A DNA stretch of 64,000 nucleotides, from positions 79,879 to 143,878 of the forward strand of contig CADCNT010000002.1 of NCBI GenBank assembly GCA_902802905.1, written 5' to 3'. Below are positions 1-64,000 of the stretch, piece by piece. This stretch comes from an uncultured Erysipelotrichaceae bacterium (GTDB lineage: Bacteria > Bacillota_I > Bacilli_A > RFN20 > CAG-826). A program made the translations under genes and the position numbers. The notes beneath the pieces are model-generated. The model saw only the letters and a list, made by a program, of their open reading frames with translations, had not been told where the DNA came from and did no database searches. Numbering within the stretch: position 1 is the first letter of the stretch; each line of letters starts with the position of its first letter.

Positions 1-1278
1 GTCAAATTCGCTGAAATTATCAAAGCCGTAGCCATTTGATCTATCCACATTATATGTGTCATAGTTAATGACTGAGTCTTTTAGACCGCCCGTTCTTCTA
101 ACGATTGGTAATGTACCATATCGTTGAGCAATCATTTGTCCTAAGCCACATGGTTCAAATAAAGATGGCATCATGAAGAAATCACTACCAGCGTAGATTA
201 AATGAGCAAGCTCATTGTTATAACCAATATAGATACCAACATGCTCTGGATAATCTCTTCTTAATTGTTCCATTTCTTGCTCGAGTTGATATTCTCCACT
301 ACCAAGCAAGATAATATTTGCTCCACGGTCTAATAAGCTCCTAGCAGCCGCAAACACAAGCGACATACCTTTTTGCCAAGTAACTCTAGAGACCAAGGAA
401 TATAAAGGTAAATCTTCATTTTGCAAACCAAAATGTCCTAAGATTGCTTTCTTATTCTCTTTTTTACCGCTTACAAAGTTATTAGCGTTAAAGTTTTTAG
501 CAATTAATGTATCGGTTTCTGGGTTGAATTCGTTATAGTCGATGCCGTTAAGAATACCGCAGAAATCCCATTCACGGTAAATGAGGATGTTATTTAAGCC
601 CATACTTCCTTCTGGGGTTAACAATTCATTTCTATGATTTGGAGAAACAGTAGTCACTTTGTTAGCGTAGACAATACCTGCTTTCAAAGTAGAAACTTTG
701 TCCATGAAACGAAGTGTGCCGTTATCGTAAAGATATTCAGGTAAGGCAAATAAATCACCTAACGCTGATCTATCTAACATACCTTGGAAGGCAGGATTAT
801 GAATTGACATCACAAATTTAGTGTTGTCATAGAAATGTAAATGTTTCTCCCTGATATAACAGAACACCATTCCTGGTTGCCAGTCATGAGCGTGAATGAT
901 ATCAGGTTTAAAATTAAATGCTTCAAGTACACGAGTGAAAGCGATGCAATAATAGGCAAATCTTTCTCCATCATCGTCATAGCCATAAATGGCTTCTCGC
1001 TCAAAATAGTGACGATTTTCAATAAAGAAATATTTAATGCCATCTCTTTCTAGAGAATAGATGTTCGCTCCTTCATTTCTCCACGACATTTCAATGTTCA
1101 TATAGCATTCATAATGAAGTGGTAAGCCTTTGGCTTTGATTTGATTATATAAAGGAAGAACAATGACGACTTCCTCGCCTAAATTGACGAGTTCTTTACT
1201 TAAAGCGTAAGTGACATCCGCTAGTCCACCAGTTTTCACAAAAGGATTAGCTTCTGAACACGCCATTGCGATTTTCAT
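1..1278 (-). CDS. glgA: Glycogen synthase GlgA, N-terminal ~425 codons; 3' end lies beyond the window start
   Basis: My translation from ATG 1278-1276 gives MKIAMACSEANPFVKTGGLADVTYAL, which contains the KTGGLADV signature. The frame is still open at position 1 (...NGYGFDNFSEFD). TAATG overlap with the glgD stop, and glgC-glgD-glgA order. Confidence 0.85.
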   Translation of the reverse strand, partial: MKIAMACSEANPFVKTGGLADVTYALSKELVNLGEEVVIVLPLYNQIKAKGLPLHYECYMNIEMSWRNEGANIYSLERDGIKYFFIENRHYFEREAIYGYDDDGERFAYYCIAFTRVLEAFNFKPDIIHAHDWQPGMVFCYIREKHLHFYDNTKFVMSIHNPAFQGMLDRSALGDLFALPEYLYDNGTLRFMDKVSTLKAGIVYANKVTTVSPNHRNELLTPEGSMGLNNILIYREWDFCGILNGIDYNEFNPETDTLIAKNFNANNFVSGKKENKKAILGHFGLQNEDLPLYSLVSRVTWQKGMSLVFAAARSLLDRGANIILLGSGEYQLEQEMEQLRRDYPEHVGIYIGYNNELAHLIYAGSDFFMMPSLFEPCGLGQMIAQRYGTLPIVRRTGGLKDSVINYDTYNVDRSNGYGFDNFSEFD

Positions 1279-2390
1279 TAGATTTTTGCTCCTTGTTTAA
1301 TCACGATGATGTTGTCTGGATCGCCTTGAAGTTTCTTCACTTCTTTGAAGACAACATTCTTATCTGATAAGACATATTCAAGCTTCACATCTTTAGCGAC
1401 TTGAGTTTGTGTAAAGATAATGCAGTTTTTAAGTTCAGCACCCTTTTCCACTACAACATCACGGGAAATGATACAGTTATGCACTTTTCCTTTAATGATA
1501 GCTCCATTAGCGACGAAGCTATTTTTCACATCCGCATCTTTGCCGTATAAGGCTGGTGGGGTGTTATGTGTAGTTGTATAAATTGGCCATTCTTTAAACA
1601 TTAATAAGCTACGAACATGATAATTAAGTAAATTCAAGGAATGCTCAACATAATTCTTAAGATTAAGAATTGGAACGACATAGCCTTCAAATTCATAGCC
1701 TTGAACACTTAAAGCATTCTCTTCGACATAGTAATTAATCATGTCATTGATGGAGAATAATTCACTGACCTTAACTGAATCAGAGACGATTTTCTTTAAA
1801 ATCTTTTTAGAAACGATAAATGTATCTAAAGATATATCAGCTTCTTTGACTCGGCCAAGATTCTTGCTGGTCTTGGTGATTTTGCCGTCTTTTACAACGA
1901 ATTTATCAGCGCGGAAATAATCAGTATCTGCATTATCCACATGCTTATAAACACATGTGACATCTGCGCCACTTTTGACATGTTTTTCAATAATTGGTCT
2001 AAAGTCCATACTACTTAAGTAGTAGCTTGGAGCAATGACGGCATAATCAAAATCAGCCTCATCAAGTGGGATGTTACGTTGAATATTATTGATATCAGTA
2101 TTGAAGGAAGGATATCTTAATCCTTTTTCATTGATTAAGAGTTCGATAAAACCAAGTTTAGTATTGTTGGTCCAAATAGAACCACTACCAACATGACGTT
2201 TAATGGCAACGATGCCATTTTTAATTAAGACATACACTCTATCGATATGTGAGTTAGAGAAATTTGATAAAGTGAAGTCGATTAAACCATATCTCCCTAA
2301 GAAGGTCACAGCACCTAAAGGACGTTTAGCGGTGAGTTCGCCTAATGATGGTTCGTTGTGTAAATCACAAATTCCAATAATTCTTCTCAT
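1278..2390 (-). CDS. glgD: Glucose-1-phosphate adenylyltransferase regulatory subunit GlgD
   Basis: 370-aa ORF. The N-terminus GELTAKRPLGAVTFLGRYGLIDFTLSNFSNS resembles GlgC but lacks the GGxGxRL loop. It lies between glgC and glgA, as in Firmicutes glg operons. Confidence 0.8.
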   Translation of the reverse strand: MRRIIGICDLHNEPSLGELTAKRPLGAVTFLGRYGLIDFTLSNFSNSHIDRVYVLIKNGIVAIKRHVGSGSIWTNNTKLGFIELLINEKGLRYPSFNTDINNIQRNIPLDEADFDYAVIAPSYYLSSMDFRPIIEKHVKSGADVTCVYKHVDNADTDYFRADKFVVKDGKITKTSKNLGRVKEADISLDTFIVSKKILKKIVSDSVKVSELFSINDMINYYVEENALSVQGYEFEGYVVPILNLKNYVEHSLNLLNYHVRSLLMFKEWPIYTTTHNTPPALYGKDADVKNSFVANGAIIKGKVHNCIISRDVVVEKGAELKNCIIFTQTQVAKDVKLEYVLSDKNVVFKEVKKLQGDPDNIIVIKQGAKI

Positions 2391-2402
2391 CTTCTATTCC
2401 TC

Positions 2403-3524
2403 CTAGGCAATTAAGACTACATCATCGCTACCGACATTGATAACAGCATCACCTTCAACAGTGACACCTGGAGCGATAATAGCGTTATGGATTCTCGCAC
2501 CTTTTTTGATGGTGGCGTTTTCCATGACAACGCATCTTGTAAGTTTGCTTGTTGATTCAATAATGGCACCTGTAGAAATAACACAGGAATCAACATCGCC
2601 TAAAATGATGGCGCCTTGATTAGCGATACTTCTAGTAATTCTGCCGTTTTTGCCAACGTATTGAGGAACACTATAAATGTCTTCGGTGTAGATTCTATTT
2701 GTTGGATCTTCATCATAGAGATTGAGTTCCATCTTATCTAAAGCGATATCCATATTGGCTTCATGTAATGAAGCAAGGGTACCAACATCTCTCCAATAGC
2801 CTTTAAATCTATATGCTTGAAGTTTGCATTTATCTTTAAGCATGTTTGGAATGATGTTTTTACCAAAGTCGTGATCGCTATTAGGATCTTTATCATCTTT
2901 CTTAAGATATTTGCGTAAGGTCTTCCATGTAAAAACATAAACACCCATTGAAGCCAAATTGCTTTTTGGCACTTTTGGTTTTTCTTGGAATTCGACGATG
3001 CGGTCTTTATTATCAACCGCCATAATGCCGAATCTAGAAGCTTCTTTTAGATCAACTTCAATAACAGAAATGGTGACATCAGCTTTGCTGTCTTCGTGTA
3101 ATTTAATCATTTCAGCATAACTGGTCTTATAAATATGGTCGCCAGAGAGGATGACAACATATTCAGGATCGGCATTATCCAAGAAATCAATGTTTTGGGT
3201 AATAGCATCAGCGGTACCTTTATACCAATTAGCCCCTTCTTCTGTTTGTCTAGGAGCAAGGGTAGACATTAAACAGTGAACTCCGTTTAAACCCCATTTT
3301 TCTCCGTTTCCAATATAGGAATCAAGTAATGTGGACTCATATTGAGTGAGAACTCCAACAACGTTGATGCCACTATTAGCACAGTTAGAAAGTGGGAAAT
3401 CGATAATACGGTATTTAGCCGCGAATGAGACTGCAGGTTTAGCAGTCTTTTTTGTTAATGATTCAAGTCTAGTGCCTTTTCCACCAGCGAGAATCATTGC
3501 CACTACTTTGTTTTTATTAAGCAT
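2403..3524 (-). CDS. glgC: Glucose-1-phosphate adenylyltransferase GlgC
   Basis: MLNKNKVVAMILAGGKGTRL (GGxGxRL loop) with a beta-helix-like C-terminus. GGAG sits 8 nt upstream of ATG 3524, so the track start at 3551 was judged too long. Confidence 0.9.
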   Translation of the reverse strand: MLNKNKVVAMILAGGKGTRLESLTKKTAKPAVSFAAKYRIIDFPLSNCANSGINVVGVLTQYESTLLDSYIGNGEKWGLNGVHCLMSTLAPRQTEEGANWYKGTADAITQNIDFLDNADPEYVVILSGDHIYKTSYAEMIKLHEDSKADVTISVIEVDLKEASRFGIMAVDNKDRIVEFQEKPKVPKSNLASMGVYVFTWKTLRKYLKKDDKDPNSDHDFGKNIIPNMLKDKCKLQAYRFKGYWRDVGTLASLHEANMDIALDKMELNLYDEDPTNRIYTEDIYSVPQYVGKNGRITRSIANQGAIILGDVDSCVISTGAIIESTSKLTRCVVMENATIKKGARIHNAIIAPGVTVEGDAVINVGSDDVVLIA

Positions 3525-3660
3525 GGTTTTTTCTCCTTCTGATAACATCATACTCTAATAATTAATAAATAAATATAAATTTATTTTCTTTAAAAAATAT
3601 GATGTCATCTATTTTTATACGTGTTTAATTGGGCAAGTAGGTTATATTTGAGCATTGTTC

Positions 3661-3689
3661 TTGTTAATCTATCACTAAAGACATATAAT
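3661..3689 (+). promoter_or_regulatory. Sigma-A-type promoter (TTGTTA-17 nt-TATAAT) placing the transcription start at or next to ATG 3696 (possible leaderless mRNA)
   Basis: TTGTTA at 3661-3666, an exact 17-nt spacer, TATAAT at 3684-3689, then ATG 7 nt downstream. There is no Shine-Dalgarno between them. Confidence 0.4.
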
Positions 3690-3695
3690 ACTCGC

Positions 3696-4175
3696 ATGAA
3701 ATTAAGAGTGGCTCCCTGGAGAATTGTGTGGCGATTCCTTGTCGTCTTTTTAGTAATCACTATCATCTTGTTTTTAAGCACATCTGCCGTCTATTTTGAT
3801 ATTGATCTTGAAACTTGGACTTGGACTCCAAAACCATGGGAATTCACCCAAGTTTTCATCATTATTGTTTTAGGAGTTGTCTTTGTTACTTTCCTAGTTA
3901 TGTCTTTGCTTTTTTATTATTATAAAATTGAAGACAAATACTTTATTATGAAGCGCTTTGGCAAAGAGTACCAATTCGAATATAAAAACATCGAATTTAT
4001 CGATATTGAAAAGAGCAAGAAAAAAGGACAAGTTATCTTTTATTCCAAGACCGCTAAGATGCGATATATGCTTGGAGATAAGGATGGAATTTTACTGGAA
4101 ACACTTATTAAAAAGTGTCCAGAAACTATGAGTGTAGAAGAATTTAGAAGACGCCATCCAGAGGAAAGATATTAG
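3696..4175 (+). CDS. Hypothetical membrane protein (two TM helices plus a soluble C-terminal domain)
   Basis: ORF track 3621..4175, with an internal ATG at 3696 preferred. Hydrophobic segments VVFLVITIILFLSTSAVYF and FIIIVLGVVFVTFLVMSLLFYYY. No family recognised. Confidence 0.5.
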   Translation: MKLRVAPWRIVWRFLVVFLVITIILFLSTSAVYFDIDLETWTWTPKPWEFTQVFIIIVLGVVFVTFLVMSLLFYYYKIEDKYFIMKRFGKEYQFEYKNIEFIDIEKSKKKGQVIFYSKTAKMRYMLGDKDGILLETLIKKCPETMSVEEFRRRHPEERY

Positions 4176-4259
4176 TTATTTGTTATTTTTTACAAATAAG
4201 TATTGAAATAAAGACGCAAATTGTGATAGAGTTTTCCAGACGCTTAAGGAGGTGTTGAT

Positions 4260-4448
4260 ATGTCAAGAGTATGTCCAGTTACAGGTAAAGGTCCAGTCAG
4301 TGGAAACAGACGTTCCCATTCTTTAAGAGCAACTCGTAGAAGATGGAACACTAATTTACAAGTTCGTAAAGTTATGGTTGACGGCAAAGAAGTTAAGGTT
4401 CGTATGTCTACTCGTGCTTATAGAACCCTCAACAAAGCCGAAAAATAA
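4260..4448 (+). CDS. rpmB: 50S ribosomal protein bL28
   Basis: MSRVCPVTGKGPVSGNRRSHSLRATRRRWNTNLQ is the typical L28 N-terminus. AAGGAGG RBS upstream. Confidence 0.95.
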   Translation: MSRVCPVTGKGPVSGNRRSHSLRATRRRWNTNLQVRKVMVDGKEVKVRMSTRAYRTLNKAEK

Positions 4449-4464
4449 TTATCATCTTGATGAT

Positions 4465-4493
4465 AAAAAAAGTGACCTGGCGGTCATTTTTTT
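4465..4493. terminator. Bidirectional intrinsic terminator between convergent rpmB and the membrane-protein gene
   Basis: A7-gTGACC-tggc-GGTCA-T7: a short GC-containing stem flanked by an A-run and a T-run. Confidence 0.55.
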
Positions 4494-4494
4494 A

Positions 4495-5136
4495 TTACAT
4501 TGAGATTATTAATATTGGCACAATAGCCGCAATTGATAAGGGATAAAGCATCCATTCTGAGAACGCTAGCAAGATGAATCTTTTTCGTTCAACTTCACCT
4601 TGTTCGTTCTTTTTGTTTTTAAGATCAAATAGCTTCGGATTAAGTAAATTAATAAGTACGATGAGCGCTAAAGAAAAGGCCACTATCATCGCAATTAATT
4701 GATTAGTGTCTAAGTATAATCGATATAAAGTAACACAGTAATATCCTTCCATTGCTAGAAGAATAAATAAAGCAAGCATGCCTCCTAAAGAAAGATAGAA
4801 ATGCTCTCTTAATTTATTTAAAGGAATAAAAGGAATTGTGCATAAACAAAACGCCATGATCACAGAAATAATCATGATGGTCATTGAGAAAGTATGCACA
4901 TGATAGAAAAGATAATAAACATAAGGAGTAATAGATATTAAAACTCCAAATATTAATAAATAATTAAGATAAGCGTTCTTCTCTTTAAAAGAAGGGCTAA
5001 CTTCAAAAATAAAAGTATTAAAGATTCTTAGATTCTTCTTCTCAATAGATTTATAAATAATAGAAAGCGCTAAAAAGAAGAATCCTTCAAATAAAATAGA
5101 TATCACTAAAGCAACAAAAAATAATTTGCTATTCAT
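4495..5136 (-). CDS. Hypothetical polytopic membrane protein
   Basis: ORF track 4495..5184. ATG 5136 is preferred because it lies 1 nt after the rpe stop. About 6 hydrophobic segments. No family recognised. Confidence 0.55.
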   Translation of the reverse strand: MNSKLFFVALVISILFEGFFFLALSIIYKSIEKKNLRIFNTFIFEVSPSFKEKNAYLNYLLIFGVLISITPYVYYLFYHVHTFSMTIMIISVIMAFCLCTIPFIPLNKLREHFYLSLGGMLALFILLAMEGYYCVTLYRLYLDTNQLIAMIVAFSLALIVLINLLNPKLFDLKNKKNEQGEVERKRFILLAFSEWMLYPLSIAAIVPILIISM

Positions 5137-5137
5137 C

Positions 5138-5800
5138 TTAAGCTTTGAGCTTTTCAATTCTTTCTTTGATGTCATCATGACCAAAGATATAAGATCCAGC
5201 CACTAAAACATCGACACCAGCAAGCTTAGCCACTTGCGCGGTTTCATCATTGATTCCACCATCAATTTCGATTAAGACTTTATCAATCTTATTGGTTTCC
5301 ATATAGTTTTTTAAACGGATGATTTTTGAACAAGATTCAGGCATGAATTTTTGTCCGCCAAATCCTGGTTCAACAGACATCACTAAAATCATATCCACTG
5401 AATATAAGAATGGATAAACCTTTTCAATTGGGGTGTTAGGCTTAACGGATAAGCCAGCTTTCGCACCACATTCATGGATTAAATCAATAACTTTAAACAC
5501 TTCAGAATCACTCTTGCATGCTTCGTAATGGAAGGTTAAATAATCTGCTCCGGCTTTAATGAACTCAGGAGCGTACTTATATGGGTCAGAAATCATGATG
5601 TGGACATCATTTATTAGCTTATGAGTATGAGCAATACTTTTTAGAACTGGTTGGCCAAAAGAAATATTTGGCACAAAATGTCCATCCATCACATCAAAAT
5701 GTAGCCACTCTGCTCCACCATCTTCAATCTTTTTAATATCTTCTCCTAAGTGTGAAAAATCAGCGCTTAAGATACTTGGAGCCACGATAATCTTTCTCAT
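5138..5800 (-). CDS. rpe: Ribulose-phosphate 3-epimerase
   Basis: 220 aa. APSILSADFSHLGEDI, FDVMDGHFVPN and EPGFGGQKF are Rpe signatures. Conserved position downstream of rsgA. Confidence 0.9.
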   Translation of the reverse strand: MRKIIVAPSILSADFSHLGEDIKKIEDGGAEWLHFDVMDGHFVPNISFGQPVLKSIAHTHKLINDVHIMISDPYKYAPEFIKAGADYLTFHYEACKSDSEVFKVIDLIHECGAKAGLSVKPNTPIEKVYPFLYSVDMILVMSVEPGFGGQKFMPESCSKIIRLKNYMETNKIDKVLIEIDGGINDETAQVAKLAGVDVLVAGSYIFGHDDIKERIEKLKA

Positions 5801-5801
5801 G

Positions 5802-6641
5802 TTATTCTCCCTCCTGAAGTAGTTTTATATAGTTTTCATAGGCAATAGAAGGAATAATTCCTTCTTTTACCGCCTCTAATATTTTACAATCTTTTTCTTT
5901 TTGATGTAGGCAATTTGAATAGAAGCAAGATAAATATTTTTCTTCAAATCCTGGGAAATAATGGGCTATTTCTAACTTACTTAGATTTAAATCCAAAGAA
6001 GAGAAACCAGGAGTGTCGGCGATAAATCCATCGGCGAAAGGTAGCAATGCCACTTCTTTTGTTTTGTGTTTGCCTCTTCCAAGGGCTTCTGAATATTCTC
6101 CTACATCTCTTTCATAGTTATCGTCAATCGCATTAAGAAGCGAAGACTTACCAACACCAGATTGTCCCACTAAAACTGACTTTTTATTCTTTAGTAAGTC
6201 TCTAATTTCTTGGATACCTTCTTTAGTTTTAGAACTGCAAATAAATACAGGTACATTTAATTTATTAAATGTCTTTTTGATATCCACTATTTCTTGTTCG
6301 TCAACTTTATCACTTTTAGAAAGAACAATAACCGCAGGAACTTCGTTATAATTAGCGTAAGTAAGATATTTGAATGCTAAGAAATATGAGAAGTCTGGTT
6401 CTTTTAAAGAGAAGACCAAAACTATTTGATCGACATTACTAATAGGTGGTCTTTTTAAAAGTGACTTTCTTTCTAAGACTTTTTCAATTATGTAATTGCT
6501 TTCACTAAGCATTACTTCATCGCCGACATAGGTTCGGTCTTTAATTTTTAAAGTGCCTCTAATGGATGCATTATAAATGATTCCGTCCGCTAAAACGGAA
6601 TAGACACCATATTTTTTCAAAATAATCGTTCCTTGTATCAT
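5802..6641 (-). CDS. rsgA: Ribosome small-subunit biogenesis GTPase RsgA (CpgA)
   Basis: Circularly permuted GTPase: LSKSD precedes the P-loop GQSGVGKSSLLN. C-terminal Cys/His cluster CFYSNCLHQKEKDC. Confidence 0.9.
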   Translation of the reverse strand: MIQGTIILKKYGVYSVLADGIIYNASIRGTLKIKDRTYVGDEVMLSESNYIIEKVLERKSLLKRPPISNVDQIVLVFSLKEPDFSYFLAFKYLTYANYNEVPAVIVLSKSDKVDEQEIVDIKKTFNKLNVPVFICSSKTKEGIQEIRDLLKNKKSVLVGQSGVGKSSLLNAIDDNYERDVGEYSEALGRGKHKTKEVALLPFADGFIADTPGFSSLDLNLSKLEIAHYFPGFEEKYLSCFYSNCLHQKEKDCKILEAVKEGIIPSIAYENYIKLLQEGE

Positions 6642-7501
6642 TTAAATATCCTTCTAAATGCGCGGTCTTTTTTTAGCTTTTCTTTATGTTGAATTTTCTT
6701 TAAATCAGAAATGAATTCTTTATCAGCTTTATAACGAAGTGAAGTATTGCGTGTAACCGCTTTATTGATTACATAATTCAAATCATTGATATCCAAAGAA
6801 GAAGAGAATAAATCTAGACGCACTACACCCGCATTAGCGTGAGCTCTAATAATCTCTTCGGAGTTAGTGCCTTGAAAAGGCAAATCTCCAGTTAATAACT
6901 CATAAAAGATAATTCCTAAGGAATAGATATCAGATTGTACTGAATATTTTTTATTAGTTATTACTTCTGGGGCAAGATATTTAACAGTGCCGAAGATTTG
7001 TTTTTCGTTCCTGTTAGATAAATGAGTGGCAGCCCCAAAATCAACGATTTTGATCGTTCCATCAGCAATAAGATATAAGTTCTCTGGCTTTAAATCATTA
7101 TGGAGTACTCCATGTTTATGAATCTCATCACTACCAGAAAGGATTTGAAACATATAGTCAAAAGCTTCATCAATAGATAGCTTGCCTCTATTGTCTAAAA
7201 CTTCTTTTAAAGTTTTTCCTTTTAAAAGTTCATAGCTAACATATGGTCTAAGCTCATATTCACCAACGTTATAGATTCTCATGATGTTAGGATGATTAAA
7301 AATCGATGTATATCTCGCTTCATTTTTAAACTGTTCAACGGCGTCAAAATTTTCTAAATATTTATCTTTGATAAATTTTAAAGCAACAGGCTTATTTAAA
7401 ATAACATCTTTAGCCTCGTAAATTTCCGCCATACCACCACTGGCTAAATATTTAGAGATGATATATCGAGAATCAAATAATGCGTTTAATGGTAAAGGCA
7501 T
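6638..7501 (-). CDS. prkC: Ser/Thr protein kinase, catalytic domain only (no TM or PASTA region)
   Basis: Hanks motifs GGMAEIYEA...ALKF, HNDLKPEN, DFG and APE. 287 aa. Operon position between prpC and rsgA. Confidence 0.85.
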   Translation of the reverse strand: MPLPLNALFDSRYIISKYLASGGMAEIYEAKDVILNKPVALKFIKDKYLENFDAVEQFKNEARYTSIFNHPNIMRIYNVGEYELRPYVSYELLKGKTLKEVLDNRGKLSIDEAFDYMFQILSGSDEIHKHGVLHNDLKPENLYLIADGTIKIVDFGAATHLSNRNEKQIFGTVKYLAPEVITNKKYSVQSDIYSLGIIFYELLTGDLPFQGTNSEEIIRAHANAGVVRLDLFSSSLDINDLNYVINKAVTRNTSLRYKADKEFISDLKKIQHKEKLKKDRAFRRIFK

Positions 7502-8253
7502 TAATTGTCACTCTCCCAAATAATTAAAGCCATGTTATCAGTACCACCGTTGGCGTTACCAAAAGCGATGAGCTGTGCACACTTTTTATCCAAAGAATCA
7601 TTGCCTTTAACAATTGATGTCATATCTTTTAAAGGAACATTGTTATATAAGCCATCAGTACAGAGCAAAACTCTTTCTTTGTTATATTGGTATTCTTGAA
7701 TATCAACGTTAAGAATTGCTTTTGTTCCCACAGCATTAGTGAGCTTATGTCTATCTGGATGGATATTAGCTACGCTTGGTTCCACTTTCTTAGTGTTAAT
7801 TAAATAATTAACGTAAGTTTGATCAACACTGATTTGTTCTAAATTCTTATCTTTTAATAGATAAATACGGCTATCACCAACTTGAGCGGTATATAAAGCA
7901 TCTTTAATAATCAAACACATGGATAAGGTTGTACCCATGCCTTTATATTCTTCATCTTTTTGTGCTTTTTGATAAATCTTGTCATTAGCAGCTTTAATAG
8001 TTTTATAAATCCACTTTTTAACGGCACCATCTTTTTTAAATTCCTTATCTAAAGATAAGAAAGAATTGATAATCGTTTTGACTAAAGTGGCTGAAGCATA
8101 TTCGCCTTTGTTTTCTCCACCCATCCCATCGGCAACCACTAAAAGGACGTTGCCATATGGATTAATAGCGGCATCGACACAATCTTCATTTACTTTTCTT
8201 ACTTTGCCTTTATCACTTAAGCAGAAATAATTGCCTGATAAATATTGGCTCAT
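7501..8253 (-). CDS. prpC: PP2C-family Ser/Thr phosphatase
   Basis: GKVRKVNEDC, VADGMGG, CTDGL and GGTDNM motifs. ATG 8253 is preferred over the TTG at 8265. Confidence 0.85.
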   Translation of the reverse strand: MSQYLSGNYFCLSDKGKVRKVNEDCVDAAINPYGNVLLVVADGMGGENKGEYASATLVKTIINSFLSLDKEFKKDGAVKKWIYKTIKAANDKIYQKAQKDEEYKGMGTTLSMCLIIKDALYTAQVGDSRIYLLKDKNLEQISVDQTYVNYLINTKKVEPSVANIHPDRHKLTNAVGTKAILNVDIQEYQYNKERVLLCTDGLYNNVPLKDMTSIVKGNDSLDKKCAQLIAFGNANGGTDNMALIIWESDN

Positions 8254-8254
8254 A

Positions 8255-9292
8255 TTAGTCACCAACTTTCGCTTTTAATTGACCGCACGCAGCATCAATG
8301 TCACTGCCAAATTCTTTTCTGATGGTGGCTTTTACTCCACCTTTCATGAGGATGTCTAAGAATGCGTGGACACGATTACCACTGCTGCGTTTATAGTCAT
8401 TTTTATTCGTTTCGTTATATGGAATTAAATTTACATAGCCATTTGTGCCTTTAATTAAACTGATTAATTCTTGGGCACACTCTTTTGTGTCGTTAATTCC
8501 TTCTAAAAGAAGATATTCATAAGTTACTCTTCTACCCGCAAGAGATTCATATTCTTTAATGGCAGGCAATAAAACTTCAAGAGGATAAACTTTGTTTATC
8601 TTCATTAATTTATTTCTTAATTCGTTATTTGGAGCGTGTAAAGAAATGGCTAAGTTAGTTTGTAAGCCCTCATTAGCGTATTGTCTAATTCTATCTGGTA
8701 AGCCACAAGTGGACACAGTGATGTGTCTAGCTCCAATCGCTAAACCTTTTTGCGCGTTAACGATGCGGATAAAATCCATCACGTTTTCATAGTTATCAAA
8801 AGGTTCTCCTGTCCCCATGACAACAATATGGGACACTCTTTCGCCTTTGCCTTCTTCTTTTAGAAGATTATTCATCACCATGATTTGCCCCACCATTTCA
8901 TGTGGCATGAGATTTCTTTGCTTTCCTAAAATACCACTAGAGCAGAATGAGCAGCCCATGTTACAGCCAACTTGGCTTGAAACACATACAGCGTTTCCAT
9001 AGTTATAACGCATTAAAACAGTTTCTACTTTGTAGCCATCTTCAAGTTCCAAAAGAAGTTTAATGGTGCCATCACTTGAAACTTGTTTAGTGTGAATTTT
9101 TGGTATTTTTAGTTCAAAGTCGCGATTTAAAACATCTCTAAAAGACTTGGAAATATCACTCATTTCATCAAATGAGGTTGCTCTTTTTTCATAGATCCAA
9201 GTATAGAGTTGAATAGCCCTATAAGGCTTTTGCTGATAAGTTTCTAATAATTTTTGGAGTTTTTTCAACTCCATGCCATAAAGATTAGTCAC
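8255..9292 (-). CDS. rlmN: 23S rRNA/tRNA A2503 C2-methyltransferase RlmN (radical SAM)
   Basis: CNMGCSFCSSG radical-SAM cluster motif, 345 aa, conserved C-terminal GSDIDAACGQL. Confidence 0.9.
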   Translation of the reverse strand: MTNLYGMELKKLQKLLETYQQKPYRAIQLYTWIYEKRATSFDEMSDISKSFRDVLNRDFELKIPKIHTKQVSSDGTIKLLLELEDGYKVETVLMRYNYGNAVCVSSQVGCNMGCSFCSSGILGKQRNLMPHEMVGQIMVMNNLLKEEGKGERVSHIVVMGTGEPFDNYENVMDFIRIVNAQKGLAIGARHITVSTCGLPDRIRQYANEGLQTNLAISLHAPNNELRNKLMKINKVYPLEVLLPAIKEYESLAGRRVTYEYLLLEGINDTKECAQELISLIKGTNGYVNLIPYNETNKNDYKRSSGNRVHAFLDILMKGGVKATIRKEFGSDIDAACGQLKAKVGD

Positions 9293-10541
9293 TTTCTTCC
9301 TCGACTTTCTTCATACGAGCGAAATAAAGGCAAGAATCATAAACTTCAAATGGGAAGAATTGTCTTTCTTCTTCTAATTGATACTCTTTATGGTTCACTA
9401 AGAAATTAGCGATGATGTTATTTGATTCTTTTCTATTAAGTGTTGGAACCATATAAACTAGTTCCCCACCTTTTTCTACAAACTTAGAAGATTCTTCTAA
9501 GGCTGCAGTTTCTAAAGCAATAATTTCGTCTAATTGTGATTGTTTAATTCTTAAGAAATAATCTGGTGTGCTTCTAAGCAAATCAAAGGTTGTGCTCTTT
9601 GGCATTGCAATAAAGGTATGAACTTTATTTGATAAGCAAGCAATGAGTCCACTAGCGTTACTCTCATATAAAAATACATGAGGAGGGTTACCCATTTTCT
9701 CAAGATTTCTTTTAGTTTCAATAAAGCAACTTGAATGATTGATAACATAATCTAACTTTAGAGTTGAGCCAAATCTAGTTAATAAATCAAGATAAATGTT
9801 ATTAGGCACTTCTGAGAAAACACCAATTCCTTTTAAAGGATCTAACTCTAAATTATCTAAGACATATTTAGTCGCCATTTTCATAAAGAAAATGTCGTAG
9901 GTATCATATTCTTCTAATTGTTTAGGAGAGTTTCTTCCTTGATAAATTATCATATTATCAATTGGAGAAGCAGAATAATCAGGATGTTTTGCTAAAAATT
10001 CGTCACGATTAATCTTCTTTTCATTGATTCGTAAAGAAGGAACAGAAGGGCGATAATTAACTTTCAAAGTTTTGAAAATAGCCCCTTTGCCGTATTGTTT
10101 TTGCCACATTCTAATCACCCAAGCAGGTGTGTTGTAACGTAACGCTAAAAACTCTGGGGATGCTTTATCTAATTCATTAGGAATGATTTGGTCAGTAGAT
10201 TTGACAAAGTCAAAAAGTGCTTTAATTTTATCTTTGTCTAAGTCTTGCTCCGCTAGAGCGAGAATTTTTGCTCCATCAAATCTTTTTAAGAAAAGTTGAT
10301 TTGCTAAAGCAAAACGAAGATAGACAGTTTTTTCGAATTCTTGGACATCAAGATATCTTTCAATGAGGTTATCAAAGAGATAATGATGACGAAGTTCACA
10401 TCCTACTAAAGCGGTAATATTAGAACGTTCTAAGCTAGATACGTTTACTTTTTTGAAGGTGCTTTTTAAAGCAATGGTAAAAGGCATCTCATTATTCACG
10501 AGCTTAAGAAGGATAATTTTGCTTACTTCAAATTCATTCAT
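9285..10541 (-). CDS. RsmB/NOP2-fold protein lacking the SAM-binding and catalytic-cysteine motifs (degenerate RsmB homologue)
   Basis: NusB-like N-terminus plus an MTase-fold C-terminus that aligns with RsmB. The CAAPGGKT position reads FSEVPNNI, DAPCS reads AMPKS and ATCS reads MVPT. Start 10541 is chosen because a terminator hairpin covers the longer start. Confidence 0.65.
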   Translation of the reverse strand: MNEFEVSKIILLKLVNNEMPFTIALKSTFKKVNVSSLERSNITALVGCELRHHYLFDNLIERYLDVQEFEKTVYLRFALANQLFLKRFDGAKILALAEQDLDKDKIKALFDFVKSTDQIIPNELDKASPEFLALRYNTPAWVIRMWQKQYGKGAIFKTLKVNYRPSVPSLRINEKKINRDEFLAKHPDYSASPIDNMIIYQGRNSPKQLEEYDTYDIFFMKMATKYVLDNLELDPLKGIGVFSEVPNNIYLDLLTRFGSTLKLDYVINHSSCFIETKRNLEKMGNPPHVFLYESNASGLIACLSNKVHTFIAMPKSTTFDLLRSTPDYFLRIKQSQLDEIIALETAALEESSKFVEKGGELVYMVPTLNRKESNNIIANFLVNHKEYQLEEERQFFPFEVYDSCLYFARMKKVEEESD

Positions 10542-10568
10542 ACGTCTATTATTGCACACACTCGCATG

Positions 10569-10598
10569 AAGAAAAAGAAAAAACGACATTTGTCGTTT
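10569..10598 (-). terminator. Intrinsic terminator or attenuator between the acidic-tail ORF and the rsmB-like gene
   Basis: On the minus strand: AAACGACA-aa-TGTCGTTT hairpin followed by TTTCTTTTTC. Confidence 0.45.
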
Positions 10599-10601
10599 CT
10601 T

Positions 10602-11051
10602 CTAGTGATCTATCCCTTCAAAAATGTCGCCGGTAAAAATCTCATCTTCTCCCTCACCTTCTTCAAGGTCTTCTGGGTAATCGGTTTCAAGCTCTACTTC
10701 TGGTTTTTCTTCCATGTAGAGAGGATAATCTTCATTAACATAGAGGTAGTGATTGTCTTGTAAGTAGTACTTAAACAAGATTTCGACATGAATTGCAATT
10801 TGCTTTACATGATGGAGAATAACATCAATTGCTTGATCTTGTAAAACTTCTAATTTCTTAGGAACGTTGACTTCTACGATAACTCTCCAAGAAGTTTGTT
10901 CCACTCCCTTATGGAAAATCATATCGTTAGGAGCGATGAAATTGATTTCATCTTCTTCTACTTCGTAAAGTTTTGCTAAATCCTTCTCTAGAGACATCGA
11001 TAAGTCTCCAACAAGGAATTGATCTAAACCATAAAAAACAACTGTAATCAT
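10602..11051 (-). CDS. Hypothetical protein with a strongly acidic C-terminal tail
   Basis: 149-aa ORF. C-terminus EEKPEVELETDYPEDLEEGEGEDEIFTGDIFEGIDH. It occupies the slot where def-fmt sit in Bacillus. Confidence 0.5.
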   Translation of the reverse strand: MITVVFYGLDQFLVGDLSMSLEKDLAKLYEVEEDEINFIAPNDMIFHKGVEQTSWRVIVEVNVPKKLEVLQDQAIDVILHHVKQIAIHVEILFKYYLQDNHYLYVNEDYPLYMEEKPEVELETDYPEDLEEGEGEDEIFTGDIFEGIDH

Positions 11052-11085
11052 CTTATTTACCTCGAGATATACTATACAACAATTT

Positions 11086-13281
11086 TTATAAATTGTAAGG
11101 GTCTATATTAACACTTAAAGAAATTCCGGTGATATTTAAAGAAGATTTCAATAGTTTCTCTAATGATTTTCTTACAATATCCGGATGCTTGTATTTAATC
11201 ATGATTGAGCGGATATGCTGCTTGTTTTCATAAGGAACATATGGAGTTGTCGGTCCTAAAATAACCGCTTCATCTTGTAGTTCATCATGTAACTTATCGA
11301 TGATTCTATAAACTGTATCAATTGTTAGTTCTTCATTTTTAGAAGCAATAGTAACACTAGCGATAAAAGAATAAGGTGGATAGAATTGTAGCTTTCTTAA
11401 TTCCATCTCTTTCTTATAGAAAAGTTCATAGTCTTGTCTAGCTGCCATGGTGATAGCGTAGTGAGTTGGCGAATAAGTTTGAATAATAGCTTCCCCTTTT
11501 TTATCGCTTCTTCCACTTCTACCCACAGCCTGAGTAATAAGTTGAAACACTCTTTCAGCACTTCGATAGCTTGGTAAAGATAGACCAATATCAGCATTAA
11601 CTACACCCACTAAAGTGACATCAGGGAAATCGTGTCCTTTAGCAATCATTTGCGTACCAATTAAGATATCTGCTTCTTTTCTTCTAAATGCTTCCACGAT
11701 CTGTGGGATTTTTGTTCTAATCTTGGCAGAATCACTATCAAGTCTTAAAGTTCTTGCTTCCGGAAATAAGCGATGCACTTCTTCTTCAATTCGCTCTGTT
11801 CCATAGCCCACTCTCATCAAATATTTCGAGCCACATTCCGAGCAGGTTTCGTGGTCAACTTCAACATAATTACAGTGATGACATTTAAGCATTCTGTCAC
11901 TCTTATGATAGGTTAAAGGTATGTTACATGTAGGGCATTTAAAAATGTGCCCACAACTACGACAATAAACCGAAGAAGAAAAACCACGTTTATTGATCAA
12001 AAGAATGACTTGATTAAAGTTATCTAAAGCCTTTTGAATCGCTTCTCTTAACTTAATAGAAAAGATGTAACTGTCTCGATCGATATTATGATAATCAGAT
12101 AAGTTGATAATTGTGGTTTTAGGCAAATCTTGATTGTTAATTCTTTTTTCTAATTTAAGCAAATGATAGACTCCTTTACCCGCTCTTGCCCTAGTCTCTA
12201 AAGATGGGGTAGCACTACCTAAAATTACTTTACAGTTATGCATCTTGCTTCTCATTAACGCTACTTCTCTAGCGTGATAGAAAGGTGGAACATCTTGCTT
12301 ATAGCTTTCTACATGTTCTTCATCAAGAATGATTAAGCCAATATTACTAAGTGGGGCAAAGATTGCACTACGTGCACCGACAACAATTTTACATTTTCCA
12401 GAAGCAATTTTACGATATTCATCATACTTTTCAGCAGGAGTTAATTCACTATGGAGAATCGCTACATCATCATTAAATCTTGAGATGAAATTTCTCATCA
12501 TCATTGGAGTTAAAGAGATTTCTGGAACTAGCATCAAAACTGATTTGCCAGATTCAAGAACTTGTTTTGATAAATGAAGATAGACTTCGCTTTTTCCACT
12601 GCCGGTAACGCCTTCTAATAGATAAACCAAATCTTTAGAATGATTGAATTCATCTACTACGCTTTGTTGATCCTTAGTTAAGGTAGGAATCTCAACTTTG
12701 TCATAGTTAGGAATCTCTAATCTTCTCTTCTCTTTCTTAACGATTTCCACTAATTCTTTTTCTAGTAATTTATTAAGAACGGAAACCTGTTTAATTTCTC
12801 TTTTTAAAACAGGCTGATTTTGCTTAATGAGTCTTAATAATTCTATTTGAGTAGAGGTTAAATCTTCTTCAGAATATTTTTTAACTTTTACATATTGGTC
12901 ATAGGCAATTTTTGGTGCTTTTAAAGAGCTTCTTCTTGGACTTAAAGAAGGAGGGAGCATAGTCTGCAAAACCGAGATTTTACTAGCGAGATAATAGTTA
13001 CTTACCTTATCCGCTAAAGTCATTAAATCTTCATTTAGTAATGGAGCAGAATCTATCACATCAATGACTTCATTAATTTGAAAACCAAGTTCTTCTTCTA
13101 ACTCCTCTACACTTTTATCTGTGTCATAGACTTTAGTGACATAGCCCACCAATTCTTGATGATTAAAATTAACAAGAACTCTAAAGCCTCTATCCACTTT
13201 CTTTTGACCATTATAAAAGTAAGAAAAAGGACGATTCAGGGAATAATTATGATGCTCGATGAGTAGTTCAATTATTTTCAT
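11086..13281 (-). CDS. priA: Primosomal replication-restart helicase PriA
   Basis: 731 aa. Walker A GVTGSGKSEVY, DEEH box, zinc-binding CRSCGHIFKCPTC...CHHCNY...CSECGS. Confidence 0.9.
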   Translation of the reverse strand: MKIIELLIEHHNYSLNRPFSYFYNGQKKVDRGFRVLVNFNHQELVGYVTKVYDTDKSVEELEEELGFQINEVIDVIDSAPLLNEDLMTLADKVSNYYLASKISVLQTMLPPSLSPRRSSLKAPKIAYDQYVKVKKYSEEDLTSTQIELLRLIKQNQPVLKREIKQVSVLNKLLEKELVEIVKKEKRRLEIPNYDKVEIPTLTKDQQSVVDEFNHSKDLVYLLEGVTGSGKSEVYLHLSKQVLESGKSVLMLVPEISLTPMMMRNFISRFNDDVAILHSELTPAEKYDEYRKIASGKCKIVVGARSAIFAPLSNIGLIILDEEHVESYKQDVPPFYHAREVALMRSKMHNCKVILGSATPSLETRARAGKGVYHLLKLEKRINNQDLPKTTIINLSDYHNIDRDSYIFSIKLREAIQKALDNFNQVILLINKRGFSSSVYCRSCGHIFKCPTCNIPLTYHKSDRMLKCHHCNYVEVDHETCSECGSKYLMRVGYGTERIEEEVHRLFPEARTLRLDSDSAKIRTKIPQIVEAFRRKEADILIGTQMIAKGHDFPDVTLVGVVNADIGLSLPSYRSAERVFQLITQAVGRSGRSDKKGEAIIQTYSPTHYAITMAARQDYELFYKKEMELRKLQFYPPYSFIASVTIASKNEELTIDTVYRIIDKLHDELQDEAVILGPTTPYVPYENKQHIRSIMIKYKHPDIVRKSLEKLLKSSLNITGISLSVNIDPYNL

Positions 13282-13290
13282 TGTTCGTCC

Positions 13291-13863
13291 TTAGCTTTTT
13301 AATTTTGCATTGATAAGATCTACGATTTCTCTACTTGCTCTTGCGACATCGTCATTTAAGATGACGTGGTCGTATTGATCAGATTTGCTCATTTCACTCA
13401 AGCCTTTTTGCAATCTAGCTTGAATGACTTCTTCGCTTTCTGTTTTTCTTCTTCTAATTCTACTTTCTAATGCTTGAATGGTTGGAGGCATTAAGAAGAA
13501 GGAGATTACGCGGTCATCTGTGACCTTTGACATCACTTCTGCTGCTCCATTGACTTCGATTTCAAGGAGAACATTGACACCTTTCTTTCTTTGTTCCTCA
13601 ACTTTATCCTTAGGGGTTCCATATCTATTACCGACAAATTCTTCCCATTCAAGGAAATTGTTTTCGGCAATATTTCGATCAAACTCTTCATTGGTGACAA
13701 AGTAATAATCAACACCTTCGACTTCTTTTTCTCTTTTTTGACGTGTGGTCATAGAAATAGAATAGGCTAACTTAAGATCAAAGTTATCCATGATATAACG
13801 TCTGATGGTGCCTTTTCCGACTCCGGAAGGTCCTGAAAGAATAATAAGTAATCCCTTTTTCAT
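13291..13863 (-). CDS. gmk: Guanylate kinase
   Basis: GPSGVGKGT P-loop, 190 aa, typical Gmk architecture. Confidence 0.95.
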   Translation of the reverse strand: MKKGLLIILSGPSGVGKGTIRRYIMDNFDLKLAYSISMTTRQKREKEVEGVDYYFVTNEEFDRNIAENNFLEWEEFVGNRYGTPKDKVEEQRKKGVNVLLEIEVNGAAEVMSKVTDDRVISFFLMPPTIQALESRIRRRKTESEEVIQARLQKGLSEMSKSDQYDHVILNDDVARASREIVDLINAKLKS

Positions 13864-13930
13864 ATTTGCCTAATATTATAAAGATATCTCTATCTTTTAT
13901 CAAATATTAGATTGTAAAATAATATCGCAA

Positions 13931-15304
13931 ATGAAAAAACTCAATCTAGAAGGCGTATTTCAAATAAAAGAAGATATAGAGAGAAGAATTTTAAATAACT
14001 TCATCACTAATGTTGTAGTCATTAATTCTTCGGATATCGTTTTTTCTTTCTCTTTTCATAAGGATAAATTACTCATTTCCTTAAACCATCAAAATCCATT
14101 TTTAGGGTTTGTAAAAGAGATCACGGCTCATACAGTGTTAGGTGGGCTAAACGATAACCTTAGGAAGTATTTAAAAGGCGCCTATATTGTTGGTGTTGAA
14201 GTGTTAAATAACGATAGAGTGTTGAAATTCACCCTTCATAAATCTGATGAATTTTATGAAAAGGAAACCTACTATCTAATTTTAGAATTAATCCCTACTA
14301 TTTCTAATTTAATTTTATTAAATGAGAAAAATGAGATAATTTTTGCTAAACATTATTCTGATTTAACAGCCTCTAGACCGATAGTTAGAAAGCTAACTTA
14401 TTCTCCAATAGTGAAACAAAAAGAATTAGAACGTGGTGAGTTTGATTATATCTCTTATCAACAAGAGGTTAATGAATATGTATTTAATTCTTTATCACAA
14501 AAACAAAAAGAAAAAGCGCTCCCCCTCTATAATTTCTTTAAAACCAGAATTAAATCTTTGTCTCGCAAGGTTAAAGTCCTAGAAAAAGAAGTTGAAGACG
14601 CAAAAAAGAAGTTGGTCTATATGGAATATGGGCAAACACTTTTAACTATTAAAGGAGATAAAGAAGAACTAGACGCCTTTATAAATATTATTAAGGATAT
14701 ATATGATAGCGATTTATCCCCTGAAGAAAACGCGACAAGTTTATTTAACCGCTACAAAAAGGCAAAAAGAACTATCGAAAACGATTTAAGAGAGATTGAT
14801 ATCGCTAACAATGAAATTCAAGAATATCAACATTATATCGATATTTTTGCTTATTTAAACGAAGATGAGATTCTCTCTTTAACTTATAAATATTTACCGA
14901 AGACACCTAAAGACAAAAGAAAAGTAATTGTGGACGCAAGCGAGCCATATTACGTTGAAGTTAACAAAGTAAGAATTGGCTTTGGCAAAAACAAAGAACA
15001 AAACAACAACTTAACTTTCAAGAAAGCAAAAAAAGAATATACCTTTATCCATCTAGCGGATTATTCAGCCTCACATGTAGTTATATTTTCAGATAAAGTA
15101 GATAAAGATTTATTGCTAATTGGCTTAGAAATCGCACTTCTTTTAAGTGGAAGAGAAGACGGCGACTTACAAGTTGCCAAAATCAAAGACATTAAAAAAG
15201 GACATAAGTTAGGCGAGGTAATTCTTAATAACTACCAAACTTATACCCTGAAGAATATAAGAAGTTCCACTAAGGAACTGCTAAATAATCAAAGAAGATT
15301 CTAA
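13931..15304 (+). CDS. NFACT-family protein (RqcH/FbpA-like), short form
   Basis: 457 aa. NFACT-N-like N-terminus, coiled-coil middle and a DUF814/NFACT-R-like C-terminus (YTFIHLADYSASHVVIF). Confidence 0.6.
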   Translation: MKKLNLEGVFQIKEDIERRILNNFITNVVVINSSDIVFSFSFHKDKLLISLNHQNPFLGFVKEITAHTVLGGLNDNLRKYLKGAYIVGVEVLNNDRVLKFTLHKSDEFYEKETYYLILELIPTISNLILLNEKNEIIFAKHYSDLTASRPIVRKLTYSPIVKQKELERGEFDYISYQQEVNEYVFNSLSQKQKEKALPLYNFFKTRIKSLSRKVKVLEKEVEDAKKKLVYMEYGQTLLTIKGDKEELDAFINIIKDIYDSDLSPEENATSLFNRYKKAKRTIENDLREIDIANNEIQEYQHYIDIFAYLNEDEILSLTYKYLPKTPKDKRKVIVDASEPYYVEVNKVRIGFGKNKEQNNNLTFKKAKKEYTFIHLADYSASHVVIFSDKVDKDLLLIGLEIALLLSGREDGDLQVAKIKDIKKGHKLGEVILNNYQTYTLKNIRSSTKELLNNQRRF

Positions 15305-15819
15305 TCTTCTTTTTTAAACAAGAAATCTTCTCCCTTTATCGATTCATGCGTGGATAGATTAGGGAATTTTTGTTGTCTTAATACTTCATAGACCACAATC
15401 GCAACAGAATTAGATAAATTTAAACTTCTAGCTTCTGGCACCATTGGAATACGAAGTAAACGATTAGGATGCTCTCTTAAGATATCATGAGGAATACCTG
15501 TTGATTCTCTTCCGAACATCAAAAAGATATCATGTGTCACTTCTTTAAAATCAAATGAAGAATAAACTTTATTAGAGTATCGAGTGACATAGTATGTATC
15601 AGCGTTAGGATACTCTTTTAAATAATCTTCATAAGTTGGAAAGAAATTATATTTCAAGGAATCAATATAGTCCATTCCTGCTCTTTTTAAATCTTTGCTA
15701 TCCAAAGAAAAAGAGAGGGGACCAATGATGTCTAGTGTAGCATTAATTGCTACACATGTTCTCATTATGTTCCCTGTATTTTGTGGTTTTTCTGGTCGAT
15801 AAAGGACTATATGAATCAT
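15301..15819 (-). CDS. trmL: tRNA (cytidine/uridine-2'-O)-methyltransferase TrmL (SpoU family)
   Basis: 172 aa. PEKPQNTGNIMRTCVA and LNLSNSVAIVVYE SPOUT motifs. Confidence 0.85.
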   Translation of the reverse strand: MIHIVLYRPEKPQNTGNIMRTCVAINATLDIIGPLSFSLDSKDLKRAGMDYIDSLKYNFFPTYEDYLKEYPNADTYYVTRYSNKVYSSFDFKEVTHDIFLMFGRESTGIPHDILREHPNRLLRIPMVPEARSLNLSNSVAIVVYEVLRQQKFPNLSTHESIKGEDFLFKKED

Positions 15820-16382
15820 TAATAGCCTCTAGCTTTTTTCTCCGCTAAATATTTTGGCTCGATAGTTGTTTTATAAGCTTTAATACATTCAGCAATAATG
15901 ACTTTAGCTTCATTGACATCTTTGACTTCATCAATAGCGGTAGATTTACCTTCTAAGGTTTTATAAACCGCAAAGAAGTGTTTAATCTCATCCATGATGT
16001 GGCCTGGGATATCGGTGATATTGTCATATTGCGCGTAGAATGGATCATTAAGAGGAACAGCGATAATCTTCTCATCGAAAAGACCATTGTCTTTCATAAT
16101 AAGAACGCCAATTGGCTTACATTCCACAAAACTCATCGGAATAATTGATTCGCTACAAAGCACTAAAACATCAAGAGGGTCATAGTCTCTAGCGTAGGTT
16201 CTTGGAATAAAACCATAGTTTTGTGGGTAGTGAGTACTAGTAAATAAGACACGGTCAAGCATTAAGTGACCAGTCTCCTTATCTAATTCGTATTTATTTT
16301 TACTGGCTTTTGAGATTTCAATTAACGCTAAAAAGCGATCTGGGGTAACTCTATTAGCTCTTACGTCATGCCAAGGATGCAT
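15819..16382 (-). CDS. ppa: Inorganic pyrophosphatase, family I
   Basis: 187 aa. MHPWHDV..., YGFIPRT and DPLDVLVL are family I PPase signatures. Confidence 0.9.
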   Translation of the reverse strand: MHPWHDVRANRVTPDRFLALIEISKASKNKYELDKETGHLMLDRVLFTSTHYPQNYGFIPRTYARDYDPLDVLVLCSESIIPMSFVECKPIGVLIMKDNGLFDEKIIAVPLNDPFYAQYDNITDIPGHIMDEIKHFFAVYKTLEGKSTAIDEVKDVNEAKVIIAECIKAYKTTIEPKYLAEKKARGY

Positions 16383-16410
16383 ATTATTTCTCCTCCATTA
16401 TTATTATAAT

Positions 16411-16811
16411 CTATTCATTTTTAACCGAAATACGATTTAAGGCTCTAGCTAAAGCGGCTTTTGCTCTAGTAACATCGACTTCTTCTTGATCTTGAAGTCT
16501 TTCTTCTGCTCTACGTTTTGCATCTAAAGCTCTATCTAAATCAATTTCTTCAACGCTTTCAATTGCGTCTAACATTAAAACGACATTGTGGTCTTTTTTG
16601 ATGTGCATCACTCCACCCGTAATAGCGTAGTTATCTTCTTTGCCGCCATTTCTAATTGTCATCTTACAAATTTCTAAAGTAGTAATTAGTGGGGCGTGAT
16701 TCGGCATAATTCCTAGCACACTTAAAGAGGATGTGACTTTTAAAAAGTCAGCATCTTTAGATAAATACTTCCCGGTTGGGGTATATACATCAATGTGGAA
16801 GACCTTATTCA

Positions 16812-16812
<1 letters not shown>
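16411..16812 (-). CDS. atpC: F1 ATP synthase epsilon subunit
   Basis: 133 aa, directly downstream of atpD, with the typical beta-sandwich plus helical hairpin pattern. Confidence 0.9.
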
Positions 16813-19078
<2,266 letters not shown>

Positions 19079-19084
19079 AAACTA

Positions 19085-20602
19085 TTATTTAAATTCTTCA
19101 AGATAAAGTTCGTTGAATTTAGTGAATGATTCCACTAATTTCTTTTCAACTTCTGGTTTAATTTCTTTTTCTTTAGCGATACTTTCTAAAATTCCTTTAT
19201 CAGTAGATTTAGTGAATTCATAGCTTTTAGCTAAGTAATCACCAATCTTGTTTTTCTTAAGCGAATCAAGATATTTGTTTTTCGCAGCAAAGAGATAAAA
19301 AATCTCTTTTTCCATTGGATAAGGATTATATTGGCCTTGTTTTAAGACCTCCAAAAGAGCCTCACCATGTTTCAATATCGATAATGTAGAAGCATCTAAA
19401 TCACTACCAAATTGCGCAAAGGATTTCATTTCTTCAAAGCTTGCTAAATCAATTTTTAAGCTTCTTGCTACTTGCTTCATCGCTTTGGTTTGGGCGGCAC
19501 CACCAACACGGGATACGGATAAACCAGCGTCGATAGCAGGTCTTTGTCCAGCGTTAAATAAATCAGTAACTAAGAAGATTTGTCCATCGGTGATGGAAAT
19601 GACATTAGTAGGAATATAAGCGGAGATGTCGCCTGATTGTGTCTCTACGATTGGTAAAGCGGTAATTGAACCACCGCCATATTCGTCAGATAATTTACAC
19701 GCTCTTTCGAGTAAACGGCTATGTAAATAGAAGACATCACCTGGATAAGCTTCTCTTCCTGGACTACGTTTTAGTAATAAAGATAAGGTACGATAACTAA
19801 CGGCGTGTTTACTTAGATCGTCATAGACGATTAAGACGTCTTTGCCTTGATGCATCCACTCTTCCGCCATTGCCACTCCAGCATAAGGAGCAACATATAA
19901 CATAGGAGCAGGTTCAGATGCAGTAGCAGACACCACTAAAGTGTAATCAAGAGCACCAAAGTTTCTTAATTTATCAACGATTTGGGCAACTGTGGAATTC
20001 TTTTGACCGATAGCCACATAAATACATAAGACATCTTTACCTTTTTGGTTGATGATTGTATCAATGGCAATCGCGGTTTTTCCGGTTTGTCTATCACCAA
20101 TAATTAATTCTCTTTGACCTCTACCAATAGGGGTGATTGCATCAATCGCAGTAATACCGGTTTCTAAAGGAGTATCAACACTCTTACGAGTAATAACTCC
20201 AGGAGCGATAACTTCAATTGGTCTGAGTTTTTTAGTTTCGATTGGGCCAAGGCCATCAATAGGTTGACCTAATGCGTTAACTACTCGACCTAATAAAGCA
20301 TCACCAACAGGGACTTCCATGACGCGTTTAGTACGTTTAACTTCATCTCCTTCTTTAATTAAAGAATCATCACCTAATAAGACTGCACCAACATGGTCGA
20401 GTTCAAGGTTCATCACTAAGCCATAAATATCATTTGGGAATAAAAGCAATTCACCAAGCATAGCTTGTGATAAGCCATAAACTAAAGCAATACCATCACC
20501 AACAGTAACAACTGTGCCGACGTCATTGCTATCGACTTCGTGGTGGTAGTTCTTAATTTGTTCTTTAATTAAAGCACTAATTTCGTTAGCGTTAATTTTC
20601 AT
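19085..20602 (-). CDS. atpA: F1 ATP synthase alpha subunit
   Basis: GDRQTGKTA Walker A, 505 aa. Confidence 0.97.
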
Positions 20603-20613
20603 AAAATTACCTC

Positions 20614-21141
20614 CTATTTAAGTAAGGATAATTTCATATTCTCAAGATGGTGTTTAATACTACCATCATAAATATGATCGTTAATCACGACTTTGACCCC
20701 ACCAATTAAGTTAGGATCAATAATATTTTTTAAGTCAGTAGGTCGTTTTTCTACTTTACTTATAGCGTTATTGAGTTTAAGAAGTTGTGCTTCTGAAAGT
20801 GGTTCAGTGCTATAAACTAAACCTTCTAAGACTCCACGTTCATCATTGATTAATGAGTTGACCTTCTCAAAGATATCTACCAAGTAGATAACACGATGAT
20901 TCTTCACCACAATTTTGATGAGGTTGATAATATCTTGGTCTACTCCTTTAAAGACTTTATCAATGATTTTTTCTTTTTCCTCGAATTCTTTATAAGAGGA
21001 ATTGAGCACCATAATGAAATCAGGGTTTTGTTTTAAAACCTTAATCAGTTCCTTGATCTCTCCTTGAGTCTCATCTAGTTGATTTTGATCTCTTTTAATG
21101 GAGAATAAGGCCTCGGCGTAACGTGAAGCAATCTCTTTCAT
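20614..21141 (-). CDS. atpH: F1 ATP synthase delta subunit (OSCP)
   Basis: 175 aa. Assigned from operon position and the N-terminal RYAEALF motif. Confidence 0.85.
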
Positions 21142-21143
21142 AA

Positions 21144-21722
21144 CTATTTCTTCACATCCTCAATAAATTCTTCGAGTAAACGGGTATTGTCTTCAGAAGT
21201 AACTTCTCTTCCAAGCAACTCTTTAGAAGCATCTAAAGCCACAGAGACCATTTCTTTTCTAATATTCTCTTGTGCTTCTACTTCCATACGAGCTATATCG
21301 TTTTCAGCATCTTTCTTCATTCTTTCCACATCAAAAGCGGTTTGCTCGAGAATTTTATTTCTCTCCACTTCAGCGTTAGATTTTGCCTCGGCAACGATAT
21401 CCGCCGCCGTCCTATTACTAGCAAGGACTGTTTCTTTAGATTTGAGTTCGTTTTCTTGCCAAACTGCTTTGCTTTTTTCAGCTTCTTCAATTTCGCTCAT
21501 AATGTGTTCTTGTCTTTTGTTAATAATCTTTTTGATTGGCTTATAACCAAAGATAATGACCACTAAAATAAGGACGAGCAAAGCACCTAGCTGGGCCACA
21601 AAGGAAATCCAGTTAGGGATGAGTTTTCCAATAAATGCATCGCCATTTAATTCTCCTGAGACATCACATCCAGTAAGTAATAGCGATATTGGAAGCAAGA
21701 AAATCAAATTTCTTTTCTTCAT
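21144..21722 (-). CDS. atpF: Fo ATP synthase b subunit with an N-terminal lipoprotein signal (lipobox LLTGC)
   Basis: MKKRNLIFLLPISLLLTGC, then a TM helix, then a long charged coiled coil. Operon position. Confidence 0.85.
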   Translation of the reverse strand: MKKRNLIFLLPISLLLTGCDVSGELNGDAFIGKLIPNWISFVAQLGALLVLILVVIIFGYKPIKKIINKRQEHIMSEIEEAEKSKAVWQENELKSKETVLASNRTAADIVAEAKSNAEVERNKILEQTAFDVERMKKDAENDIARMEVEAQENIRKEMVSVALDASKELLGREVTSEDNTRLLEEFIEDVKK

Positions 21723-21735
21723 AAGCTCCTCCTTA

Positions 21736-21951
21736 CTAAGCGACGAAAATAATTAAAATAGCGACTAATAATGCATAAATAGCGGTTGTTTCAACAAGAG
21801 CACAAGCAAGAATCATGTTGGTTCTGAGTTTTCCATACATTTCTGGATTGCGGCTCATTCCATCAACGGTTTTAGCACAAACTAAGGCTTCACCAAGAGC
21901 GGATGGCATAACGGCTAAGATAGCAATTGCGGCTGCTAAAGCATTTCCCAT
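21736..21951 (-). CDS. atpE: Fo ATP synthase c subunit
   Basis: 71-aa hairpin proteolipid with the conserved carboxylate in ACALVETTAIY. Confidence 0.9.
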   Translation of the reverse strand: MGNALAAAIAILAVMPSALGEALVCAKTVDGMSRNPEMYGKLRTNMILACALVETTAIYALLVAILIIFVA

Positions 21952-21954
21952 GTT

Positions 21955-22743
21955 CTATTTTCCTCCTTTCTCTGCAAGTTCTAATAAATCATCCTCGTCA
22001 GATGGTCCTTCGTTAGCGATGAAAATCATCGATAAGAAAAGGAACACGACGGTCTGAATTAATCCTGAGAATAAATCAAAATATGCGTGTAATATTGGGG
22101 TGACAAATGGAGGAAGCACTGCTGCTCCATATCCATTTGGAATAAATGAGAATAATTTTGCGGATACACCTTTTAAGGCTGCATAAAGTAAAGTCATGAG
22201 TGTCCAACCCGCTAGAGCATTACCAAGCAAACGCATCGTTAAACTAAGTAAAGGCGCCCACATCGAGATGAGGTTAATTGGTAAAAACAAAGGGATTGGT
22301 TCTACATATCGTTTGAAATAACGGAATTTGTTAAATCTCACGGCGTTAGCGTGGATTAACACAAACGTAACCAAGCCTAAAGATAAAGGCGTTGCTAAAT
22401 AAACAACTGGAGATGGTAAACCCGTCAGACCCCAAATAAACGCTAAGAAAAGATAGACAGCAATGGCCATGATAAAACCACCAAAGCCACGATATTTTTT
22501 GCCCATTAATGATTCCACTAACCCATCAAAGAAAGTGACACCAACTTCTGCTAAAAATAGGATGCCTCTAGGTTTCTTAAGAGGGTTAGCAAATCGAGCG
22601 CGAATGGCAATGTAAAAGCAAAGTAGGCAAATAATGCCTATCAAGATTAAAGAAGATATGGTTTCTCCAGATAATCCAGTGGAAGTATCTAGGAAACGAT
22701 CTGCTAAATCCTGTGCACCAGATAGTACAGTTGCTTTAATCAT
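21955..22743 (-). CDS. atpB: Fo ATP synthase a subunit
   Basis: Polytopic. The a-subunit motif LSLTMRLLGNALAG is present. ATG 22743 with an AAAGGA RBS is preferred over the TTG at 22758. Confidence 0.88.
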   Translation of the reverse strand: MIKATVLSGAQDLADRFLDTSTGLSGETISSLILIGIICLLCFYIAIRARFANPLKKPRGILFLAEVGVTFFDGLVESLMGKKYRGFGGFIMAIAVYLFLAFIWGLTGLPSPVVYLATPLSLGLVTFVLIHANAVRFNKFRYFKRYVEPIPLFLPINLISMWAPLLSLTMRLLGNALAGWTLMTLLYAALKGVSAKLFSFIPNGYGAAVLPPFVTPILHAYFDLFSGLIQTVVFLFLSMIFIANEGPSDEDDLLELAEKGGK

Positions 22744-22754
22744 TTCTTTTCCTT

Positions 22755-23141
22755 TCAATTATTTTTGTCTTTGATGTGTAGCATTGCGAACAAAATCACA
22801 TCAAGAGTATAAACGCCAACATAGGCGAATAAATTAAAAATTTTAATTTGCCAATAGTAATACAGCATTCCAAGTAAAACTATTGAGGAAATAGCAATCA
22901 CATTATGGATAATGATTGCGGTTATGGTAAATTTTGCACTTCCCTTTCTCGCATCTAGAACCACAAGTTCATGAGTGATGAAATGAAGAACAAACATCAT
23001 AGCTCCACCAAGCAAGATTCCTAGAGGAAGCTCCATATAATTGGTGAAGAAACAGTAGACAGTTGTAGCAAAGCCGATGATTGCAATAAACGCAATCAAG
23101 ATTGCGGCTTTGATGTGGATATCTACTTTTTTTAAAAACAT
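22755..23141 (-). CDS. atpI: ATP synthase protein I (AtpI-like small membrane protein)
   Basis: 128 aa, 4 hydrophobic segments, first gene of the atp operon. Confidence 0.6.
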   Translation of the reverse strand: MFLKKVDIHIKAAILIAFIAIIGFATTVYCFFTNYMELPLGILLGGAMMFVLHFITHELVVLDARKGSAKFTITAIIIHNVIAISSIVLLGMLYYYWQIKIFNLFAYVGVYTLDVILFAMLHIKDKNN

Positions 23142-24343
23142 TATTTAACTAAAACTTTCTTCCAGTTAGCCATAGTGACAATGCCGTTTTTGGTAATGAG
23201 TTCCACTTCACCTTCAATGAGTGGAACAACATAGTCTCTAAATTCTTGGCTCATTCTGGTATTGTCCACCATCATAGATGGCTTAATGACACTTTCCGCA
23301 TTAGCGACTAAGGATAAGTCTGCTAATTGGAATTCAATCTTGTATGGTTTTTGAGAAACTCTTTTGAAGATAACCATTTGTCCAGTAACGCCTCTTAAAG
23401 CGGCTTGAACAGCGGTTTCACCAGTTTTGATAGCTTCTTCTCTATCAACTTTAGAGATACAAAGTGGGCAAGCTCTTTGAGTTAAAGAGAACTCCACTGC
23501 TCTAGTTGGTAAATCTAATCTATCTTCGATAATTTCACATAATCCTGCAGCAGCACCACCGAGTTGAGCGTGGCCAAAGCCATCAACTCTAGCATTTTTG
23601 TTGCTTCTTGGGAATTCAATACCTTCAGAAATACAAACCATGGCATAGCCTTTTTCTTCATAGACTTTTTTGAGGTCCACTAAGAATTGTTCTAAATCGA
23701 ATTTATTTTCTGGGATATAAATTAAGTGTGGTCTAGTTTGTTCTGGGAGTAAGTCAGCAGCGGCAGTTAACCAACCAGCGTTTCTACCCATGATTTCCAC
23801 GACGTGGACTTTACCGACTTTGAAGCAGCAAGCATCCATGCTTAATGCGTTGACAGTGTTAACCACGAATTTAGCAGCGCTTGGGAAGCCTAATGAGTGG
23901 TCTGTACAAGCTAAGTCATTATCAATGGTTTTTGGAACGCCAATGACTCTAACGTCTAAATTGAGTTCTTTACAAAGTAATGATAACTTGTAGCAGGTAT
24001 CCATAGAGTCGTTACCACCATTGACGAAGACATATTTGATTTCATGTTTTCTCATGGTGTCAACAATCTTCATATAGATTGGATCATGGACATCTTTAGG
24101 AAGCTTTCTTCTTGTGGTCCCTAAGATGCTGCCTGGTGTTTGGAGCAATAACTCGATTTGCTCGTCGCTTTCCGCTCTAATATCAATTAATTTGTCATCA
24201 ATCATACCTTCGATTCCGTTTAAAGAACCATAGATATTATCGATTTCATCAGCGTGTTTTTTTGCTTCTTTGATGGCACCGTATAAAGATGTGTTAATGA
24301 CACTTGTTGGACCACCAGATTGGATATAAACCATATTTTTCAT
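23141..24343 (-). CDS. pfkA: 6-phosphofructokinase, long form; residues suggest a PPi-dependent or atypical class
   Basis: 400 aa. GGNDS, PKTIDNDL (Lys where ATP-PFKs have Gly) and MGRNAGWL. Confidence 0.8.
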   Translation of the reverse strand: MKNMVYIQSGGPTSVINTSLYGAIKEAKKHADEIDNIYGSLNGIEGMIDDKLIDIRAESDEQIELLLQTPGSILGTTRRKLPKDVHDPIYMKIVDTMRKHEIKYVFVNGGNDSMDTCYKLSLLCKELNLDVRVIGVPKTIDNDLACTDHSLGFPSAAKFVVNTVNALSMDACCFKVGKVHVVEIMGRNAGWLTAAADLLPEQTRPHLIYIPENKFDLEQFLVDLKKVYEEKGYAMVCISEGIEFPRSNKNARVDGFGHAQLGGAAAGLCEIIEDRLDLPTRAVEFSLTQRACPLCISKVDREEAIKTGETAVQAALRGVTGQMVIFKRVSQKPYKIEFQLADLSLVANAESVIKPSMMVDNTRMSQEFRDYVVPLIEGEVELITKNGIVTMANWKKVLVK

Positions 24344-24530
24344 GTTGTAGTACCTCTTAATTCTGTAATTTAACCGGTAATATTATGTTATATTATAAAA
24401 TAATATTCAATAAAAATCGGTCCCATCAAAACAACTTTCACACAAATACACGCATGTAAATATCTTTAATTGAATATAGACCTGAATTCATTTAAAATAG
24501 ATACGCAAATAATTTGTAAAGGAGAAACTT

Positions 24531-26171
24531 ATGTCATTTAAGATTACTTTTAATGGCGCAACAAAAACCTACGAATCCCCTGTCAAAGTACTCGATATCG
24601 TTGGTGATAGCAGAGACATCGTCTGTGCTTATGTTAATAATCGTGTCCGTGAATTAACATATTCATTCGACTATGACGCTACAGTTGTCGCATTATCATG
24701 TAAAGACAGAGACGCCAAACAAACTTACGAAGCAAGTATCAGATTTTTAGTGGCAATGGCGATGAAAAACCTCCATCCAAATACCCAAATTCGTTTTTCA
24801 TACAACGTGTCACGTTCTATCTTCATGCAAGTTCTCGACAAGAGCATTCTTGTTAACTCCCAAATGGTGGCAGAACTCGAAGCAGAAATGAAGAAAATTG
24901 TTGAAGCTGATTATCCACTAGTGAGATCTGTCGTCTCTAAAGAAGAAGCAAAGAAGGTCTTTGCTAAAGAAGGATATCAAGATAAAGTCGATATCATTCA
25001 ATACCGTCCAGAAAAAACCTGTCACTTATACGAGTGCAATGGATATATCAACTATATGTACAACCGTATGGTTCCATCCACAGGTTACTTAAGGAAATGG
25101 AAATTAAAATACTACCATCCAGGTGTTGTCATTCAATACCCACGTGTGGAAATGGACGGCGAGATTCCACCATTTGAGGAATCCCCAACATTTGGTAAAA
25201 CCTTAAAGAGAGCCCACCAATGGGCAGTTTCCACTAGATTTGATTCCATCGTTAATATTAACCATAGAATCGAACAAGATGGACCAATCGACATCATCAC
25301 CTTGGGTGAACAAAGACACAATCGTCAATTATGTGAATTAGGTGAACTCGTCGAAGCCAACAAAGAAGAAATCAGATTAATTTGTATCGCTGGTCCTTCT
25401 TCAAGTGGTAAAACCACCTTCGCTAACAGATTAAGAATCGAACTCTTATCTCGTGGTATTGATCCAATTAGAATTTCTATGGATGACTACTACTTACCAA
25501 AAGATCAAGTTCCACTTGATGAAAATGGCGAACCAGATTTAGAGGCTGTTGATGCCTTAGATGTTAAATTATTTAACGAAAACATGGCCGCTCTTATCTC
25601 TGGAGAAACTGTGGACCTTCCAAAATTCGATTTCAAACTTGGTCATAGAGTGAAAGGAAGAACATTATCCATCCCTGCTGATCAACCAATCATCATCGAA
25701 GGTATTCACGCTCTTAACGACAGAATGACCGAATCAATTCCACAACATCAAAAATTTAAGATCTTTATTGCTCCTCAAGCTCAAATAAATATCGATAATC
25801 ACAACCCACTAAGTCTTACAGACTTAAGATTATTAAGAAGAATCGTTCGTGACTATCAATTCAGAGGAAGCTCCGCCATTGAAACATTATCGATGTGGGC
25901 CAGTGTCAGAGCCGGAGAATTCAAATGGATTTATAAGACTCAAGAAGGCGCAAACTACGTCTTCAATAGCTTCTTGCCAGAAGAATTATCTGTAATGAAG
26001 AAGTACGCCATGCCACTACTTCAAAAGATTGAAGTTGAAAACCCATACTTCCCAGTTGCCGAAAGACTCATAAGAATGCTTAAGTTCTTCGACGACATGC
26101 CAGATGAGTGGGTTCCATGCAATTCCATCTTAAGAGAATTTATTGGCGGCTCATGCTATGCAGATGTATAA
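24531..26171 (+). CDS. Uridine-kinase-family P-loop protein with an N-terminal TGS/ThrRS-like domain
   Basis: 546 aa. P-loop GPSSSGKTTFANRL in the C-terminal half and a beta-grasp-like N-terminus. AAAGGAGA RBS. Confidence 0.65.
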   Translation: MSFKITFNGATKTYESPVKVLDIVGDSRDIVCAYVNNRVRELTYSFDYDATVVALSCKDRDAKQTYEASIRFLVAMAMKNLHPNTQIRFSYNVSRSIFMQVLDKSILVNSQMVAELEAEMKKIVEADYPLVRSVVSKEEAKKVFAKEGYQDKVDIIQYRPEKTCHLYECNGYINYMYNRMVPSTGYLRKWKLKYYHPGVVIQYPRVEMDGEIPPFEESPTFGKTLKRAHQWAVSTRFDSIVNINHRIEQDGPIDIITLGEQRHNRQLCELGELVEANKEEIRLICIAGPSSSGKTTFANRLRIELLSRGIDPIRISMDDYYLPKDQVPLDENGEPDLEAVDALDVKLFNENMAALISGETVDLPKFDFKLGHRVKGRTLSIPADQPIIIEGIHALNDRMTESIPQHQKFKIFIAPQAQINIDNHNPLSLTDLRLLRRIVRDYQFRGSSAIETLSMWASVRAGEFKWIYKTQEGANYVFNSFLPEELSVMKKYAMPLLQKIEVENPYFPVAERLIRMLKFFDDMPDEWVPCNSILREFIGGSCYADV

Positions 26172-26195
26172 TATTTAAAAAGAAAGGGAAAATTT

Positions 26196-26618
26196 ATGAC
26201 TGCTGAAGAATTATTTAATGCTTATTTAAACGAATCTCAAGAAGATAGACTTAGAAGAGTTTCGGGTGCTGCTCAAGTCGTCTTTGGATTCCTAAAGCAA
26301 ACAGAGCTTTCTGAAGAAGAACAATTTGGTTTCTTTATTCATGTAATCGGAATGTTTGTTGCCGCTGACGGACAATTAACAAGAGGAGAATTAGAATTAT
26401 TCAATGCTTTATTTGATGCAAGCTATTCTCCACAACAAGTTGCTGAATTATTCGGCAATTGCGCAAGACCAGAAGTTGTTCAAGCTATGGATGAATTAAT
26501 CGATTCCATGCCAGAAGAAGCAAAACTTGCAACCTGCTCTGTCGGTTTAGCATTTGCAGCTGCTGATGGACAATTAACAGAACACGAAGTCAACCTCTTT
26601 GCAAAGATTCTTCAATAA
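26196..26618 (+). CDS. Small helical protein, TerB-like (weak call)
   Basis: 140 aa. Duplicated A(A)DGQLT-x-x-E-hydrophobic-x-LF motif. Confidence 0.4.
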   Translation: MTAEELFNAYLNESQEDRLRRVSGAAQVVFGFLKQTELSEEEQFGFFIHVIGMFVAADGQLTRGELELFNALFDASYSPQQVAELFGNCARPEVVQAMDELIDSMPEEAKLATCSVGLAFAAADGQLTEHEVNLFAKILQ

Positions 26619-26640
26619 TTGAATTTAGCAAAAATAAAAA

Positions 26641-26668
26641 GTAAGTAGCATAGCTACTTGCTTTTTTT
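26641..26668. terminator. Hairpin plus T-run between convergent genes
   Basis: GTAAGTAGC-ata-GCTACTTGC followed by T7. It overlaps the stop codon of the minus-strand ORF. Confidence 0.5.
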
Positions 26669-27772
26669 ATTCAAATTTTGTAATCGATTTAGTTCTCGTT
26701 TATGGATTGATATGAGCTGTGAGAAATAGAGCTTTTTCATATCGAGATATCTTCTTTTAGCATCATCAGATATGTTAGCGAAGAACAAGGATTGGAAGAC
26801 ATTTTCGATTCTGAAGAACGACTCATACAAATTCACAATAGTTAGCAAATGGAAATAAGTTTTATTGCTATAGATAAGCAATGGGGTTCCGTGAAGAATT
26901 TCACTACTAGTCATATAGATTTGACTATATTGATGAAGTCCCGCTAGAGTCTCCACTCCATCTCTAAAATTAAGTTTAAAGTTTTCAACTTTTTCATGTT
27001 CAGGAATAGCTAAAAGCCAGCCATATTCGATGAACTTTTTCATGTCTTTACTCTTTAAATCAATAGCTTTCATTTCCGCTTTTAATTGATTAAAGATTTT
27101 TTGATGATTTTCATCTTCACTTTCTCCAGACTTAAACACTAAACCATATTGCATATGTTTAATATAAGTTGGGATAACTTTTTCTTTATATTTATCTAAT
27201 AAGATAAGAACGCACTCACATTCATGAAGTGTTCTCCACATCGCAAAGGCTTCAGTTTCATATCCATCGCAAAGAAGTTTTAGAATACATCTCGCAATGG
27301 AAAGTGTTTTATTAAGTAAGTCAACTAGGATGGCATTTGTGCGATCTTTGAGCGGATAATTATTAACAACGTTAAGCATTAAATTAACATACAATTCCAT
27401 CGATGAGATTGGAGGAAGATATTTATTGGTGAGTTTTCTTTCATCGTGTAAATAAACGCCTAAAGAAATGATTTTATCAGCGATAACATTGCTCATTGAT
27501 TCTTTAAAAGAATCATTAGAGATAAATTTCTCAAGTTGTTCTTCTTTTAATCCACTTGTGGAATAGATATATTCACCTAATAAATAGAAGATAATTTCTT
27601 GGGAATTAACATCAAAAGAATAACCAACTTGTTTGCTTGATGAAATCTCTTCTAGACCATCAAAAACATTGGAATAGACATCGTAAAGATATTCATTTCT
27701 CACAATGACATTTGGTAAAGTAAAGTTTTTTACAATTTGGTTAAATTCTTCGATTGTTAGTTTTTGTCCCAT
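26654..27772 (-). CDS. Hypothetical protein, no family recognised
   Basis: 372-aa uninterrupted ORF, soluble, helical-looking. Confidence 0.5.
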   Translation of the reverse strand: MGQKLTIEEFNQIVKNFTLPNVIVRNEYLYDVYSNVFDGLEEISSSKQVGYSFDVNSQEIIFYLLGEYIYSTSGLKEEQLEKFISNDSFKESMSNVIADKIISLGVYLHDERKLTNKYLPPISSMELYVNLMLNVVNNYPLKDRTNAILVDLLNKTLSIARCILKLLCDGYETEAFAMWRTLHECECVLILLDKYKEKVIPTYIKHMQYGLVFKSGESEDENHQKIFNQLKAEMKAIDLKSKDMKKFIEYGWLLAIPEHEKVENFKLNFRDGVETLAGLHQYSQIYMTSSEILHGTPLLIYSNKTYFHLLTIVNLYESFFRIENVFQSLFFANISDDAKRRYLDMKKLYFSQLISIHKRELNRLQNLNKKSK

Positions 27773-27780
27773 TTCTACCT

Positions 27781-29256
27781 CTATTTAAATAATCTTGTAA
27801 CTTCTACAGCTTTCTTCCAGCCGTTATATCTTTCTAATACTTCGCTCTTATTCATTTTTGGTTCAAAAATAGCTTGTGAACGATGGATTTTCTTAATGTG
27901 ATCAAGATTCTTAAAGAATCCTGAAGATAAACCCGCTAAATAAGCAGCACCTAATGCTGTTGTTTGTAAGCATTCTGGTAAATCAATATTGGTTTGTAAG
28001 ATGTCGCTTTGGAATTGCATTAAGAATTTATTAGCGGTTGCTCCACCATCTACCTTCAAAGAAGGTATAGAAAGATTTGATTCTTTTTTCATCACTTCAA
28101 AGACATCTTTACATTGATAGGCAATCGACTCTAACGCTGCTCTTACAAAGTGACGATTGTCACTATTTCTAGTAAGACCAAATACTGCACCTCTAGCGTC
28201 ATCATCCCAATACGGCGTTCCTAAGCCCACAAAAGCCGGAACAATATAAACACCATGCGTGTCTCTACAATCTAAGGCTAATTTTTCACTATCCGCGGAA
28301 TGAACAATGAGTTTCATTTTGTCTCTAAGCCATTGCACTACCGCACCACCAATAAAAACACTGCCTTCTAAGGCATAGGTGACTTTACCACCAATTTGCC
28401 AAGCAACAGTGGTTAATAAACCAGTTTTACTAAGAGTAATATTTTCACCAATATTCATTAACATAAAGCATCCAGTGCCATATGTATTCTTCGATTCACC
28501 AACTTCAAAACAAGCTTGTCCAAATAACGCTGCTTGTTGGTCTCCAGCTACGCCATGGATATGCACTTTATCCGAGAAAAAAGAGGCTTTGCCATAATCA
28601 TATGAGCTAGGTAAAATCTTTGGCAGCATGGTCATTGGCACATTGAACAATTCGCACAACTCTTTATCCCAACTTAAACTTTCTAAGTTTAATAGCATAG
28701 TTCTACTTGCATTGGAGACATCGGTTGCGTGCACTGCTCCATTGGTCATACGATAAATAATCCAAGAATCAATTGTGCCAAAAAGAAGTTCTCCTCTTTT
28801 AGCTTTAGCTTCCGCTCCTGGAACATTTTCTAAAATAAATCTAATCTTACTGGCCGAGAAATATGGGTTTATTAATAAACCAGTTTTCTTTTGAATGAAG
28901 TCTTTTTTATTTTCGAAGCGATCACATATTTCTGCAGATTGACGTGATTGCCACACGATTGCAGGACAAATCGGCATTCCTGTCTTTTTATCCCAAATAA
29001 CTGTGGTTTCTCTTTGATTGGTAATACCAATAGAGTCAATATTCTTAAAAGTGATGTTTTCTTTAACCAAGATTTCATTAACTACGTTAATAACACTGAC
29101 CCAAATGTTAAGTGCGTCAGTTTCTACCCAACCAGAATGCGGAAAATTACAGACCACTTCTTCTTGAGTCATGTTCACCACTCTACCTTCTTTATCAACA
29201 AGAATGGCACGGGTGCTAGTTGTACCTTGATCAATTGTTAAAACATACTTTTCCAT
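27781..29256 (-). CDS. glpK: Glycerol kinase
   Basis: 491 aa. MEKYVLTIDQGTTSTRAIL and other FGGY kinase motifs. Confidence 0.95.
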   Translation of the reverse strand: MEKYVLTIDQGTTSTRAILVDKEGRVVNMTQEEVVCNFPHSGWVETDALNIWVSVINVVNEILVKENITFKNIDSIGITNQRETTVIWDKKTGMPICPAIVWQSRQSAEICDRFENKKDFIQKKTGLLINPYFSASKIRFILENVPGAEAKAKRGELLFGTIDSWIIYRMTNGAVHATDVSNASRTMLLNLESLSWDKELCELFNVPMTMLPKILPSSYDYGKASFFSDKVHIHGVAGDQQAALFGQACFEVGESKNTYGTGCFMLMNIGENITLSKTGLLTTVAWQIGGKVTYALEGSVFIGGAVVQWLRDKMKLIVHSADSEKLALDCRDTHGVYIVPAFVGLGTPYWDDDARGAVFGLTRNSDNRHFVRAALESIAYQCKDVFEVMKKESNLSIPSLKVDGGATANKFLMQFQSDILQTNIDLPECLQTTALGAAYLAGLSSGFFKNLDHIKKIHRSQAIFEPKMNKSEVLERYNGWKKAVEVTRLFK

Positions 29257-29259
29257 ATC

Positions 29260-30522
29260 TTACCTACGGTTCTTTAATAATCTTTCAATATCATCTGCTT
29301 CTTTTTTAATGCCTTTAGATAAGCAAATAGAGCCAGACTCAGTCACTAAAACATCATCTTCAATTCTGATGCCAATTTTTAAATCAGGGAAATAAAGTCC
29401 TGGTTCAACTGTAATTACATTACCAGGAGCAAGTTTGCGTTGGCGGTCACCAACATCATGAGTGTCTAAACCTAAGAAATGCGAAACATTATGGATAAAA
29501 TAAGTCACAATATCTTCTTCAGATTTGATGAGCTTTCTTTTTAAACATTCTCCACGTAATACATTTCTAGCGTATTCGTTTAAATCCATGATGGTTAAGC
29601 CAGGTTTGATATAGTCAATAACGGCTTTATTGCATTCTAAAACCGCTTCATAAATAGCGCGTTGTTTATCAGTAAATTGTCCAGAAACTGGATATGCTCT
29701 AGATATATCAGCGTTATACCCGTGATACCTATAACCTAAATCGAATTGGACAATATCATCAAATTCAATGATGCGGTCTTGTTGCGCGATTGGGTGGTGA
29801 AGAATAATTGTATTTTCTCCACTACCGATAATGGTTTCAAAGGCTAAATCTAATCTGCCATGTGTTTTGCCATAATATTCAAAGCGATCAGCAAGTTCGT
29901 GTTCGCTGATACCAATATGGAGATTATTGAGTAAATCATTAATGCCAATACTAGTATTGTTAATAGCCTCTACAAGTTCATTAATTTCCGCTTGGCTCTT
30001 AACTAAACGGAGTTCCACTACAAGTGGGTAGAGGTTTTTGAATTCTAAGTGAATGTATTTAGAAGAGAGTTCTTCTTTAAATAGTTGAGTTGATTTATTT
30101 TGGGCAATTTTGAGTTCATCGCTTAAATCAATAAATACGGTGTTGATTTGTCCATACATATTATTCTCGCGAGTTAACGCCATAGAGAGCATGGTGTCAA
30201 AATTGCTGTAGGCATAGACGTTTTCAATTTGGCTGATTTCACTGGCTTGTTCAAAAGTTAGTCTTCTACCAGTCCATCTTTCTTTTACTTCATCATATTC
30301 ATCAACGAAAAGATATTCTTTTCTTTCTCCAGGACACTTGATGAGCATGAGTACACTATTTTCTTGCTCAATACCTGTTAAATAAAAGAAATTACGATTA
30401 GCTAAAAATGGTAGATGGGCATCTTCACTAGCAATTTTAGAAACACCAGCGAAAACAAGTGCCACTGAATGATCTGGCAAGGATTCAAATAATTTTTCAC
30501 GACGAATGTTATATTCTTTCAT
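29260..30522 (-). CDS. Xaa-Pro aminopeptidase / M24B peptidase
   Basis: 420 aa. Pita-bread metal-ligand context FDLGYRYHGYNADISR, HNVSHFLGLDTHD, VEPGLY, IRIEDD. Confidence 0.8.
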   Translation of the reverse strand: MKEYNIRREKLFESLPDHSVALVFAGVSKIASEDAHLPFLANRNFFYLTGIEQENSVLMLIKCPGERKEYLFVDEYDEVKERWTGRRLTFEQASEISQIENVYAYSNFDTMLSMALTRENNMYGQINTVFIDLSDELKIAQNKSTQLFKEELSSKYIHLEFKNLYPLVVELRLVKSQAEINELVEAINNTSIGINDLLNNLHIGISEHELADRFEYYGKTHGRLDLAFETIIGSGENTIILHHPIAQQDRIIEFDDIVQFDLGYRYHGYNADISRAYPVSGQFTDKQRAIYEAVLECNKAVIDYIKPGLTIMDLNEYARNVLRGECLKRKLIKSEEDIVTYFIHNVSHFLGLDTHDVGDRQRKLAPGNVITVEPGLYFPDLKIGIRIEDDVLVTESGSICLSKGIKKEADDIERLLKNRR

Positions 30523-30523
30523 T

Positions 30524-31345
30524 TTAATCCTCCTTAATCACTTTATTAGTGATGCTTTCAAATTCTGGTAAGTCAATTAATTCAACTTGTCCTTTATCCA
30601 TCTTTGTGGCGTTTTCGCTAACAATTGGTAAAGTTCCTAAAACATCAAACTTGAGTTTGTCGGCAAACTCTTGTAAGTGTGATTCACCAAAGACAGAAAT
30701 CTTTTCATTACATTTTGGGCATTTAAGATAAGACATGTTCTCGATAACACCTAAAACATTAATATTCATCATTCTCGCCATCTTAATTGCTTTAGTAACA
30801 ACTAATGAAACTAAATCTTGAGGTGATGTAACGATGATCAAATCATCAATTGGAATCATTTGGAAGGTGGTAAGTGCGATGTCACCAGTTCCTGGTGGCA
30901 TATCGATCAATAAATAGTCCAAGTCTTCCCACAAAACATCTTCGTAGAATTGCTTAACCAAGTTACCTAATAAGACACCTCTCCATATAATTGGTTCAGA
31001 ATCATCTTCAAGTAAGCAGTTAGCGGAAATAATTTGAATTCCAGTTTTAGATTCAAGTGGATAGATAATTCCATCTTCTCCCATAGCCTTAGCTTTGATG
31101 CCAAAGGCTTTAGGAATACTTGGTCCGGTCACATCAGCATCTAAGATGCCAACACGATATCCTTTTCTTTTTAAAGAAACAGCTAAGTAAGAGGTGATAA
31201 ATGATTTACCAACTCCGCCTTTTCCAGATAAAACGGCCACCACTCTTTTAACTGAGGAGCGTTCGTTTAATTGTGCTTTTTTAATCTCTTTGTCACAGTT
31301 ACCACTAGATGGGCAGCTAGAACAATCATGAGTACAATCTGACAT
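30524..31345 (-). CDS. mrp: Mrp/ApbC/NBP35-family Fe-S cluster carrier ATPase
   Basis: SGKGGVGKS deviant Walker A, N-terminal CTHDCSSCPSSGNC, CPKC. Confidence 0.85.
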   Translation of the reverse strand: MSDCTHDCSSCPSSGNCDKEIKKAQLNERSSVKRVVAVLSGKGGVGKSFITSYLAVSLKRKGYRVGILDADVTGPSIPKAFGIKAKAMGEDGIIYPLESKTGIQIISANCLLEDDSEPIIWRGVLLGNLVKQFYEDVLWEDLDYLLIDMPPGTGDIALTTFQMIPIDDLIIVTSPQDLVSLVVTKAIKMARMMNINVLGVIENMSYLKCPKCNEKISVFGESHLQEFADKLKFDVLGTLPIVSENATKMDKGQVELIDLPEFESITNKVIKED

Positions 31346-31348
31346 AAT

Positions 31349-31735
31349 TTATATCCTTTCAACGATAGTAGCGTGGTTTAAGGCATCCACGCCACTAGCT
31401 AAGTAAGTTCTTAATAACCTTGAGGCACCGAGTTCGGCTCCCCCAAAGTATCTAACAACAATAATTGCGGTATCAACCAAGTTCTTTTTGGTTAGTAATT
31501 CAAGTAAAGGCCTACCTGCTGTTCCTTTTGGTTCTTTATCATCTGTGGATTTTGAATTCACTCCAATACGATAAGCATAAACAACATGTTTGGCTTTAGG
31601 ATTAGCTTTTCTAATTTCTTCTAGTTTAGCCTTGAATGTTTCAACTTCACTTACAGGGAATACGTAAGAATAAAACTTGCTTCTTAGTAATTCAACATAT
31701 CCGTTAGCTGGCTCTTTTACTTGATAAACCGTCAT
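31349..31735 (-). CDS. YigZ/IMPACT-family protein (N-terminal domain only)
   Basis: 128 aa. HVVYAYRIG...DDKEPKGTAGRP is the IMPACT signature region. Confidence 0.65.
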   Translation of the reverse strand: MTVYQVKEPANGYVELLRSKFYSYVFPVSEVETFKAKLEEIRKANPKAKHVVYAYRIGVNSKSTDDKEPKGTAGRPLLELLTKKNLVDTAIIVVRYFGGAELGASRLLRTYLASGVDALNHATIVERI

Positions 31736-31803
31736 TTTAACTTGTTAAACCTATTATTCGCCTTGTTTTTAGTGTATTATTTTTCTTAAAGAAAATAAAG
31801 AGA

Positions 31804-32556
31804 ATGTTAGAAGAAGCAGAAAAAAACGTTAATAAAGAACGACAAAGAAATGGTTTATTAGATTATATTGTCTACCCTGAAATTCAACTTTGGAAAAGAG
31901 GGGTTCTTTTAGCAATCGGTAATGTTTTTACTCTTAGCTTTGCCGCTGCAATCATTCTTATTATTTTGAAATTTAGTGGTCATCCTGATCCAGCGAATGC
32001 AACAGAGTATATTGCTTATTCAATCCTATTTGTTGGCTTATTCGCTGTTGTTATGCTTGATGTTCCTCAAGTTGGAAAGTTATTAAAGCGATGGGAACCA
32101 TATGTTGTTGGCTTGGCTATTGGTATTACTGTGCTTATTCTAGATGACTCATACATCAGTTTAATTAACCTATTTAGACCATCATCAATCTCTGGAAATG
32201 AAGAGGCAGTTAGAAAAGCAATCGATGCTTTCCCAATCGCTTCCATTTTCATCTTTGGTTTAATAGGGCCTATGTGTGAAGAGCTCACTTATCGTAGCGG
32301 ACTATTTGGCCTACTTAGAAAGTGGCATAGGGTGCCAGCGTATATCATTACTGGTTTAGTATTTGGCTTGATTCATTTTCAATATGACGCCACTGATTTA
32401 GTAAGAGAATTCTTATTCTTACCTTCATATATTGTTCCAGGAGTACTCTTTTCCGCGGCTTATGATTTATATGGATTACCATGCTCATACGTTGCGCATA
32501 TGACCAACAATATGTTTGCTGTTCTAGCACAAATTATTTCAAAGAATATAGGATAA
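31804..32556 (+). CDS. CPBP-family intramembrane glutamic endopeptidase
   Basis: EExxxR (CEELTYRSG) and FxxxH (FGLIHF) motifs in a polytopic protein. Confidence 0.7.
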   Translation: MLEEAEKNVNKERQRNGLLDYIVYPEIQLWKRGVLLAIGNVFTLSFAAAIILIILKFSGHPDPANATEYIAYSILFVGLFAVVMLDVPQVGKLLKRWEPYVVGLAIGITVLILDDSYISLINLFRPSSISGNEEAVRKAIDAFPIASIFIFGLIGPMCEELTYRSGLFGLLRKWHRVPAYIITGLVFGLIHFQYDATDLVREFLFLPSYIVPGVLFSAAYDLYGLPCSYVAHMTNNMFAVLAQIISKNIG

Positions 32557-32560
32557 AACT

Positions 32561-33460
32561 ATGAATAGAGTCACATTTTTATCTTCTTTTATATTAAAAG
32601 TGCTTGCTCTTTTGTTCATGACTTTGGATCATATTGGGCAATTTTTGATGATTCAATATGTTAGTAATGCCGACTTGATGACCATGGCTAATATATTTAG
32701 AGTTTTTGGTAGATTAGCCTTACCACTTTTTGCTTTCATGATTGTGGAAGGCGTCTTACACACCAAGAATTTTAAGAAATATTTATTACGTCTTGGAATC
32801 ATGGCAAGCTTAGTAAGTTTGGTATTCATCACTTTTGAATATATCTATCCAATGCCTGAATTTTCTTCTTTATATCGAGCAGGTAATGTATTCCTTGATT
32901 TAACACTTTTAGCAATCGCTATTTACTTTGTTAAACACGAAAACAAAAATCTAAGATGGATTACACTACTTCCAGTTGCATTTTCCGCTCTTTCTTTTGT
33001 AGTAAAAGGTATCGAACATTCACAAAACATAGACATCCACTGGTTACCATATTTTTTAACCATGCAATATGATTGGCTCACAATTATTTTGGGTTTAGGA
33101 TTTTATGCAGCATACTTACTTGCAGACGCATACATCAAACATCTCCAACCAACCACCGGCATGGATAAAGAGATGTGGATTATGAACGGAAACTATCGTT
33201 TTCTTGTAAATTTAATTGCGGTAACTTTGGCCAGCATTATTCATATTTTCTATTATCTATTCGTGTATATGTGGCCTGTTGGAGTCTTTTGGGATGCTAG
33301 CACACAAATATATGCTTTATTTTCTAGTGCATTTATTTTGCTTTATTCTGGAAAAAGAGGATATAATGCAAAATGGTTCCAGTATGGTAGTTATATCTAC
33401 TATCCACTGCACCTTATTGCTTTAGCAATAGTAATGATCGTATTAAATGGAGGATTATAA
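32561..33460 (+). CDS. TraX-family membrane protein
   Basis: 299 aa, polytopic. The N-terminus LKVLALLFMTLDHIG is typical of TraX. Confidence 0.65.
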   Translation: MNRVTFLSSFILKVLALLFMTLDHIGQFLMIQYVSNADLMTMANIFRVFGRLALPLFAFMIVEGVLHTKNFKKYLLRLGIMASLVSLVFITFEYIYPMPEFSSLYRAGNVFLDLTLLAIAIYFVKHENKNLRWITLLPVAFSALSFVVKGIEHSQNIDIHWLPYFLTMQYDWLTIILGLGFYAAYLLADAYIKHLQPTTGMDKEMWIMNGNYRFLVNLIAVTLASIIHIFYYLFVYMWPVGVFWDASTQIYALFSSAFILLYSGKRGYNAKWFQYGSYIYYPLHLIALAIVMIVLNGGL

Positions 33461-33461
33461 A

Positions 33462-33770
33462 ATGATTAAACATGTTGAAACAATGGAAGAGTTACACGAA
33501 GAACTTAAAAAAGGCGACGTCTTATTAGATTTCTTTGCCCCATGGTGTGGACCATGCAGAATGCTTGGACCGGTTTTAGAAGGACTTGACGCTAAAGAAG
33601 ATTTTAATGTGCAAATCGTTAAAGTTGATACCGATGAAGCACCAGACCTCGCAATGGCATTTAATGTAGAAACTATTCCAACACTATTCTTCTTCTCGGA
33701 AGGAAAAGCAGTTAGAAGATTTTCTGGTTTTTTAAGAGAAGACCAAGTCAGAGAATTTTGTAAGAAATAA
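33462..33770 (+). CDS. trxA: Thioredoxin
   Basis: WCGPC active site. GGAGGA RBS before ATG 33462. Confidence 0.9.
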   Translation: MIKHVETMEELHEELKKGDVLLDFFAPWCGPCRMLGPVLEGLDAKEDFNVQIVKVDTDEAPDLAMAFNVETIPTLFFFSEGKAVRRFSGFLREDQVREFCKK

Positions 33771-33792
33771 ATTGATATCTTTTTAGTGAGTG

Positions 33793-35298
33793 TTATATAA
33801 TAACTCTCGCTGAAATGCACCTTGAGTTCGCTTTAGACAAAAATCCATACTTCGATTTAAGTGGTTCTTCATTAGAACCTTTTATTTTATAAATAATCTC
33901 GATTTTATCTTTATAGATAATTATCTTCTCAACGAATAAATCAATCATTCGTTTTAGGACATCTCTATCCTTGGTTTTAAGTGTCTCTCGGAAATACTTG
34001 AATGCATCCTTTAGTAGTTGTTTGTCTACTGGTTTGTTATCTTGTACTTCACAAGTGGCAAGTTCCATCTCGAGTCTAGAGATATCACCACTAATGGAGA
34101 TGTTTCTTTCATAATAGACATCCTTATCCAACTTTCCATCAAGATAGATATCCAATAGTCTATCTTTTTTATTTTTCAGTTTTCGAATCTCTTTTTCAAG
34201 TGATTCTCGTTTTGTCGGTTCTCCGCCACTTTTTTGTTTGTTTAGGTGAATTATCCATTCATCGACCATTTTGTCGGAAAAAAGGTCATTTGTAATTGAA
34301 AGAAAGATAATCTCTTCTAATCGGTCACGATTGATTGTGGATGGTTTCATATCACAAATGCCATGAGTGTGACCAGTACAACGGTATGCAAGGTAAACAC
34401 TATCTTTGTATGTGACTGAATGACCAGTATAGTGAGAACCACATTCACCACACCAAAGAACTCCAGTCAGTAAGAAGTCATTTTCCTTATGTCTCCTAAA
34501 GATTCTTTTCTTGGATTCGAGTTTGGAGTTGGCACTAATCCAGACATCATAAGAAACAATTGGATCACAAACATTATCGACAATAATTGGTTCATCACTC
34601 TTGGATGCATAAGTGTATGTTCCATAGTAGATTGTGTTACGAATAATCTTTTTAAGAGAGATGATTTCTAGGTTGGCACTTCGAGTTCCTTTAACTCCAC
34701 GATTCTTCAAGTCGGTACAAATAGCAGTTAAGGTATCTCCTTGGATGACACGAGAAAAAATCTCTTGGATAATTGGTGATTCATCTTGGTTAATAATAAA
34801 CTTGCCTTCTTCGTTGATGTCATATCCTAAAGGTCGAGTAGAACAAGACAAACCTTTTCTTGCTCGTGCATGTAAACCTTTTTTAGTTTCTCTTGATAAA
34901 TTAGATGAATAATACTCCGCCATACCTTCTAGAACTGATTCAAGGATGATGGTTTCTGGAGTGTCATCAAGTTTTTCCAAGACTGATATTACCTTGACTC
35001 CATTATCTTTAAGTATCTTCTTATAAAAGGCAAAGTCATATCTATTACGAGAGAATCTATCTAACTTATGAATAATGATAAAGTCGAATTGATGTTTTTC
35101 CGAATCTTTAATCATTCGTTGAAAGTTTTTTCTTTCATCAGTGGTTGCACTCTTGGCTTCATCGATGTATTCACCGACAAGTTCAAAATTCTCTTTGTTA
35201 CAAAATTCTTTGATGGCAAAGAGTTGTGCTTCTATCGAATATCCATCTCGTTGGTTTTCGGAAGAGAATCGGCAATAGGCAACTGCTCTCTTAATCAT
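33793..35298 (-). CDS. Large serine recombinase (phage integrase)
   Basis: 501 aa. N-terminal resolvase domain AVAYCRFSSENQRDGYSIEAQ, recombinase domain, zinc ribbon CGECGSHY...RCTGHTHGIC, then a coiled coil. Confidence 0.9.
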   Translation of the reverse strand: MIKRAVAYCRFSSENQRDGYSIEAQLFAIKEFCNKENFELVGEYIDEAKSATTDERKNFQRMIKDSEKHQFDFIIIHKLDRFSRNRYDFAFYKKILKDNGVKVISVLEKLDDTPETIILESVLEGMAEYYSSNLSRETKKGLHARARKGLSCSTRPLGYDINEEGKFIINQDESPIIQEIFSRVIQGDTLTAICTDLKNRGVKGTRSANLEIISLKKIIRNTIYYGTYTYASKSDEPIIVDNVCDPIVSYDVWISANSKLESKKRIFRRHKENDFLLTGVLWCGECGSHYTGHSVTYKDSVYLAYRCTGHTHGICDMKPSTINRDRLEEIIFLSITNDLFSDKMVDEWIIHLNKQKSGGEPTKRESLEKEIRKLKNKKDRLLDIYLDGKLDKDVYYERNISISGDISRLEMELATCEVQDNKPVDKQLLKDAFKYFRETLKTKDRDVLKRMIDLFVEKIIIYKDKIEIIYKIKGSNEEPLKSKYGFLSKANSRCISARVII

Positions 35299-35689
35299 TG
35301 TTTCTCTCCTTGTAAATGTTTGACATAAGAAGTGTTTTAGTCAAACCATCTTTATTCATACAAAGCAAGTTCTCAATTATGTTGAAGAGAAGAAGTTGTT
35401 CTTCATCAAGATAAGATGAATCAGTTTGTTTTTGGAGTTTCAAACGATTCGAATTACATAACAATACTAGAGACTCTTTGAAACCTCCATGAATATCAAT
35501 TAAATCTTCTCCTAATAACTCGGATGGATAACAATGAAGAGTGTTTGCCAAGATAATTGCAACTCTATAAGTCATCTTAACTCTATTCGTTTCTATGTGT
35601 GCAATTAAAGACCGTTCAATGCCACTTATATCAGCAAGTTCATATTGGGATAAATTATGTTCTTTACGGATTCTTTTAAGATTGTTCAT
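35291..35689 (-). CDS. XRE-family HTH repressor, paralogue A
   Basis: 132 aa. N-terminal HTH LSQYELADISGIERSLIAHIE. About 60% identical over the first 75 aa to the adjacent gene. Confidence 0.75.
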   Translation of the reverse strand: MNNLKRIRKEHNLSQYELADISGIERSLIAHIETNRVKMTYRVAIILANTLHCYPSELLGEDLIDIHGGFKESLVLLCNSNRLKLQKQTDSSYLDEEQLLLFNIIENLLCMNKDGLTKTLLMSNIYKERNND

Positions 35690-36084
35690 TGTTTCGTTTC
35701 CTTATCTAAATTATTTATTATTAGAACTACTTTCATTAGATTGTCATCATCAAGATTTAATAATCCGAGTATGGCATTATAAAGCATTTGTTCTCTCTTA
35801 TCGAAATTTCCACTTTGCAATTTTTGAATCATATCAACTGCATTAGAATCACATAATGCTCTTATCGATTCTTCAAATCCACCATGTATGGCAATTAAAT
35901 CTTCTCCAAGAATTTCGTTTGGGTAACAATGAAAAAAGTTTGCCAAGATAATTGCAACTCGATAAGTCATCTTTGCAGTGCCAAGTTCGAGTTGAGCAAT
36001 CAACGAACGAGATATTTTTGTTTTATTAGCTAGTTCTCTCTGGGATAATCCAGAACGAGTTCTAATTTCCTTCAAATTATTCAT
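35686..36084 (-). CDS. XRE-family HTH repressor, paralogue B (CI-like position)
   Basis: MNNLKEIRTRSGLSQRELANKTKISRSLIAQLE. ATG 36084 with an AAAGGAAAA RBS (track start 36156 rejected). ATGA overlap with paralogue A. Confidence 0.75.
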   Translation of the reverse strand: MNNLKEIRTRSGLSQRELANKTKISRSLIAQLELGTAKMTYRVAIILANFFHCYPNEILGEDLIAIHGGFEESIRALCDSNAVDMIQKLQSGNFDKREQMLYNAILGLLNLDDDNLMKVVLIINNLDKETKQ

Positions 36085-36110
36085 AATTTCCGATTTTCCT
36101 TTGCACAAAT

Positions 36111-36176
36111 ATAATAACAACTTGGTTAATTTTTTGCAACAAAGTGGTTGACACATTTTATTATCTTTGGTTTAAT
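36111..36176. promoter_or_regulatory. Divergent back-to-back promoters of the lysis/lysogeny switch
   Basis: Leftward: TTGCAA (36139-36134), 17 nt, TATTAT (36116-36111). Rightward: TTGACA (36148-36153), 17 nt, TTTAAT (36171-36176). Confidence 0.5.
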
Positions 36177-36219
36177 ATAATCGAGTTGTACAAAAATTCA
36201 ACCAAAAGGAGACTCTAGT

Positions 36220-36657
36220 ATGAAGAACTGGAAATGGAAAAAAGACTATGGTGATGGTCAAGAAACTGATGATTCAGTCTTATGGATCGATGGCAAACCG
36301 ACCAATAACTATGTATCTGGGTATGGATATTACACTGCCTATATTGATGGTGTAGAATTCGGATATATCTTTGATACCTTAAAAGAAGCCAAACAAGAAG
36401 TCGAAGAACAACTCGACTTACACGAGTTCGATTTCAAGGTTGGTGACAAAGTCAATGCAACATTCCATATATATGGAAGTCATAAAGTCATAGGTGTTGT
36501 AACCGAAGTTTCCAAGAACGAACATGGGTTAGATGGCACTTGGGTTTCTATCAAAGTTACTGATGGAGATAGAAAAGATAAGTCTATTGACTTAATGTTT
36601 CAATATGGAAATTTGAATATTATGTGTCCAATAAGAGATGTGAAACCTTGTATCTAA
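36220..36657 (+). CDS. Hypothetical early protein (first rightward gene)
   Basis: 145-aa ORF with an AAAGGAG RBS. No family recognised. Confidence 0.55.
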   Translation: MKNWKWKKDYGDGQETDDSVLWIDGKPTNNYVSGYGYYTAYIDGVEFGYIFDTLKEAKQEVEEQLDLHEFDFKVGDKVNATFHIYGSHKVIGVVTEVSKNEHGLDGTWVSIKVTDGDRKDKSIDLMFQYGNLNIMCPIRDVKPCI

Positions 36658-36692
36658 AGATACAAATTCATATCTTTTAGTTATATTCTAGT

Positions 36693-36711
36693 AAATAACT
36701 AGTAGTTATTT
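36693..36711. promoter_or_regulatory. Perfect 19-bp palindrome AAATAACTA-G-TAGTTATTT upstream of the cro-like gene (candidate operator)
   Basis: 9-bp arms that are exact reverse complements, 24 nt upstream of ATG 36735. Confidence 0.4.
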
Positions 36712-36734
36712 GGCAAATGAAGAAAGGAGAGTTT

Positions 36735-36953
36735 ATGGGTAAGAACGAGAAGAAATTGGCAAAGATTGACTCTAACAAAGTTCGTGCCGCCTTACTTGAA
36801 AAACACATGACAAGAGAAGATTTGGCAAAACATCTTGGAATCCACAAAGTCACTTTAGATAGAAAGTTATGTGGTGCAAGAAATTGGCAACTTGATGAAG
36901 TTTTAACAATGGTCAAATTATTCGATAAACCTCTTGAATTTTTTTTGGAGTAA
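36735..36953 (+). CDS. Small HTH DNA-binding protein (Cro/XRE-like)
   Basis: 72 aa. MTREDLAKHLGIHKVTLDRKL helix-turn-helix. GAAAGGAG RBS. Confidence 0.65.
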   Translation: MGKNEKKLAKIDSNKVRAALLEKHMTREDLAKHLGIHKVTLDRKLCGARNWQLDEVLTMVKLFDKPLEFFLE

Positions 36954-37002
36954 GTGGTTAAAATTTCAACCAAGTTATTATTAAAGAAAAGGAGACAATT
37001 CT

Positions 37003-37284
37003 ATGTCGGAAAATCAAATCTTTGAACTCACAAGCAGAGAGTTCGAAACAATGGTTCGTGAATATCAACTGAAGTTTGTTAGTCACGATAAAAAATGGGG
37101 TGGTTGTTTCATTTACTGCAATGAGTACAACACTCGTAAAGTTCTTGGTATTTCAGTCAAGGTCACTCAATGGATTGCCATCGATGACACTCAAGGAAAC
37201 TTCACTATGAGAGTTTTCAAGAAAAGAAGAGATGCAGTCAATTGGTTGATTAAGAATGCCAATGGCAAAACATGTAGGTACTAA
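37003..37284 (+). CDS. Hypothetical phage protein
   Basis: 93-aa ORF with an AAAGGAGA RBS. Confidence 0.55.
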   Translation: MSENQIFELTSREFETMVREYQLKFVSHDKKWGGCFIYCNEYNTRKVLGISVKVTQWIAIDDTQGNFTMRVFKKRRDAVNWLIKNANGKTCRY

Positions 37285-37348
37285 AAATGACTCCTACAAA
37301 CCTCCAAATTCAATTCGTTAGTCAAATACTCGATGACTATACGAAAAA

Positions 37349-37367
37349 CCTACCACGAACGAAAGGA
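37349..37367 (+). repeat. 19-nt element CCTACCACGAACGAAAGGA, copy 1 (5' UTR of the gene starting at 37378)
   Basis: Identical to 39323-39341. It ends 10 nt before the ATG and contains the likely SD. Confidence 0.8.
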
Positions 37368-37377
37368 ACAACGAAAG

Positions 37378-37917
37378 ATGGGAAAAAAGTTAGAACGAAA
37401 TGCAGTGGGTTTAACCACTCGACAAGCAAGAACTCACGATTTAATAGTCAAGAATAGTGAGTTAGGGAGAAAAACTCCAATTGATGAAATCATCGATAAT
37501 TATCCATACGATGCCGAAACTCGTAGAGATGGATATATCAAAAACACAAGTGCCAGAACACACCATCCTTGTATTCAAGTCTATGAAGATATTGATGCAT
37601 TAAATATGAATCTAGGAATCCATAAAGTGCATCTATGGGATAAAGAATACAACTTCTGGATTTCTCACGATATAGAGGAAGTTAAGGCATTTTGTAAACC
37701 ACTTTATGAGAGACAAGGCAAGAAGAAACTTTGGAAACAAGGAATCCTAATGTTAAAAGCAAGGAGACATGGACAAATGAGATTAAAGTTTGAATCCGAA
37801 TCCGAAGCTAGAGAGTATTGGGAGACATTCATTGATTCCATTAAGGGTGAATTAGTCGATGAACTTATAAAGGAAGGAGAATCGGAAGATGGCAAAGAGA
37901 AGGATGTTCTCAACTGA
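37378..37917 (+). CDS. Hypothetical phage protein
   Basis: ORF track 37333..37917. ATG 37378 is preferred because the shared 19-nt RBS-containing element precedes it. Confidence 0.5.
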   Translation: MGKKLERNAVGLTTRQARTHDLIVKNSELGRKTPIDEIIDNYPYDAETRRDGYIKNTSARTHHPCIQVYEDIDALNMNLGIHKVHLWDKEYNFWISHDIEEVKAFCKPLYERQGKKKLWKQGILMLKARRHGQMRLKFESESEAREYWETFIDSIKGELVDELIKEGESEDGKEKDVLN

Positions 37918-38782
37918 AATAGTTAGAAGTGATGCATTCTTGGACTTACCAGTTAGTAGTAGAGAATTATATTTCCAACTTGGAATGGACACTGATGATA
38001 GAGGATATATTCCAAATGCCAAATCAATCATTCGTGTCATAGGTGCAAACATAGGTGATTTAGAACCACTTATCAATAAAGGATTCTTGATGTTAAGAGG
38101 TGAAACACTGATGTTACAAAAACACTTTAGGATCAATAACACAATTAGGTCGGATAGATTCAAAGAAACTGAATACATCGATGACTTAAAGAAGTTATTT
38201 ATCAAAAGTAACGGTGTCTACACTGATGACTCAACCAAGGGAAAACCTACTCCATTGGTGCTTGGTATACCAAGTGGATACCAAATGGATACCAATGGGT
38301 TACCCCAATTAAATATAAGTAAAGATAATTTAATTAAAGATAATTCAAGTAAAGAAATAGATATAACTAGATATAACGAGATAAAAGCAAATGGATTTGC
38401 CGGAGAGTTGTTCTTGAAATTAGTCGATTCTGGTTATGTCTCGTTATATGAACTCGACACTAACGATTATATAAAGTTCCTTAAAGAACTATTAAGTCAA
38501 TATGAAGTAGTCGATATCAAGATTAAAGTCGAATACTTCTTGAGAGTAACTTGTCACTATCTACCAATCGGTAAAGACAAACAAGACAAACCTATATTCG
38601 GTTATAGGTACAAAGAAGAGAATCAAATTGGTAATAAGTTTCTTTACTTCAAAACCACTATTACTAATGCATTCAATCCTAAAGAGTATCTAACTGAACA
38701 AGAGCAGCTAGAACTCCAAAAGATAATGGATGAACTTGGTCAAGAAGATACTGACACCGATGATGACTCACTTCCATTCTAA
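37889..38782 (+). CDS. Phage replisome organizer / replication initiator
   Basis: The N-terminus MAKRRMFSTEIVRSDAFLDLPVSSRELYFQLGMDTDDRGYI is typical of the replisome-organizer N-terminal domain. Acidic C-terminus. Confidence 0.7.
   Translation: MAKRRMFSTEIVRSDAFLDLPVSSRELYFQLGMDTDDRGYIPNAKSIIRVIGANIGDLEPLINKGFLMLRGETLMLQKHFRINNTIRSDRFKETEYIDDLKKLFIKSNGVYTDDSTKGKPTPLVLGIPSGYQMDTNGLPQLNISKDNLIKDNSSKEIDITRYNEIKANGFAGELFLKLVDSGYVSLYELDTNDYIKFLKELLSQYEVVDIKIKVEYFLRVTCHYLPIGKDKQDKPIFGYRYKEENQIGNKFLYFKTTITNAFNPKEYLTEQEQLELQKIMDELGQEDTDTDDDSLPF
38320..38377. repeat. AT-rich direct-repeat cluster inside the replisome-organizer gene (candidate phage ori)
   Basis: TAAAGATAATT at 38320 and 38335. Perfect tandem TAGATATAAC x2 at 38358-38377. 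Confidence 0.4.
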
Positions 38783-38784
38783 TT

Positions 38785-39318
38785 ATGGGTAGAAGAAGGA
38801 AGAAAAGAAGAACTCTTCGGACAACTGAAGAGATACCAAAGGAAATAGCAACACCTCCACATAGACTCACATTTGAAACTGACTCAAAGCTAATTAAAGT
38901 CACTGCCAACATTAGAGATTGCTTAAGAACTAGAAGTATTAGGTCTTGTCTCAAATGTTGTAGGTGGCACGAGTGTAAGACTAGATTGGAGGGGATTAAG
39001 GTGGATGAGATTATCTTGAAAGTATCTTGGCAAGATTTTAAGAAGATTGAACGAGATGAAATTCGAGAGATTAGATCACTCACCAATCTAGCTACATTTC
39101 CACTACTGATATACCTCTATGTAGAACCTCCTTATTACGAAAGAGATAAGAAAGGTGAAATCAAAGGTGTCATCGAAGTAGTCAAAGATAAAACAACGAA
39201 TCAATGGAAGATAGACATGTTCTGGTATCCATTGATATCAGTGATTCCATACTTCATGAGATATGCCGCCAAGGATTGGACTTGGAGTTGGATATCACGA
39301 GAAAACAACAAAAAATAA
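38785..39318 (+). CDS. Hypothetical phage protein (basic N-terminus, Cys-rich segment)
   Basis: This is the only open frame here. 177 aa. CLRTRSIRSCLKCCRWHEC. Confidence 0.4.
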   Translation: MGRRRKKRRTLRTTEEIPKEIATPPHRLTFETDSKLIKVTANIRDCLRTRSIRSCLKCCRWHECKTRLEGIKVDEIILKVSWQDFKKIERDEIREIRSLTNLATFPLLIYLYVEPPYYERDKKGEIKGVIEVVKDKTTNQWKIDMFWYPLISVIPYFMRYAAKDWTWSWISRENNKK

Positions 39319-39322
39319 AGTT

Positions 39323-39341
39323 CCTACCACGAACGAAAGGA
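39323..39341 (+). repeat. 19-nt element CCTACCACGAACGAAAGGA, copy 2 (5' UTR of the C5-MTase gene)
   Basis: Identical to 37349-37367. It ends 6 nt before ATG 39348. Confidence 0.8.
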
Positions 39342-39347
39342 GAATTT

Positions 39348-40763
39348 ATGAGAGATGATGATTTTTGTCAGTTAAACCTCTTTAATTCGTTTAGAGATTA
39401 TAAGAAGTTTGATTCTAACAAGAAATTATTGGTGGTTGAATTCTTCTCCGGGATTGGTGCTACTGCACAAGGATTAAAGAATCTCGGAATCAAATTCACT
39501 CATCATCGAACATGTGAATGGTGTTCAGTAAGTATCAAAGCATACAACATGATTCACATGAAAGACACTACTGATTACTCCAAAGATTTGACCAAGGATC
39601 AACTAATTGCATACCTTGATGGGAATATCTCAACTGATTGGAACACATTATGCAATGTCAAAAAGCAAAATGAGAAATGGTTGAGAGAGACATATAACAA
39701 TTGCATTGCCACTCATAACATGATGAATATCTCGAATGTTCATGGAGAAGATTTGGGAATTCCTTATTCCGATGATTATGAAACATTTTGTTCTTACTCA
39801 TTTCCATGCCAAGACTTGTCTCTTGCTGGAAAGATGAAAGGAATGGAAGAAGGTTCTGGAACACGAAGTTCACTACTCTTTGAGTTCTTACGAATATTAA
39901 GAGAAATAGATGAACTCTATAAACAAGGTAAAAGTGGAAGAATCACTTATCTCTTGATGGAGAATGTACCAGAAGTCATTGGTTCAAAAAATGTGAAGCA
40001 ATTCGTTAAGTTTGAAGAAGAACTAACGAAACTCGGATATACAAATTTTGGTGGAATCTTGAATGGCAAGAATTACTGCATACCACAAAACCGTAGGAGA
40101 TTCTTCTTATTCTCGATTCTTGGTGATTATTCATATGACTTTCCTAAAAGAAGAGAACTGAAATATCACCTTAAGGACTTTTTAGAAGATGAAGTTGATG
40201 AAAAATACTACTTGTCACAAAGAATGATTAACTTCTTCATGTCCAACACCGAGAAACAAGCCGAGAGCGGCAATGGGATTAAAAGCAAATCCATTGCCGC
40301 TACTGATGAAGGTTCGATTGCTCGAACCATTACCACTAAAGCTGGTAGTCGAATGGATGATAACTTCATTATCTACGAAGATGAAGAAGATGACTCCGAA
40401 GAAGTGACAACTCATCAAGACTTAAAAGAAACTCTTGAGGGGGGGGTTATTGAAGAAGGAGACTTTGTCGACACATACAATCGAACGATTAAGAAAGATG
40501 GATGCAGTGGCACTATCACAACTAGGATCAGTGAATGCAATCATCAATATGTAGTTGTGAAAGGCAAAACTATCAAAATCAAGAATGCCACAAAAAAAGG
40601 GTATATCGAAGCTGAAGTCGGTGATGCAATCGATATCTCTGGAAGAATGCAATATCACCGAGGAACGGTTCAAAAAGGAATCAGCCAAACAATCACTACA
40701 ATGGGCGGAGATAATGTTGCAGTGGTTGTAGAAGATAAAGGAGACAACGATGAAGAAAAATGA
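39348..40763 (+). CDS. DNA (cytosine-5) methyltransferase, large ORF: motifs I-VIII plus three TRD-like units
   Basis: FFSGIGA (I), SFPCQDLS (IV), MENV (VI), QNRRRFF (VIII). Then ARTITTK, SGTITTR and SQTITTMGG units. The start is set at 39348, not 39204. Confidence 0.85.
   Translation: MRDDDFCQLNLFNSFRDYKKFDSNKKLLVVEFFSGIGATAQGLKNLGIKFTHHRTCEWCSVSIKAYNMIHMKDTTDYSKDLTKDQLIAYLDGNISTDWNTLCNVKKQNEKWLRETYNNCIATHNMMNISNVHGEDLGIPYSDDYETFCSYSFPCQDLSLAGKMKGMEEGSGTRSSLLFEFLRILREIDELYKQGKSGRITYLLMENVPEVIGSKNVKQFVKFEEELTKLGYTNFGGILNGKNYCIPQNRRRFFLFSILGDYSYDFPKRRELKYHLKDFLEDEVDEKYYLSQRMINFFMSNTEKQAESGNGIKSKSIAATDEGSIARTITTKAGSRMDDNFIIYEDEEDDSEEVTTHQDLKETLEGGVIEEGDFVDTYNRTIKKDGCSGTITTRISECNHQYVVVKGKTIKIKNATKKGYIEAEVGDAIDISGRMQYHRGTVQKGISQTITTMGGDNVAVVVEDKGDNDEEK
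40439..40446 (+). repeat. G8 homopolymer inside the C5-MTase large ORF (in frame, encodes part of EGGV)
   Basis: gaGGGGGGGGtt, read directly. This is the longest G run seen in the window. Confidence 0.95.
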
Positions 40764-41151
40764 GTATGTTGGAGTGTTCGACATTAAAGAATCCGATACA
40801 TTTCGACCAACACTTGAATCAAGAATCCATTTAGACTCACCAGTCTCCAAGACATTAACTTGTCGAGAGGATAGCTGCGGTGTCATCGAGAGAGAGAGAG
40901 AGAGTAGACTCCGAATCCGAAAACTCACTCCGAGAGAATGTTTCCGCCTTATGGGTTTCGATGATGACTCATTTAATTCTCTTGAAGGTCAATTCTCAAA
41001 CAACAATCTCTATCATCTTGCCGGAGACTCAATCATCAGTGTTGTTATCTCATACATATGTCTAGGTCTTATGGAAGATGAAAAAGAAGCTGAAAGCAAA
41101 ATTCAAAAATATGTCGATACATTAAAGGAGGACAAAGATGGAAACAAATAA
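40750..41151 (+). CDS. DNA (cytosine-5) methyltransferase, small ORF: fourth TRD-like unit plus motifs IX-X
   Basis: SKTLTCRED, RKLTPRECFRLMGFDD (IX), AGDSI (X). It has its own AAAGGAG RBS 7 nt upstream and overlaps the large ORF by 14 nt. Confidence 0.8.
   Translation: MKKNEYVGVFDIKESDTFRPTLESRIHLDSPVSKTLTCREDSCGVIERERESRLRIRKLTPRECFRLMGFDDDSFNSLEGQFSNNNLYHLAGDSIISVVISYICLGLMEDEKEAESKIQKYVDTLKEDKDGNK
40888..40904 (+). repeat. (GA)8 tract inside the C5-MTase small ORF (in frame, encodes ERERE)
   Basis: GAGAGAGAGAGAGAGAG, read directly. It lies about 15 nt upstream of motif IX. Confidence 0.95.
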
Positions 41152-41876
41152 GATTTACTTCGGTGATGCATATGAACTCATTAAGGAAATCCCGGATAAA
41201 TCAATCGACTTAATTTATACTGATCCACCTTATGACTTCCATAGTGGAACTGCAGTATCTGGTGGAATCTTCAAAGATAGAGAATGCAAACCATATCAAG
41301 ATGTGGTTGATGCCAAATTAAATGCTGGAATAGACAACTCAATCTTGGATGAATTTGTAAGAATACTAAAGCATATATATATATATATGGTGCAACAAGT
41401 CTCAAATTCCGTTCTATCTAAATTACTTCTTGTCTTATCCAAATATAAGTTTCGAGATTCTAACATGGCACAAGAAAAATCCATCACCAATTACAAAAAA
41501 CACATTCTTACCAGATACCGAATACTGCCTTATGTTTCGAGAAAAGGGTGTGTGCCTATTAAATGATGGATATGAATTAAAACATAAGTATTACATCTCA
41601 AGTACCAACAAAGATGACAAAGATGATTACTTGCATCCGACAATCAAACCAATTGAATTTGTCGAAAAGCACATTGCTCATTCTACTCAAGTCGGTGATA
41701 TCGTATTTGATCCATTCTTGGGTAGTGGCACTACTGCACTTGCAGCTAAACATCTTGGAAGAAAATATATCGGATTTGAAATCAATGAGACTTATTACAA
41801 AATCGCGGTTGACCGTTTACAAGGAATCAATCAAAAAGGAGAGATGAATCTCTTCGACATAATGGGAGATGAATGA
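41138..41876 (+). pseudogene. Beta-class DPPY (N6-adenine-type) DNA methyltransferase, frame-shifted at an (AT)8 tract (phase-OFF allele)
   Basis: Frame 1 carries IYTDPPYDF up to the tract. From the tract on, the +1 frame reads IYIWCNKSQ...ILTWHKKNP...HPTIKP...FDPFLGSGTTALAA. (AT)9 would give one 246-aa ORF. Confidence 0.85.
41373..41388 (+). repeat. (AT)8 tract at the frameshift point of the DPPY methyltransferase
   Basis: gcATATATATATATATATgg, read directly. Confidence 0.95.
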
Positions 41877-42040
41877 TGGCAAAGAAATATCTAGAGTTCA
41901 CTGATATAGAACTCATCCAAGAAATTCATAGAATTGAACATTTACTTACAACTAATAAGAAACCACTAACACATAGGCAAAATAAAATCTACTTACAAAA
42001 GCTGCATAACGAATGGGGAAGGAGAAAAAATGGCAAATAG
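41876..42040 (+). CDS. Small hypothetical ORF (54 aa), below the ORF-track cutoff
   Basis: My translation: MAKKYLEFTDIELIQEIHRIEHLL...WGRRKNGK. ATGA-type overlap with the MTase stop. Confidence 0.3.
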   Translation: MAKKYLEFTDIELIQEIHRIEHLLTTNKKPLTHRQNKIYLQKLHNEWGRRKNGK

Positions 42041-42260
42041 ACAACAATTACTCGGAAGAGTCATCGATGGATATTGGGAAATCGTTAAAGCAATTAAGAC
42101 TGGAAATTCCCGAAACTACAATTACATTCTCCGAAACCAATATAACGGAACTGAAGTTCAAGTTGGTGGTACAACGGTTAGATCAATCATTAAAGGAGAA
42201 ACTAGTGTCTCCAAAATCGTATCAAGAAGAATCAAAAAAGGAGAAAGAAGAAATGGATAA
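42030..42260 (+). CDS. Hypothetical small phage protein
   Basis: 76 aa with a GGAGAAAAAA RBS before the ATG. Confidence 0.45.
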   Translation: MANRQQLLGRVIDGYWEIVKAIKTGNSRNYNYILRNQYNGTEVQVGGTTVRSIIKGETSVSKIVSRRIKKGERRNG

Positions 42261-43156
42261 TGAATTACTACTCTTCGATAGATTAGAAATCATTAAAACC
42301 ACTATCAATAAATATGGAATAGATAATTTCTACTTATCGTTCTCTGGTGGTAAAGATTCCACTATTCTCCATCACTTGATAGATATGGCACTTCCGGGAA
42401 ATAGAATTCCAAGAGTGTTTGTAAACACTGGAATCGAATACAACATGATTGTTCAGTTTGTTAAGGATATGGCAGCTAAAGATGACCGATTCGTAATCAT
42501 TGCACCAAGTAAACCAATTAAAAAGGTGTTAGAAGAATTCGGTTATCCGTTCAAATCCAAAGAACACTCACTACGAGTTTACCAATTCAACAAAGGTCAA
42601 AACTCGAATTACATCAAGAAATACATATCTGGTTATGACCATAATGGCAAAGAATCGACATTTGTATGTCCAAAGATTCTCAAGTATCAGTTTGAGGAAA
42701 GAGGTAAATACAACTACTCAAATCTATGTTGCCAAAAACTGAAGAAAGAACCAGTTCATAAATGGGAGAAGGAAAACCATAAGTCCATTGCGATGACTGG
42801 TATGAGAGCGGAGGAAGGTGGCAATCGAGCAAGACTCGGATGCATCATCACCGACTCTAAAGGAAGATTGAAGAGATTCCATCCACTCATCAAAGTCGAT
42901 GAACAATGGGAAGATTGGTTATTAGAGAGAGAGAGAGAGAATAGCACTCGCACCACTCTATTGCCAACCATTCAACTTCAAAAGGACCGGATGTAAAGGA
43001 TGCCCGTTCAGTCTTGAACTCCAAGAACAACTTGACATCATGCAAATCTATCTCCCGGCTGAACGAAAACAATGTGAATTCATTTGGGAGTATGTCTACA
43101 AGGAATATCGAAGAATCGGATATCGATTGAAAGACAAAATCACTATTTGGGATTAA
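42253..43156 (+). pseudogene. PAPS/APS-reductase-like PP-loop protein (DndC-like fold), frame-shifted at a (GA)8 tract (phase-OFF allele)
   Basis: SFSGGKDS PP-loop and LCCQKLKKEPV in frame 0. After the tract the +1 frame reads IALAPLYCQPFNFKRTGCKGCPF... through to a stop at 43154-43156. The start is set at ATG 42253 (AAAGGAGAAAG RBS). Confidence 0.8.
42924..42940 (+). repeat. (AG)8A / (GA)8 tract at the frameshift point of the PAPS-reductase-like gene
   Basis: ttAGAGAGAGAGAGAGAGAat, read directly. Confidence 0.95.
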
Positions 43157-43170
43157 GGAGACTCAAAAAA

Positions 43171-43578
43171 ATGAAATATCTAAAGGTTCTCACACCGTTA
43201 GAATCAGTCAAAATCTTAAATCATAAAATGGATCAAATCGATTTCTTCTATGAATTGACTGATAAAGATGAAATCTATTTGTTGGTCAGTAACGATGAAA
43301 GATTCGTTCTAGACTATGACTACGATGGAAGTTGGTTTGTCTGGGATAAAAAGGCACACCACTATCCATTCAAAGATATTGAAATGAACAATGGCAAAAT
43401 CGTTGCACACTGCAAAGCTGCCAAAGTTGAAAAGAAAATAATCGGTTCAATCAATTATTACCGAACAAAAATAAAAGACTTAATTGTCTATGACTCTCCA
43501 AAAGATGATGTTGGAGAAATCTTCAAGAAAGATGTTGCACCACAATTCGTGGAAGAAGGAGAAAACGATGGAAGATAG
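43171..43578 (+). CDS. Hypothetical phage protein
   Basis: ATG 43171 preceded by AAGGAG. 135 aa. Confidence 0.5.
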   Translation: MKYLKVLTPLESVKILNHKMDQIDFFYELTDKDEIYLLVSNDERFVLDYDYDGSWFVWDKKAHHYPFKDIEMNNGKIVAHCKAAKVEKKIIGSINYYRTKIKDLIVYDSPKDDVGEIFKKDVAPQFVEEGENDGR

Positions 43579-43891
43579 AATCGAATCAGTTATCAAGAAA
43601 GTCTTATCAATCGAAGATAAGGTTTCCATCAGTGAAGTTGCCACTATGATTCTAGGATCAATTGAGTTATTAAACGATAATTCAGTTTCATTCAAAGAAG
43701 TTAAAGCGGCAATGCCAAGTCAATATAACGGTATTATCAACTCTCTATGTAATACATTCATAGTCAACTGCTTATCACTAGCTGGTGCAAGTAAGGAAGA
43801 GTTGATTCAAGCTGCAAAAGACTTGAAATCAGTAAGAATCGGTATTTCCGAACTCCATATCCGAAAGAAAACCGATAAATATGATGCATAG
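43568..43891 (+). CDS. Hypothetical phage protein
   Basis: ATG 43568 preceded by GAAGGAG. 107 aa. Confidence 0.5.
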   Translation: MEDRIESVIKKVLSIEDKVSISEVATMILGSIELLNDNSVSFKEVKAAMPSQYNGIINSLCNTFIVNCLSLAGASKEELIQAAKDLKSVRIGISELHIRKKTDKYDA

Positions 43892-43908
43892 GAAAGGAGG
43901 AATTGCCG

Positions 43909-44172
43909 ATGAGAATAAAACTGCATCCAGAGATTGTTCTATCAATCGATGATATTCCAATCATCACCAAGTCTATTAGAGATAGGAAAATCCTCTTAAA
44001 GACTTTAGCTGAAGAACTCGGATGGTCAAAGTCAAAACTCTATTATGTGATTCGTGGCAAAGGAAATGCCAAAAAACTCTTGGATCACTTAAAAGAGAAA
44101 TATCAAATCATAGTGCCACTTACATATGAAGGTGACATATCAGTGGTCGATTCAAACATTCTCACCTATTAA
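43909..44172 (+). CDS. Hypothetical small protein, possible HTH
   Basis: AGGAGG sits 8 nt before ATG 43909. LKTLAEELGWSKSKLYYVIRGKG looks like a helix-turn-helix. Confidence 0.45.
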   Translation: MRIKLHPEIVLSIDDIPIITKSIRDRKILLKTLAEELGWSKSKLYYVIRGKGNAKKLLDHLKEKYQIIVPLTYEGDISVVDSNILTY

Positions 44173-44183
44173 GGAGACAAAAA

Positions 44184-44930
44184 ATGGAAAACGAAGAAAG
44201 AGCATTATCAATATTGAACCTTTGTGGGAACATCAAAGCTGATATGCACGAATCAACTAATAAATATGAAATATTACAACTTAATGTTAACAACGAATAT
44301 TTCTATTACTGCACTTTATTCAAATTAAGTGACAAGCAATCATTACTTACAATTTTTGGGGAAGAAAAAGCACATGGACTATTTTGCAAAGGTGAAAGAG
44401 TCTTTGGAGGAGAGATGTTCCAGTCAATTAAAGATTGTTTGGATCAGTCTTATCACTTCTTAACCAAAATGCATTTCGAACAAGAAGTCGATGCCGAACA
44501 AACTCGACTCAAAATCGCACAAGAGAGTGATGTCTATTATGAAGATGCACTATATCCGACATCTAAAACTAGAGAAGCATTCTTACTTGAAATATCTGAA
44601 TGGGATAGTGATTTAGAAAATTTAGAACCAATTATGGATTTTAGTGTTCAAGCATACATTTGTTATCATGCATTAGCTAGATTGTTTGGAAAAGAAAAGA
44701 CACCAAAACTAATCAATCGAAAAGGGATGGAAGTTGAGTATGTCGAATGGGTATGTTTACCAAAAGAAAAATATTTCGATGGTATTCATGCAGTGGTATA
44801 CGATGAATCCGAAATATACCATCTTCAAGATTGCTATGGTGAAGTCTTATATGTCTTTAGATGTGATTCCGGTGCAAAGGCACTTGAAATTGCCAAAGGA
44901 TGGTTAGAAGAACATGGAAAGACTAATTAA
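44184..44930 (+). CDS. Hypothetical phage protein
   Basis: 248-aa ORF with an AAGGAGA RBS. Confidence 0.5.
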   Translation: MENEERALSILNLCGNIKADMHESTNKYEILQLNVNNEYFYYCTLFKLSDKQSLLTIFGEEKAHGLFCKGERVFGGEMFQSIKDCLDQSYHFLTKMHFEQEVDAEQTRLKIAQESDVYYEDALYPTSKTREAFLLEISEWDSDLENLEPIMDFSVQAYICYHALARLFGKEKTPKLINRKGMEVEYVEWVCLPKEKYFDGIHAVVYDESEIYHLQDCYGEVLYVFRCDSGAKALEIAKGWLEEHGKTN

Positions 44931-45267
44931 AGATGGAGATATCATTCTCGATGGTACACTACCACGATATCAAAAAGAGAAAAATGCATTTCTTAAATTA
45001 TCATCATTTGAAGATTTCGAACAAGAATTCGGAATCAGTCTAGTAAAACTTCTTGCAGCCAAAAAAGTCTACTACATGGATTGGAATCATGATTGTTCTG
45101 GATTCGTTATAAAAGAGACTCACGAATTATTTATAAATCTTACTAATAGAACCATTGAATATTATGAGAACGAATATAGTGAATTCACATTTGATTTAGA
45201 AATCCAAAACTATGGTAAGAAAGATATATTTGGTGGATGGGCATTTACAAAGGAGGAATTAGAATGA
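44914..45267 (+). CDS. Hypothetical phage protein
   Basis: 117-aa ORF overlapping its neighbours. Confidence 0.45.
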   Translation: MERLIKDGDIILDGTLPRYQKEKNAFLKLSSFEDFEQEFGISLVKLLAAKKVYYMDWNHDCSGFVIKETHELFINLTNRTIEYYENEYSEFTFDLEIQNYGKKDIFGGWAFTKEELE

Positions 45268-45797
45268 CACAAAAAGAAAAAGAATTCCTTGAAGGATATC
45301 AAGACGCAATGATTCAGTTCGGACAAAGAATCGCACATTGTGATAGAAAAGGCATTGGACCAAATTGGTATTACGAAGTAGCTCAAGACATGGTATATGA
45401 TGATGAACCATCAAAACAATTCTTTTGCCACGATAAACATGGGAATACTGCTTATCGAGTGATTGTGACTGAACGAGATAAAGGTTGGCACAAAGCAGTT
45501 GATGAATTATATGACCGATTCGTTCTTCGTATAGGTCGCAAGACACATTATAGAGACAAAAACAATAAAACAATTTGTGTTGGTGATGTTGTACTTGTTG
45601 AAAATGAAAAATTCTCATTTCTAGGATGCATTGTAATGAATGAAAAGGATAAAATCGAAATTCATTATGATGAAACATTTGATCCATCGAAACACGAAGA
45701 ATTTGAATTATCGGTTTTTAGAAGAAGTGAAAGAGAAATTGTTTCTCCTTGGAACGATTCGAAAGAGCATAGAAAGAAGGTGTATGAAACATTATGA
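45264..45797 (+). CDS. Hypothetical phage protein
   Basis: AGGAGG sits 7 nt before ATG 45264. 177 aa. Confidence 0.5.
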   Translation: MTQKEKEFLEGYQDAMIQFGQRIAHCDRKGIGPNWYYEVAQDMVYDDEPSKQFFCHDKHGNTAYRVIVTERDKGWHKAVDELYDRFVLRIGRKTHYRDKNNKTICVGDVVLVENEKFSFLGCIVMNEKDKIEIHYDETFDPSKHEEFELSVFRRSEREIVSPWNDSKEHRKKVYETL

Positions 45798-45955
45798 AAG
45801 TTAGAAAAGCATATAAAATCACTGGTGTTAGTCAAGGTAATGTCTACACCACTGAATGTATTTATGCAACTAGTCAAAAGGAAGCTATTGAAGAATTTCA
45901 AATTAGATTCCCGGAACTAGCAGTTTGCCGAATCAAACATGTTAGGAAGGTGTAA
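45794..45955 (+). CDS. Small hypothetical ORF (53 aa), below the ORF-track cutoff
   Basis: My translation: MKVRKAYKITGVSQGNVYTTECIYATSQKEAIEEFQIRFPELAVCRIKHVRKV. ATGA overlap with the upstream stop. Confidence 0.3.
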   Translation: MKVRKAYKITGVSQGNVYTTECIYATSQKEAIEEFQIRFPELAVCRIKHVRKV

Positions 45956-45957
45956 TT

Positions 45958-46689
45958 ATGTCTAGTCTTACAAAGAAAGTAAAAACTGAAAGATACACCA
46001 CTAAAGTCAATGGAAGAGTCATGAAGAATGACCGACCAAAGAACACTCACATTCCTACTTATCCAATCAAGGATGAAAAGGATATCAAAAAAATCTATCG
46101 ATACCTTGAACTCCAAATTGCCTATTCCAAATCGACATTTGAAGAATTCATTGCTTATCGAAACTACATGCTCTTTATGTTAGGGATCAACACTGCGTTA
46201 AGAGCGGAAGATTTACTCCAACTCAAAGTTAAAGGTGTTATCAAAGGTCGAATTGATACAACTGAAAACAAAACCAAGAAAGACCAACACTTTATGCTTA
46301 ATAAGAAGTTGTTCGAGGAAATCAAAAAATACATCGATAAATTTGACTTGAGATTAGATGATTATCTATTTGCAAGTCGAAAGTCTGGTGATGATGGATT
46401 CACAAAACCAATTACTAGACAAGCATCTCACAAGATAATGAAAACCATTGCCGAAGTTGTTGGGATCAACTACTCATTCGGTCTCCACTCCTTGAGAAAG
46501 ACATTTGGTTACCATTACATAAAAAGGAATCTCAATTCAGCGGATGCTTGGTTGACTTTATCAAAGATGTATAACCACTCATCTCCGGCAACTACAATGA
46601 TGTACATTTGTTGGGATGATAAAGATTACAAGGCAAGAGAAGAATTCTTCCTTGATAATGAATCCGCTATTAAAAGGAGAAAAAAATGA
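45958..46689 (+). CDS. Tyrosine recombinase (phage-integrase/Xer family), internal to the prophage
   Basis: 243 aa. ALRAEDLLQLK (box I Arg), HSLRKTFGYHY (HxxR), NHSSPATTMMYI (His...catalytic Tyr). Confidence 0.8.
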   Translation: MSSLTKKVKTERYTTKVNGRVMKNDRPKNTHIPTYPIKDEKDIKKIYRYLELQIAYSKSTFEEFIAYRNYMLFMLGINTALRAEDLLQLKVKGVIKGRIDTTENKTKKDQHFMLNKKLFEEIKKYIDKFDLRLDDYLFASRKSGDDGFTKPITRQASHKIMKTIAEVVGINYSFGLHSLRKTFGYHYIKRNLNSADAWLTLSKMYNHSSPATTMMYICWDDKDYKAREEFFLDNESAIKRRKK

Positions 46690-47192
46690 AGAACAATGAC
46701 AACTTAAAAGGTTTTATTAAAATCTCTCAAGAACAACTCAAAATCGTTATTAAATATTATGGTGATAATTTGAAACACACTCAATTCCAAGATTGTCATC
46801 TCTTATATATCGGAAATATGAACAATGTGGTCATTAAGAAATTTGTTCAAGACAAATATGCATATCTCAATACCAAATATAACGATTGGTTAATTGAACC
46901 AGCCGAAATCATTGAAGAGAAGAGATTCATTCCAGTCAAAACCAAAATGGTTGAGATGAAAGCACATCCACCATATATCGATAAGGATGGAACATATCCA
47001 ATGCCACTTGAAGATGAGAACATTGCCGAGAAGATAAAAGCTGCAATGGATGAAGTTCTCAAACCTTATGAAGAAGATGAAGAGAATCTAAAGGTCGATG
47101 TTGGCGAAGTGAATCAAGAACCGATGACTGAACAAGGATTCAACATCACATTCCAGATTCTTGTTTGGAAGAAGGAGACTGCCAAAGCATGA
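46686..47192 (+). CDS. Hypothetical phage protein
   Basis: 168-aa ORF, ATGA overlap with the recombinase gene. Confidence 0.5.
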   Translation: MKNNDNLKGFIKISQEQLKIVIKYYGDNLKHTQFQDCHLLYIGNMNNVVIKKFVQDKYAYLNTKYNDWLIEPAEIIEEKRFIPVKTKMVEMKAHPPYIDKDGTYPMPLEDENIAEKIKAAMDEVLKPYEEDEENLKVDVGEVNQEPMTEQGFNITFQILVWKKETAKA

Positions 47193-47416
47193 GTGCCAAA
47201 AGAAGATTACTAACCAACCTTCTCTTACCAACTATGATGTTAGGAATGATGGGTGCAAATACCTATAATGACATTCCTAAAGAACCAAAGAGTCCACCAA
47301 GACCAAAAGGTTACACTCCTAAAGGTAAGACTGATGAAGAACGAATCCAACATAAACTTCATCAAAAGAAAATCAAGGCAAGAAGAAATGCCAGAAGGAG
47401 AAAACCTAGAAGATGA
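47189..47416 (+). CDS. Hypothetical small basic protein
   Basis: ATG 47189 in an ATGA overlap. The C-terminus is very basic (KKIKARRNARRRKPRR). Confidence 0.4.
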   Translation: MSAKRRLLTNLLLPTMMLGMMGANTYNDIPKEPKSPPRPKGYTPKGKTDEERIQHKLHQKKIKARRNARRRKPRR

Positions 47417-47676
47417 AAGACAAAGAAGATGAAGATTACTTGACCATAGTTATTGGTCGAGAAGAAGATGACTACATTCCACCGAAAGCAACGGTTGGTG
47501 AAATAATCAGTGACATAATCTCAATCGTTCTTCACATTCTAGTTCTTCTCTCAATTATCTCCATATGGGTTATATTCTTCATCAATAGAAAATTCATATG
47601 GATTCCAGTCGGAACATTCATTCTTCTACTTCTTATATCCTTAATTAAAAAGGGTATAGATGGACCAAGTGGATAG
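47413..47676 (+). CDS. Hypothetical small membrane protein
   Basis: 87 aa with two hydrophobic helices. Confidence 0.45.
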   Translation: MKDKEDEDYLTIVIGREEDDYIPPKATVGEIISDIISIVLHILVLLSIISIWVIFFINRKFIWIPVGTFILLLLISLIKKGIDGPSG

Positions 47677-47699
47677 AATATTTAGACAAAACATTTCAG

Positions 47700-47801
47700 T
47701 TGACATGGGCTTATAAACTGTCAAATTCATATAAGTATCATATATACATAGTATATAAAGTCATAGTGTCAACATAACTCTAACAACACCGAATTTGACA
47801 T
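47700..47801. promoter_or_regulatory. Intergenic array of four TTGACA(T)/TGTCAA hexamers upstream of the late-regulator operon
   Basis: TTGACAT at 47700, TGTCAA at 47719, TGTCAA at 47767, TTGACAT at 47795. The layout is mirror-like. Confidence 0.35.
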
Positions 47802-47830
47802 AATTCATAAAAAAGAAAGGAAAAAATGAT

Positions 47831-48298
47831 ATGAAAAACATTACATTAAATAGACTCATAGAACATATCAAGTCTACTAATGAAGATGGCAAGTACGATG
47901 AATTGATTAACGATATCGATTCGTGGATCACTGCCACAAAAGAAAACAAAGCTGCCAACACTAAACCACGAAAGATTAAAGAGAACAATCCTACCACGAA
48001 TGAAATCTCTAATGATGATAAAGAACCTAAAGACAAACTAACGATTGTCGATAAGAACAACATTCCTCAAGGTGAGTTCATCAACATTGATATGGTCAAA
48101 GCACTTGCCGAATCATTTGCCGAAGAAACTAGACAAGAGATTGATGGCATCGATAAAGAACTGAAAGAGTTGGTGTCTCCAACATCCAAGTTTATGTTCG
48201 TGACCGAGAAGATGAACAAGAGTCATTATCTCCAAGGTCAACTCTCTGGAATCTATGGGTTGTTAAAAAGAGTCGATGACAAATTCAACAACGATTAA
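47831..48298 (+). CDS. Hypothetical phage protein
   Basis: 155-aa ORF with an AAAGGAAAAAA RBS. Confidence 0.5.
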   Translation: MKNITLNRLIEHIKSTNEDGKYDELINDIDSWITATKENKAANTKPRKIKENNPTTNEISNDDKEPKDKLTIVDKNNIPQGEFINIDMVKALAESFAEETRQEIDGIDKELKELVSPTSKFMFVTEKMNKSHYLQGQLSGIYGLLKRVDDKFNND

Positions 48299-48626
48299 GG
48301 TAGAGTTCTATCGAAACTACATCTTCCTTCAAGCACTCATCAATGATTGTTATCTTCAGTTAAAACACTCGACCAATGATACCGAGAAAGTTGGTGTCGA
48401 AAAGAAACTGAATAACTACCTTGAGAGAAAAGAAAAATACGATAAAACTCTTATCCAAATTAAGAAGGTTTGTAGTGATTCCGAGTTCAAAGTTTTCTAT
48501 TATCATTATTTCCAAGGTTTTTCACTCTCCGAGACTGCAAGAAAAATGCACTACTCCAAAGGAGGAATAACCAAAATACTAAACAAAATCAATCGTAAAG
48601 TGGGGACAATTTGTATACCGGGTTAA
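48276..48626 (+). CDS. Putative late-gene transcriptional activator (sigma-70 region-4 / ArpU/RinA-like HTH)
   Basis: 116 aa. The C-terminus FYYHYFQGFSLSETARKMHYSKGGITKILNKINRKV resembles sigma region 4. Position immediately upstream of the packaging genes. Confidence 0.5.
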   Translation: MTNSTTIKVEFYRNYIFLQALINDCYLQLKHSTNDTEKVGVEKKLNNYLERKEKYDKTLIQIKKVCSDSEFKVFYYHYFQGFSLSETARKMHYSKGGITKILNKINRKVGTICIPG

Positions 48627-48646
48627 CATTGACTCGGTTTTTCTTT
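48617..48646 (+). terminator. Intrinsic terminator after the late-regulator gene
   Basis: ACCGGGT-taacattg-ACTCGGT (7 bp, one G-U pair) followed by TTTTCTTT. The stop codon sits in the loop. Confidence 0.5.
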
Positions 48647-48751
48647 ATATGGTATCTATCTTAATGTCGAAGTTGAGTCCATGTGGAGGTGTTGCTACGA
48701 ATTATTCACGATGGTTCTTCTTTGACGCCAATTCTTTTATCGGAGGAACAA

Positions 48752-49063
48752 ATGCCCGGAAGTCCAAAGAGAGATAAGTTCTATCATTCAACTGCATGGA
48801 AGAAATGCCGAGAACAAATCATTATCTCTCGTTACCAACTTTGTGAGAAGTGTGGGAAGAAAGGAACTGAAGTGCATCACATCATTCCACTAACTGATGA
48901 GAATGTAGATGATCCAATGATTAGTCTTAATCCAGAGAATCTTATGTTGCTTTGTAAAGAGTGCCACGATTCGATAAGACTTGAGGAATCAATGGTCAAT
49001 TATGTTGGAGTTCGTGGTGATGTTTCGTTCGATGCTCAAGGGAATATTATATTTAAGAAATAA
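48752..49063 (+). CDS. HNH endonuclease (terminase-associated)
   Basis: CEKCGKKGTEVHHIIPL...NLMLLCKECHD. GGAGGA RBS before ATG 48752. Confidence 0.85.
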   Translation: MPGSPKRDKFYHSTAWKKCREQIIISRYQLCEKCGKKGTEVHHIIPLTDENVDDPMISLNPENLMLLCKECHDSIRLEESMVNYVGVRGDVSFDAQGNIIFKK

Positions 49064-49315
49064 TGTTCCACACGAAATGGCATAGGGGGGGTTGAAAATT
49101 CGAAAAAAGGTCGATTTTTGACACCGGGTGTGGACCACAAAAATATATATTCCAAAAATGGATAAAAAAGGACAAATGAGAGGAAATTTGAACAAATTTC
49201 AGCAACTAACTCCATCTTCATTAGAATCTCCTTATTTATAACTAAATACTAGCTGAAGTTGGTTGCTTAAAATTGTTGGAAAATCGTAGATCAAAAATTT
49301 ATAAAGGAGGAGTCT
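49064..49315. other. Non-coding gap between HNH and terS: candidate cos region
   Basis: 252 nt without a credible ORF. Locally GC-rich elements: a G7 run at 49085-49091 and the palindrome ACACC-G-GGTGT at about 49121-49131. Confidence 0.35.
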
Positions 49316-49825
49316 ATGGCTGGGAGAAAACCGAAAGTCACTGGAAGTGGTCATCGTACCAAAAAGGAAAAGTCGGCTTATAAAGAGATGACTGAATCTC
49401 TCCGTACTCCAAGCACTATGCCTTGTCCGAAATGGTTGACCAAACAAGGTCAACAAATCTTCCGTAAGTTGAAGAAGCAGTATAACGAGATGCCCGGCAA
49501 TCCGTTATGTAATCTTGATATCACTCCATTGGCGGTTCTTGCTAATGCGATGGATATATATATTGAAGCTCATAAGGAGTTTGTAGAAGGTGGATCACAT
49601 CTAACCGTAATACAAATTTCAAAGGGCAGTGAAAAAGAGGTCATCAATCCACTTGTTAAAACAATGAATGAACAAGCTGCGATTGTAGCCAAGTTGTCCG
49701 ACCAACTATGTCTCACTCCAATCGGTAGAATGAGAATGGGTGTCAATGCATCAAAAACACCGAAAGATGAATTCTTGGATATCTTCAATGATCCAGATGA
49801 AAACGAAGATGTGGATGATGGCTAA
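49316..49825 (+). CDS. Terminase small subunit (P27 family)
   Basis: MAGRKPKVTG... N-terminus and LCLTPIGRMRMG C-terminal motif, typical of the P27 family. Confidence 0.8.
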   Translation: MAGRKPKVTGSGHRTKKEKSAYKEMTESLRTPSTMPCPKWLTKQGQQIFRKLKKQYNEMPGNPLCNLDITPLAVLANAMDIYIEAHKEFVEGGSHLTVIQISKGSEKEVINPLVKTMNEQAAIVAKLSDQLCLTPIGRMRMGVNASKTPKDEFLDIFNDPDENEDVDDG

Positions 49826-51498
49826 TGAACTATGTCTCTCAATACATTGATGCAATTGAGTCTGGAACAATAGTTGTTGGAAAACGAATTAAGCAGTTCT
49901 ACTGCGGAATCATCAAACCAATTATCAATGGGTTAGATGATAAATATTACTTCGATGAAAGACCGGGAAACCGATTCATCAAGTTTGCCGAAACCTTGTG
50001 TAGACAAAGCAAAGGCAAGTGGAGAGGTCAAACTCTCAAACTGATGCTATTTCAAAAGGCAAAATACCAATGTCTTTTTGGAATAAAACATAGAGATACC
50101 AAACTCCGTAGATTCACTGAAGTGTTCGATTTAAGAGGTCGAAAAAATGGTAAGTCGGAAGAGAATGCAGTTCTTGGTTTGTATCTCCTTGCTGAAGAAG
50201 CTGGTGCTGAAGTGTATGCCGCTGCAAACACTCTCAAACAAGCACGAAGAATCTTCGAAGAAGCGAGGTCGATGATTAACAAAGATAAGTATCTCCAAAA
50301 ACACTATTCCGCTAGATCATTTCCAAACGAGGAAATTCTTCTAAAGGAACGAGACTCTTATTTTAGAGTCTTATCTTCAAATCTAGATGCTTTAGATGGT
50401 TTGAACTGCTCATTCGGTGTTATCGATGAAATTCATGCCGGAAGTTCGAGAGATATCTACGATTTGTTAAAACAAGCTACATCAGTTCGTGATGAACCGT
50501 TAATCAGTTTAATCACTACTGCTGGAGATAAAAGAGGTGGTTTATTCGATGATGAATACGAACTCTCCATCAAAATTCTCGAAGGAACAATCGAGGGTTG
50601 TGAATGGTTAATGCCATTACTCTATGAACTCGATGACAAAAACGAGATTGACAATGAATCTTGTTGGATCAAAGCGAATCCAACACTCGGAACAATCAAA
50701 TCGTTCAAATTCATTCGAGATGAACTTGAGAGAGCAAAAGGAGACCAGAATGCACTCCGCTCTATCAAGATTAAAGACTTTAACTTAATCGAATCATCCG
50801 CGGTTGCATGGTTGTCTGGTGAAACTATTGCCAATCACCATGTTTACACTGATGAAGAATTAAGAAAGTTCGACAATTCCGTAGTCATTGGTGGATATGA
50901 CTTATCTAGAACAAATGACTGCACCGCATTCACCACATTAGTCTTTGACAAAGAAAACCAAAGAATAATCGCATTGACCAAATATTGGATCACTGAAGAA
51001 TTCCTTGATTCTCCAGAAGCAAAGGCAAGTAAAGTTCCTTGGAAAGCATGGATAGATAGAGGTTTGGTTTCTATCTCCGGGAAGAATCTTATAGACTACC
51101 GAGATATTGCCAAATATGTCTACGATATGTTCCAAGAACACGGATGGTATTATTACCGAATCAATTACGATGCTTATTCAGCGGCATATCTTGTTCAAGA
51201 ACTTGCATCGTATGGATTCCAAGAAGGTAGTTGCCAAATCAAGACTCAACAAGGGTTTAAGACTCTCTCAATTCCAATGCGAGAAATGGAATCGCTTCTT
51301 AAATCTAAAATGTTGTGTTATCAAAACAATCCAGTTACTGCTTGGATGTTCTCCAATGTAGAACTCGTTAAAGATAGAAACGATAACTGGATGCCAAGAA
51401 AAGCTGGAGATAAACGAGCAAATAAAATCGATGGTCCAGCCACTATCTTAAATGCCTTGGTCTCATTTTGTGAGTCTAAAGCATATTACTTATCGTAA
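49825..51498 (+). CDS. Terminase large subunit
   Basis: 557 aa. ATPase region (GRKNGKSE, GVIDEIHA) and a C-terminal nuclease region. Confidence 0.9.
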   Translation: MNYVSQYIDAIESGTIVVGKRIKQFYCGIIKPIINGLDDKYYFDERPGNRFIKFAETLCRQSKGKWRGQTLKLMLFQKAKYQCLFGIKHRDTKLRRFTEVFDLRGRKNGKSEENAVLGLYLLAEEAGAEVYAAANTLKQARRIFEEARSMINKDKYLQKHYSARSFPNEEILLKERDSYFRVLSSNLDALDGLNCSFGVIDEIHAGSSRDIYDLLKQATSVRDEPLISLITTAGDKRGGLFDDEYELSIKILEGTIEGCEWLMPLLYELDDKNEIDNESCWIKANPTLGTIKSFKFIRDELERAKGDQNALRSIKIKDFNLIESSAVAWLSGETIANHHVYTDEELRKFDNSVVIGGYDLSRTNDCTAFTTLVFDKENQRIIALTKYWITEEFLDSPEAKASKVPWKAWIDRGLVSISGKNLIDYRDIAKYVYDMFQEHGWYYYRINYDAYSAAYLVQELASYGFQEGSCQIKTQQGFKTLSIPMREMESLLKSKMLCYQNNPVTAWMFSNVELVKDRNDNWMPRKAGDKRANKIDGPATILNALVSFCESKAYYLS

Positions 51499-51515
51499 AG
51501 AAAGGAGTGTCAATA

Positions 51516-52721
51516 ATGGGTTGGTTAACAAATGTATGGAATGCCATCACTGGTAAAAAAACAACGGTCAAACCATCTAAAGTCAATCTAGTAGGATTCT
51601 TGGATTCACTCTCTGGAAGCAGTGATGTTACATTGTCATCTACATATATGTCATGTGTTAATTGTCATGCTAGACACTTCTCTAAAATATTACCTACTCA
51701 CTACTTTGGAAAAGATATTTCAAAGAGTAAACATAATAATTATCTACTTCAACTCCAACCTAATGACTACCAAACTGCACCTACTCTTTGGAAGTCAGTT
51801 GCCTTCAACTACTTCTTTGGAAGTGTGGCAATTTTATGGTTGGAATTTGATTATTCAAATCTTGCTGAACCACTTAAATCTATTTGGTCATTAGATGTTG
51901 ATGCCAATCAAATAAGGGTGTTTATTAGCGAAGAAGGAAAACAATATTGTTCGTTCTCCATAAATGGTCAAGTTCATTATGTTGCCGCCGAAGATTTGAT
52001 TATCTTACAAAGAGAAGTTGATTTGTCATCTTTGTTTGGTGGAAGGTCTAAAGCAATTGATGCTTCAATCAAGGCATTAAATACATCTTATAAGGGATTA
52101 GAAAAAGCAGTTGAACAATCTCAACTCATTAGATTCTTAATCACTGGTAATGCACCAGCTAATGCGGCAGTTAAAGAAGAAAGACAAAAAGAATATTCCG
52201 AACAATTATTTAAGAATCAAGATGGTGTCGCATATGTGACCGGCGGAGACAAAATCCAAGAAGTTACATCGAATGGAAAATATCCACTATCACCAGAACT
52301 TGAATCATTAAAGAAAGACATTTACGAATATCAAGCAGTCACTTCCGAAATTGTTCAAGGCAAATATAACGAAGATGAATTCCAAGCATATTGGGAATCA
52401 ACACTCGAACCACTTGCAAACGAACTTGCAGTAGCATTAACAATTAAATTGTTCAGTAGAAGAGAAATCTCACAAGGAAATGTTATTCATATCCAGAGTG
52501 ATAGAGTGCAAACTGCATCACTCAAAACAAGACTCAATATGGCAAATTTATTAAGACAACTTCCAATAGTTGTTGAAAATGACATCCTTGCCTTATTGTA
52601 CTTAAAACCAGTTGAAGGAGGAGATGAACCACAAGTTAATCTCTCATTCATAAAACAAAAGGATCAAAGCCAATATCAAGTTGGTGGAGAAGATAATCCC
52701 GGAGAGGGAGAAGGAGAATAG
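51516..52721 (+). CDS. Portal protein (HK97 family)
   Basis: About 400 aa, directly after terL. AAAGGAG sits 8 nt before ATG 51516. Confidence 0.85.
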   Translation: MGWLTNVWNAITGKKTTVKPSKVNLVGFLDSLSGSSDVTLSSTYMSCVNCHARHFSKILPTHYFGKDISKSKHNNYLLQLQPNDYQTAPTLWKSVAFNYFFGSVAILWLEFDYSNLAEPLKSIWSLDVDANQIRVFISEEGKQYCSFSINGQVHYVAAEDLIILQREVDLSSLFGGRSKAIDASIKALNTSYKGLEKAVEQSQLIRFLITGNAPANAAVKEERQKEYSEQLFKNQDGVAYVTGGDKIQEVTSNGKYPLSPELESLKKDIYEYQAVTSEIVQGKYNEDEFQAYWESTLEPLANELAVALTIKLFSRREISQGNVIHIQSDRVQTASLKTRLNMANLLRQLPIVVENDILALLYLKPVEGGDEPQVNLSFIKQKDQSQYQVGGEDNPGEGEGE

Positions 52722-52722
52722 T

Positions 52723-53490
52723 ATGGAAAATGAAAATTTGACTCCAAAACCATTTATCCGAGACACCGATTACCATCGTTTATTACAAGTAAGAAGTGTT
52801 GAACCAGCCGAAGAGAAAAAAGAAGAAATGATTCTCGAAGGTAGAGCGGTTGTCTTTAACGAAGAAATCGAACTCTTCTCATTTGTTGATTTTGATGGCG
52901 AAAGAGTCATCGTAAAAGAATCAATCGATGAACATGCCTTGGATAAAACTGATTTTGATGGTTGCTTTTTGAAATTTAACCATAGTGACCAAGTATTTCC
53001 ACTAGCTAGATGTAAAAATGGCACATTAGAAATCAGTATCAAAGAAGATGGTGCTTATATTCGTGCGAAGTTAGCCGATATTCAAGCATCTCGTGATTTA
53101 TATACTCTAGTGAAAGAGGGTATCATCGACAAAATGTCATTTGCTTTCACAATTAAAGAGGAAGAAAGGGTTGAGACCGTTACTACTGATGATGATGGCA
53201 TCACTACAAGAACCATTGTCTATCGTGTCAAAGATATTGACAAAATGTACGATGTCGCAGCGGTTAACAATCCAGCATACGATAATACATCTATCGCAGT
53301 AGCAAGAATGGAAGATGTTCCACAAATCTATGCTCGAAGGAAAGGCGATGTGGAGTCACGCATTTCCGAGGTGGAGACCGAATTAAAGCAAAAGAAGGAA
53401 CAAGAAGCCAAAGAGTTACTCGAAAGAGAAAAATCGGAAGCACTTCAAATCGTTGAAAATATGCTAAACGGAGGTAATCCAGATGAATAA
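52723..53490 (+). CDS. Prohead protease (HK97/S78 family) with a C-terminal coiled-coil (scaffold-like) segment
   Basis: LEGRAVVFNEEIEL...FLKFNHSDQVFPLAR...MSFAF. Lies between portal and capsid. Confidence 0.8.
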   Translation: MENENLTPKPFIRDTDYHRLLQVRSVEPAEEKKEEMILEGRAVVFNEEIELFSFVDFDGERVIVKESIDEHALDKTDFDGCFLKFNHSDQVFPLARCKNGTLEISIKEDGAYIRAKLADIQASRDLYTLVKEGIIDKMSFAFTIKEEERVETVTTDDDGITTRTIVYRVKDIDKMYDVAAVNNPAYDNTSIAVARMEDVPQIYARRKGDVESRISEVETELKQKKEQEAKELLEREKSEALQIVENMLNGGNPDE

Positions 53491-54631
53491 GCGTTTTCAA
53501 GAAATTAGAGATAGAGTCTCGGAACTAAAAGACTTAATCACGAATTCCTCCGATATCGAAGAGGTTCGTAAGTATCGTTCCGAACTTGATGCTCTACAAA
53601 CTGAACTCACTACTCTCTCTAGTGAGGAACATGCAAAGAGAGAAATTCAATCGAAAGGAAAAGAAATTGTCATGGAAAAAGAAATGTCCAGAAAAGAAAG
53701 ACTTGCTCTTGCTCTCGGTTTAGTTGCTCGTGGCAAAAGACCAGATGAAGAACAAACTCGTGCATTAGGTAATGCATTAACCACAACTGCTACAACTTAT
53801 GTTGAAGCAACTAGTGGTGCAAACGGTGTCAATAATGGCGGTGTCATGATTGCCACTGATATTCTCTTTGATTTATTAAGAGAAGAAAAACTTTTAACAC
53901 CAATTCTTGAAGATATCCTCTTCACCAATGTTAAAGGTTTAGTCAAATTCCCATATCGTTATCAAAGAGATGCAGCCAAGAAAAAAGTCGAGGGTGCAGC
54001 TCCCGGTGATAACCAAATGGAATGGAAAGTTCTCGAAGGTTCTATCGGTAGACTTCAAATCACCATCAAAGTTACTGATGAATTAGAAGAAATGACCGAT
54101 ATCGATTTCGGTCAATACATCGCCACTCAAATCATGCAAGATTTAGGTGAAGATTGGGGTGAATCAGTCATTTATGGTTCTGGTTCAAATAACGAAATCA
54201 AAGGTGTCTCCATCGGTGCTTTAACAACTAATATCAGTTCATATGCCGCCGGCAAAGAACTCGAAACATTAGAAAAAGCAGTTAAATTACTCGCTGGTTC
54301 AAAGAGAAAAGGTGCGAAAGTTTATTGCTCTCAATCCTTCTTCGATGGTCTTGCATTTGCGAAAGATGACAATGGCAACTACATCTATGGTGTTGGTGGT
54401 CAAGGTCCAAAACAATTCGCAAACTGCCCAGTAGTTGTTGATGAAACATTACATGCTGGTGACTTCCTCGTTGGTAATGTTGCCAAGAACTACAAAGCGA
54501 ACTTATTAACTGGTCTCAAGTTCGAAAAAGATAGAGACATTGAAAAAGGCATCACAACTTATGTTGCTAAAGTCAGTGCCGCTGCCGCACCAGTTCCAAA
54601 TGCATTTGCATTCGGTAGTAAAGCTGCCTAG
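53483..54631 (+). CDS. Major capsid protein (HK97 fold) with an N-terminal delta domain
   Basis: 382 aa. Coiled-coil N-terminus followed by a capsid core. Assigned by position. Confidence 0.85.
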   Translation: MNKRFQEIRDRVSELKDLITNSSDIEEVRKYRSELDALQTELTTLSSEEHAKREIQSKGKEIVMEKEMSRKERLALALGLVARGKRPDEEQTRALGNALTTTATTYVEATSGANGVNNGGVMIATDILFDLLREEKLLTPILEDILFTNVKGLVKFPYRYQRDAAKKKVEGAAPGDNQMEWKVLEGSIGRLQITIKVTDELEEMTDIDFGQYIATQIMQDLGEDWGESVIYGSGSNNEIKGVSIGALTTNISSYAAGKELETLEKAVKLLAGSKRKGAKVYCSQSFFDGLAFAKDDNGNYIYGVGGQGPKQFANCPVVVDETLHAGDFLVGNVAKNYKANLLTGLKFEKDRDIEKGITTYVAKVSAAAAPVPNAFAFGSKAA

Positions 54632-54649
54632 TCAAGAGAGGTAACAATC

Positions 54650-55102
54650 ATGGGAAAGATTTGTGATAGTATCAATAGAATTCTCGTTGCCAATGGCGGA
54701 GAAAAAGTCGATGGATCAAAAGGCGAATGTGTTCGTGCTTTAATCTATCAATTAGAAGGTGTCACAATTCCATCCTCAAAAGAATCTCTCGGAGATATCC
54801 TCGAATACTGGGCTGATTTAGAAGAAGGAATCGCAAAGACTTCCTTTGTATGCAAGTCTGGTTCAACTGATGTCACTCCAACATCTATTACTTTGAAGAA
54901 AGGTAGTACCGTTGGTTCTGGTGATGAAGTTGCAGTCGATACGGATGGAACATACCATCTTGCGCAAGGTAGTTATAACTACTCAATCGTTGCCGAAGGT
55001 TACAACACAAAAACTGGCACATTCAATGTCAGTGCAAGTGATGTTAAATCTGGCACAAAATCAGTTGCAGTCGAATTAGTAGCTGCATCTAGTCAACTTT
55101 AA
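54650..55102 (+). CDS. Hypothetical head-associated protein (possible Ig-like decoration domain)
   Basis: 150 aa. The C-terminal half is beta-rich (GTYHLAQGSYNYSIVAEGYNTKTGTFNVSA). Confidence 0.45.
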   Translation: MGKICDSINRILVANGGEKVDGSKGECVRALIYQLEGVTIPSSKESLGDILEYWADLEEGIAKTSFVCKSGSTDVTPTSITLKKGSTVGSGDEVAVDTDGTYHLAQGSYNYSIVAEGYNTKTGTFNVSASDVKSGTKSVAVELVAASSQL

Positions 55103-55123
55103 TGAAAATAGGAGGTAATCGTA

Positions 55124-55426
55124 ATGATAAAGCAAATTTTAACTGCTGATGAAGTAAAAGAAGCAATCTATGTTGATGCTGATTTTTCTACTGACCAAGC
55201 AAACGCATTATCTCAATCGGTTACCTCCTATATCAAGCAAATCACTGGATATGATTGGTCAGCTGATAAAGAGATAGAGCCACTTGCTAAACAATGTGCA
55301 AAAATGCTTTGTTTACAATTCTATTACAATAATGGAGACAACTATAAACCAGAGTATGACATGCATGTTGGTGCAACTGCACTACTCGAACATCTAAAAG
55401 ATATTGCGAGGTCGAAGAAAAAATGA
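55124..55426 (+). CDS. Head-tail connector (gp6-like)
   Basis: LTADEVKEAIYVDADFSTDQANALSQSVTSYIKQITGYDW is typical of gp6-like adaptors. Confidence 0.65.
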   Translation: MIKQILTADEVKEAIYVDADFSTDQANALSQSVTSYIKQITGYDWSADKEIEPLAKQCAKMLCLQFYYNNGDNYKPEYDMHVGATALLEHLKDIARSKKK

Positions 55427-55818
55427 GTGGTTTATTCAAATATCAAGATAAGAATCGATTGATTAGAATCTATCGACAAAGACCGATTCGTTGGAAAAAT
55501 GAGTATGGTCAAGGTCAATACTTGAACAAACACTACATTCATCCTAAAGACAAATTCATTCATGCTTGTGTTCAACAAGTAAGAGCAAATGTCTATGATG
55601 ACAAGACCGCCAACATTCCAGCTGATAGATTCCAATTTGTTATTGGATATCGAAAACTCGATGAAGGTCAATATTACATCGAATTTAATAATGAGACATA
55701 TAAGGTCATTGAAATTGACCAATATGATATGAGAAAAACCGAAATAAAAATCGTTTGTCAAAAAATATCGGTGGATGACACGATTTATAAAAAAGTCTCT
55801 TATGAAAGGTGGGATTAA
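55423..55818 (+). CDS. Head closure protein
   Basis: 131 aa. Assigned from position and the ...FVIGYRKL...YKVIEID... pattern. Confidence 0.5.
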   Translation: MSGLFKYQDKNRLIRIYRQRPIRWKNEYGQGQYLNKHYIHPKDKFIHACVQQVRANVYDDKTANIPADRFQFVIGYRKLDEGQYYIEFNNETYKVIEIDQYDMRKTEIKIVCQKISVDDTIYKKVSYERWD

Positions 55819-55820
55819 CA

Positions 55821-56252
55821 ATGGGATCAGTTATTGATACATATGTAAATACACAAAAAGAGATTGAGGAAATTCTCGACAAACTCAAATTTAGGAACGG
55901 AGATTTACTCCGAGATGATGAACTAAAAGGATTAACTAAAGAAACGGTTGTCTATTGGTTCAACAAACCAGAAATCACCGATACGAAAAGAGCAGTTATT
56001 ATCAGTATCGTGGACAATGTACCTAATAACATTGGACTTGCCGATAATCAAGTTGCCTTTAGAGAAATGTATGCTTTCATCAATGTTCTAACTTCAAAAA
56101 AGAATACTGATCCAAAGTTAATGACAATTCTCAAAAAAATCGAGAATGGATTTATCACAAAAGGATGGAAATTCTCGATGAATCGTGCCGCTGACTACGA
56201 TTCTTCAAGTGAAAGAACTACATGGTCTTTCTTGGTCAGCAAACTAATTTAG
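55821..56252 (+). CDS. Neck/tail completion protein (putative)
   Basis: 143 aa. Assigned by position only. Confidence 0.4.
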   Translation: MGSVIDTYVNTQKEIEEILDKLKFRNGDLLRDDELKGLTKETVVYWFNKPEITDTKRAVIISIVDNVPNNIGLADNQVAFREMYAFINVLTSKKNTDPKLMTILKKIENGFITKGWKFSMNRAADYDSSSERTTWSFLVSKLI

Positions 56253-56264
56253 GAGGAATAACCT

Positions 56265-56849
56265 ATGGGTTACAAACAAGCTAGATTTTTTGTTAAAGAT
56301 GGTTCTAATGAAGATGGCTCACCAAAGATTATTGGTACTGCTATTCCATTCTTATTGGAAGATGAAGAAGTCAATAACATTTCTCTTGCCTTAACTCCAA
56401 ATGAATCCGAAAGAGAATATAAAGCTGATAATCGTGTTGTTAAAGACAAGGTTCTTAACGGATATGATGGTACGGTTGCATATTATGGAATGGATAAATC
56501 CGCAATGGTAAATTTATCCGCTTTCCGTGTTGATTCTAATAACCACTTGGTTCTCAAGAGTTCAACATCCGGCAATCCATCAGTTGTTTTATTCGCTCGT
56601 GGTCAAAGTGAAAAAGGAAAGAAATATATCATCTGGTTATATGATGTGGAATTCTCTACACCAGCATTCAATATGGATCAACCAGAAGATAATCCAAAAT
56701 CATCTTCATTAAGTTTCTTTGCATCTAAAATCTCCTACGGTGGAGAAGATGTCATCGGTATCTTAATTTATGAAGGCGAAGCTGGATATATTGCCGAAGG
56801 TACTGAACCAACAACTGCTGACTTGGTTATGCCAGCCAGTGCTAGTTAA
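56265..56849 (+). CDS. Major tail protein (putative)
   Basis: 194 aa with an AGGAGGA RBS. It immediately precedes the chaperone pair. Confidence 0.6.
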   Translation: MGYKQARFFVKDGSNEDGSPKIIGTAIPFLLEDEEVNNISLALTPNESEREYKADNRVVKDKVLNGYDGTVAYYGMDKSAMVNLSAFRVDSNNHLVLKSSTSGNPSVVLFARGQSEKGKKYIIWLYDVEFSTPAFNMDQPEDNPKSSSLSFFASKISYGGEDVIGILIYEGEAGYIAEGTEPTTADLVMPASAS

Positions 56850-56887
56850 TTTTGCAAAACATTCAATATAAAGGAGATTAGGAAATT

Positions 56888-57190
56888 ATGGTAGTAAAGG
56901 AATTCAAAGGTCATAAATTATGCAATAGCAATTGGGCGATTGCATTTGGATATCCAGAAGTGTCCAATGGCGGAGACTTAATCAAGGATGTCGCATCAAT
57001 GGAAAAAGAAGTCAGTGTTCCAATTTTATTGAAATTATATGTTTCGTTTAGAAGAGCAGCTGATAAAGAAGCAAGAAATAAATCAGTTGATGAAATTATG
57101 GATGAGGTGTCAGTCTTTGATACTGAAGAAATGACCAAATTCACGGAAATCATAATGGACTTAATCTCCGAAAAAGCAAAAAAAGACTAG
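56888..57190 (+). CDS. Tail assembly chaperone (G-like)
   Basis: 100 aa, sited between the major tail and tape measure genes. It ends just after the slippery A AAA AAA. Confidence 0.6.
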   Translation: MVVKEFKGHKLCNSNWAIAFGYPEVSNGGDLIKDVASMEKEVSVPILLKLYVSFRRAADKEARNKSVDEIMDEVSVFDTEEMTKFTEIIMDLISEKAKKD

Positions 57191-57438
57191 CAAGAGATAA
57201 TGAAAATCAAGGCGGAGGTCTCTTGCAAAACTGCATCTCCGCCTTTGAAATCATTTACAAAATCTCTTTGTATAAACTACCGGGAGATGTGTGGGATCAA
57301 TGGTCTCTCGCCGATTTGAATTCTTATGTTGCCTATATCAATGAAAAAATGGAGAAGGCACAAGGAAAGAAAACAAAAGTCGGCAAAAAAACATATACCG
57401 GAGATGAAATCGAAGGATTATTTAGAGGAGGAATGTGA
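56888..57438 (+). CDS. Tail assembly chaperone GT-like fusion made by -1 programmed frameshift at 57178-57184
   Basis: The heptamer A AAA AAA is in the correct zero-frame register. The -1 frame reads RLARDNENQGGGLLQNCISAFE... and is open to 57438. Confidence 0.55.
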
Positions 57439-57440
57439 TT

Positions 57441-57860
57441 ATGGCTGATGAACTCGGTATGGAAGAATTAAGTGAAAATTTTTCCAAAGAAGTTCTCACT
57501 GCCGCTCACGAATCCATTTACGAAGTCTTATCCGAGAGAGCGAAAAATTTAGAAGATTATCTTCGTTCCACTACTCCAGTAAAAACTGGTGAATTGGTTG
57601 GTTCACTAGTAAGAGTTCTTGTAGAAAACTCCGATATCAAAGTTACCATAAGAGTTAAATTTGATGGATATAACAAGTCTCATCAACCATACCAAGTTAT
57701 TGCTAATGCCTTAAATAAAGGATATTTCCTCCCGGATGGAACATATGTGACCAAACACCAAAACTTTATTGATAAAGGAATCCATCAATATCTTTCCAAT
57801 ATGGATTCCGAAATTGCCGAAAGGTTTGAAATAAAAATAGGAGGAACAACTCGTGTCTAG
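57441..57860 (+). CDS. HK97 gp10-like tail-component protein (putative)
   Basis: TPVKTGELVGSL resembles the gp10-family P-x-x-TG-x-L motif. ATG 57441 lies 9 nt after GGAGG. Confidence 0.45.
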   Translation: MADELGMEELSENFSKEVLTAAHESIYEVLSERAKNLEDYLRSTTPVKTGELVGSLVRVLVENSDIKVTIRVKFDGYNKSHQPYQVIANALNKGYFLPDGTYVTKHQNFIDKGIHQYLSNMDSEIAERFEIKIGGTTRV

Positions 57861-59355
57861 TGGCGGAACAAAAATTGAAAGAACTCTTAAAACTATTAAC
57901 GAAGAAATTAAAAATTGTAATAGTAGTTTTAGGAGTGCTTCCAAGTCAGCTCAAGAGTTGTCCAAATTATTAAAACTTGATCCAAAGAATGTCAAACTCA
58001 CTGCCGCTTATTATGAAAAGGTTCAAGCAGCGGTTGATGCATGTAAGAAGAAAATCGAGTTATTAAGAGAACAACAAAGACTGATGGTTGAGAAAAATGG
58101 CGATGTTGCCAAGAATACTCAACAATATAAAGATTTAGAAGTTGAAATCGAAAAGACTACGGTCAAGATGAACAACTTGTCCACTTCTATTGAAAAGGCA
58201 AGTAACCAGAATGTTCAGTTCACTGACACATTCCAAAAGAATCTAAAGACCGTTCAAGTTATTTATCAAGGTGTTCAACAAGCAATTTCTAATGTTGCCA
58301 ATACCTATAAAACGGTTATTGGTGGAATTATCAATGTTGCCAAGCAATATGCCGAAACCGCTGAAGAAATTGCCAAGGCAAGTCAAAAATATGGAATGAC
58401 TGCCGAAGAATACCAATTTCAAGTAAATAGATGGGAAAGGTTAACTGGTGAAGCTGGTGCTTATGAATCCGTTCTTGCATCACTCCAATCTTTATCCGCT
58501 AGTGCCGAATTAGAAAACACCAAACTTGGAAAGGTGTTAGAAAGACTCGGATTAACATTTGATGATTTGACATCAATGAATCCAGCCGAAACTTTAGAAA
58601 TTTATCTCCAAGCATTAAGAGAATGTGAGGATGAAACTGAAAGAACGAATCTTGCGACTCGTTTATTTGGCAGTTCTATTGGACCATGGATGGCTACAAT
58701 GGCAATGACTGGAAATGACCAACTTGCCGAATGGGATAAGTGGTTAGAAGAAGCTGGTTATTTGACTAATGAACAAGTGGCAAAAGGAGAACAACTCCAA
58801 GACACATTCGAAAAATTACAACAAACAATTAAATCAGTAATTGCCGATGCCGGAGAAGATTTAATTGATTTAACTAAATCCTTAATCAGTTTATTCACGA
58901 ATTTAATTCCTTTAATTAGAGGTGTTGCACAATTTTTTGCCGCTATTGGACCAAGTGGAACTATGGCGGTGACCGCTATTATGGCAATGCTTTCAGTGAT
59001 TCCACCACTTGTTGTTATGTTGGCAGCTCTTAATGCATCGGCAAAACAATATGTTGCCGCCTTTACTGCTCTTGCAATTTTAGGCACGGTTGCAGCGGTT
59101 GGAGGTGCAGCTTTAGTTGCCGGAAGTGGATATGGTGCATCCGATGTACAAGTGGATGACAACATGATTCAAGAGATTGAAGATATGGCAAGTGGCTCGG
59201 ATATCGTAACTTCTTATAATGAAAGTTCATCCGATTCCCACAATGTGACATATGTAGATAATTCAACAAATAATTACGAGATTAACAATCAAAGTGATGT
59301 TGATGAAATCATTGAACAAATCAGTGATGCAAGAAGAGGAATAATTGGAGGATAG
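57853..59355 (+). CDS. Tape measure protein (short, 500 aa)
   Basis: Coiled-coil N-terminal half and a hydrophobic Ala/Gly-rich segment (AIGPSGTMAVTAIMAMLSVIPPLVVMLAAL). Assigned by position. Confidence 0.7.
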   Translation: MSSGGTKIERTLKTINEEIKNCNSSFRSASKSAQELSKLLKLDPKNVKLTAAYYEKVQAAVDACKKKIELLREQQRLMVEKNGDVAKNTQQYKDLEVEIEKTTVKMNNLSTSIEKASNQNVQFTDTFQKNLKTVQVIYQGVQQAISNVANTYKTVIGGIINVAKQYAETAEEIAKASQKYGMTAEEYQFQVNRWERLTGEAGAYESVLASLQSLSASAELENTKLGKVLERLGLTFDDLTSMNPAETLEIYLQALRECEDETERTNLATRLFGSSIGPWMATMAMTGNDQLAEWDKWLEEAGYLTNEQVAKGEQLQDTFEKLQQTIKSVIADAGEDLIDLTKSLISLFTNLIPLIRGVAQFFAAIGPSGTMAVTAIMAMLSVIPPLVVMLAALNASAKQYVAAFTALAILGTVAAVGGAALVAGSGYGASDVQVDDNMIQEIEDMASGSDIVTSYNESSSDSHNVTYVDNSTNNYEINNQSDVDEIIEQISDARRGIIGG

Positions 59356-59358
59356 AAC

Positions 59359-60315
59359 ATGAAAGACCACAAGATTTATACTGCAGTTGATTCCATTACT
59401 GATACATTGCAATTTGATGTTGTCTATACAAGCACTGGTGATACTATCAAAGTTAATGGTGTTCCAATTCATCCAGATGTCGATATGATTGAGATGCCAA
59501 GTGGCATCGGTTTTAAGCAAACTCTCGACATCGTTGAAGGTGATACTATCGATTATGTTGTCAATCAAAAAATCAATAAGAAGAACATTTCTATGGTTCT
59601 CCACTTTTTTGGCAATTCAGCATATCAAAAATATCAATCGTTCGGTTCTTGGCTAGGAAAGTATCTCGATTTGAATACATATCATATTAGACTTTCTTGG
59701 CAAGTTGGATCATTAAGAAGATATATTGAAGTATCTCCAATCAATTTAGATTTAGTCGGAAGAGAAGGCAATTGTGTTTCCGCTAAATTAACACTTCAAC
59801 CAATTACTCCTCAATATGAAGAGTACGATAATTTCTTCACAATTATTCACGATACTAACGAAGGTAAGATTTATAACTACGAATACCCATATCAATATGG
59901 CGGTGGTGCTTACTCTTCTAATAATGTCATCACTAATGACTACTTAAAACCACTACCACTTAAAGTTAAATTACTTGGACCAATGGCACATGTTTATGTC
60001 TCAATTTCCAAGATTAAAGAAGATGGAAGTGTGGAAAATACTCCATACCTTAAGGTGGAATTTGCAAGTGGTTTTGAACTTACTGCAAATCAAGAAGTTG
60101 TTATTGATGCTTTTAATAATAAAGTCTATCTAAATACATACACCGTTGATGCTGGTGGCAACAAGACACTAGTCTCTACAACTGATGTATTCAATAGTGT
60201 CAACAAAACACACGATTCATTCTTGTTTGCAAAACCGGGAAATAGCCGAATTGCAGCCGAGTTAGATTTAGCTGGTTCATCTTGCATCGTGAATTATGTG
60301 AGGTACATGGTATGA
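59359..60315 (+). CDS. Distal tail protein (Dit-like, putative)
   Basis: 318 aa, first gene after the tape measure gene. Confidence 0.45.
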   Translation: MKDHKIYTAVDSITDTLQFDVVYTSTGDTIKVNGVPIHPDVDMIEMPSGIGFKQTLDIVEGDTIDYVVNQKINKKNISMVLHFFGNSAYQKYQSFGSWLGKYLDLNTYHIRLSWQVGSLRRYIEVSPINLDLVGREGNCVSAKLTLQPITPQYEEYDNFFTIIHDTNEGKIYNYEYPYQYGGGAYSSNNVITNDYLKPLPLKVKLLGPMAHVYVSISKIKEDGSVENTPYLKVEFASGFELTANQEVVIDAFNNKVYLNTYTVDAGGNKTLVSTTDVFNSVNKTHDSFLFAKPGNSRIAAELDLAGSSCIVNYVRYMV

Positions 60316-61421
60316 TTGAAAACAATGTTGGATTCATTTGTCTTTATGACCATCAGTGGACTGCACTCGGTAACTGGACACAACACATTGCAAAATCTTG
60401 GACTTTGAAAAGAAAGGCACAAGAAAGTGATGAGTTCAGTGCAATATGTCAAGGTTTTGAGAATTCTAAAAAAGCATGTTTTGTTGGTCTCCATGAATTG
60501 ACTGGTGCTTTGAAATATGCTTGTTTTTGTGGAATTCCAAAAACTGATGAAAAAGGATTTACCACTATTTCTGGCATTGATTGTAGAAGTATTTTTAATC
60601 AAACATTAAGAGTCAAATATGGTTCTTCTCTTCCAAATAACAATATGACCGTAGAAAAACTATTCCAATATCTTATGGTTGGAGTATTTGTTGAAGAAGG
60701 TTGGATCAATTATGACAACAACACTGGAGTTATTACCGATTTGAAAATGGGTATCAATTATAAAATAAATCTAAATGATTTGTCTTTATTAGATACTCCT
60801 TGGAACGAAGAATATATTTGTAGAACTGATGAAAATAGAAATGTCTGGGAAGAACTTCTAAAGGTTTGTGCTTGTTATGATTTGTATCTTATGGCGGAAG
60901 TCACGATTAACTCCGAGACAAACACACCACAATTAACATTTAAGGTTCATAGAATATATAACTCAAGAAACATCAAATTAAGTGATTACAATGTCAAAAC
61001 AAAATTAAATCAAAACATCGTTAATAGAGTAAATATTAGATATGGTGATTCACACACATACTACACCACTTTATATTTATATAACGATAATACGATTGGA
61101 ACTACTTATGATTCAAGTAAGGTGTTATTTCCACCAGTCACTGATACGGTTGACAAAGAGACACTCGATGAAGCATTATCCGATGCTTACGAGATTCTCA
61201 AGGAAAATAGATTCAAAGATAGAGTCACTATCGACTTGACTTCCAAACTCGGAAGTACACTTGAAGATATGGATTTCTCTTATTACGGAGATTTAGTTGG
61301 ATATAATCCAGCTGATGCAAGTTCAGTAAAGAGATTACCTATTAGTGGGATCACTACTGATTCAAGTGGAAAGAAGATATTGGAATTTGGTCGATTAAGT
61401 GAATATTGGTTTTTAGATTAG
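60312..61421 (+). CDS. Tail-tip/baseplate protein (putative)
   Basis: ATG 60312 in an ATGA overlap. 369 aa. Assigned by position only. Confidence 0.4.
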   Translation: MIENNVGFICLYDHQWTALGNWTQHIAKSWTLKRKAQESDEFSAICQGFENSKKACFVGLHELTGALKYACFCGIPKTDEKGFTTISGIDCRSIFNQTLRVKYGSSLPNNNMTVEKLFQYLMVGVFVEEGWINYDNNTGVITDLKMGINYKINLNDLSLLDTPWNEEYICRTDENRNVWEELLKVCACYDLYLMAEVTINSETNTPQLTFKVHRIYNSRNIKLSDYNVKTKLNQNIVNRVNIRYGDSHTYYTTLYLYNDNTIGTTYDSSKVLFPPVTDTVDKETLDEALSDAYEILKENRFKDRVTIDLTSKLGSTLEDMDFSYYGDLVGYNPADASSVKRLPISGITTDSSGKKILEFGRLSEYWFLD

Positions 61422-61433
61422 GAGGTAAAAGAT

Positions 61434-62429
61434 ATGGCACTTGTTCTTAAAAGAAAAAACAATAGTGATGAAATAACTGCCTTTGATGATGCAGCTCTTA
61501 TTTACTCATCTATTGGTGATGGAATTCTTGAAAAAGTTTTCAATGGAATGACTTGTTCAGTAAATTCATCTACCAAAAAGGTCACCATTTCATCTGGTGT
61601 TTTGTTATTTGGTGGAAGAATGGTTGTTATTGAAAGTGGTACAACTTATGAATTAGATGTCACTTCGTTATGGAGTGGTTCTCTACCAATCAATATCATT
61701 TGCGAAATGACCATTGCTGAAAACGATGAAGAATCATCGGTAACAATCTATGCATCTAAAACAACTAGTGAAACAACTGCATCTCCTCTTCTTCCCGGAA
61801 CTCATAGAAAGAAAATCTTCCAATTCTATCCAAGTCATGTAAATACTGCGTGGTATCCTTGTGGATTTATTTCACCGGGTGTAGCTAAAAGTGCTTTGAA
61901 TATAAGCAAAGATGGAATGATAGGTTCAGTCAAATTTACTGATATTTTTCTGGACAATTTGAGTGGCGTTCGATATGCACGAGAGTCGGATGTCGCTGCG
62001 GAGGCAACTGGATTTGTCGGTGGCTCAATCAATAAGGTTGAAGAGAATCTATACATGCCTAACCGCGGGGTGTATCTTCTGCAAAGGTTAGTTTTAGTTG
62101 AAAGCACTGAATCATTCACAATCGAGAATGGCAAAACAAAAGAATTTTCATTCAAATATGCATCCAAGATCAATTTGAGTGGAATGAAATTTATTCAGTA
62201 TGTTGCTTGTGATGGAAGTCACAATATTGGATTTCCATCAACATCATCAAGTGATGTCTATCTCGGTATTATAGGATCAAGTGGAGAACTTGCTAACAAA
62301 TATAATAATTTAACAATAAAAATCAGTGGTTCTGGAACAAGTGGTAAAGTCACATTGTCCAATAACTCTGGTTCAAATATTACATTAAGTGGATTCAAAT
62401 TAAATACATATGCATATGGAGGAAAGTAA
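61434..62429 (+). CDS. Distal tail / receptor-binding candidate, paralogue 1
   Basis: 331 aa. Its N-terminal domain is shared with the next two genes (FDDAALIYSSIGDG...TKKVTISSG...GGR). Confidence 0.45.
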   Translation: MALVLKRKNNSDEITAFDDAALIYSSIGDGILEKVFNGMTCSVNSSTKKVTISSGVLLFGGRMVVIESGTTYELDVTSLWSGSLPINIICEMTIAENDEESSVTIYASKTTSETTASPLLPGTHRKKIFQFYPSHVNTAWYPCGFISPGVAKSALNISKDGMIGSVKFTDIFLDNLSGVRYARESDVAAEATGFVGGSINKVEENLYMPNRGVYLLQRLVLVESTESFTIENGKTKEFSFKYASKINLSGMKFIQYVACDGSHNIGFPSTSSSDVYLGIIGSSGELANKYNNLTIKISGSGTSGKVTLSNNSGSNITLSGFKLNTYAYGGK

Positions 62430-63899
62430 ATGAATCAAGTCAAATTAGTTACAAAGAAAGGTGCGATTGTCAGTGCATACCTCGACACTGCTCTTTTCTA
62501 TGCAACTAAAGGCAATGGTGTCGAGACTGAATTTAATGGTTCATTGAAGAAAGTTCCTTATGGAATCATTGATGACATTGATGAAAATCCATTTGAATTG
62601 GAATTTGATTCCGTTACAAAGAAAGTTTATATGAATCCCGGAGAAGCACATATCTACGGGAGACAAATTAGATTAACTGAAAGAACCGAAATTTTTGACT
62701 TCCACAACACAAGTGAAAGTGTGAAGTTATATTGCACCGTTTTCTTCAATTTAGACTTGGATGACTTTACTCAACAAAGAGTATCTATTGCAATCGATTT
62801 AACTGGTGCAAAATTCAAAGACTTCAGTGATAGTATGGTGCAAGATAATGTCTACGAACTCGGTCATGGTATTTTCCAAGCACCAATTTCAATCTTTAAT
62901 TACACTCCATCTTCCGGCACATTTAGTAATTATCAAAGAATCATGCCAATTCTCAAAGCCGAAGAAAGAGATTTTGTTGCTAATCTTCCTTTAACTTCCA
63001 CTATTGATAAAACCATTCCATTAAACGAAAGAGTAACAATCGAGAATGGCAAATTCAAATTTAATCATGCATCAAATGTAGATGCTCTAAATAGATATAT
63101 TGCTCGTGGTTATAAAGGCAAGAACGATGAAGATTATAGTTTGTGTACTGGTGCAACAAGTATTGGTGGCACTACTATTACTTCTTCGATTGCGAATGTT
63201 TGGACCACAAAAAGATACGAACTTGGTTCGTTAGGCAATATGGGTGGAAGTAGTTATTCATTCAAAAAAGAATTAACAATCGATAAGACATATGCTCAAA
63301 GATTTAGATTCTATACAACTGGTTCTTTCAAGGCAAAAATAAAATATACATTTAAGGGCATTTTAACATTTGGTGCTGAAACAACAAAAGTTTTGCCAGA
63401 AAATGATAACTATATTGAAGCACCATTCACTGAACATCAACATGGTTTAGATCATTTTCCTTATTCTATTGAAAGATTCCATCGTTCTAGAAGTGTTGAT
63501 GTATGGTTCTCCTTGCCAAGTGTCGGAAGTACATTAACTCTTATTTACTACTATCAAAATACACTTCGTTGGTTAAGTGATTCTGGGGTTTATGAAGATT
63601 ATTGGAAATTTGATATTTGTAAAGAATCCGATTGGAGTTCAATCAGTGGTAGTGAAAATGCAGTAAATAATAACACGGTAGGAAGTTCCACCGCAAAAAG
63701 AAAACTTGCGTTCATAAAGATTAAAACCATTAGTAATCAAAAACTTGAAATTAGCATTGAATCAAATGCAGCTTACTATTGGGAAGGTTGGTCTGGGTTA
63801 ATCTATGAATGGTCAACACTTCATCAATTAAGTGATTTTAAGGACAATACATTAAAAGGATATATAGATATTTTGTATAAAGGAGATGTGAGATTATGA
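62430..63899 (+). CDS. Distal tail / receptor-binding candidate, paralogue 2
   Basis: 489 aa. N-terminus YLDTALFYATKGNG...TKKVYMNPG...YGRQ. Confidence 0.45.
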   Translation: MNQVKLVTKKGAIVSAYLDTALFYATKGNGVETEFNGSLKKVPYGIIDDIDENPFELEFDSVTKKVYMNPGEAHIYGRQIRLTERTEIFDFHNTSESVKLYCTVFFNLDLDDFTQQRVSIAIDLTGAKFKDFSDSMVQDNVYELGHGIFQAPISIFNYTPSSGTFSNYQRIMPILKAEERDFVANLPLTSTIDKTIPLNERVTIENGKFKFNHASNVDALNRYIARGYKGKNDEDYSLCTGATSIGGTTITSSIANVWTTKRYELGSLGNMGGSSYSFKKELTIDKTYAQRFRFYTTGSFKAKIKYTFKGILTFGAETTKVLPENDNYIEAPFTEHQHGLDHFPYSIERFHRSRSVDVWFSLPSVGSTLTLIYYYQNTLRWLSDSGVYEDYWKFDICKESDWSSISGSENAVNNNTVGSSTAKRKLAFIKIKTISNQKLEISIESNAAYYWEGWSGLIYEWSTLHQLSDFKDNTLKGYIDILYKGDVRL

Positions 63900-64000
63900 G
63901 ACTTATAGAAAAGAAAAGTGATTCAACTGGTGTAACCGTAGATAATGATGCCTTAATGAATTTTTATACATTAGGTGGTCAAAATGGTTCGCTATTTGGT
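63896..64000 (+). CDS. Distal tail candidate, paralogue 3 (5' fragment, truncated by the window end)
   Basis: My translation: MRLIEKKSDSTGVTVDNDALMNFYTLGGQNGSLFG. ATGA overlap with the upstream stop. Confidence 0.35.
   Translation, partial: MRLIEKKSDSTGVTVDNDALMNFYTLGGQNGSLFG

Follow-up and report, generated by a model that had tools for sequence, protein, structure and literature searches.

In bacteria, methylases switched by repeats are a textbook case. In the phasevarions of Haemophilus, Neisseria and Helicobacter, host-encoded Type III or Type I mod genes are switched by simple-sequence repeats (SSRs) and control host regulons. The locus described here resembles them in that repeat length turns a DNA methyltransferase ON or OFF, but differs in that nothing here points to control of host gene expression. 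A second relevant group is formed by the multispecific C5 methyltransferases of Bacillus phages (the SPR, phi3T and rho11s type), orphan enzymes in which several target-recognition modules follow one another between motifs VIII and IX. Our enzyme is likewise phage-encoded and, judged from repeated sequence modules alone and without comparison to those sequences, appears to have several tandem modules, but, unlike them, it is split and repeat-gated.

Phase-variable CpG C5 methyltransferases governed by poly(GA) or poly(G) tracts have been described in M. pulmonis, M. crocodyli and M. agalactiae, together with a Type III mod gene of M. agalactiae (PMC9465063). As in our locus, a coding GA or G repeat lies in the middle of a C5 methyltransferase gene, just 5' of conserved catalytic sequence, length polymorphism leads to premature stops, and the hosts are low-GC relatives within the Bacillota (here, an Erysipelotrichaceae-like rumen lineage). 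The mycoplasma enzymes are chromosomal, single-chain and of single specificity, whereas the one described here is phage-borne, divided between alpha and beta subunits and equipped with several target-recognition modules; moreover, three neighbouring DNA-modification ORFs carry tracts of their own.

For phages, a preprint by Gomez, Barrick and Waters (bioRxiv, October 2025; PMC12633550) reported homopolymer contingency loci in agt, the DNA-glucosyltransferase gene of T2, where switching trades off TgvAB, a modification-dependent defence, against McrA/BC, which acts on unmodified DNA. That study, which states that contingency loci had not previously been ascribed to phages, covers homopolymers only, namely A tracts 6 nt or longer from virulent coliphages, for which the effect was shown experimentally. 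Our locus shares the hypermutable repeat in a phage DNA-modification gene and the proposed bet-hedging logic. It differs in having long dinucleotide tracts (8–12 units) and a G8 run, clustered in four adjacent ORFs, and in belonging to a temperate phage of an uncultured host with support from metagenome populations only.

Two-subunit C5 methyltransferases are exemplified by M.AquI and M.EcoHK31I (PMC3404938 and references therein). In M.AquI, as here, the large subunit contains motifs I–VIII and the proximal variable region, and the small subunit the distal variable region and motifs IX–X. No repeat switch has been described for M.AquI; the present enzyme additionally has extra target-recognition modules in alpha and a 14-nt overlap of the subunit genes with a conserved ribosome-binding site, and its activity is inferred. 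In our literature search, dinucleotide-repeat switches were described neither for phage-encoded methylases nor for split C5 methylases; for SSR switches in phage-encoded methylases it yielded nothing beyond the mycoplasma cases and the preprint of 2025.

A split C5 methyltransferase in a temperate rumen phage

The window, by which we mean the whole 64-kb stretch of DNA analysed (GC 35%), contains an integrated prophage adjoining chromosomal atp, priA and glpK genes (Table 1). Markers of prophage identity—recombinase, repressor, terminase and portal—are present, and the same phage recurs across numerous rumen metagenomes, on contigs of 36–38 kb, and has the IMG/VR entry UViG_3300011005_000130. 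AtpD of the window is 96% identical to AtpD of uncultured rumen MAGs such as RUG042, RUG11432 and UBA2450, and MAGs of this type carry the labels Erysipelotrichaceae, Bacilli or Bacillales. The phage is temperate, and its host is an uncultured rumen bacterium of Bacilli/Erysipelotrichaceae-like affiliation. Megablast of positions 39000–43200 against the GenBank phage collection gave no match, nor did a pattern scan of GTDB representative genomes with the exact flanks.

Table 1. Features of the window and their positions (strand given where known)
Feature	Position	Strand	Remarks
Chromosomal segment	upstream of prophage		glgC, rsmB-like, priA, atp operon, pfp, glpK
Prophage	start ~33.8 kb
Large serine recombinase	33793-35298	-	prophage
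Repressor	35686-36156	-	prophage
Early block	right of repressor	rightward	cro-like, replication, then DNA-modification genes
C5 methyltransferase alpha	39348-40763	+	471 aa from MRDDD; longest ORF starts at 39204
Alpha motif I	39438		EFFSGIG
Alpha motif IV	39801		FPCQ
Alpha motif VI	39960		ENVPEV
Alpha motif VIII	40086		QNRRRFF
G8 run in alpha	40439-40446	+	GAG GGG GGG GTT = EGGV; between first and second target-recognition modules
Alpha/beta junction	40737-40763	+	Shine-Dalgarno, beta ATG, alpha stop
Shine-Dalgarno of beta	40737-40744		AAAGGAGA, then N5 and ATG
Beta start	40750		ATG
Alpha stop	40761-40763		TGA
C5 methyltransferase beta	40750-41151	+	133 aa; last target-recognition module, ERERE linker, motifs IX-X
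Last target-recognition module of beta	40846		SKTLTCRE
(GA)8.5 tract	40888-40904	+	coding repeat in variable linker of beta, 5 codons 5' of motif IX; 40885-40905 reads atc GAG AGA GAG AGA GAG AGt = IERERES
Beta motif IX	40918-40965		RKLTPRECFRLMGFDD
Beta motif X	41020-41034		AGDSI
N6/N4 (beta-class) DNA methyltransferase	41138-41876	+	split by (AT)8
(AT)8 tract	41373-41388	+	DPPY motif 5', FLGSGTT 3'
PAPS-reductase-like gene	42013-43156	+	381-aa product when ON
(AG)8 tract	42924-42939	+	encodes LERERE
Conserved C-terminus of PAPS-reductase-like gene	42941-43153		RTGCKGCPF...; +1 frame
Terminase	49825		structural genes follow

C5 methyltransferase motifs I, IV, VI, VIII, IX and X occur in order across two ORFs that lie in different frames, and homologues number in the thousands at E<=1e-10. 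Alpha matches Pfam PF00145 (DNA_methylase) over profile positions 24–234 (E=1e-35), while beta covers positions 270–318 of 324, corresponding to motifs IX–X. Three target-recognition-like modules, marked by ARTITTK, SGTITTR and SQTITTM, follow motif VIII in alpha; with SKTLTCR in beta they make up a series of repeated ..T[IL]T[TC].. modules, the number of which differs among homologues.

The division into subunits is preserved at 99% and at 84% identity. An identical 471-aa alpha (P0001) stands on seven other contigs, the exact beta protein of the window is present on seven contigs, and an alpha of 84% identity (P0002) ends at the same point. A diverged lineage (L008/L009) retains the layout of Shine-Dalgarno, ATG and TGA (GAAGGAGAgaacgATG...AAATGA) despite a 3-nt indel and otherwise different sequence. 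Split relatives are found elsewhere (L026, L032, L034), and in some other phages beta begins right at motif IX; many homologues are alpha-only, at about 400–480 aa, and others are fused, at 530–660 aa, with a varying number of modules. As far as can be judged from sequence, then, the C5 methylase is a naturally split two-subunit enzyme of M.AquI-type layout. A programmed +1 frameshift at AAA-TGA is not excluded, although re-initiation at the conserved Shine-Dalgarno and ATG is the more parsimonious reading. Other readings of the break at 40750–40763 were considered and set aside: it is identical in all contigs, and the lineage of 84% identity retains it although the sequence there differs, both of which speak against a sequencing error or a further switch at an A5 run. 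Decoding TGA as Trp (code 4) does not account for the apparent breaks, as read-through meets further stops.

Tandem Repeats Finder reports the GA tract as a period-2 repeat of 8.5 copies with 100% matches, and in 100 dinucleotide-preserving shuffles of the window (GA)8 was never matched, even with one mismatch allowed; the repeat is perfect, coding and far longer than expected by chance. The spacing between ERERE and RKLT amounts to five codons (S R L R I). Because the tract lies in beta, it gates the small subunit only. An antisense ORF across it (40422–40928) was disregarded for lack of support. Dinucleotide repeats of more than five units number just three in the 64 kb (GA at 40888, AT at 41373 and AG at 42924), each of eight units, and all sit inside 2.05 kb, each within a DNA-modification gene.

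The two sister tracts are OFF in the window. The frame of the N6/N4 methylase needs nine AT units, and restoring the ninth yields KHIYIYIWC, the peptide of a fused homologue (L187) that writes HIYIYIW with the interrupted codons CAT ATT TAT ATC TAT ATT TGG. By this comparison, the window lineage has recoded a conserved peptide synonymously into pure (AT)n. The PAPS-reductase-like gene is OFF because its conserved C-terminus lies in the +1 frame.

Tract length varies among otherwise identical contigs

A further 19 independent contigs with the locus, from different samples and assemblers, were obtained through neighbouring-protein look-ups and scans with the exact flanks. The counts in Table 2 include the window; some of the contigs share a project or lineage and are thus not fully independent, and similar places were collapsed in the look-up. 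All comparison sequences are short-read metagenome assemblies; the lengths are consensus alleles of contigs, without read-level data.

Table 2. Repeat lengths at the five tracts among contigs of the phage
Tract	Contigs	Units (number of contigs)	ON at	Contigs ON
GA (beta)	18	6 (3), 7 (3), 8 (6), 9 (3), 10 (3)	8	6
AT (N6/N4 methylase)	15	8 (7), 10 (7), 11 (1)	9	0
AG (PAPS-reductase-like)	9	8 (3), 9 (4), 10 (1), 12 (1)	9 or 12	5
G run (alpha)	20	G8 (18), G9 (2)	8	18
A run (alpha, 40592-40598; control)	20	A7 (all)		

The tracts differ between contigs that are otherwise the same. In an all-against-all blastn comparison, the window and L091 align over 5473 nt with no substitution and three gaps, which are the three dinucleotide tracts themselves (GA 8/7, AT 8/10, AG 8/9). 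The window differs from L098 by one mismatch and by GA 8/9, and L095, L097 and L099, assembled from adjacent runs of a single project, show no mismatches among them but read G9/GA8, G8/GA8 and G9/GA10, respectively. Such zero-substitution pairs span 2.3–5.5 kb and differ at repeat tracts only, which means that tract length changes far faster than point mutations accumulate. The G run is the sole difference between L095 and L097, and in both contigs with G9 (L095 and L099) alpha is called as two pieces of 368 and 109 aa; the G8 run in alpha is a further switch that varies less often.

The consequences for beta follow the reading frame. Among the observed lengths of 6–10 units, eight alone gives a beta of 131–138 aa with motifs IX–X; seven or ten units bring a stop directly after the repeat (51 or 53 aa), and six or nine units append 50 wrong residues (103–105 aa). 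By arithmetic, five or 11 units would also be ON. Gene calls in the 90% cluster of beta point the same way, with about 20 contigs at 131–135 aa versus at least 19 with remnants of 66 or 53 aa. Taken together, the data support the GA tract as a hypermutable coding repeat; that switching is frequent and reversible within one population is inferred, with no more than indirect support from L095, L097 and L099.

The initial annotation, which had called the tract an in-frame (GA)8 repeat encoding IERERES five codons before motif IX, with AGDSI further 3', is borne out in these respects by the sequence itself, Tandem Repeats Finder, the beta ORF and the motif coordinates. Its prediction that any change other than a multiple of three units would cost the protein motifs IX–X holds for lengths 6, 7, 9 and 10, all of which truncate or misread beta, and its view of the tract as a switch in the ON state agrees with the eight units of the window and the range of 6–10 among 18 contigs. 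It erred in treating the methyltransferase as one gene, where in fact alpha and beta are overlapping ORFs and only beta harbors the tract.

Some features of the length distributions deserve mention in their own right. Neutral drift over lengths would also yield the ON fraction seen for GA, both the 6/18 contigs and the roughly 20 ON against at least 19 OFF gene calls of the beta cluster. The N6/N4 methylase is always one step from ON, and never ON, in its 15 contigs. Consensus alleles of contigs could in part be fixed polymorphism.

Selection on the reading frames and conservation at the repeat site

Nei–Gojobori counts, taken with the window as reference, give a pN/pS of 0.07–0.25 for alpha. 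For beta 3' of the tract, pN/pS is 0.36 against the 10%-diverged L008, and the comparison with L003 yields four synonymous and no non-synonymous changes. The corresponding 3' portions of the N6/N4 methylase and of the PAPS-reductase-like gene show six synonymous against 0–1 non-synonymous, and 7–13 synonymous against 0 non-synonymous changes, respectively. No further stops, frame breaks or indels were found in these genes, even where nucleotide divergence reaches 10%. Purifying selection extends to frames translated in the ON state alone, and this, together with the absence of other frame breaks, argues that the genes are not decaying pseudogenes.

Homologues indicate what is conserved at the position of the repeat. 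The methylase linker preceding [LIF][RK]IRKLTP is short and variable (VKNE, GGGLSN, TERESN and others). P0018/L187, a fused homologue that shares its last recognition module with the window enzyme (YVGVYDYKESDTFRPT...VSKTLTTRKDSC), has the linker NGGGLSN, encoded AAT GGG GGG GGG TTA and thus containing a G9 run, and five IMG/VR loci (L026, L027, L032, L034, L035) have G8–G10 runs 29–43 nt 5' of motif IX. From these two sets of runs it appears that the linker position repeatedly gains repeats of different kinds. More broadly, poly-G, (AT)n or (GA)n tracts have arisen independently in C5 and N6 methylases of related phages, often at the linker before motif IX, and in 79 IMG/VR relatives the C5-methylase region has about 8.5 times the density of poly-G and dinucleotide tracts that flanking phage DNA has. 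In the PAPS-reductase-like family, homologues conserve E[RK]E[RKN]I at the tract site: one of 74% identity has an in-frame (GA)6, and one of 88% the interrupted GAA AGA GAG AAA. The tract of the window lineage is an expansion of this proto-repeat by one extra ER, and since homologues keep E[RK]E[RKN] there, the peptide of this gene is partly ancestral.

These comparisons divide the case made initially from the two similar tracts. Selection had been proposed to act on the nucleotide repeat and not on the peptide; this stands for the methylase, whose homologues lack ERERE, but only in part for the PAPS-reductase-like gene, with its conserved E[RK]E[RKN]. An ERERE written in mixed codons in homologous methyltransferases would have refuted the proposal, and none was found at the methylase linker in fused homologues or in 79 IMG/VR relatives, where the linker is variable. 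The sister tract in the PAPS-reductase-like gene does match in unit number and in its encoded ERERE, within LERERE, but is OFF in the window and so no parallel ON state.

A probable contingency locus and its alternatives

We consider it likely that the GA tract is a slipped-strand contingency locus in the beta subunit of a phage C5 methylase, with the effect of the OFF state, reversibility and bet-hedging being inferred. Slipped-strand mispairing during replication would add or remove GA units; at eight units (arithmetically also five or 11) the last target-recognition module is joined in frame to motifs IX–X, and at other lengths a truncated or misread beta would presumably leave the phage without C5 methylation. 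The presumption rests on alpha alone lacking motifs IX–X; that beta is needed for activity is inferred by analogy with M.AquI. Acting together, G8, (GA)n, (AT)n and (AG)n would give phage populations mixed states of DNA modification. As these are genes of the early lytic block, the phage's own DNA is the most likely target. Methylation would shield it from classical restriction yet expose it to modification-dependent nucleases, and because protection against one defence would thus mean exposure to another, mixed progeny would hedge between hosts. Bet-hedging against host restriction is in our view the most likely meaning of ON/OFF switching of phage DNA methylation, although it is inferred and has not been shown.

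Could the repeats simply be fast-mutating microsatellites in dispensable or decaying accessory genes, ON or OFF without any selected role? An ON fraction of about one third is what the absence of selection would give, the N6/N4 methylase is OFF in 15/15 contigs, and accessory methylases of phages are often variable or lost (PMC7468147). The strong purifying selection on frames reachable in the ON state alone is hard to square with such neglect, however, as are the restriction of three 8-unit tracts to three adjacent DNA-modification genes with none in the other 62 kb, the independent gain of SSRs at the same linker in other lineages, and the synonymous recoding of the conserved HIYIYIW peptide into pure (AT)n. 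The evidence of selection, and the fact that repeats have been gained more than once and in a confined region, make neutral drift unlikely. That the length differences are mere stutter or mis-assembly at the repeat is extremely unlikely: some PCR stutter at dinucleotide repeats is to be expected and the comparison sequences are all assembled from short metagenomic reads, but tracts of 12–24 nt are far shorter than reads and assembly k-mers (k87–k141 in contig names), and the homopolymer controls are stable, with A7 in the same gene invariant in all contigs and G8 found in 18/20. Discrete lengths, moreover, come from different assemblers and archives (Logan, ENA, JGI, NCBI), and the differences reach four units.

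Selection on the (Glu-Arg)n peptide itself, for example as a charged linker with the repeat as a by-product of codon choice, gains some footing from the E[RK]E[RKN] conserved in the PAPS-reductase-like family. It is nonetheless highly improbable for a methylase of which none of the homologues compared has ERERE at the linker, two thirds of whose natural alleles break the reading frame, and whose relative has poly-G (NGGGL) at the same place. More room is left for a phasevarion, in which prophage methylases expressed in lysogens would, by random switching, alter the methylome and expression of the host, and would not primarily protect phage DNA. Prophage methylases can reprogram hosts, as with PamA in S. 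aureus (cited in PMC13076061), SSR-switched methylases in bacteria commonly act in this manner, and the window copy stands integrated beside chromosomal atp, priA and glpK. Against this, the genes belong to the rightward early-lytic block, where they follow the cro-like and replication genes and are oriented against the repressor and recombinase, and a place in that block suggests expression after induction. As the main role of the switch we find a phasevarion doubtful; the lysogen may still experience an effect of the phasevarion kind, which would be compatible with the preferred reading of the tract as a contingency locus, there being no expression or methylome data.

Implications

The contingency locus may extend beyond this phage. 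Repeat-driven combinatorial switching could be a general counter-defence of phages with multi-module C5 methylases and not the quirk of one prophage, in which case four tracts could give up to 16 states per burst, with the N6 methylase held as a costly reserve. We put this wider proposal forward tentatively, as a serious possibility that falls short of what we would expect to be confirmed.

What the locus does provide is evidence from natural populations of a temperate rumen phage with long dinucleotide switches in its DNA-modification genes, one of which encodes the small subunit of a split methylase. The locus is a directly testable system. If switching is bet-hedging, the epigenomes of such phages would be heterogeneous by design, and this would bear on the interpretation of host range, of restriction escape and, in metagenomes, of host assignment by methylation.

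The split C5 methylase

The prophage C5 methylase is a naturally split enzyme, encoded by two ORFs, alpha and beta, that overlap and lie in different frames. A conserved Shine-Dalgarno sequence and ATG mark the start of beta, and a lineage whose protein is 84% identical keeps the split, although the junction there carries a 3-nt indel. The possibility of a +1 frameshift at AAA-TGA still stands. Alpha itself carries a G run that is G9 in place of G8 on two metagenome contigs, L095 and L099, where the subunit is called as two pieces of 368 and 109 aa; zero substitutions separate these G9 contigs from L097, which has G8. The alpha G run is a fourth switch, and a rarer one.

Features of the prophage modification module and recombinase in the window
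Feature	Position	Detail
Recombinase ORF	33793-35298	
Alpha ORF	39348-40763	C5 methylase subunit
G8 run	40439-40446	in alpha; encodes EGGV
Alpha/beta junction	40737-40763	
Beta ORF	40750-41151	C5 methylase subunit
N6/N4 methylase	41138-41876	
(AT)8 tract	41373-41388	in N6/N4 methylase
PAPS-reductase-like gene	42013-43156	
(AG)8 tract	42924-42939	in PAPS-reductase-like gene

Repeats in the downstream genes

The N6/N4 methylase is under strong purifying selection on both gene halves, and the conserved peptide HIYIYIW would be regained with (AT)9. Among 15 contigs the tract has 8, 10 or 11 units; the sole in-frame length within that range, 9 units, is absent from all 15. The assembled majority seems to avoid the ON state, in which tract length keeps the reading frame, while staying one step from it throughout, but with about eight independent lineages the deficit of (AT)9 is no more than suggestive.

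The PAPS-reductase-like gene is OFF in the window, its (AG)8 tract leaving the conserved C-terminus RTGCKGCPF in the +1 frame, whereas tracts of 9 or 12 AG units yield the product of 381 aa or 365 aa known from other contigs. The motif E[RK]E[RKN] is conserved here among homologues, of which L185 has an in-frame (GA)6, so the tract grew out of a proto-repeat.

The DNA-modification module is mosaic among phage variants. An unrelated 262-aa ORF stands in place of the PAPS-reductase-like gene on L001 and L095-L097, and a 176-aa ORF in place of the N6/N4 methylase on L002 and L008. In all these variants the C5 methylase remains present in its split form and retains the GA tract.

Host chromosome

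AtpD from the chromosomal part (window 1-33500) matches RUG042 and UBA2450 at 96%, and the host is an uncultured rumen Bacilli/Erysipelotrichaceae-like lineage. No dinucleotide repeat longer than five units occurs in these 33 kb. The recombinase has 501 aa here versus 530 aa on most phage contigs; start codon choice and an attachment-site junction effect are both possible causes.

Repeats in related phage methylases

Across 79 IMG/VR relatives of beta (L012-L090; GC 26-50%), we counted G/C runs that span 8 nt or more, together with dinucleotide repeats that reach 6 or more units. The C5-methylase region holds 43 repeats in 127 kb versus 14 in 352 kb of flanks, a density about 8.5-fold higher, with length variation and frame effects not established. 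Nearly all runs are G on the coding strand, and several loci (L037, L074, L076, L078, L089) have three to six per gene.

An unrelated low-GC phage, L026 (also L027), carries three tracts, at 3273, 3961 and 4446: (AT)9 directly before motif IV (DIYIYICTYSFPCQ) of the C5 methylase, a G10 run at the end of alpha that shortens this subunit, and a second (AT)9 (PYIYIYILLP) in the adjacent NPPF-type N6 methylase. In this phage beta begins at motif IX.

On L189 and L190, an N6_N4 methylase adjoining P0069, another C5-methylase homologue, has a G10 run (5690) directly before motif I (VIFDAFLGSGTT); on both contigs the reading frame of this methylase is shifted at the run.

The fused homologue P0018 shares its last recognition module with the window C5 methylase and carries a G9 run (NGGGL; L187 5345, L188 2654) in the corresponding linker, right in front of motif IX. 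This G9 is a repeat independent of the window tract, and it occupies the same site.

Follow-up and report, generated by a model that had tools for sequence, protein, structure and literature searches.

A dinucleotide repeat as a probable phase-variation switch in a PAPS-reductase-like gene of a temperate phage from a rumen Erysipelotrichaceae-like bacterium

A gene whose reading frame breaks within a run of short repeats may be dead, wrongly assembled or switched, and this is the question raised by a PAPS-reductase-like PP-loop gene in the window analysed here, a stretch of 64,000 nucleotides from an uncultured Erysipelotrichaceae bacterium; what the intact product would do is a second question. 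The open reading frame starts at an ATG at 42253 with an AGGAG just 5' of it, and encodes the PP-loop SFSGGKDS (residues 29–36) and a CC motif within LCCQKLKKEP (residues 158–167) before it enters an (AG)8 tract (equally (GA)8 if read at 42925–42940), shifts into ...ERERENSTRTT... and ends at a TAA at 42994–42996; this upstream frame reads ...WLLERERENSTRTT... up to the stop. The +1 frame is open from a TAG at 42923–42925 to a TAA at 43154–43156 and reads RERERIALAPLYCQPFNFKRTGCKGCPF... (encoding IALAPLYCQPFNFKRTGCKGCPF...). A first-pass annotation had reported the coordinates, the PP-loop, the CC motif, the split at (GA)8 and the stops in both frames, all of which were confirmed on the sequence, and had expected (GA)9 to fuse the halves into about 301 aa; conceptual repair by one additional GA unit indeed gives a 301-aa protein, and removal of two units gives one of 299 aa. 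Unit numbers divisible by three (6, 9, 12) are thus ON, a remainder of two (e.g., 8 units) gives a truncated protein, and a remainder of one (7 or 10 units) leads to an immediate stop (GAA TAG). In the 7- and 10-unit states the C-terminal fragment might be translated on its own from an ATG at 42905 (as in P0124), but this is unlikely, as no Shine-Dalgarno sequence lies upstream of that codon. The features of the locus are collected in Table 1.

Table 1. Features of the prophage, its modification genes and their simple-repeat tracts (window coordinates)
Feature	Coordinates	Strand	Remarks
Large serine recombinase, prophage start	33793–35295		
C5 cytosine DNA methyltransferase, N-terminal ORF	39204–40763	+	motifs I–VIII, TRD-like repeats; Pfam DNA_methylase E = 1.1e-35
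G8 tract in C5 N-terminal ORF	40439–40446		in frame here; G9 in L012 truncates the ORF
C5 methyltransferase, C-terminal ORF	40750–41151	+	motifs IX–X, own Shine-Dalgarno
(GA)8 tract in C5 C-terminal ORF	40888–40903		ON here; ON = 5, 8, 11 units
N6/N4 DNA methyltransferase, split	41138–41876	+	OFF here; intact enzyme (DPPY...FxGSG) of 246 aa with (AT)9, 244 aa with (AT)6
(AT)8 tract in N6/N4 methyltransferase	41373–41388		ON would be 6, 9, 12 units
PAPS-reductase-like PP-loop gene, OFF allele here	42253–43156	+	301 aa if (AG)9
OFF product, 247 aa	42253–42996	+	PP-loop nt 42337–42360; CC motif nt 42727–42732; then 17 out-of-frame residues and TAA
(AG)8 hypermutable tract, the putative switch	42924–42939	+	6, 8, 9, 10 and 12 units among 17 genomes
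C-terminal 71 codons, +1 frame	42941–43156	+	RTGCKGCP: C248 nt 42992–42994, C251 nt 43001–43003; also C275

One check proposed with the first-pass annotation was for an end-to-end alignment of the repaired protein with the PAPS reductase family, and such an alignment was obtained: the protein scored 62.9 bits against Pfam PAPS_reduct (PF01507; cut-off 22.5) in a match that spans the junction, matched phrog_424 over residues 20–290, and had more than 100 full-length homologues at 63–99% identity (63–87% for those of 293–312 aa). PDB searches with the single sequence and with a profile gave weak matches (best E = 2.7e-4), and a fold search was used instead. The AlphaFold2 model of the repaired protein (pLDDT 90.9, pTM 0.86) had PAPS/APS reductases as its top structural matches (TM 0.41–0.49 query-normalised and 0.54–0.68 target-normalised, 13–16% identity), with a second tier made up of the [4Fe-4S] tRNA thiolases TtuA and NcsA, and also LarE. 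In 31 sequences 27–51% identical to the query, the PP-loop, C159, C160, K164, R192, Y237, R245, G247, C248 and C251 are all invariant. The two halves had been said to carry CC and CxxC motifs of Fe-S type on either side of the tract; these are the four cysteines that proved invariant down to 27% identity, and based on their conservation and on the resemblance to APS reductase we infer that the protein binds a 4Fe-4S cluster. As the tract separates the two motifs, the OFF allele loses C248 and C251, i.e., two of the four predicted ligand cysteines, in line with the earlier claim.

The tract length was found to vary among relatives, where an invariant length had been named as the outcome that would count against a switch. 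In 17 related genomes, including the window and each giving one consensus tract length per short-read metagenome assembly, there were nine units in eight genomes and eight units in five, ten units in two, and six and twelve units in one genome each; the genomes with 6, 9 or 12 units are ON and those with 8 or 10 are OFF, and the flanks of the tract are conserved across alleles of differing length. The sampled genomes are partly non-independent, as L013–L015 are probably one population and L004–L007 come from one study, and the ON fraction of 10/17 is not significantly above 1/3 after the lineages are collapsed. An alignment of the L008 contig to positions 36015–49156 of the window, comprising 13,148 columns (13.1 kb), had no mismatches and three gaps, and these gaps are exactly the three dinucleotide tracts, with (GA)7 in L008 vs 8 units in the window, (AT)10 vs 8 and (AG)9 vs 8. 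Further near-clonal pairs (1–2 mismatches in 5–13 kb) differ at the C5 methyltransferase tract. Protein databases show the same variation: around P0001, a cluster at 90% identity comprises 82 proteins, and the 15 listed have lengths of 84, 221, 247, 254, 301, 311, 327, 334, 365, 379 and 381 aa and junctions that read ERER-IALAP, ERERER-IALAP, ERERERER-IALAP, ERERE-NSTRTT and ERERERE-stop, and identical 247-aa and 327-aa proteins are present in public data (P0121, P0123, P0131, P0133, P0134). Anchor-pattern scans of metagenome and viral collections added only one new locus, L099, and one duplicate, L100, a near-identity search with positions 39000–43600 matched no GenBank phage, and a scan of the species representatives of the genome collection identified no relative of the repaired protein.

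When compared with the window, the downstream frame in six distinct lineages has 55 synonymous and no non-synonymous substitutions, without any internal stop. The synonymous to non-synonymous counts are 13:0, 10:0, 6:0 and 11:0 in the ON lineages L004, L009, L012 and L013, and 7:0 and 8:0 in the OFF lineages L010 and L099; read in the two other frames, the same 55 changes are almost all non-synonymous. Purifying selection thus acts on the C-terminal segment even in lineages that are currently OFF. In addition, the switch is old and recurrent, its site being conserved across diverged lineages. Two relatives, L101 (66% identical) and L102 (64%), carry (AG)9 and (AG)12, respectively, at the same codon position as the window tract; a separate sub-lineage has the in-frame allelic series ERESIA / ERERESIA / ERERERESIA; and the 50%-level representatives P0139, P0227, P0176 and P0216 are frameshifted exactly past IERERE. 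There is no tract at the corresponding site of P0002 (87% identity), L016 and L017 (70%) or L018 (55%). In the repaired protein the repeat encodes residues 225–230, at the end of a helix (217–226), and repeat-free relatives have a 2-residue gap at this position.

The tract is one of four simple-repeat switches in a single gene cluster, a fact that the first-pass annotation had overlooked, and chance would be expected to produce none of the four. A window-wide survey identified three dinucleotide runs of eight units and no other run of more than five; in 100 second-order Markov simulations of the window there were no runs of at least eight units, and those of at least six averaged 0.04 per simulation. 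Every long simple repeat of the 64-kb window sits between 40439 and 42939, inside modification genes. The (GA) tract of the C5 C-terminal ORF has 7, 8, 9, 10 or 12 units among 15 genomes, and the (AT) tract of the N6/N4 methyltransferase has 7, 8 or 10 units among seven genomes, all seven being OFF; the downstream-frame substitutions of the latter gene are 12:3 and 6:0 (synonymous:non-synonymous). For the C5 C-terminal ORF the synonymous/non-synonymous comparison was set aside, being confounded by replacement of the 3' end in some lineages. The C5 C-terminal ORF and the PAPS-like gene were found in every one of the four possible combinations of ON and OFF, which indicates that these two genes switch independently. 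The cluster belongs to a prophage. Up to ~33 kb the window consists of host chromosome, with genes for PriA, F1 ATPase subunits and glycerol kinase; the host PriA has its best match (70%) in a rumen Erysipelotrichaceae MAG. The prophage then has the order serine recombinase, CI-like repressor, replication genes, modification cluster, HNH, TerS, TerL, portal and capsid, and the PAPS-like gene lies in an early DNA replication/modification operon.

Taken at the level of sequence, the PAPS-like tract is very probably a contingency locus for phase variation, carried by a temperate phage that is integrated in the chromosome of a rumen Erysipelotrichaceae-like bacterium. We propose that slipped-strand mispairing at replication would add or remove whole (AG)n units. 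In ON alleles the repeat is read as (Glu-Arg)n at the helix end, a spot tolerant of length change, within an enzyme of ~300 aa; both OFF products retain the PP-loop and the CC pair and lack the invariant RTGCxGCP, so that the predicted Fe-S site and any activity are probably lost. The three other simple-repeat switches would act independently in the split C5 and N6/N4 methyltransferases, and because of this independence one phage lineage could yield progeny with differing sets of active DNA-modification genes. The likeliest benefit would be bet-hedging, in which modification may shield phage DNA from classical restriction and expose it to modification-dependent defences.

A less eventful history would be that of a pseudogene in a decaying prophage, the frameshift being a one-off inactivating mutation that fell in the repeat; the window allele is out of frame, as is the neighbouring N6/N4 methyltransferase, and the element is an integrated prophage. 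This is nevertheless extremely improbable, as an intact allele with identical flanks exists in L008, the downstream frame has no stops and its 55:0 ratio includes OFF lineages, the 8-unit OFF length recurs across independent studies and is accompanied by other lengths, and the terminase, portal and capsid genes of the prophage are intact. The tract lengths might instead be sequencing or assembly artefacts at a low-complexity site in a gene that is always intact, given that dinucleotide repeats are prone to PCR stutter and that all of the data are short-read metagenome assemblies. We regard this as highly unlikely, however: tracts of 16–24 bp are well inside the read length, the differences reach six units (6 vs 12), and five assemblies that differ in project and assembler carry the (AG)8 allele (that of the window, ERZ920190, ERZ28614488, ERZ27280675 and Ga0310690). 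A nearby T8 run never varies and the G8 run differs in one genome only, which counts against general assembly noise, and an assembler's choice among coexisting lengths would itself mean heterogeneity within the population. There is also very little chance that frameshifting by the ribosome or slippage in transcription restores the OFF allele during expression, such that the gene is constitutive and the tract only tunes its level. Repeats can promote slippage of RNA polymerase or the ribosome, and the downstream frame is conserved; but length variation at the DNA level already accounts for the conservation of both frames, the three frame states present in nature could not all be served by one recoding signal, and we identified neither a stimulatory structure nor a slippery heptamer. 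Transcriptional slippage, moreover, is known mainly at long A or T runs.

With phase variation at the DNA level as our preferred reading of the tract, the enzyme itself could still be a genuine CysH of metabolism (an assimilatory PAPS/APS reductase), boosting sulfur assimilation in the host and unrelated to DNA, as such genes in viromes are usually annotated; its top structural matches are PAPS/APS reductases of the CysH type, CC...CxxC fits APS reductases, and database names read PAPS reductase. Several lines of evidence make this a very improbable identity. Against the CysH-type NCBIfam models the protein scores at about one tenth to one sixth of the cut-off (cysH (TIGR00434) 28.5 vs 165; APS_reductase (TIGR02055) 25.7 vs 235; PAPS_reductase (TIGR02057) 24.3 vs 254), the TIGR02055 alignment covering both the CC and the CxxC motifs. 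The catalytic C-terminal motif of CysH is ECGLH; ECG[LI]H is absent from all 301 aa, and the C-terminal region, which reads ...ERKQCEFIWEYVY..., has RKQCEFIW in its place. APS reductases (CysH with 4Fe-4S; PDB 2goy, 7lhr) share the fold (TM 0.49 query, 0.65–0.68 target) and the order of CC followed by CxxC, but identity to these and other solved CysH structures is 13–16%, the score is about a tenth of the cut-off, and the PAPS-like protein is ~80 residues longer, lacks ECGLH and has a DNA-modification context. Further against a metabolic CysH, the gene is in an early DNA replication/modification operon, fusions of homologues with C5 DNA methylases occur repeatedly, and the unusual simple-repeat switching is common to the PAPS-like gene and two methyltransferases.

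We also considered DndC, SspD and BrxP, which have a PP-loop ATP pyrophosphatase domain of the same PAPS_reduct superfamily and act in DNA modification, with ties to mobile elements and defence (PMC12914056; PMC12707154). Their PADLOC family models, in contrast to this likeness, gave weak or partial matches and none that was significant over the full length (DndC E = 0.0069; SspD E = 4e-5 over residues 28–96; BrxP E = 1.5e-15 with its best stretch at residues 7–101), and a scan of 16 neighbouring ORFs (36220–49060) gave no ATPase hit, whether of the DndD, SspC or BrxC type or any other, no desulfurase and no DndE/SspB. A partner ATPase (DndD, SspC or BrxC) is needed for phosphorothioate synthesis (PMC12914056). 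One lead to a DndD-like partner, a 676-aa AAA_23 ATPase located by the homologue in L017, was rejected as it is SbcC-like (phrog_77), lies beside RecT and has no DndD/SspC match. Based on the lack of a partner ATPase or desulfurase among the scanned neighbours, and on the SbcC-like nature of the L017 ATPase, canonical phosphorothioation is not supported. The likeness to APS reductase and DndC drawn by the first-pass annotation thus held in part: the CC/CxxC arrangement does resemble that of APS reductase, but neither HMM scores nor gene context make the protein a member of DndC or CysH. It has a PAPS-reductase fold, yet by score and by neighbouring genes it is not CysH, DndC or SspD. TtuA, NcsA and LarE likewise combine a PP-loop with cysteine-ligated Fe-S (predicted in our protein), and they adenylate and thiolate nucleic-acid or cofactor substrates; the match to them is, however, at a TM of ~0.4, the cysteine arrangement differs, and no sulfur-carrier partner gene was seen by the PAPS-like gene.

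Fusion proteins offer a further guide to function. In the 644-residue P0135 a homologue 58% identical to the PAPS-like protein is joined with an entire C5 DNA methylase (Pfam positions 1–323 of 324, E = 2e-69). Of the 120 clusters listed at 90% identity, about 58 have both domains, at 71–100% identity to P0135 and on contigs of up to 600 kb. The methylase half of the fusion is 40–47% identical to the C5 methyltransferase ORFs of the window itself. Linkage to methyltransferases is not universal, as in L017 (70% identical) the PAPS-like gene is beside recombination genes. The C5 methylase fusions and the switching logic common to the methyltransferases favour a DNA-modification role, and we put the chance that the enzyme acts in DNA modification alongside cytosine methylation at about even. 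More speculatively, and rather doubtfully at present, the PAPS-like enzyme and the C5 methyltransferase might install an undescribed DNA modification, possibly sulfur-containing or adenylation-dependent, with the three to four switches giving up to 16 states, i.e., a viral counterpart of the phasevarion facing mixed restriction and modification-dependent defences. PAPS reductase/cysH annotations are among the commonest auxiliary metabolic genes reported in viromes, and the role of such genes in phages is still open (PMC11437467). On the basis of the common switching logic, the conserved switch site and the C5 methylase fusions, we argue that this PAPS-like family would belong to DNA modification or anti-restriction and not to sulfur metabolism. 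The natural ON/OFF pairs, otherwise identical, are the comparison needed to find the product of the PAPS-like enzyme, and they make the function of a phage "cysH-like" gene directly testable.

It is well established that bacterial DNA methyltransferases can vary in phase through simple repeats, and contingency loci are known in phages from the A-runs of T2 agt and T4 rIIA (Gomez, Barrick & Waters, bioRxiv 10.1101/2025.10.21.683753), of which T2 agt is a DNA-modification gene whose toggling trades sensitivity between two kinds of restriction (bioRxiv 10.1101/2025.10.21.683753). In both these loci and ours, a simple repeat in a phage ORF underlies a reversible frameshift; unlike ours, the T2 and T4 loci are mononucleotide runs of 6–9 bases in lytic coliphages and were demonstrated experimentally, whereas here the tracts are long dinucleotide repeats of 6–12 units, the phage is temperate with an uncultured rumen Firmicute as its host, and three to four clustered switches are seen in natural populations only. 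The closest counterparts in the type of repeat are dcm8/dam3 of Metamycoplasma hominis, with (TA)6–12 in a Type II C5/N6 methyltransferase gene (PMC10305163); as in other phasevarion genes, the repeat within the methyltransferase ORF sets the frame, and in M. hominis it is likewise a dinucleotide, in a Mollicute related to the Erysipelotrichaceae. Phasevarion genes differ in being chromosomal and in being thought to regulate host expression, while the switches described here are borne by a phage, within an early lytic operon, and one of the enzymes they control is something other than a methyltransferase. A literature search of incomplete coverage yielded no description of a PAPS-reductase-like gene switched by a simple repeat, of a phage modification module with several dinucleotide switches clustered in it, or of a fusion between a PAPS-like protein and a C5 methylase. 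Phage contingency loci have so far been demonstrated only for short homopolymer runs of lytic coliphages; the present loci would add long dinucleotide tracts that act in combination, in a temperate phage from the gut and rumen microbiome. In other lineages the middle slot of the cluster holds a different methyltransferase (phrog_799), and in L101 the adjacent N6/N4 methyltransferase has a (GA)8 tract of its own.

Two methyltransferase genes lie just upstream of the PAPS-reductase-like PP-loop gene (hereafter PAPS-like gene). The C5 methyltransferase is encoded by two overlapping ORFs, a layout present in every relative, and the second ORF is preceded by an AAGGAG Shine-Dalgarno sequence. The enzyme also carries four T[IL]T target-recognition-like repeats, suggesting a putative split, multispecific methyltransferase, which would resemble the split, multispecific methyltransferases of Bacillus phages SPR and phi3T. 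The slot between this enzyme and the PAPS-like gene has had its content swapped among lineages, and holds either an N6/N4 methyltransferase gene with an (AT)n tract or an unrelated methyltransferase gene without a repeat.

The reading frame of the N6/N4 methyltransferase gene in the window is broken by (AT)8, and none of the seven genomes with this gene has an in-frame tract length (they have 7, 8 or 10 units); purifying selection nonetheless persists in the frame downstream of the tract. That every copy is OFF (frame broken) could reflect selection for this state in the habitat sampled; alternatively, it may stem from the small number of genomes (n = 7). In a related locus, L101, whose PAPS-like protein is 66% identical to that of the window, the N6/N4 methyltransferase upstream of the PAPS-like gene carries a (GA)8 tract, so simple-repeat switching in the methyltransferases adjoining this gene has more than one origin.

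Homologs of the PAPS-like protein begin at MDNELL/MDYELT and an AGGAG lies upstream of its ATG at 42253, so the stretch preceding this start is probably not translated, as judged from these sequence features. Gene callers often lengthen the ORF into that stretch by 64 to 80 codons, with products of 327, 365, 379 and 381 aa.

Two homologs have composite sequences. In the mosaic P0060, the C-terminal third is derived from a repeat-free lineage (FIKEHNVKL), so that this protein represents a natural locked-ON allele. P0128 is a chimera in which the PAPS-like N-terminus is joined to a C5 methyltransferase target-recognition segment; it may have arisen by recombination or during assembly. Separately, P0135 (644 aa) and about 58 related clusters, among the 120 listed, combine a PAPS-reductase-like domain and a complete C5 cytosine DNA methylase in one polypeptide, the halves corresponding to separate genes in the window. 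Such fusions are recurrent, roughly 600–880 aa long, and occur on contigs of up to 600 kb; an incomplete search of the literature found no account of them.

Coordinates of the C5 methyltransferase and PAPS-like genes, the slot between them and other prophage features
Feature	Location	Strand	Remark
Large serine integrase	window 33793-35295
C5 methyltransferase, two overlapping ORFs	window 39204-41151	+	overlap 14 nt, 40750-40763
N6/N4 methyltransferase with (AT)n	window 41138-41876	+	slot content
176-aa methyltransferase (phrog_799)	L001:5082-5612		slot content in a relative
(GA)8 tract in N6/N4 methyltransferase	L101:427-442		directly after GSGTT motif
Upstream extension of PAPS-like ORF	window 42013-42252
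76-aa ORF, different frame	window 42030-42260		overlaps upstream extension
PAPS-like gene	window 42253-43156
243-aa protein with tyrosine-recombinase domain	window 45958-46689		between early and packaging genes
G7 run	window 49085-49091		gap between HNH endonuclease and small terminase genes

In addition to its large serine integrase, the prophage encodes a separate protein with a tyrosine-recombinase domain, which is kept in all relatives. The G7 run has the same length in L008, a related locus, as in the window.
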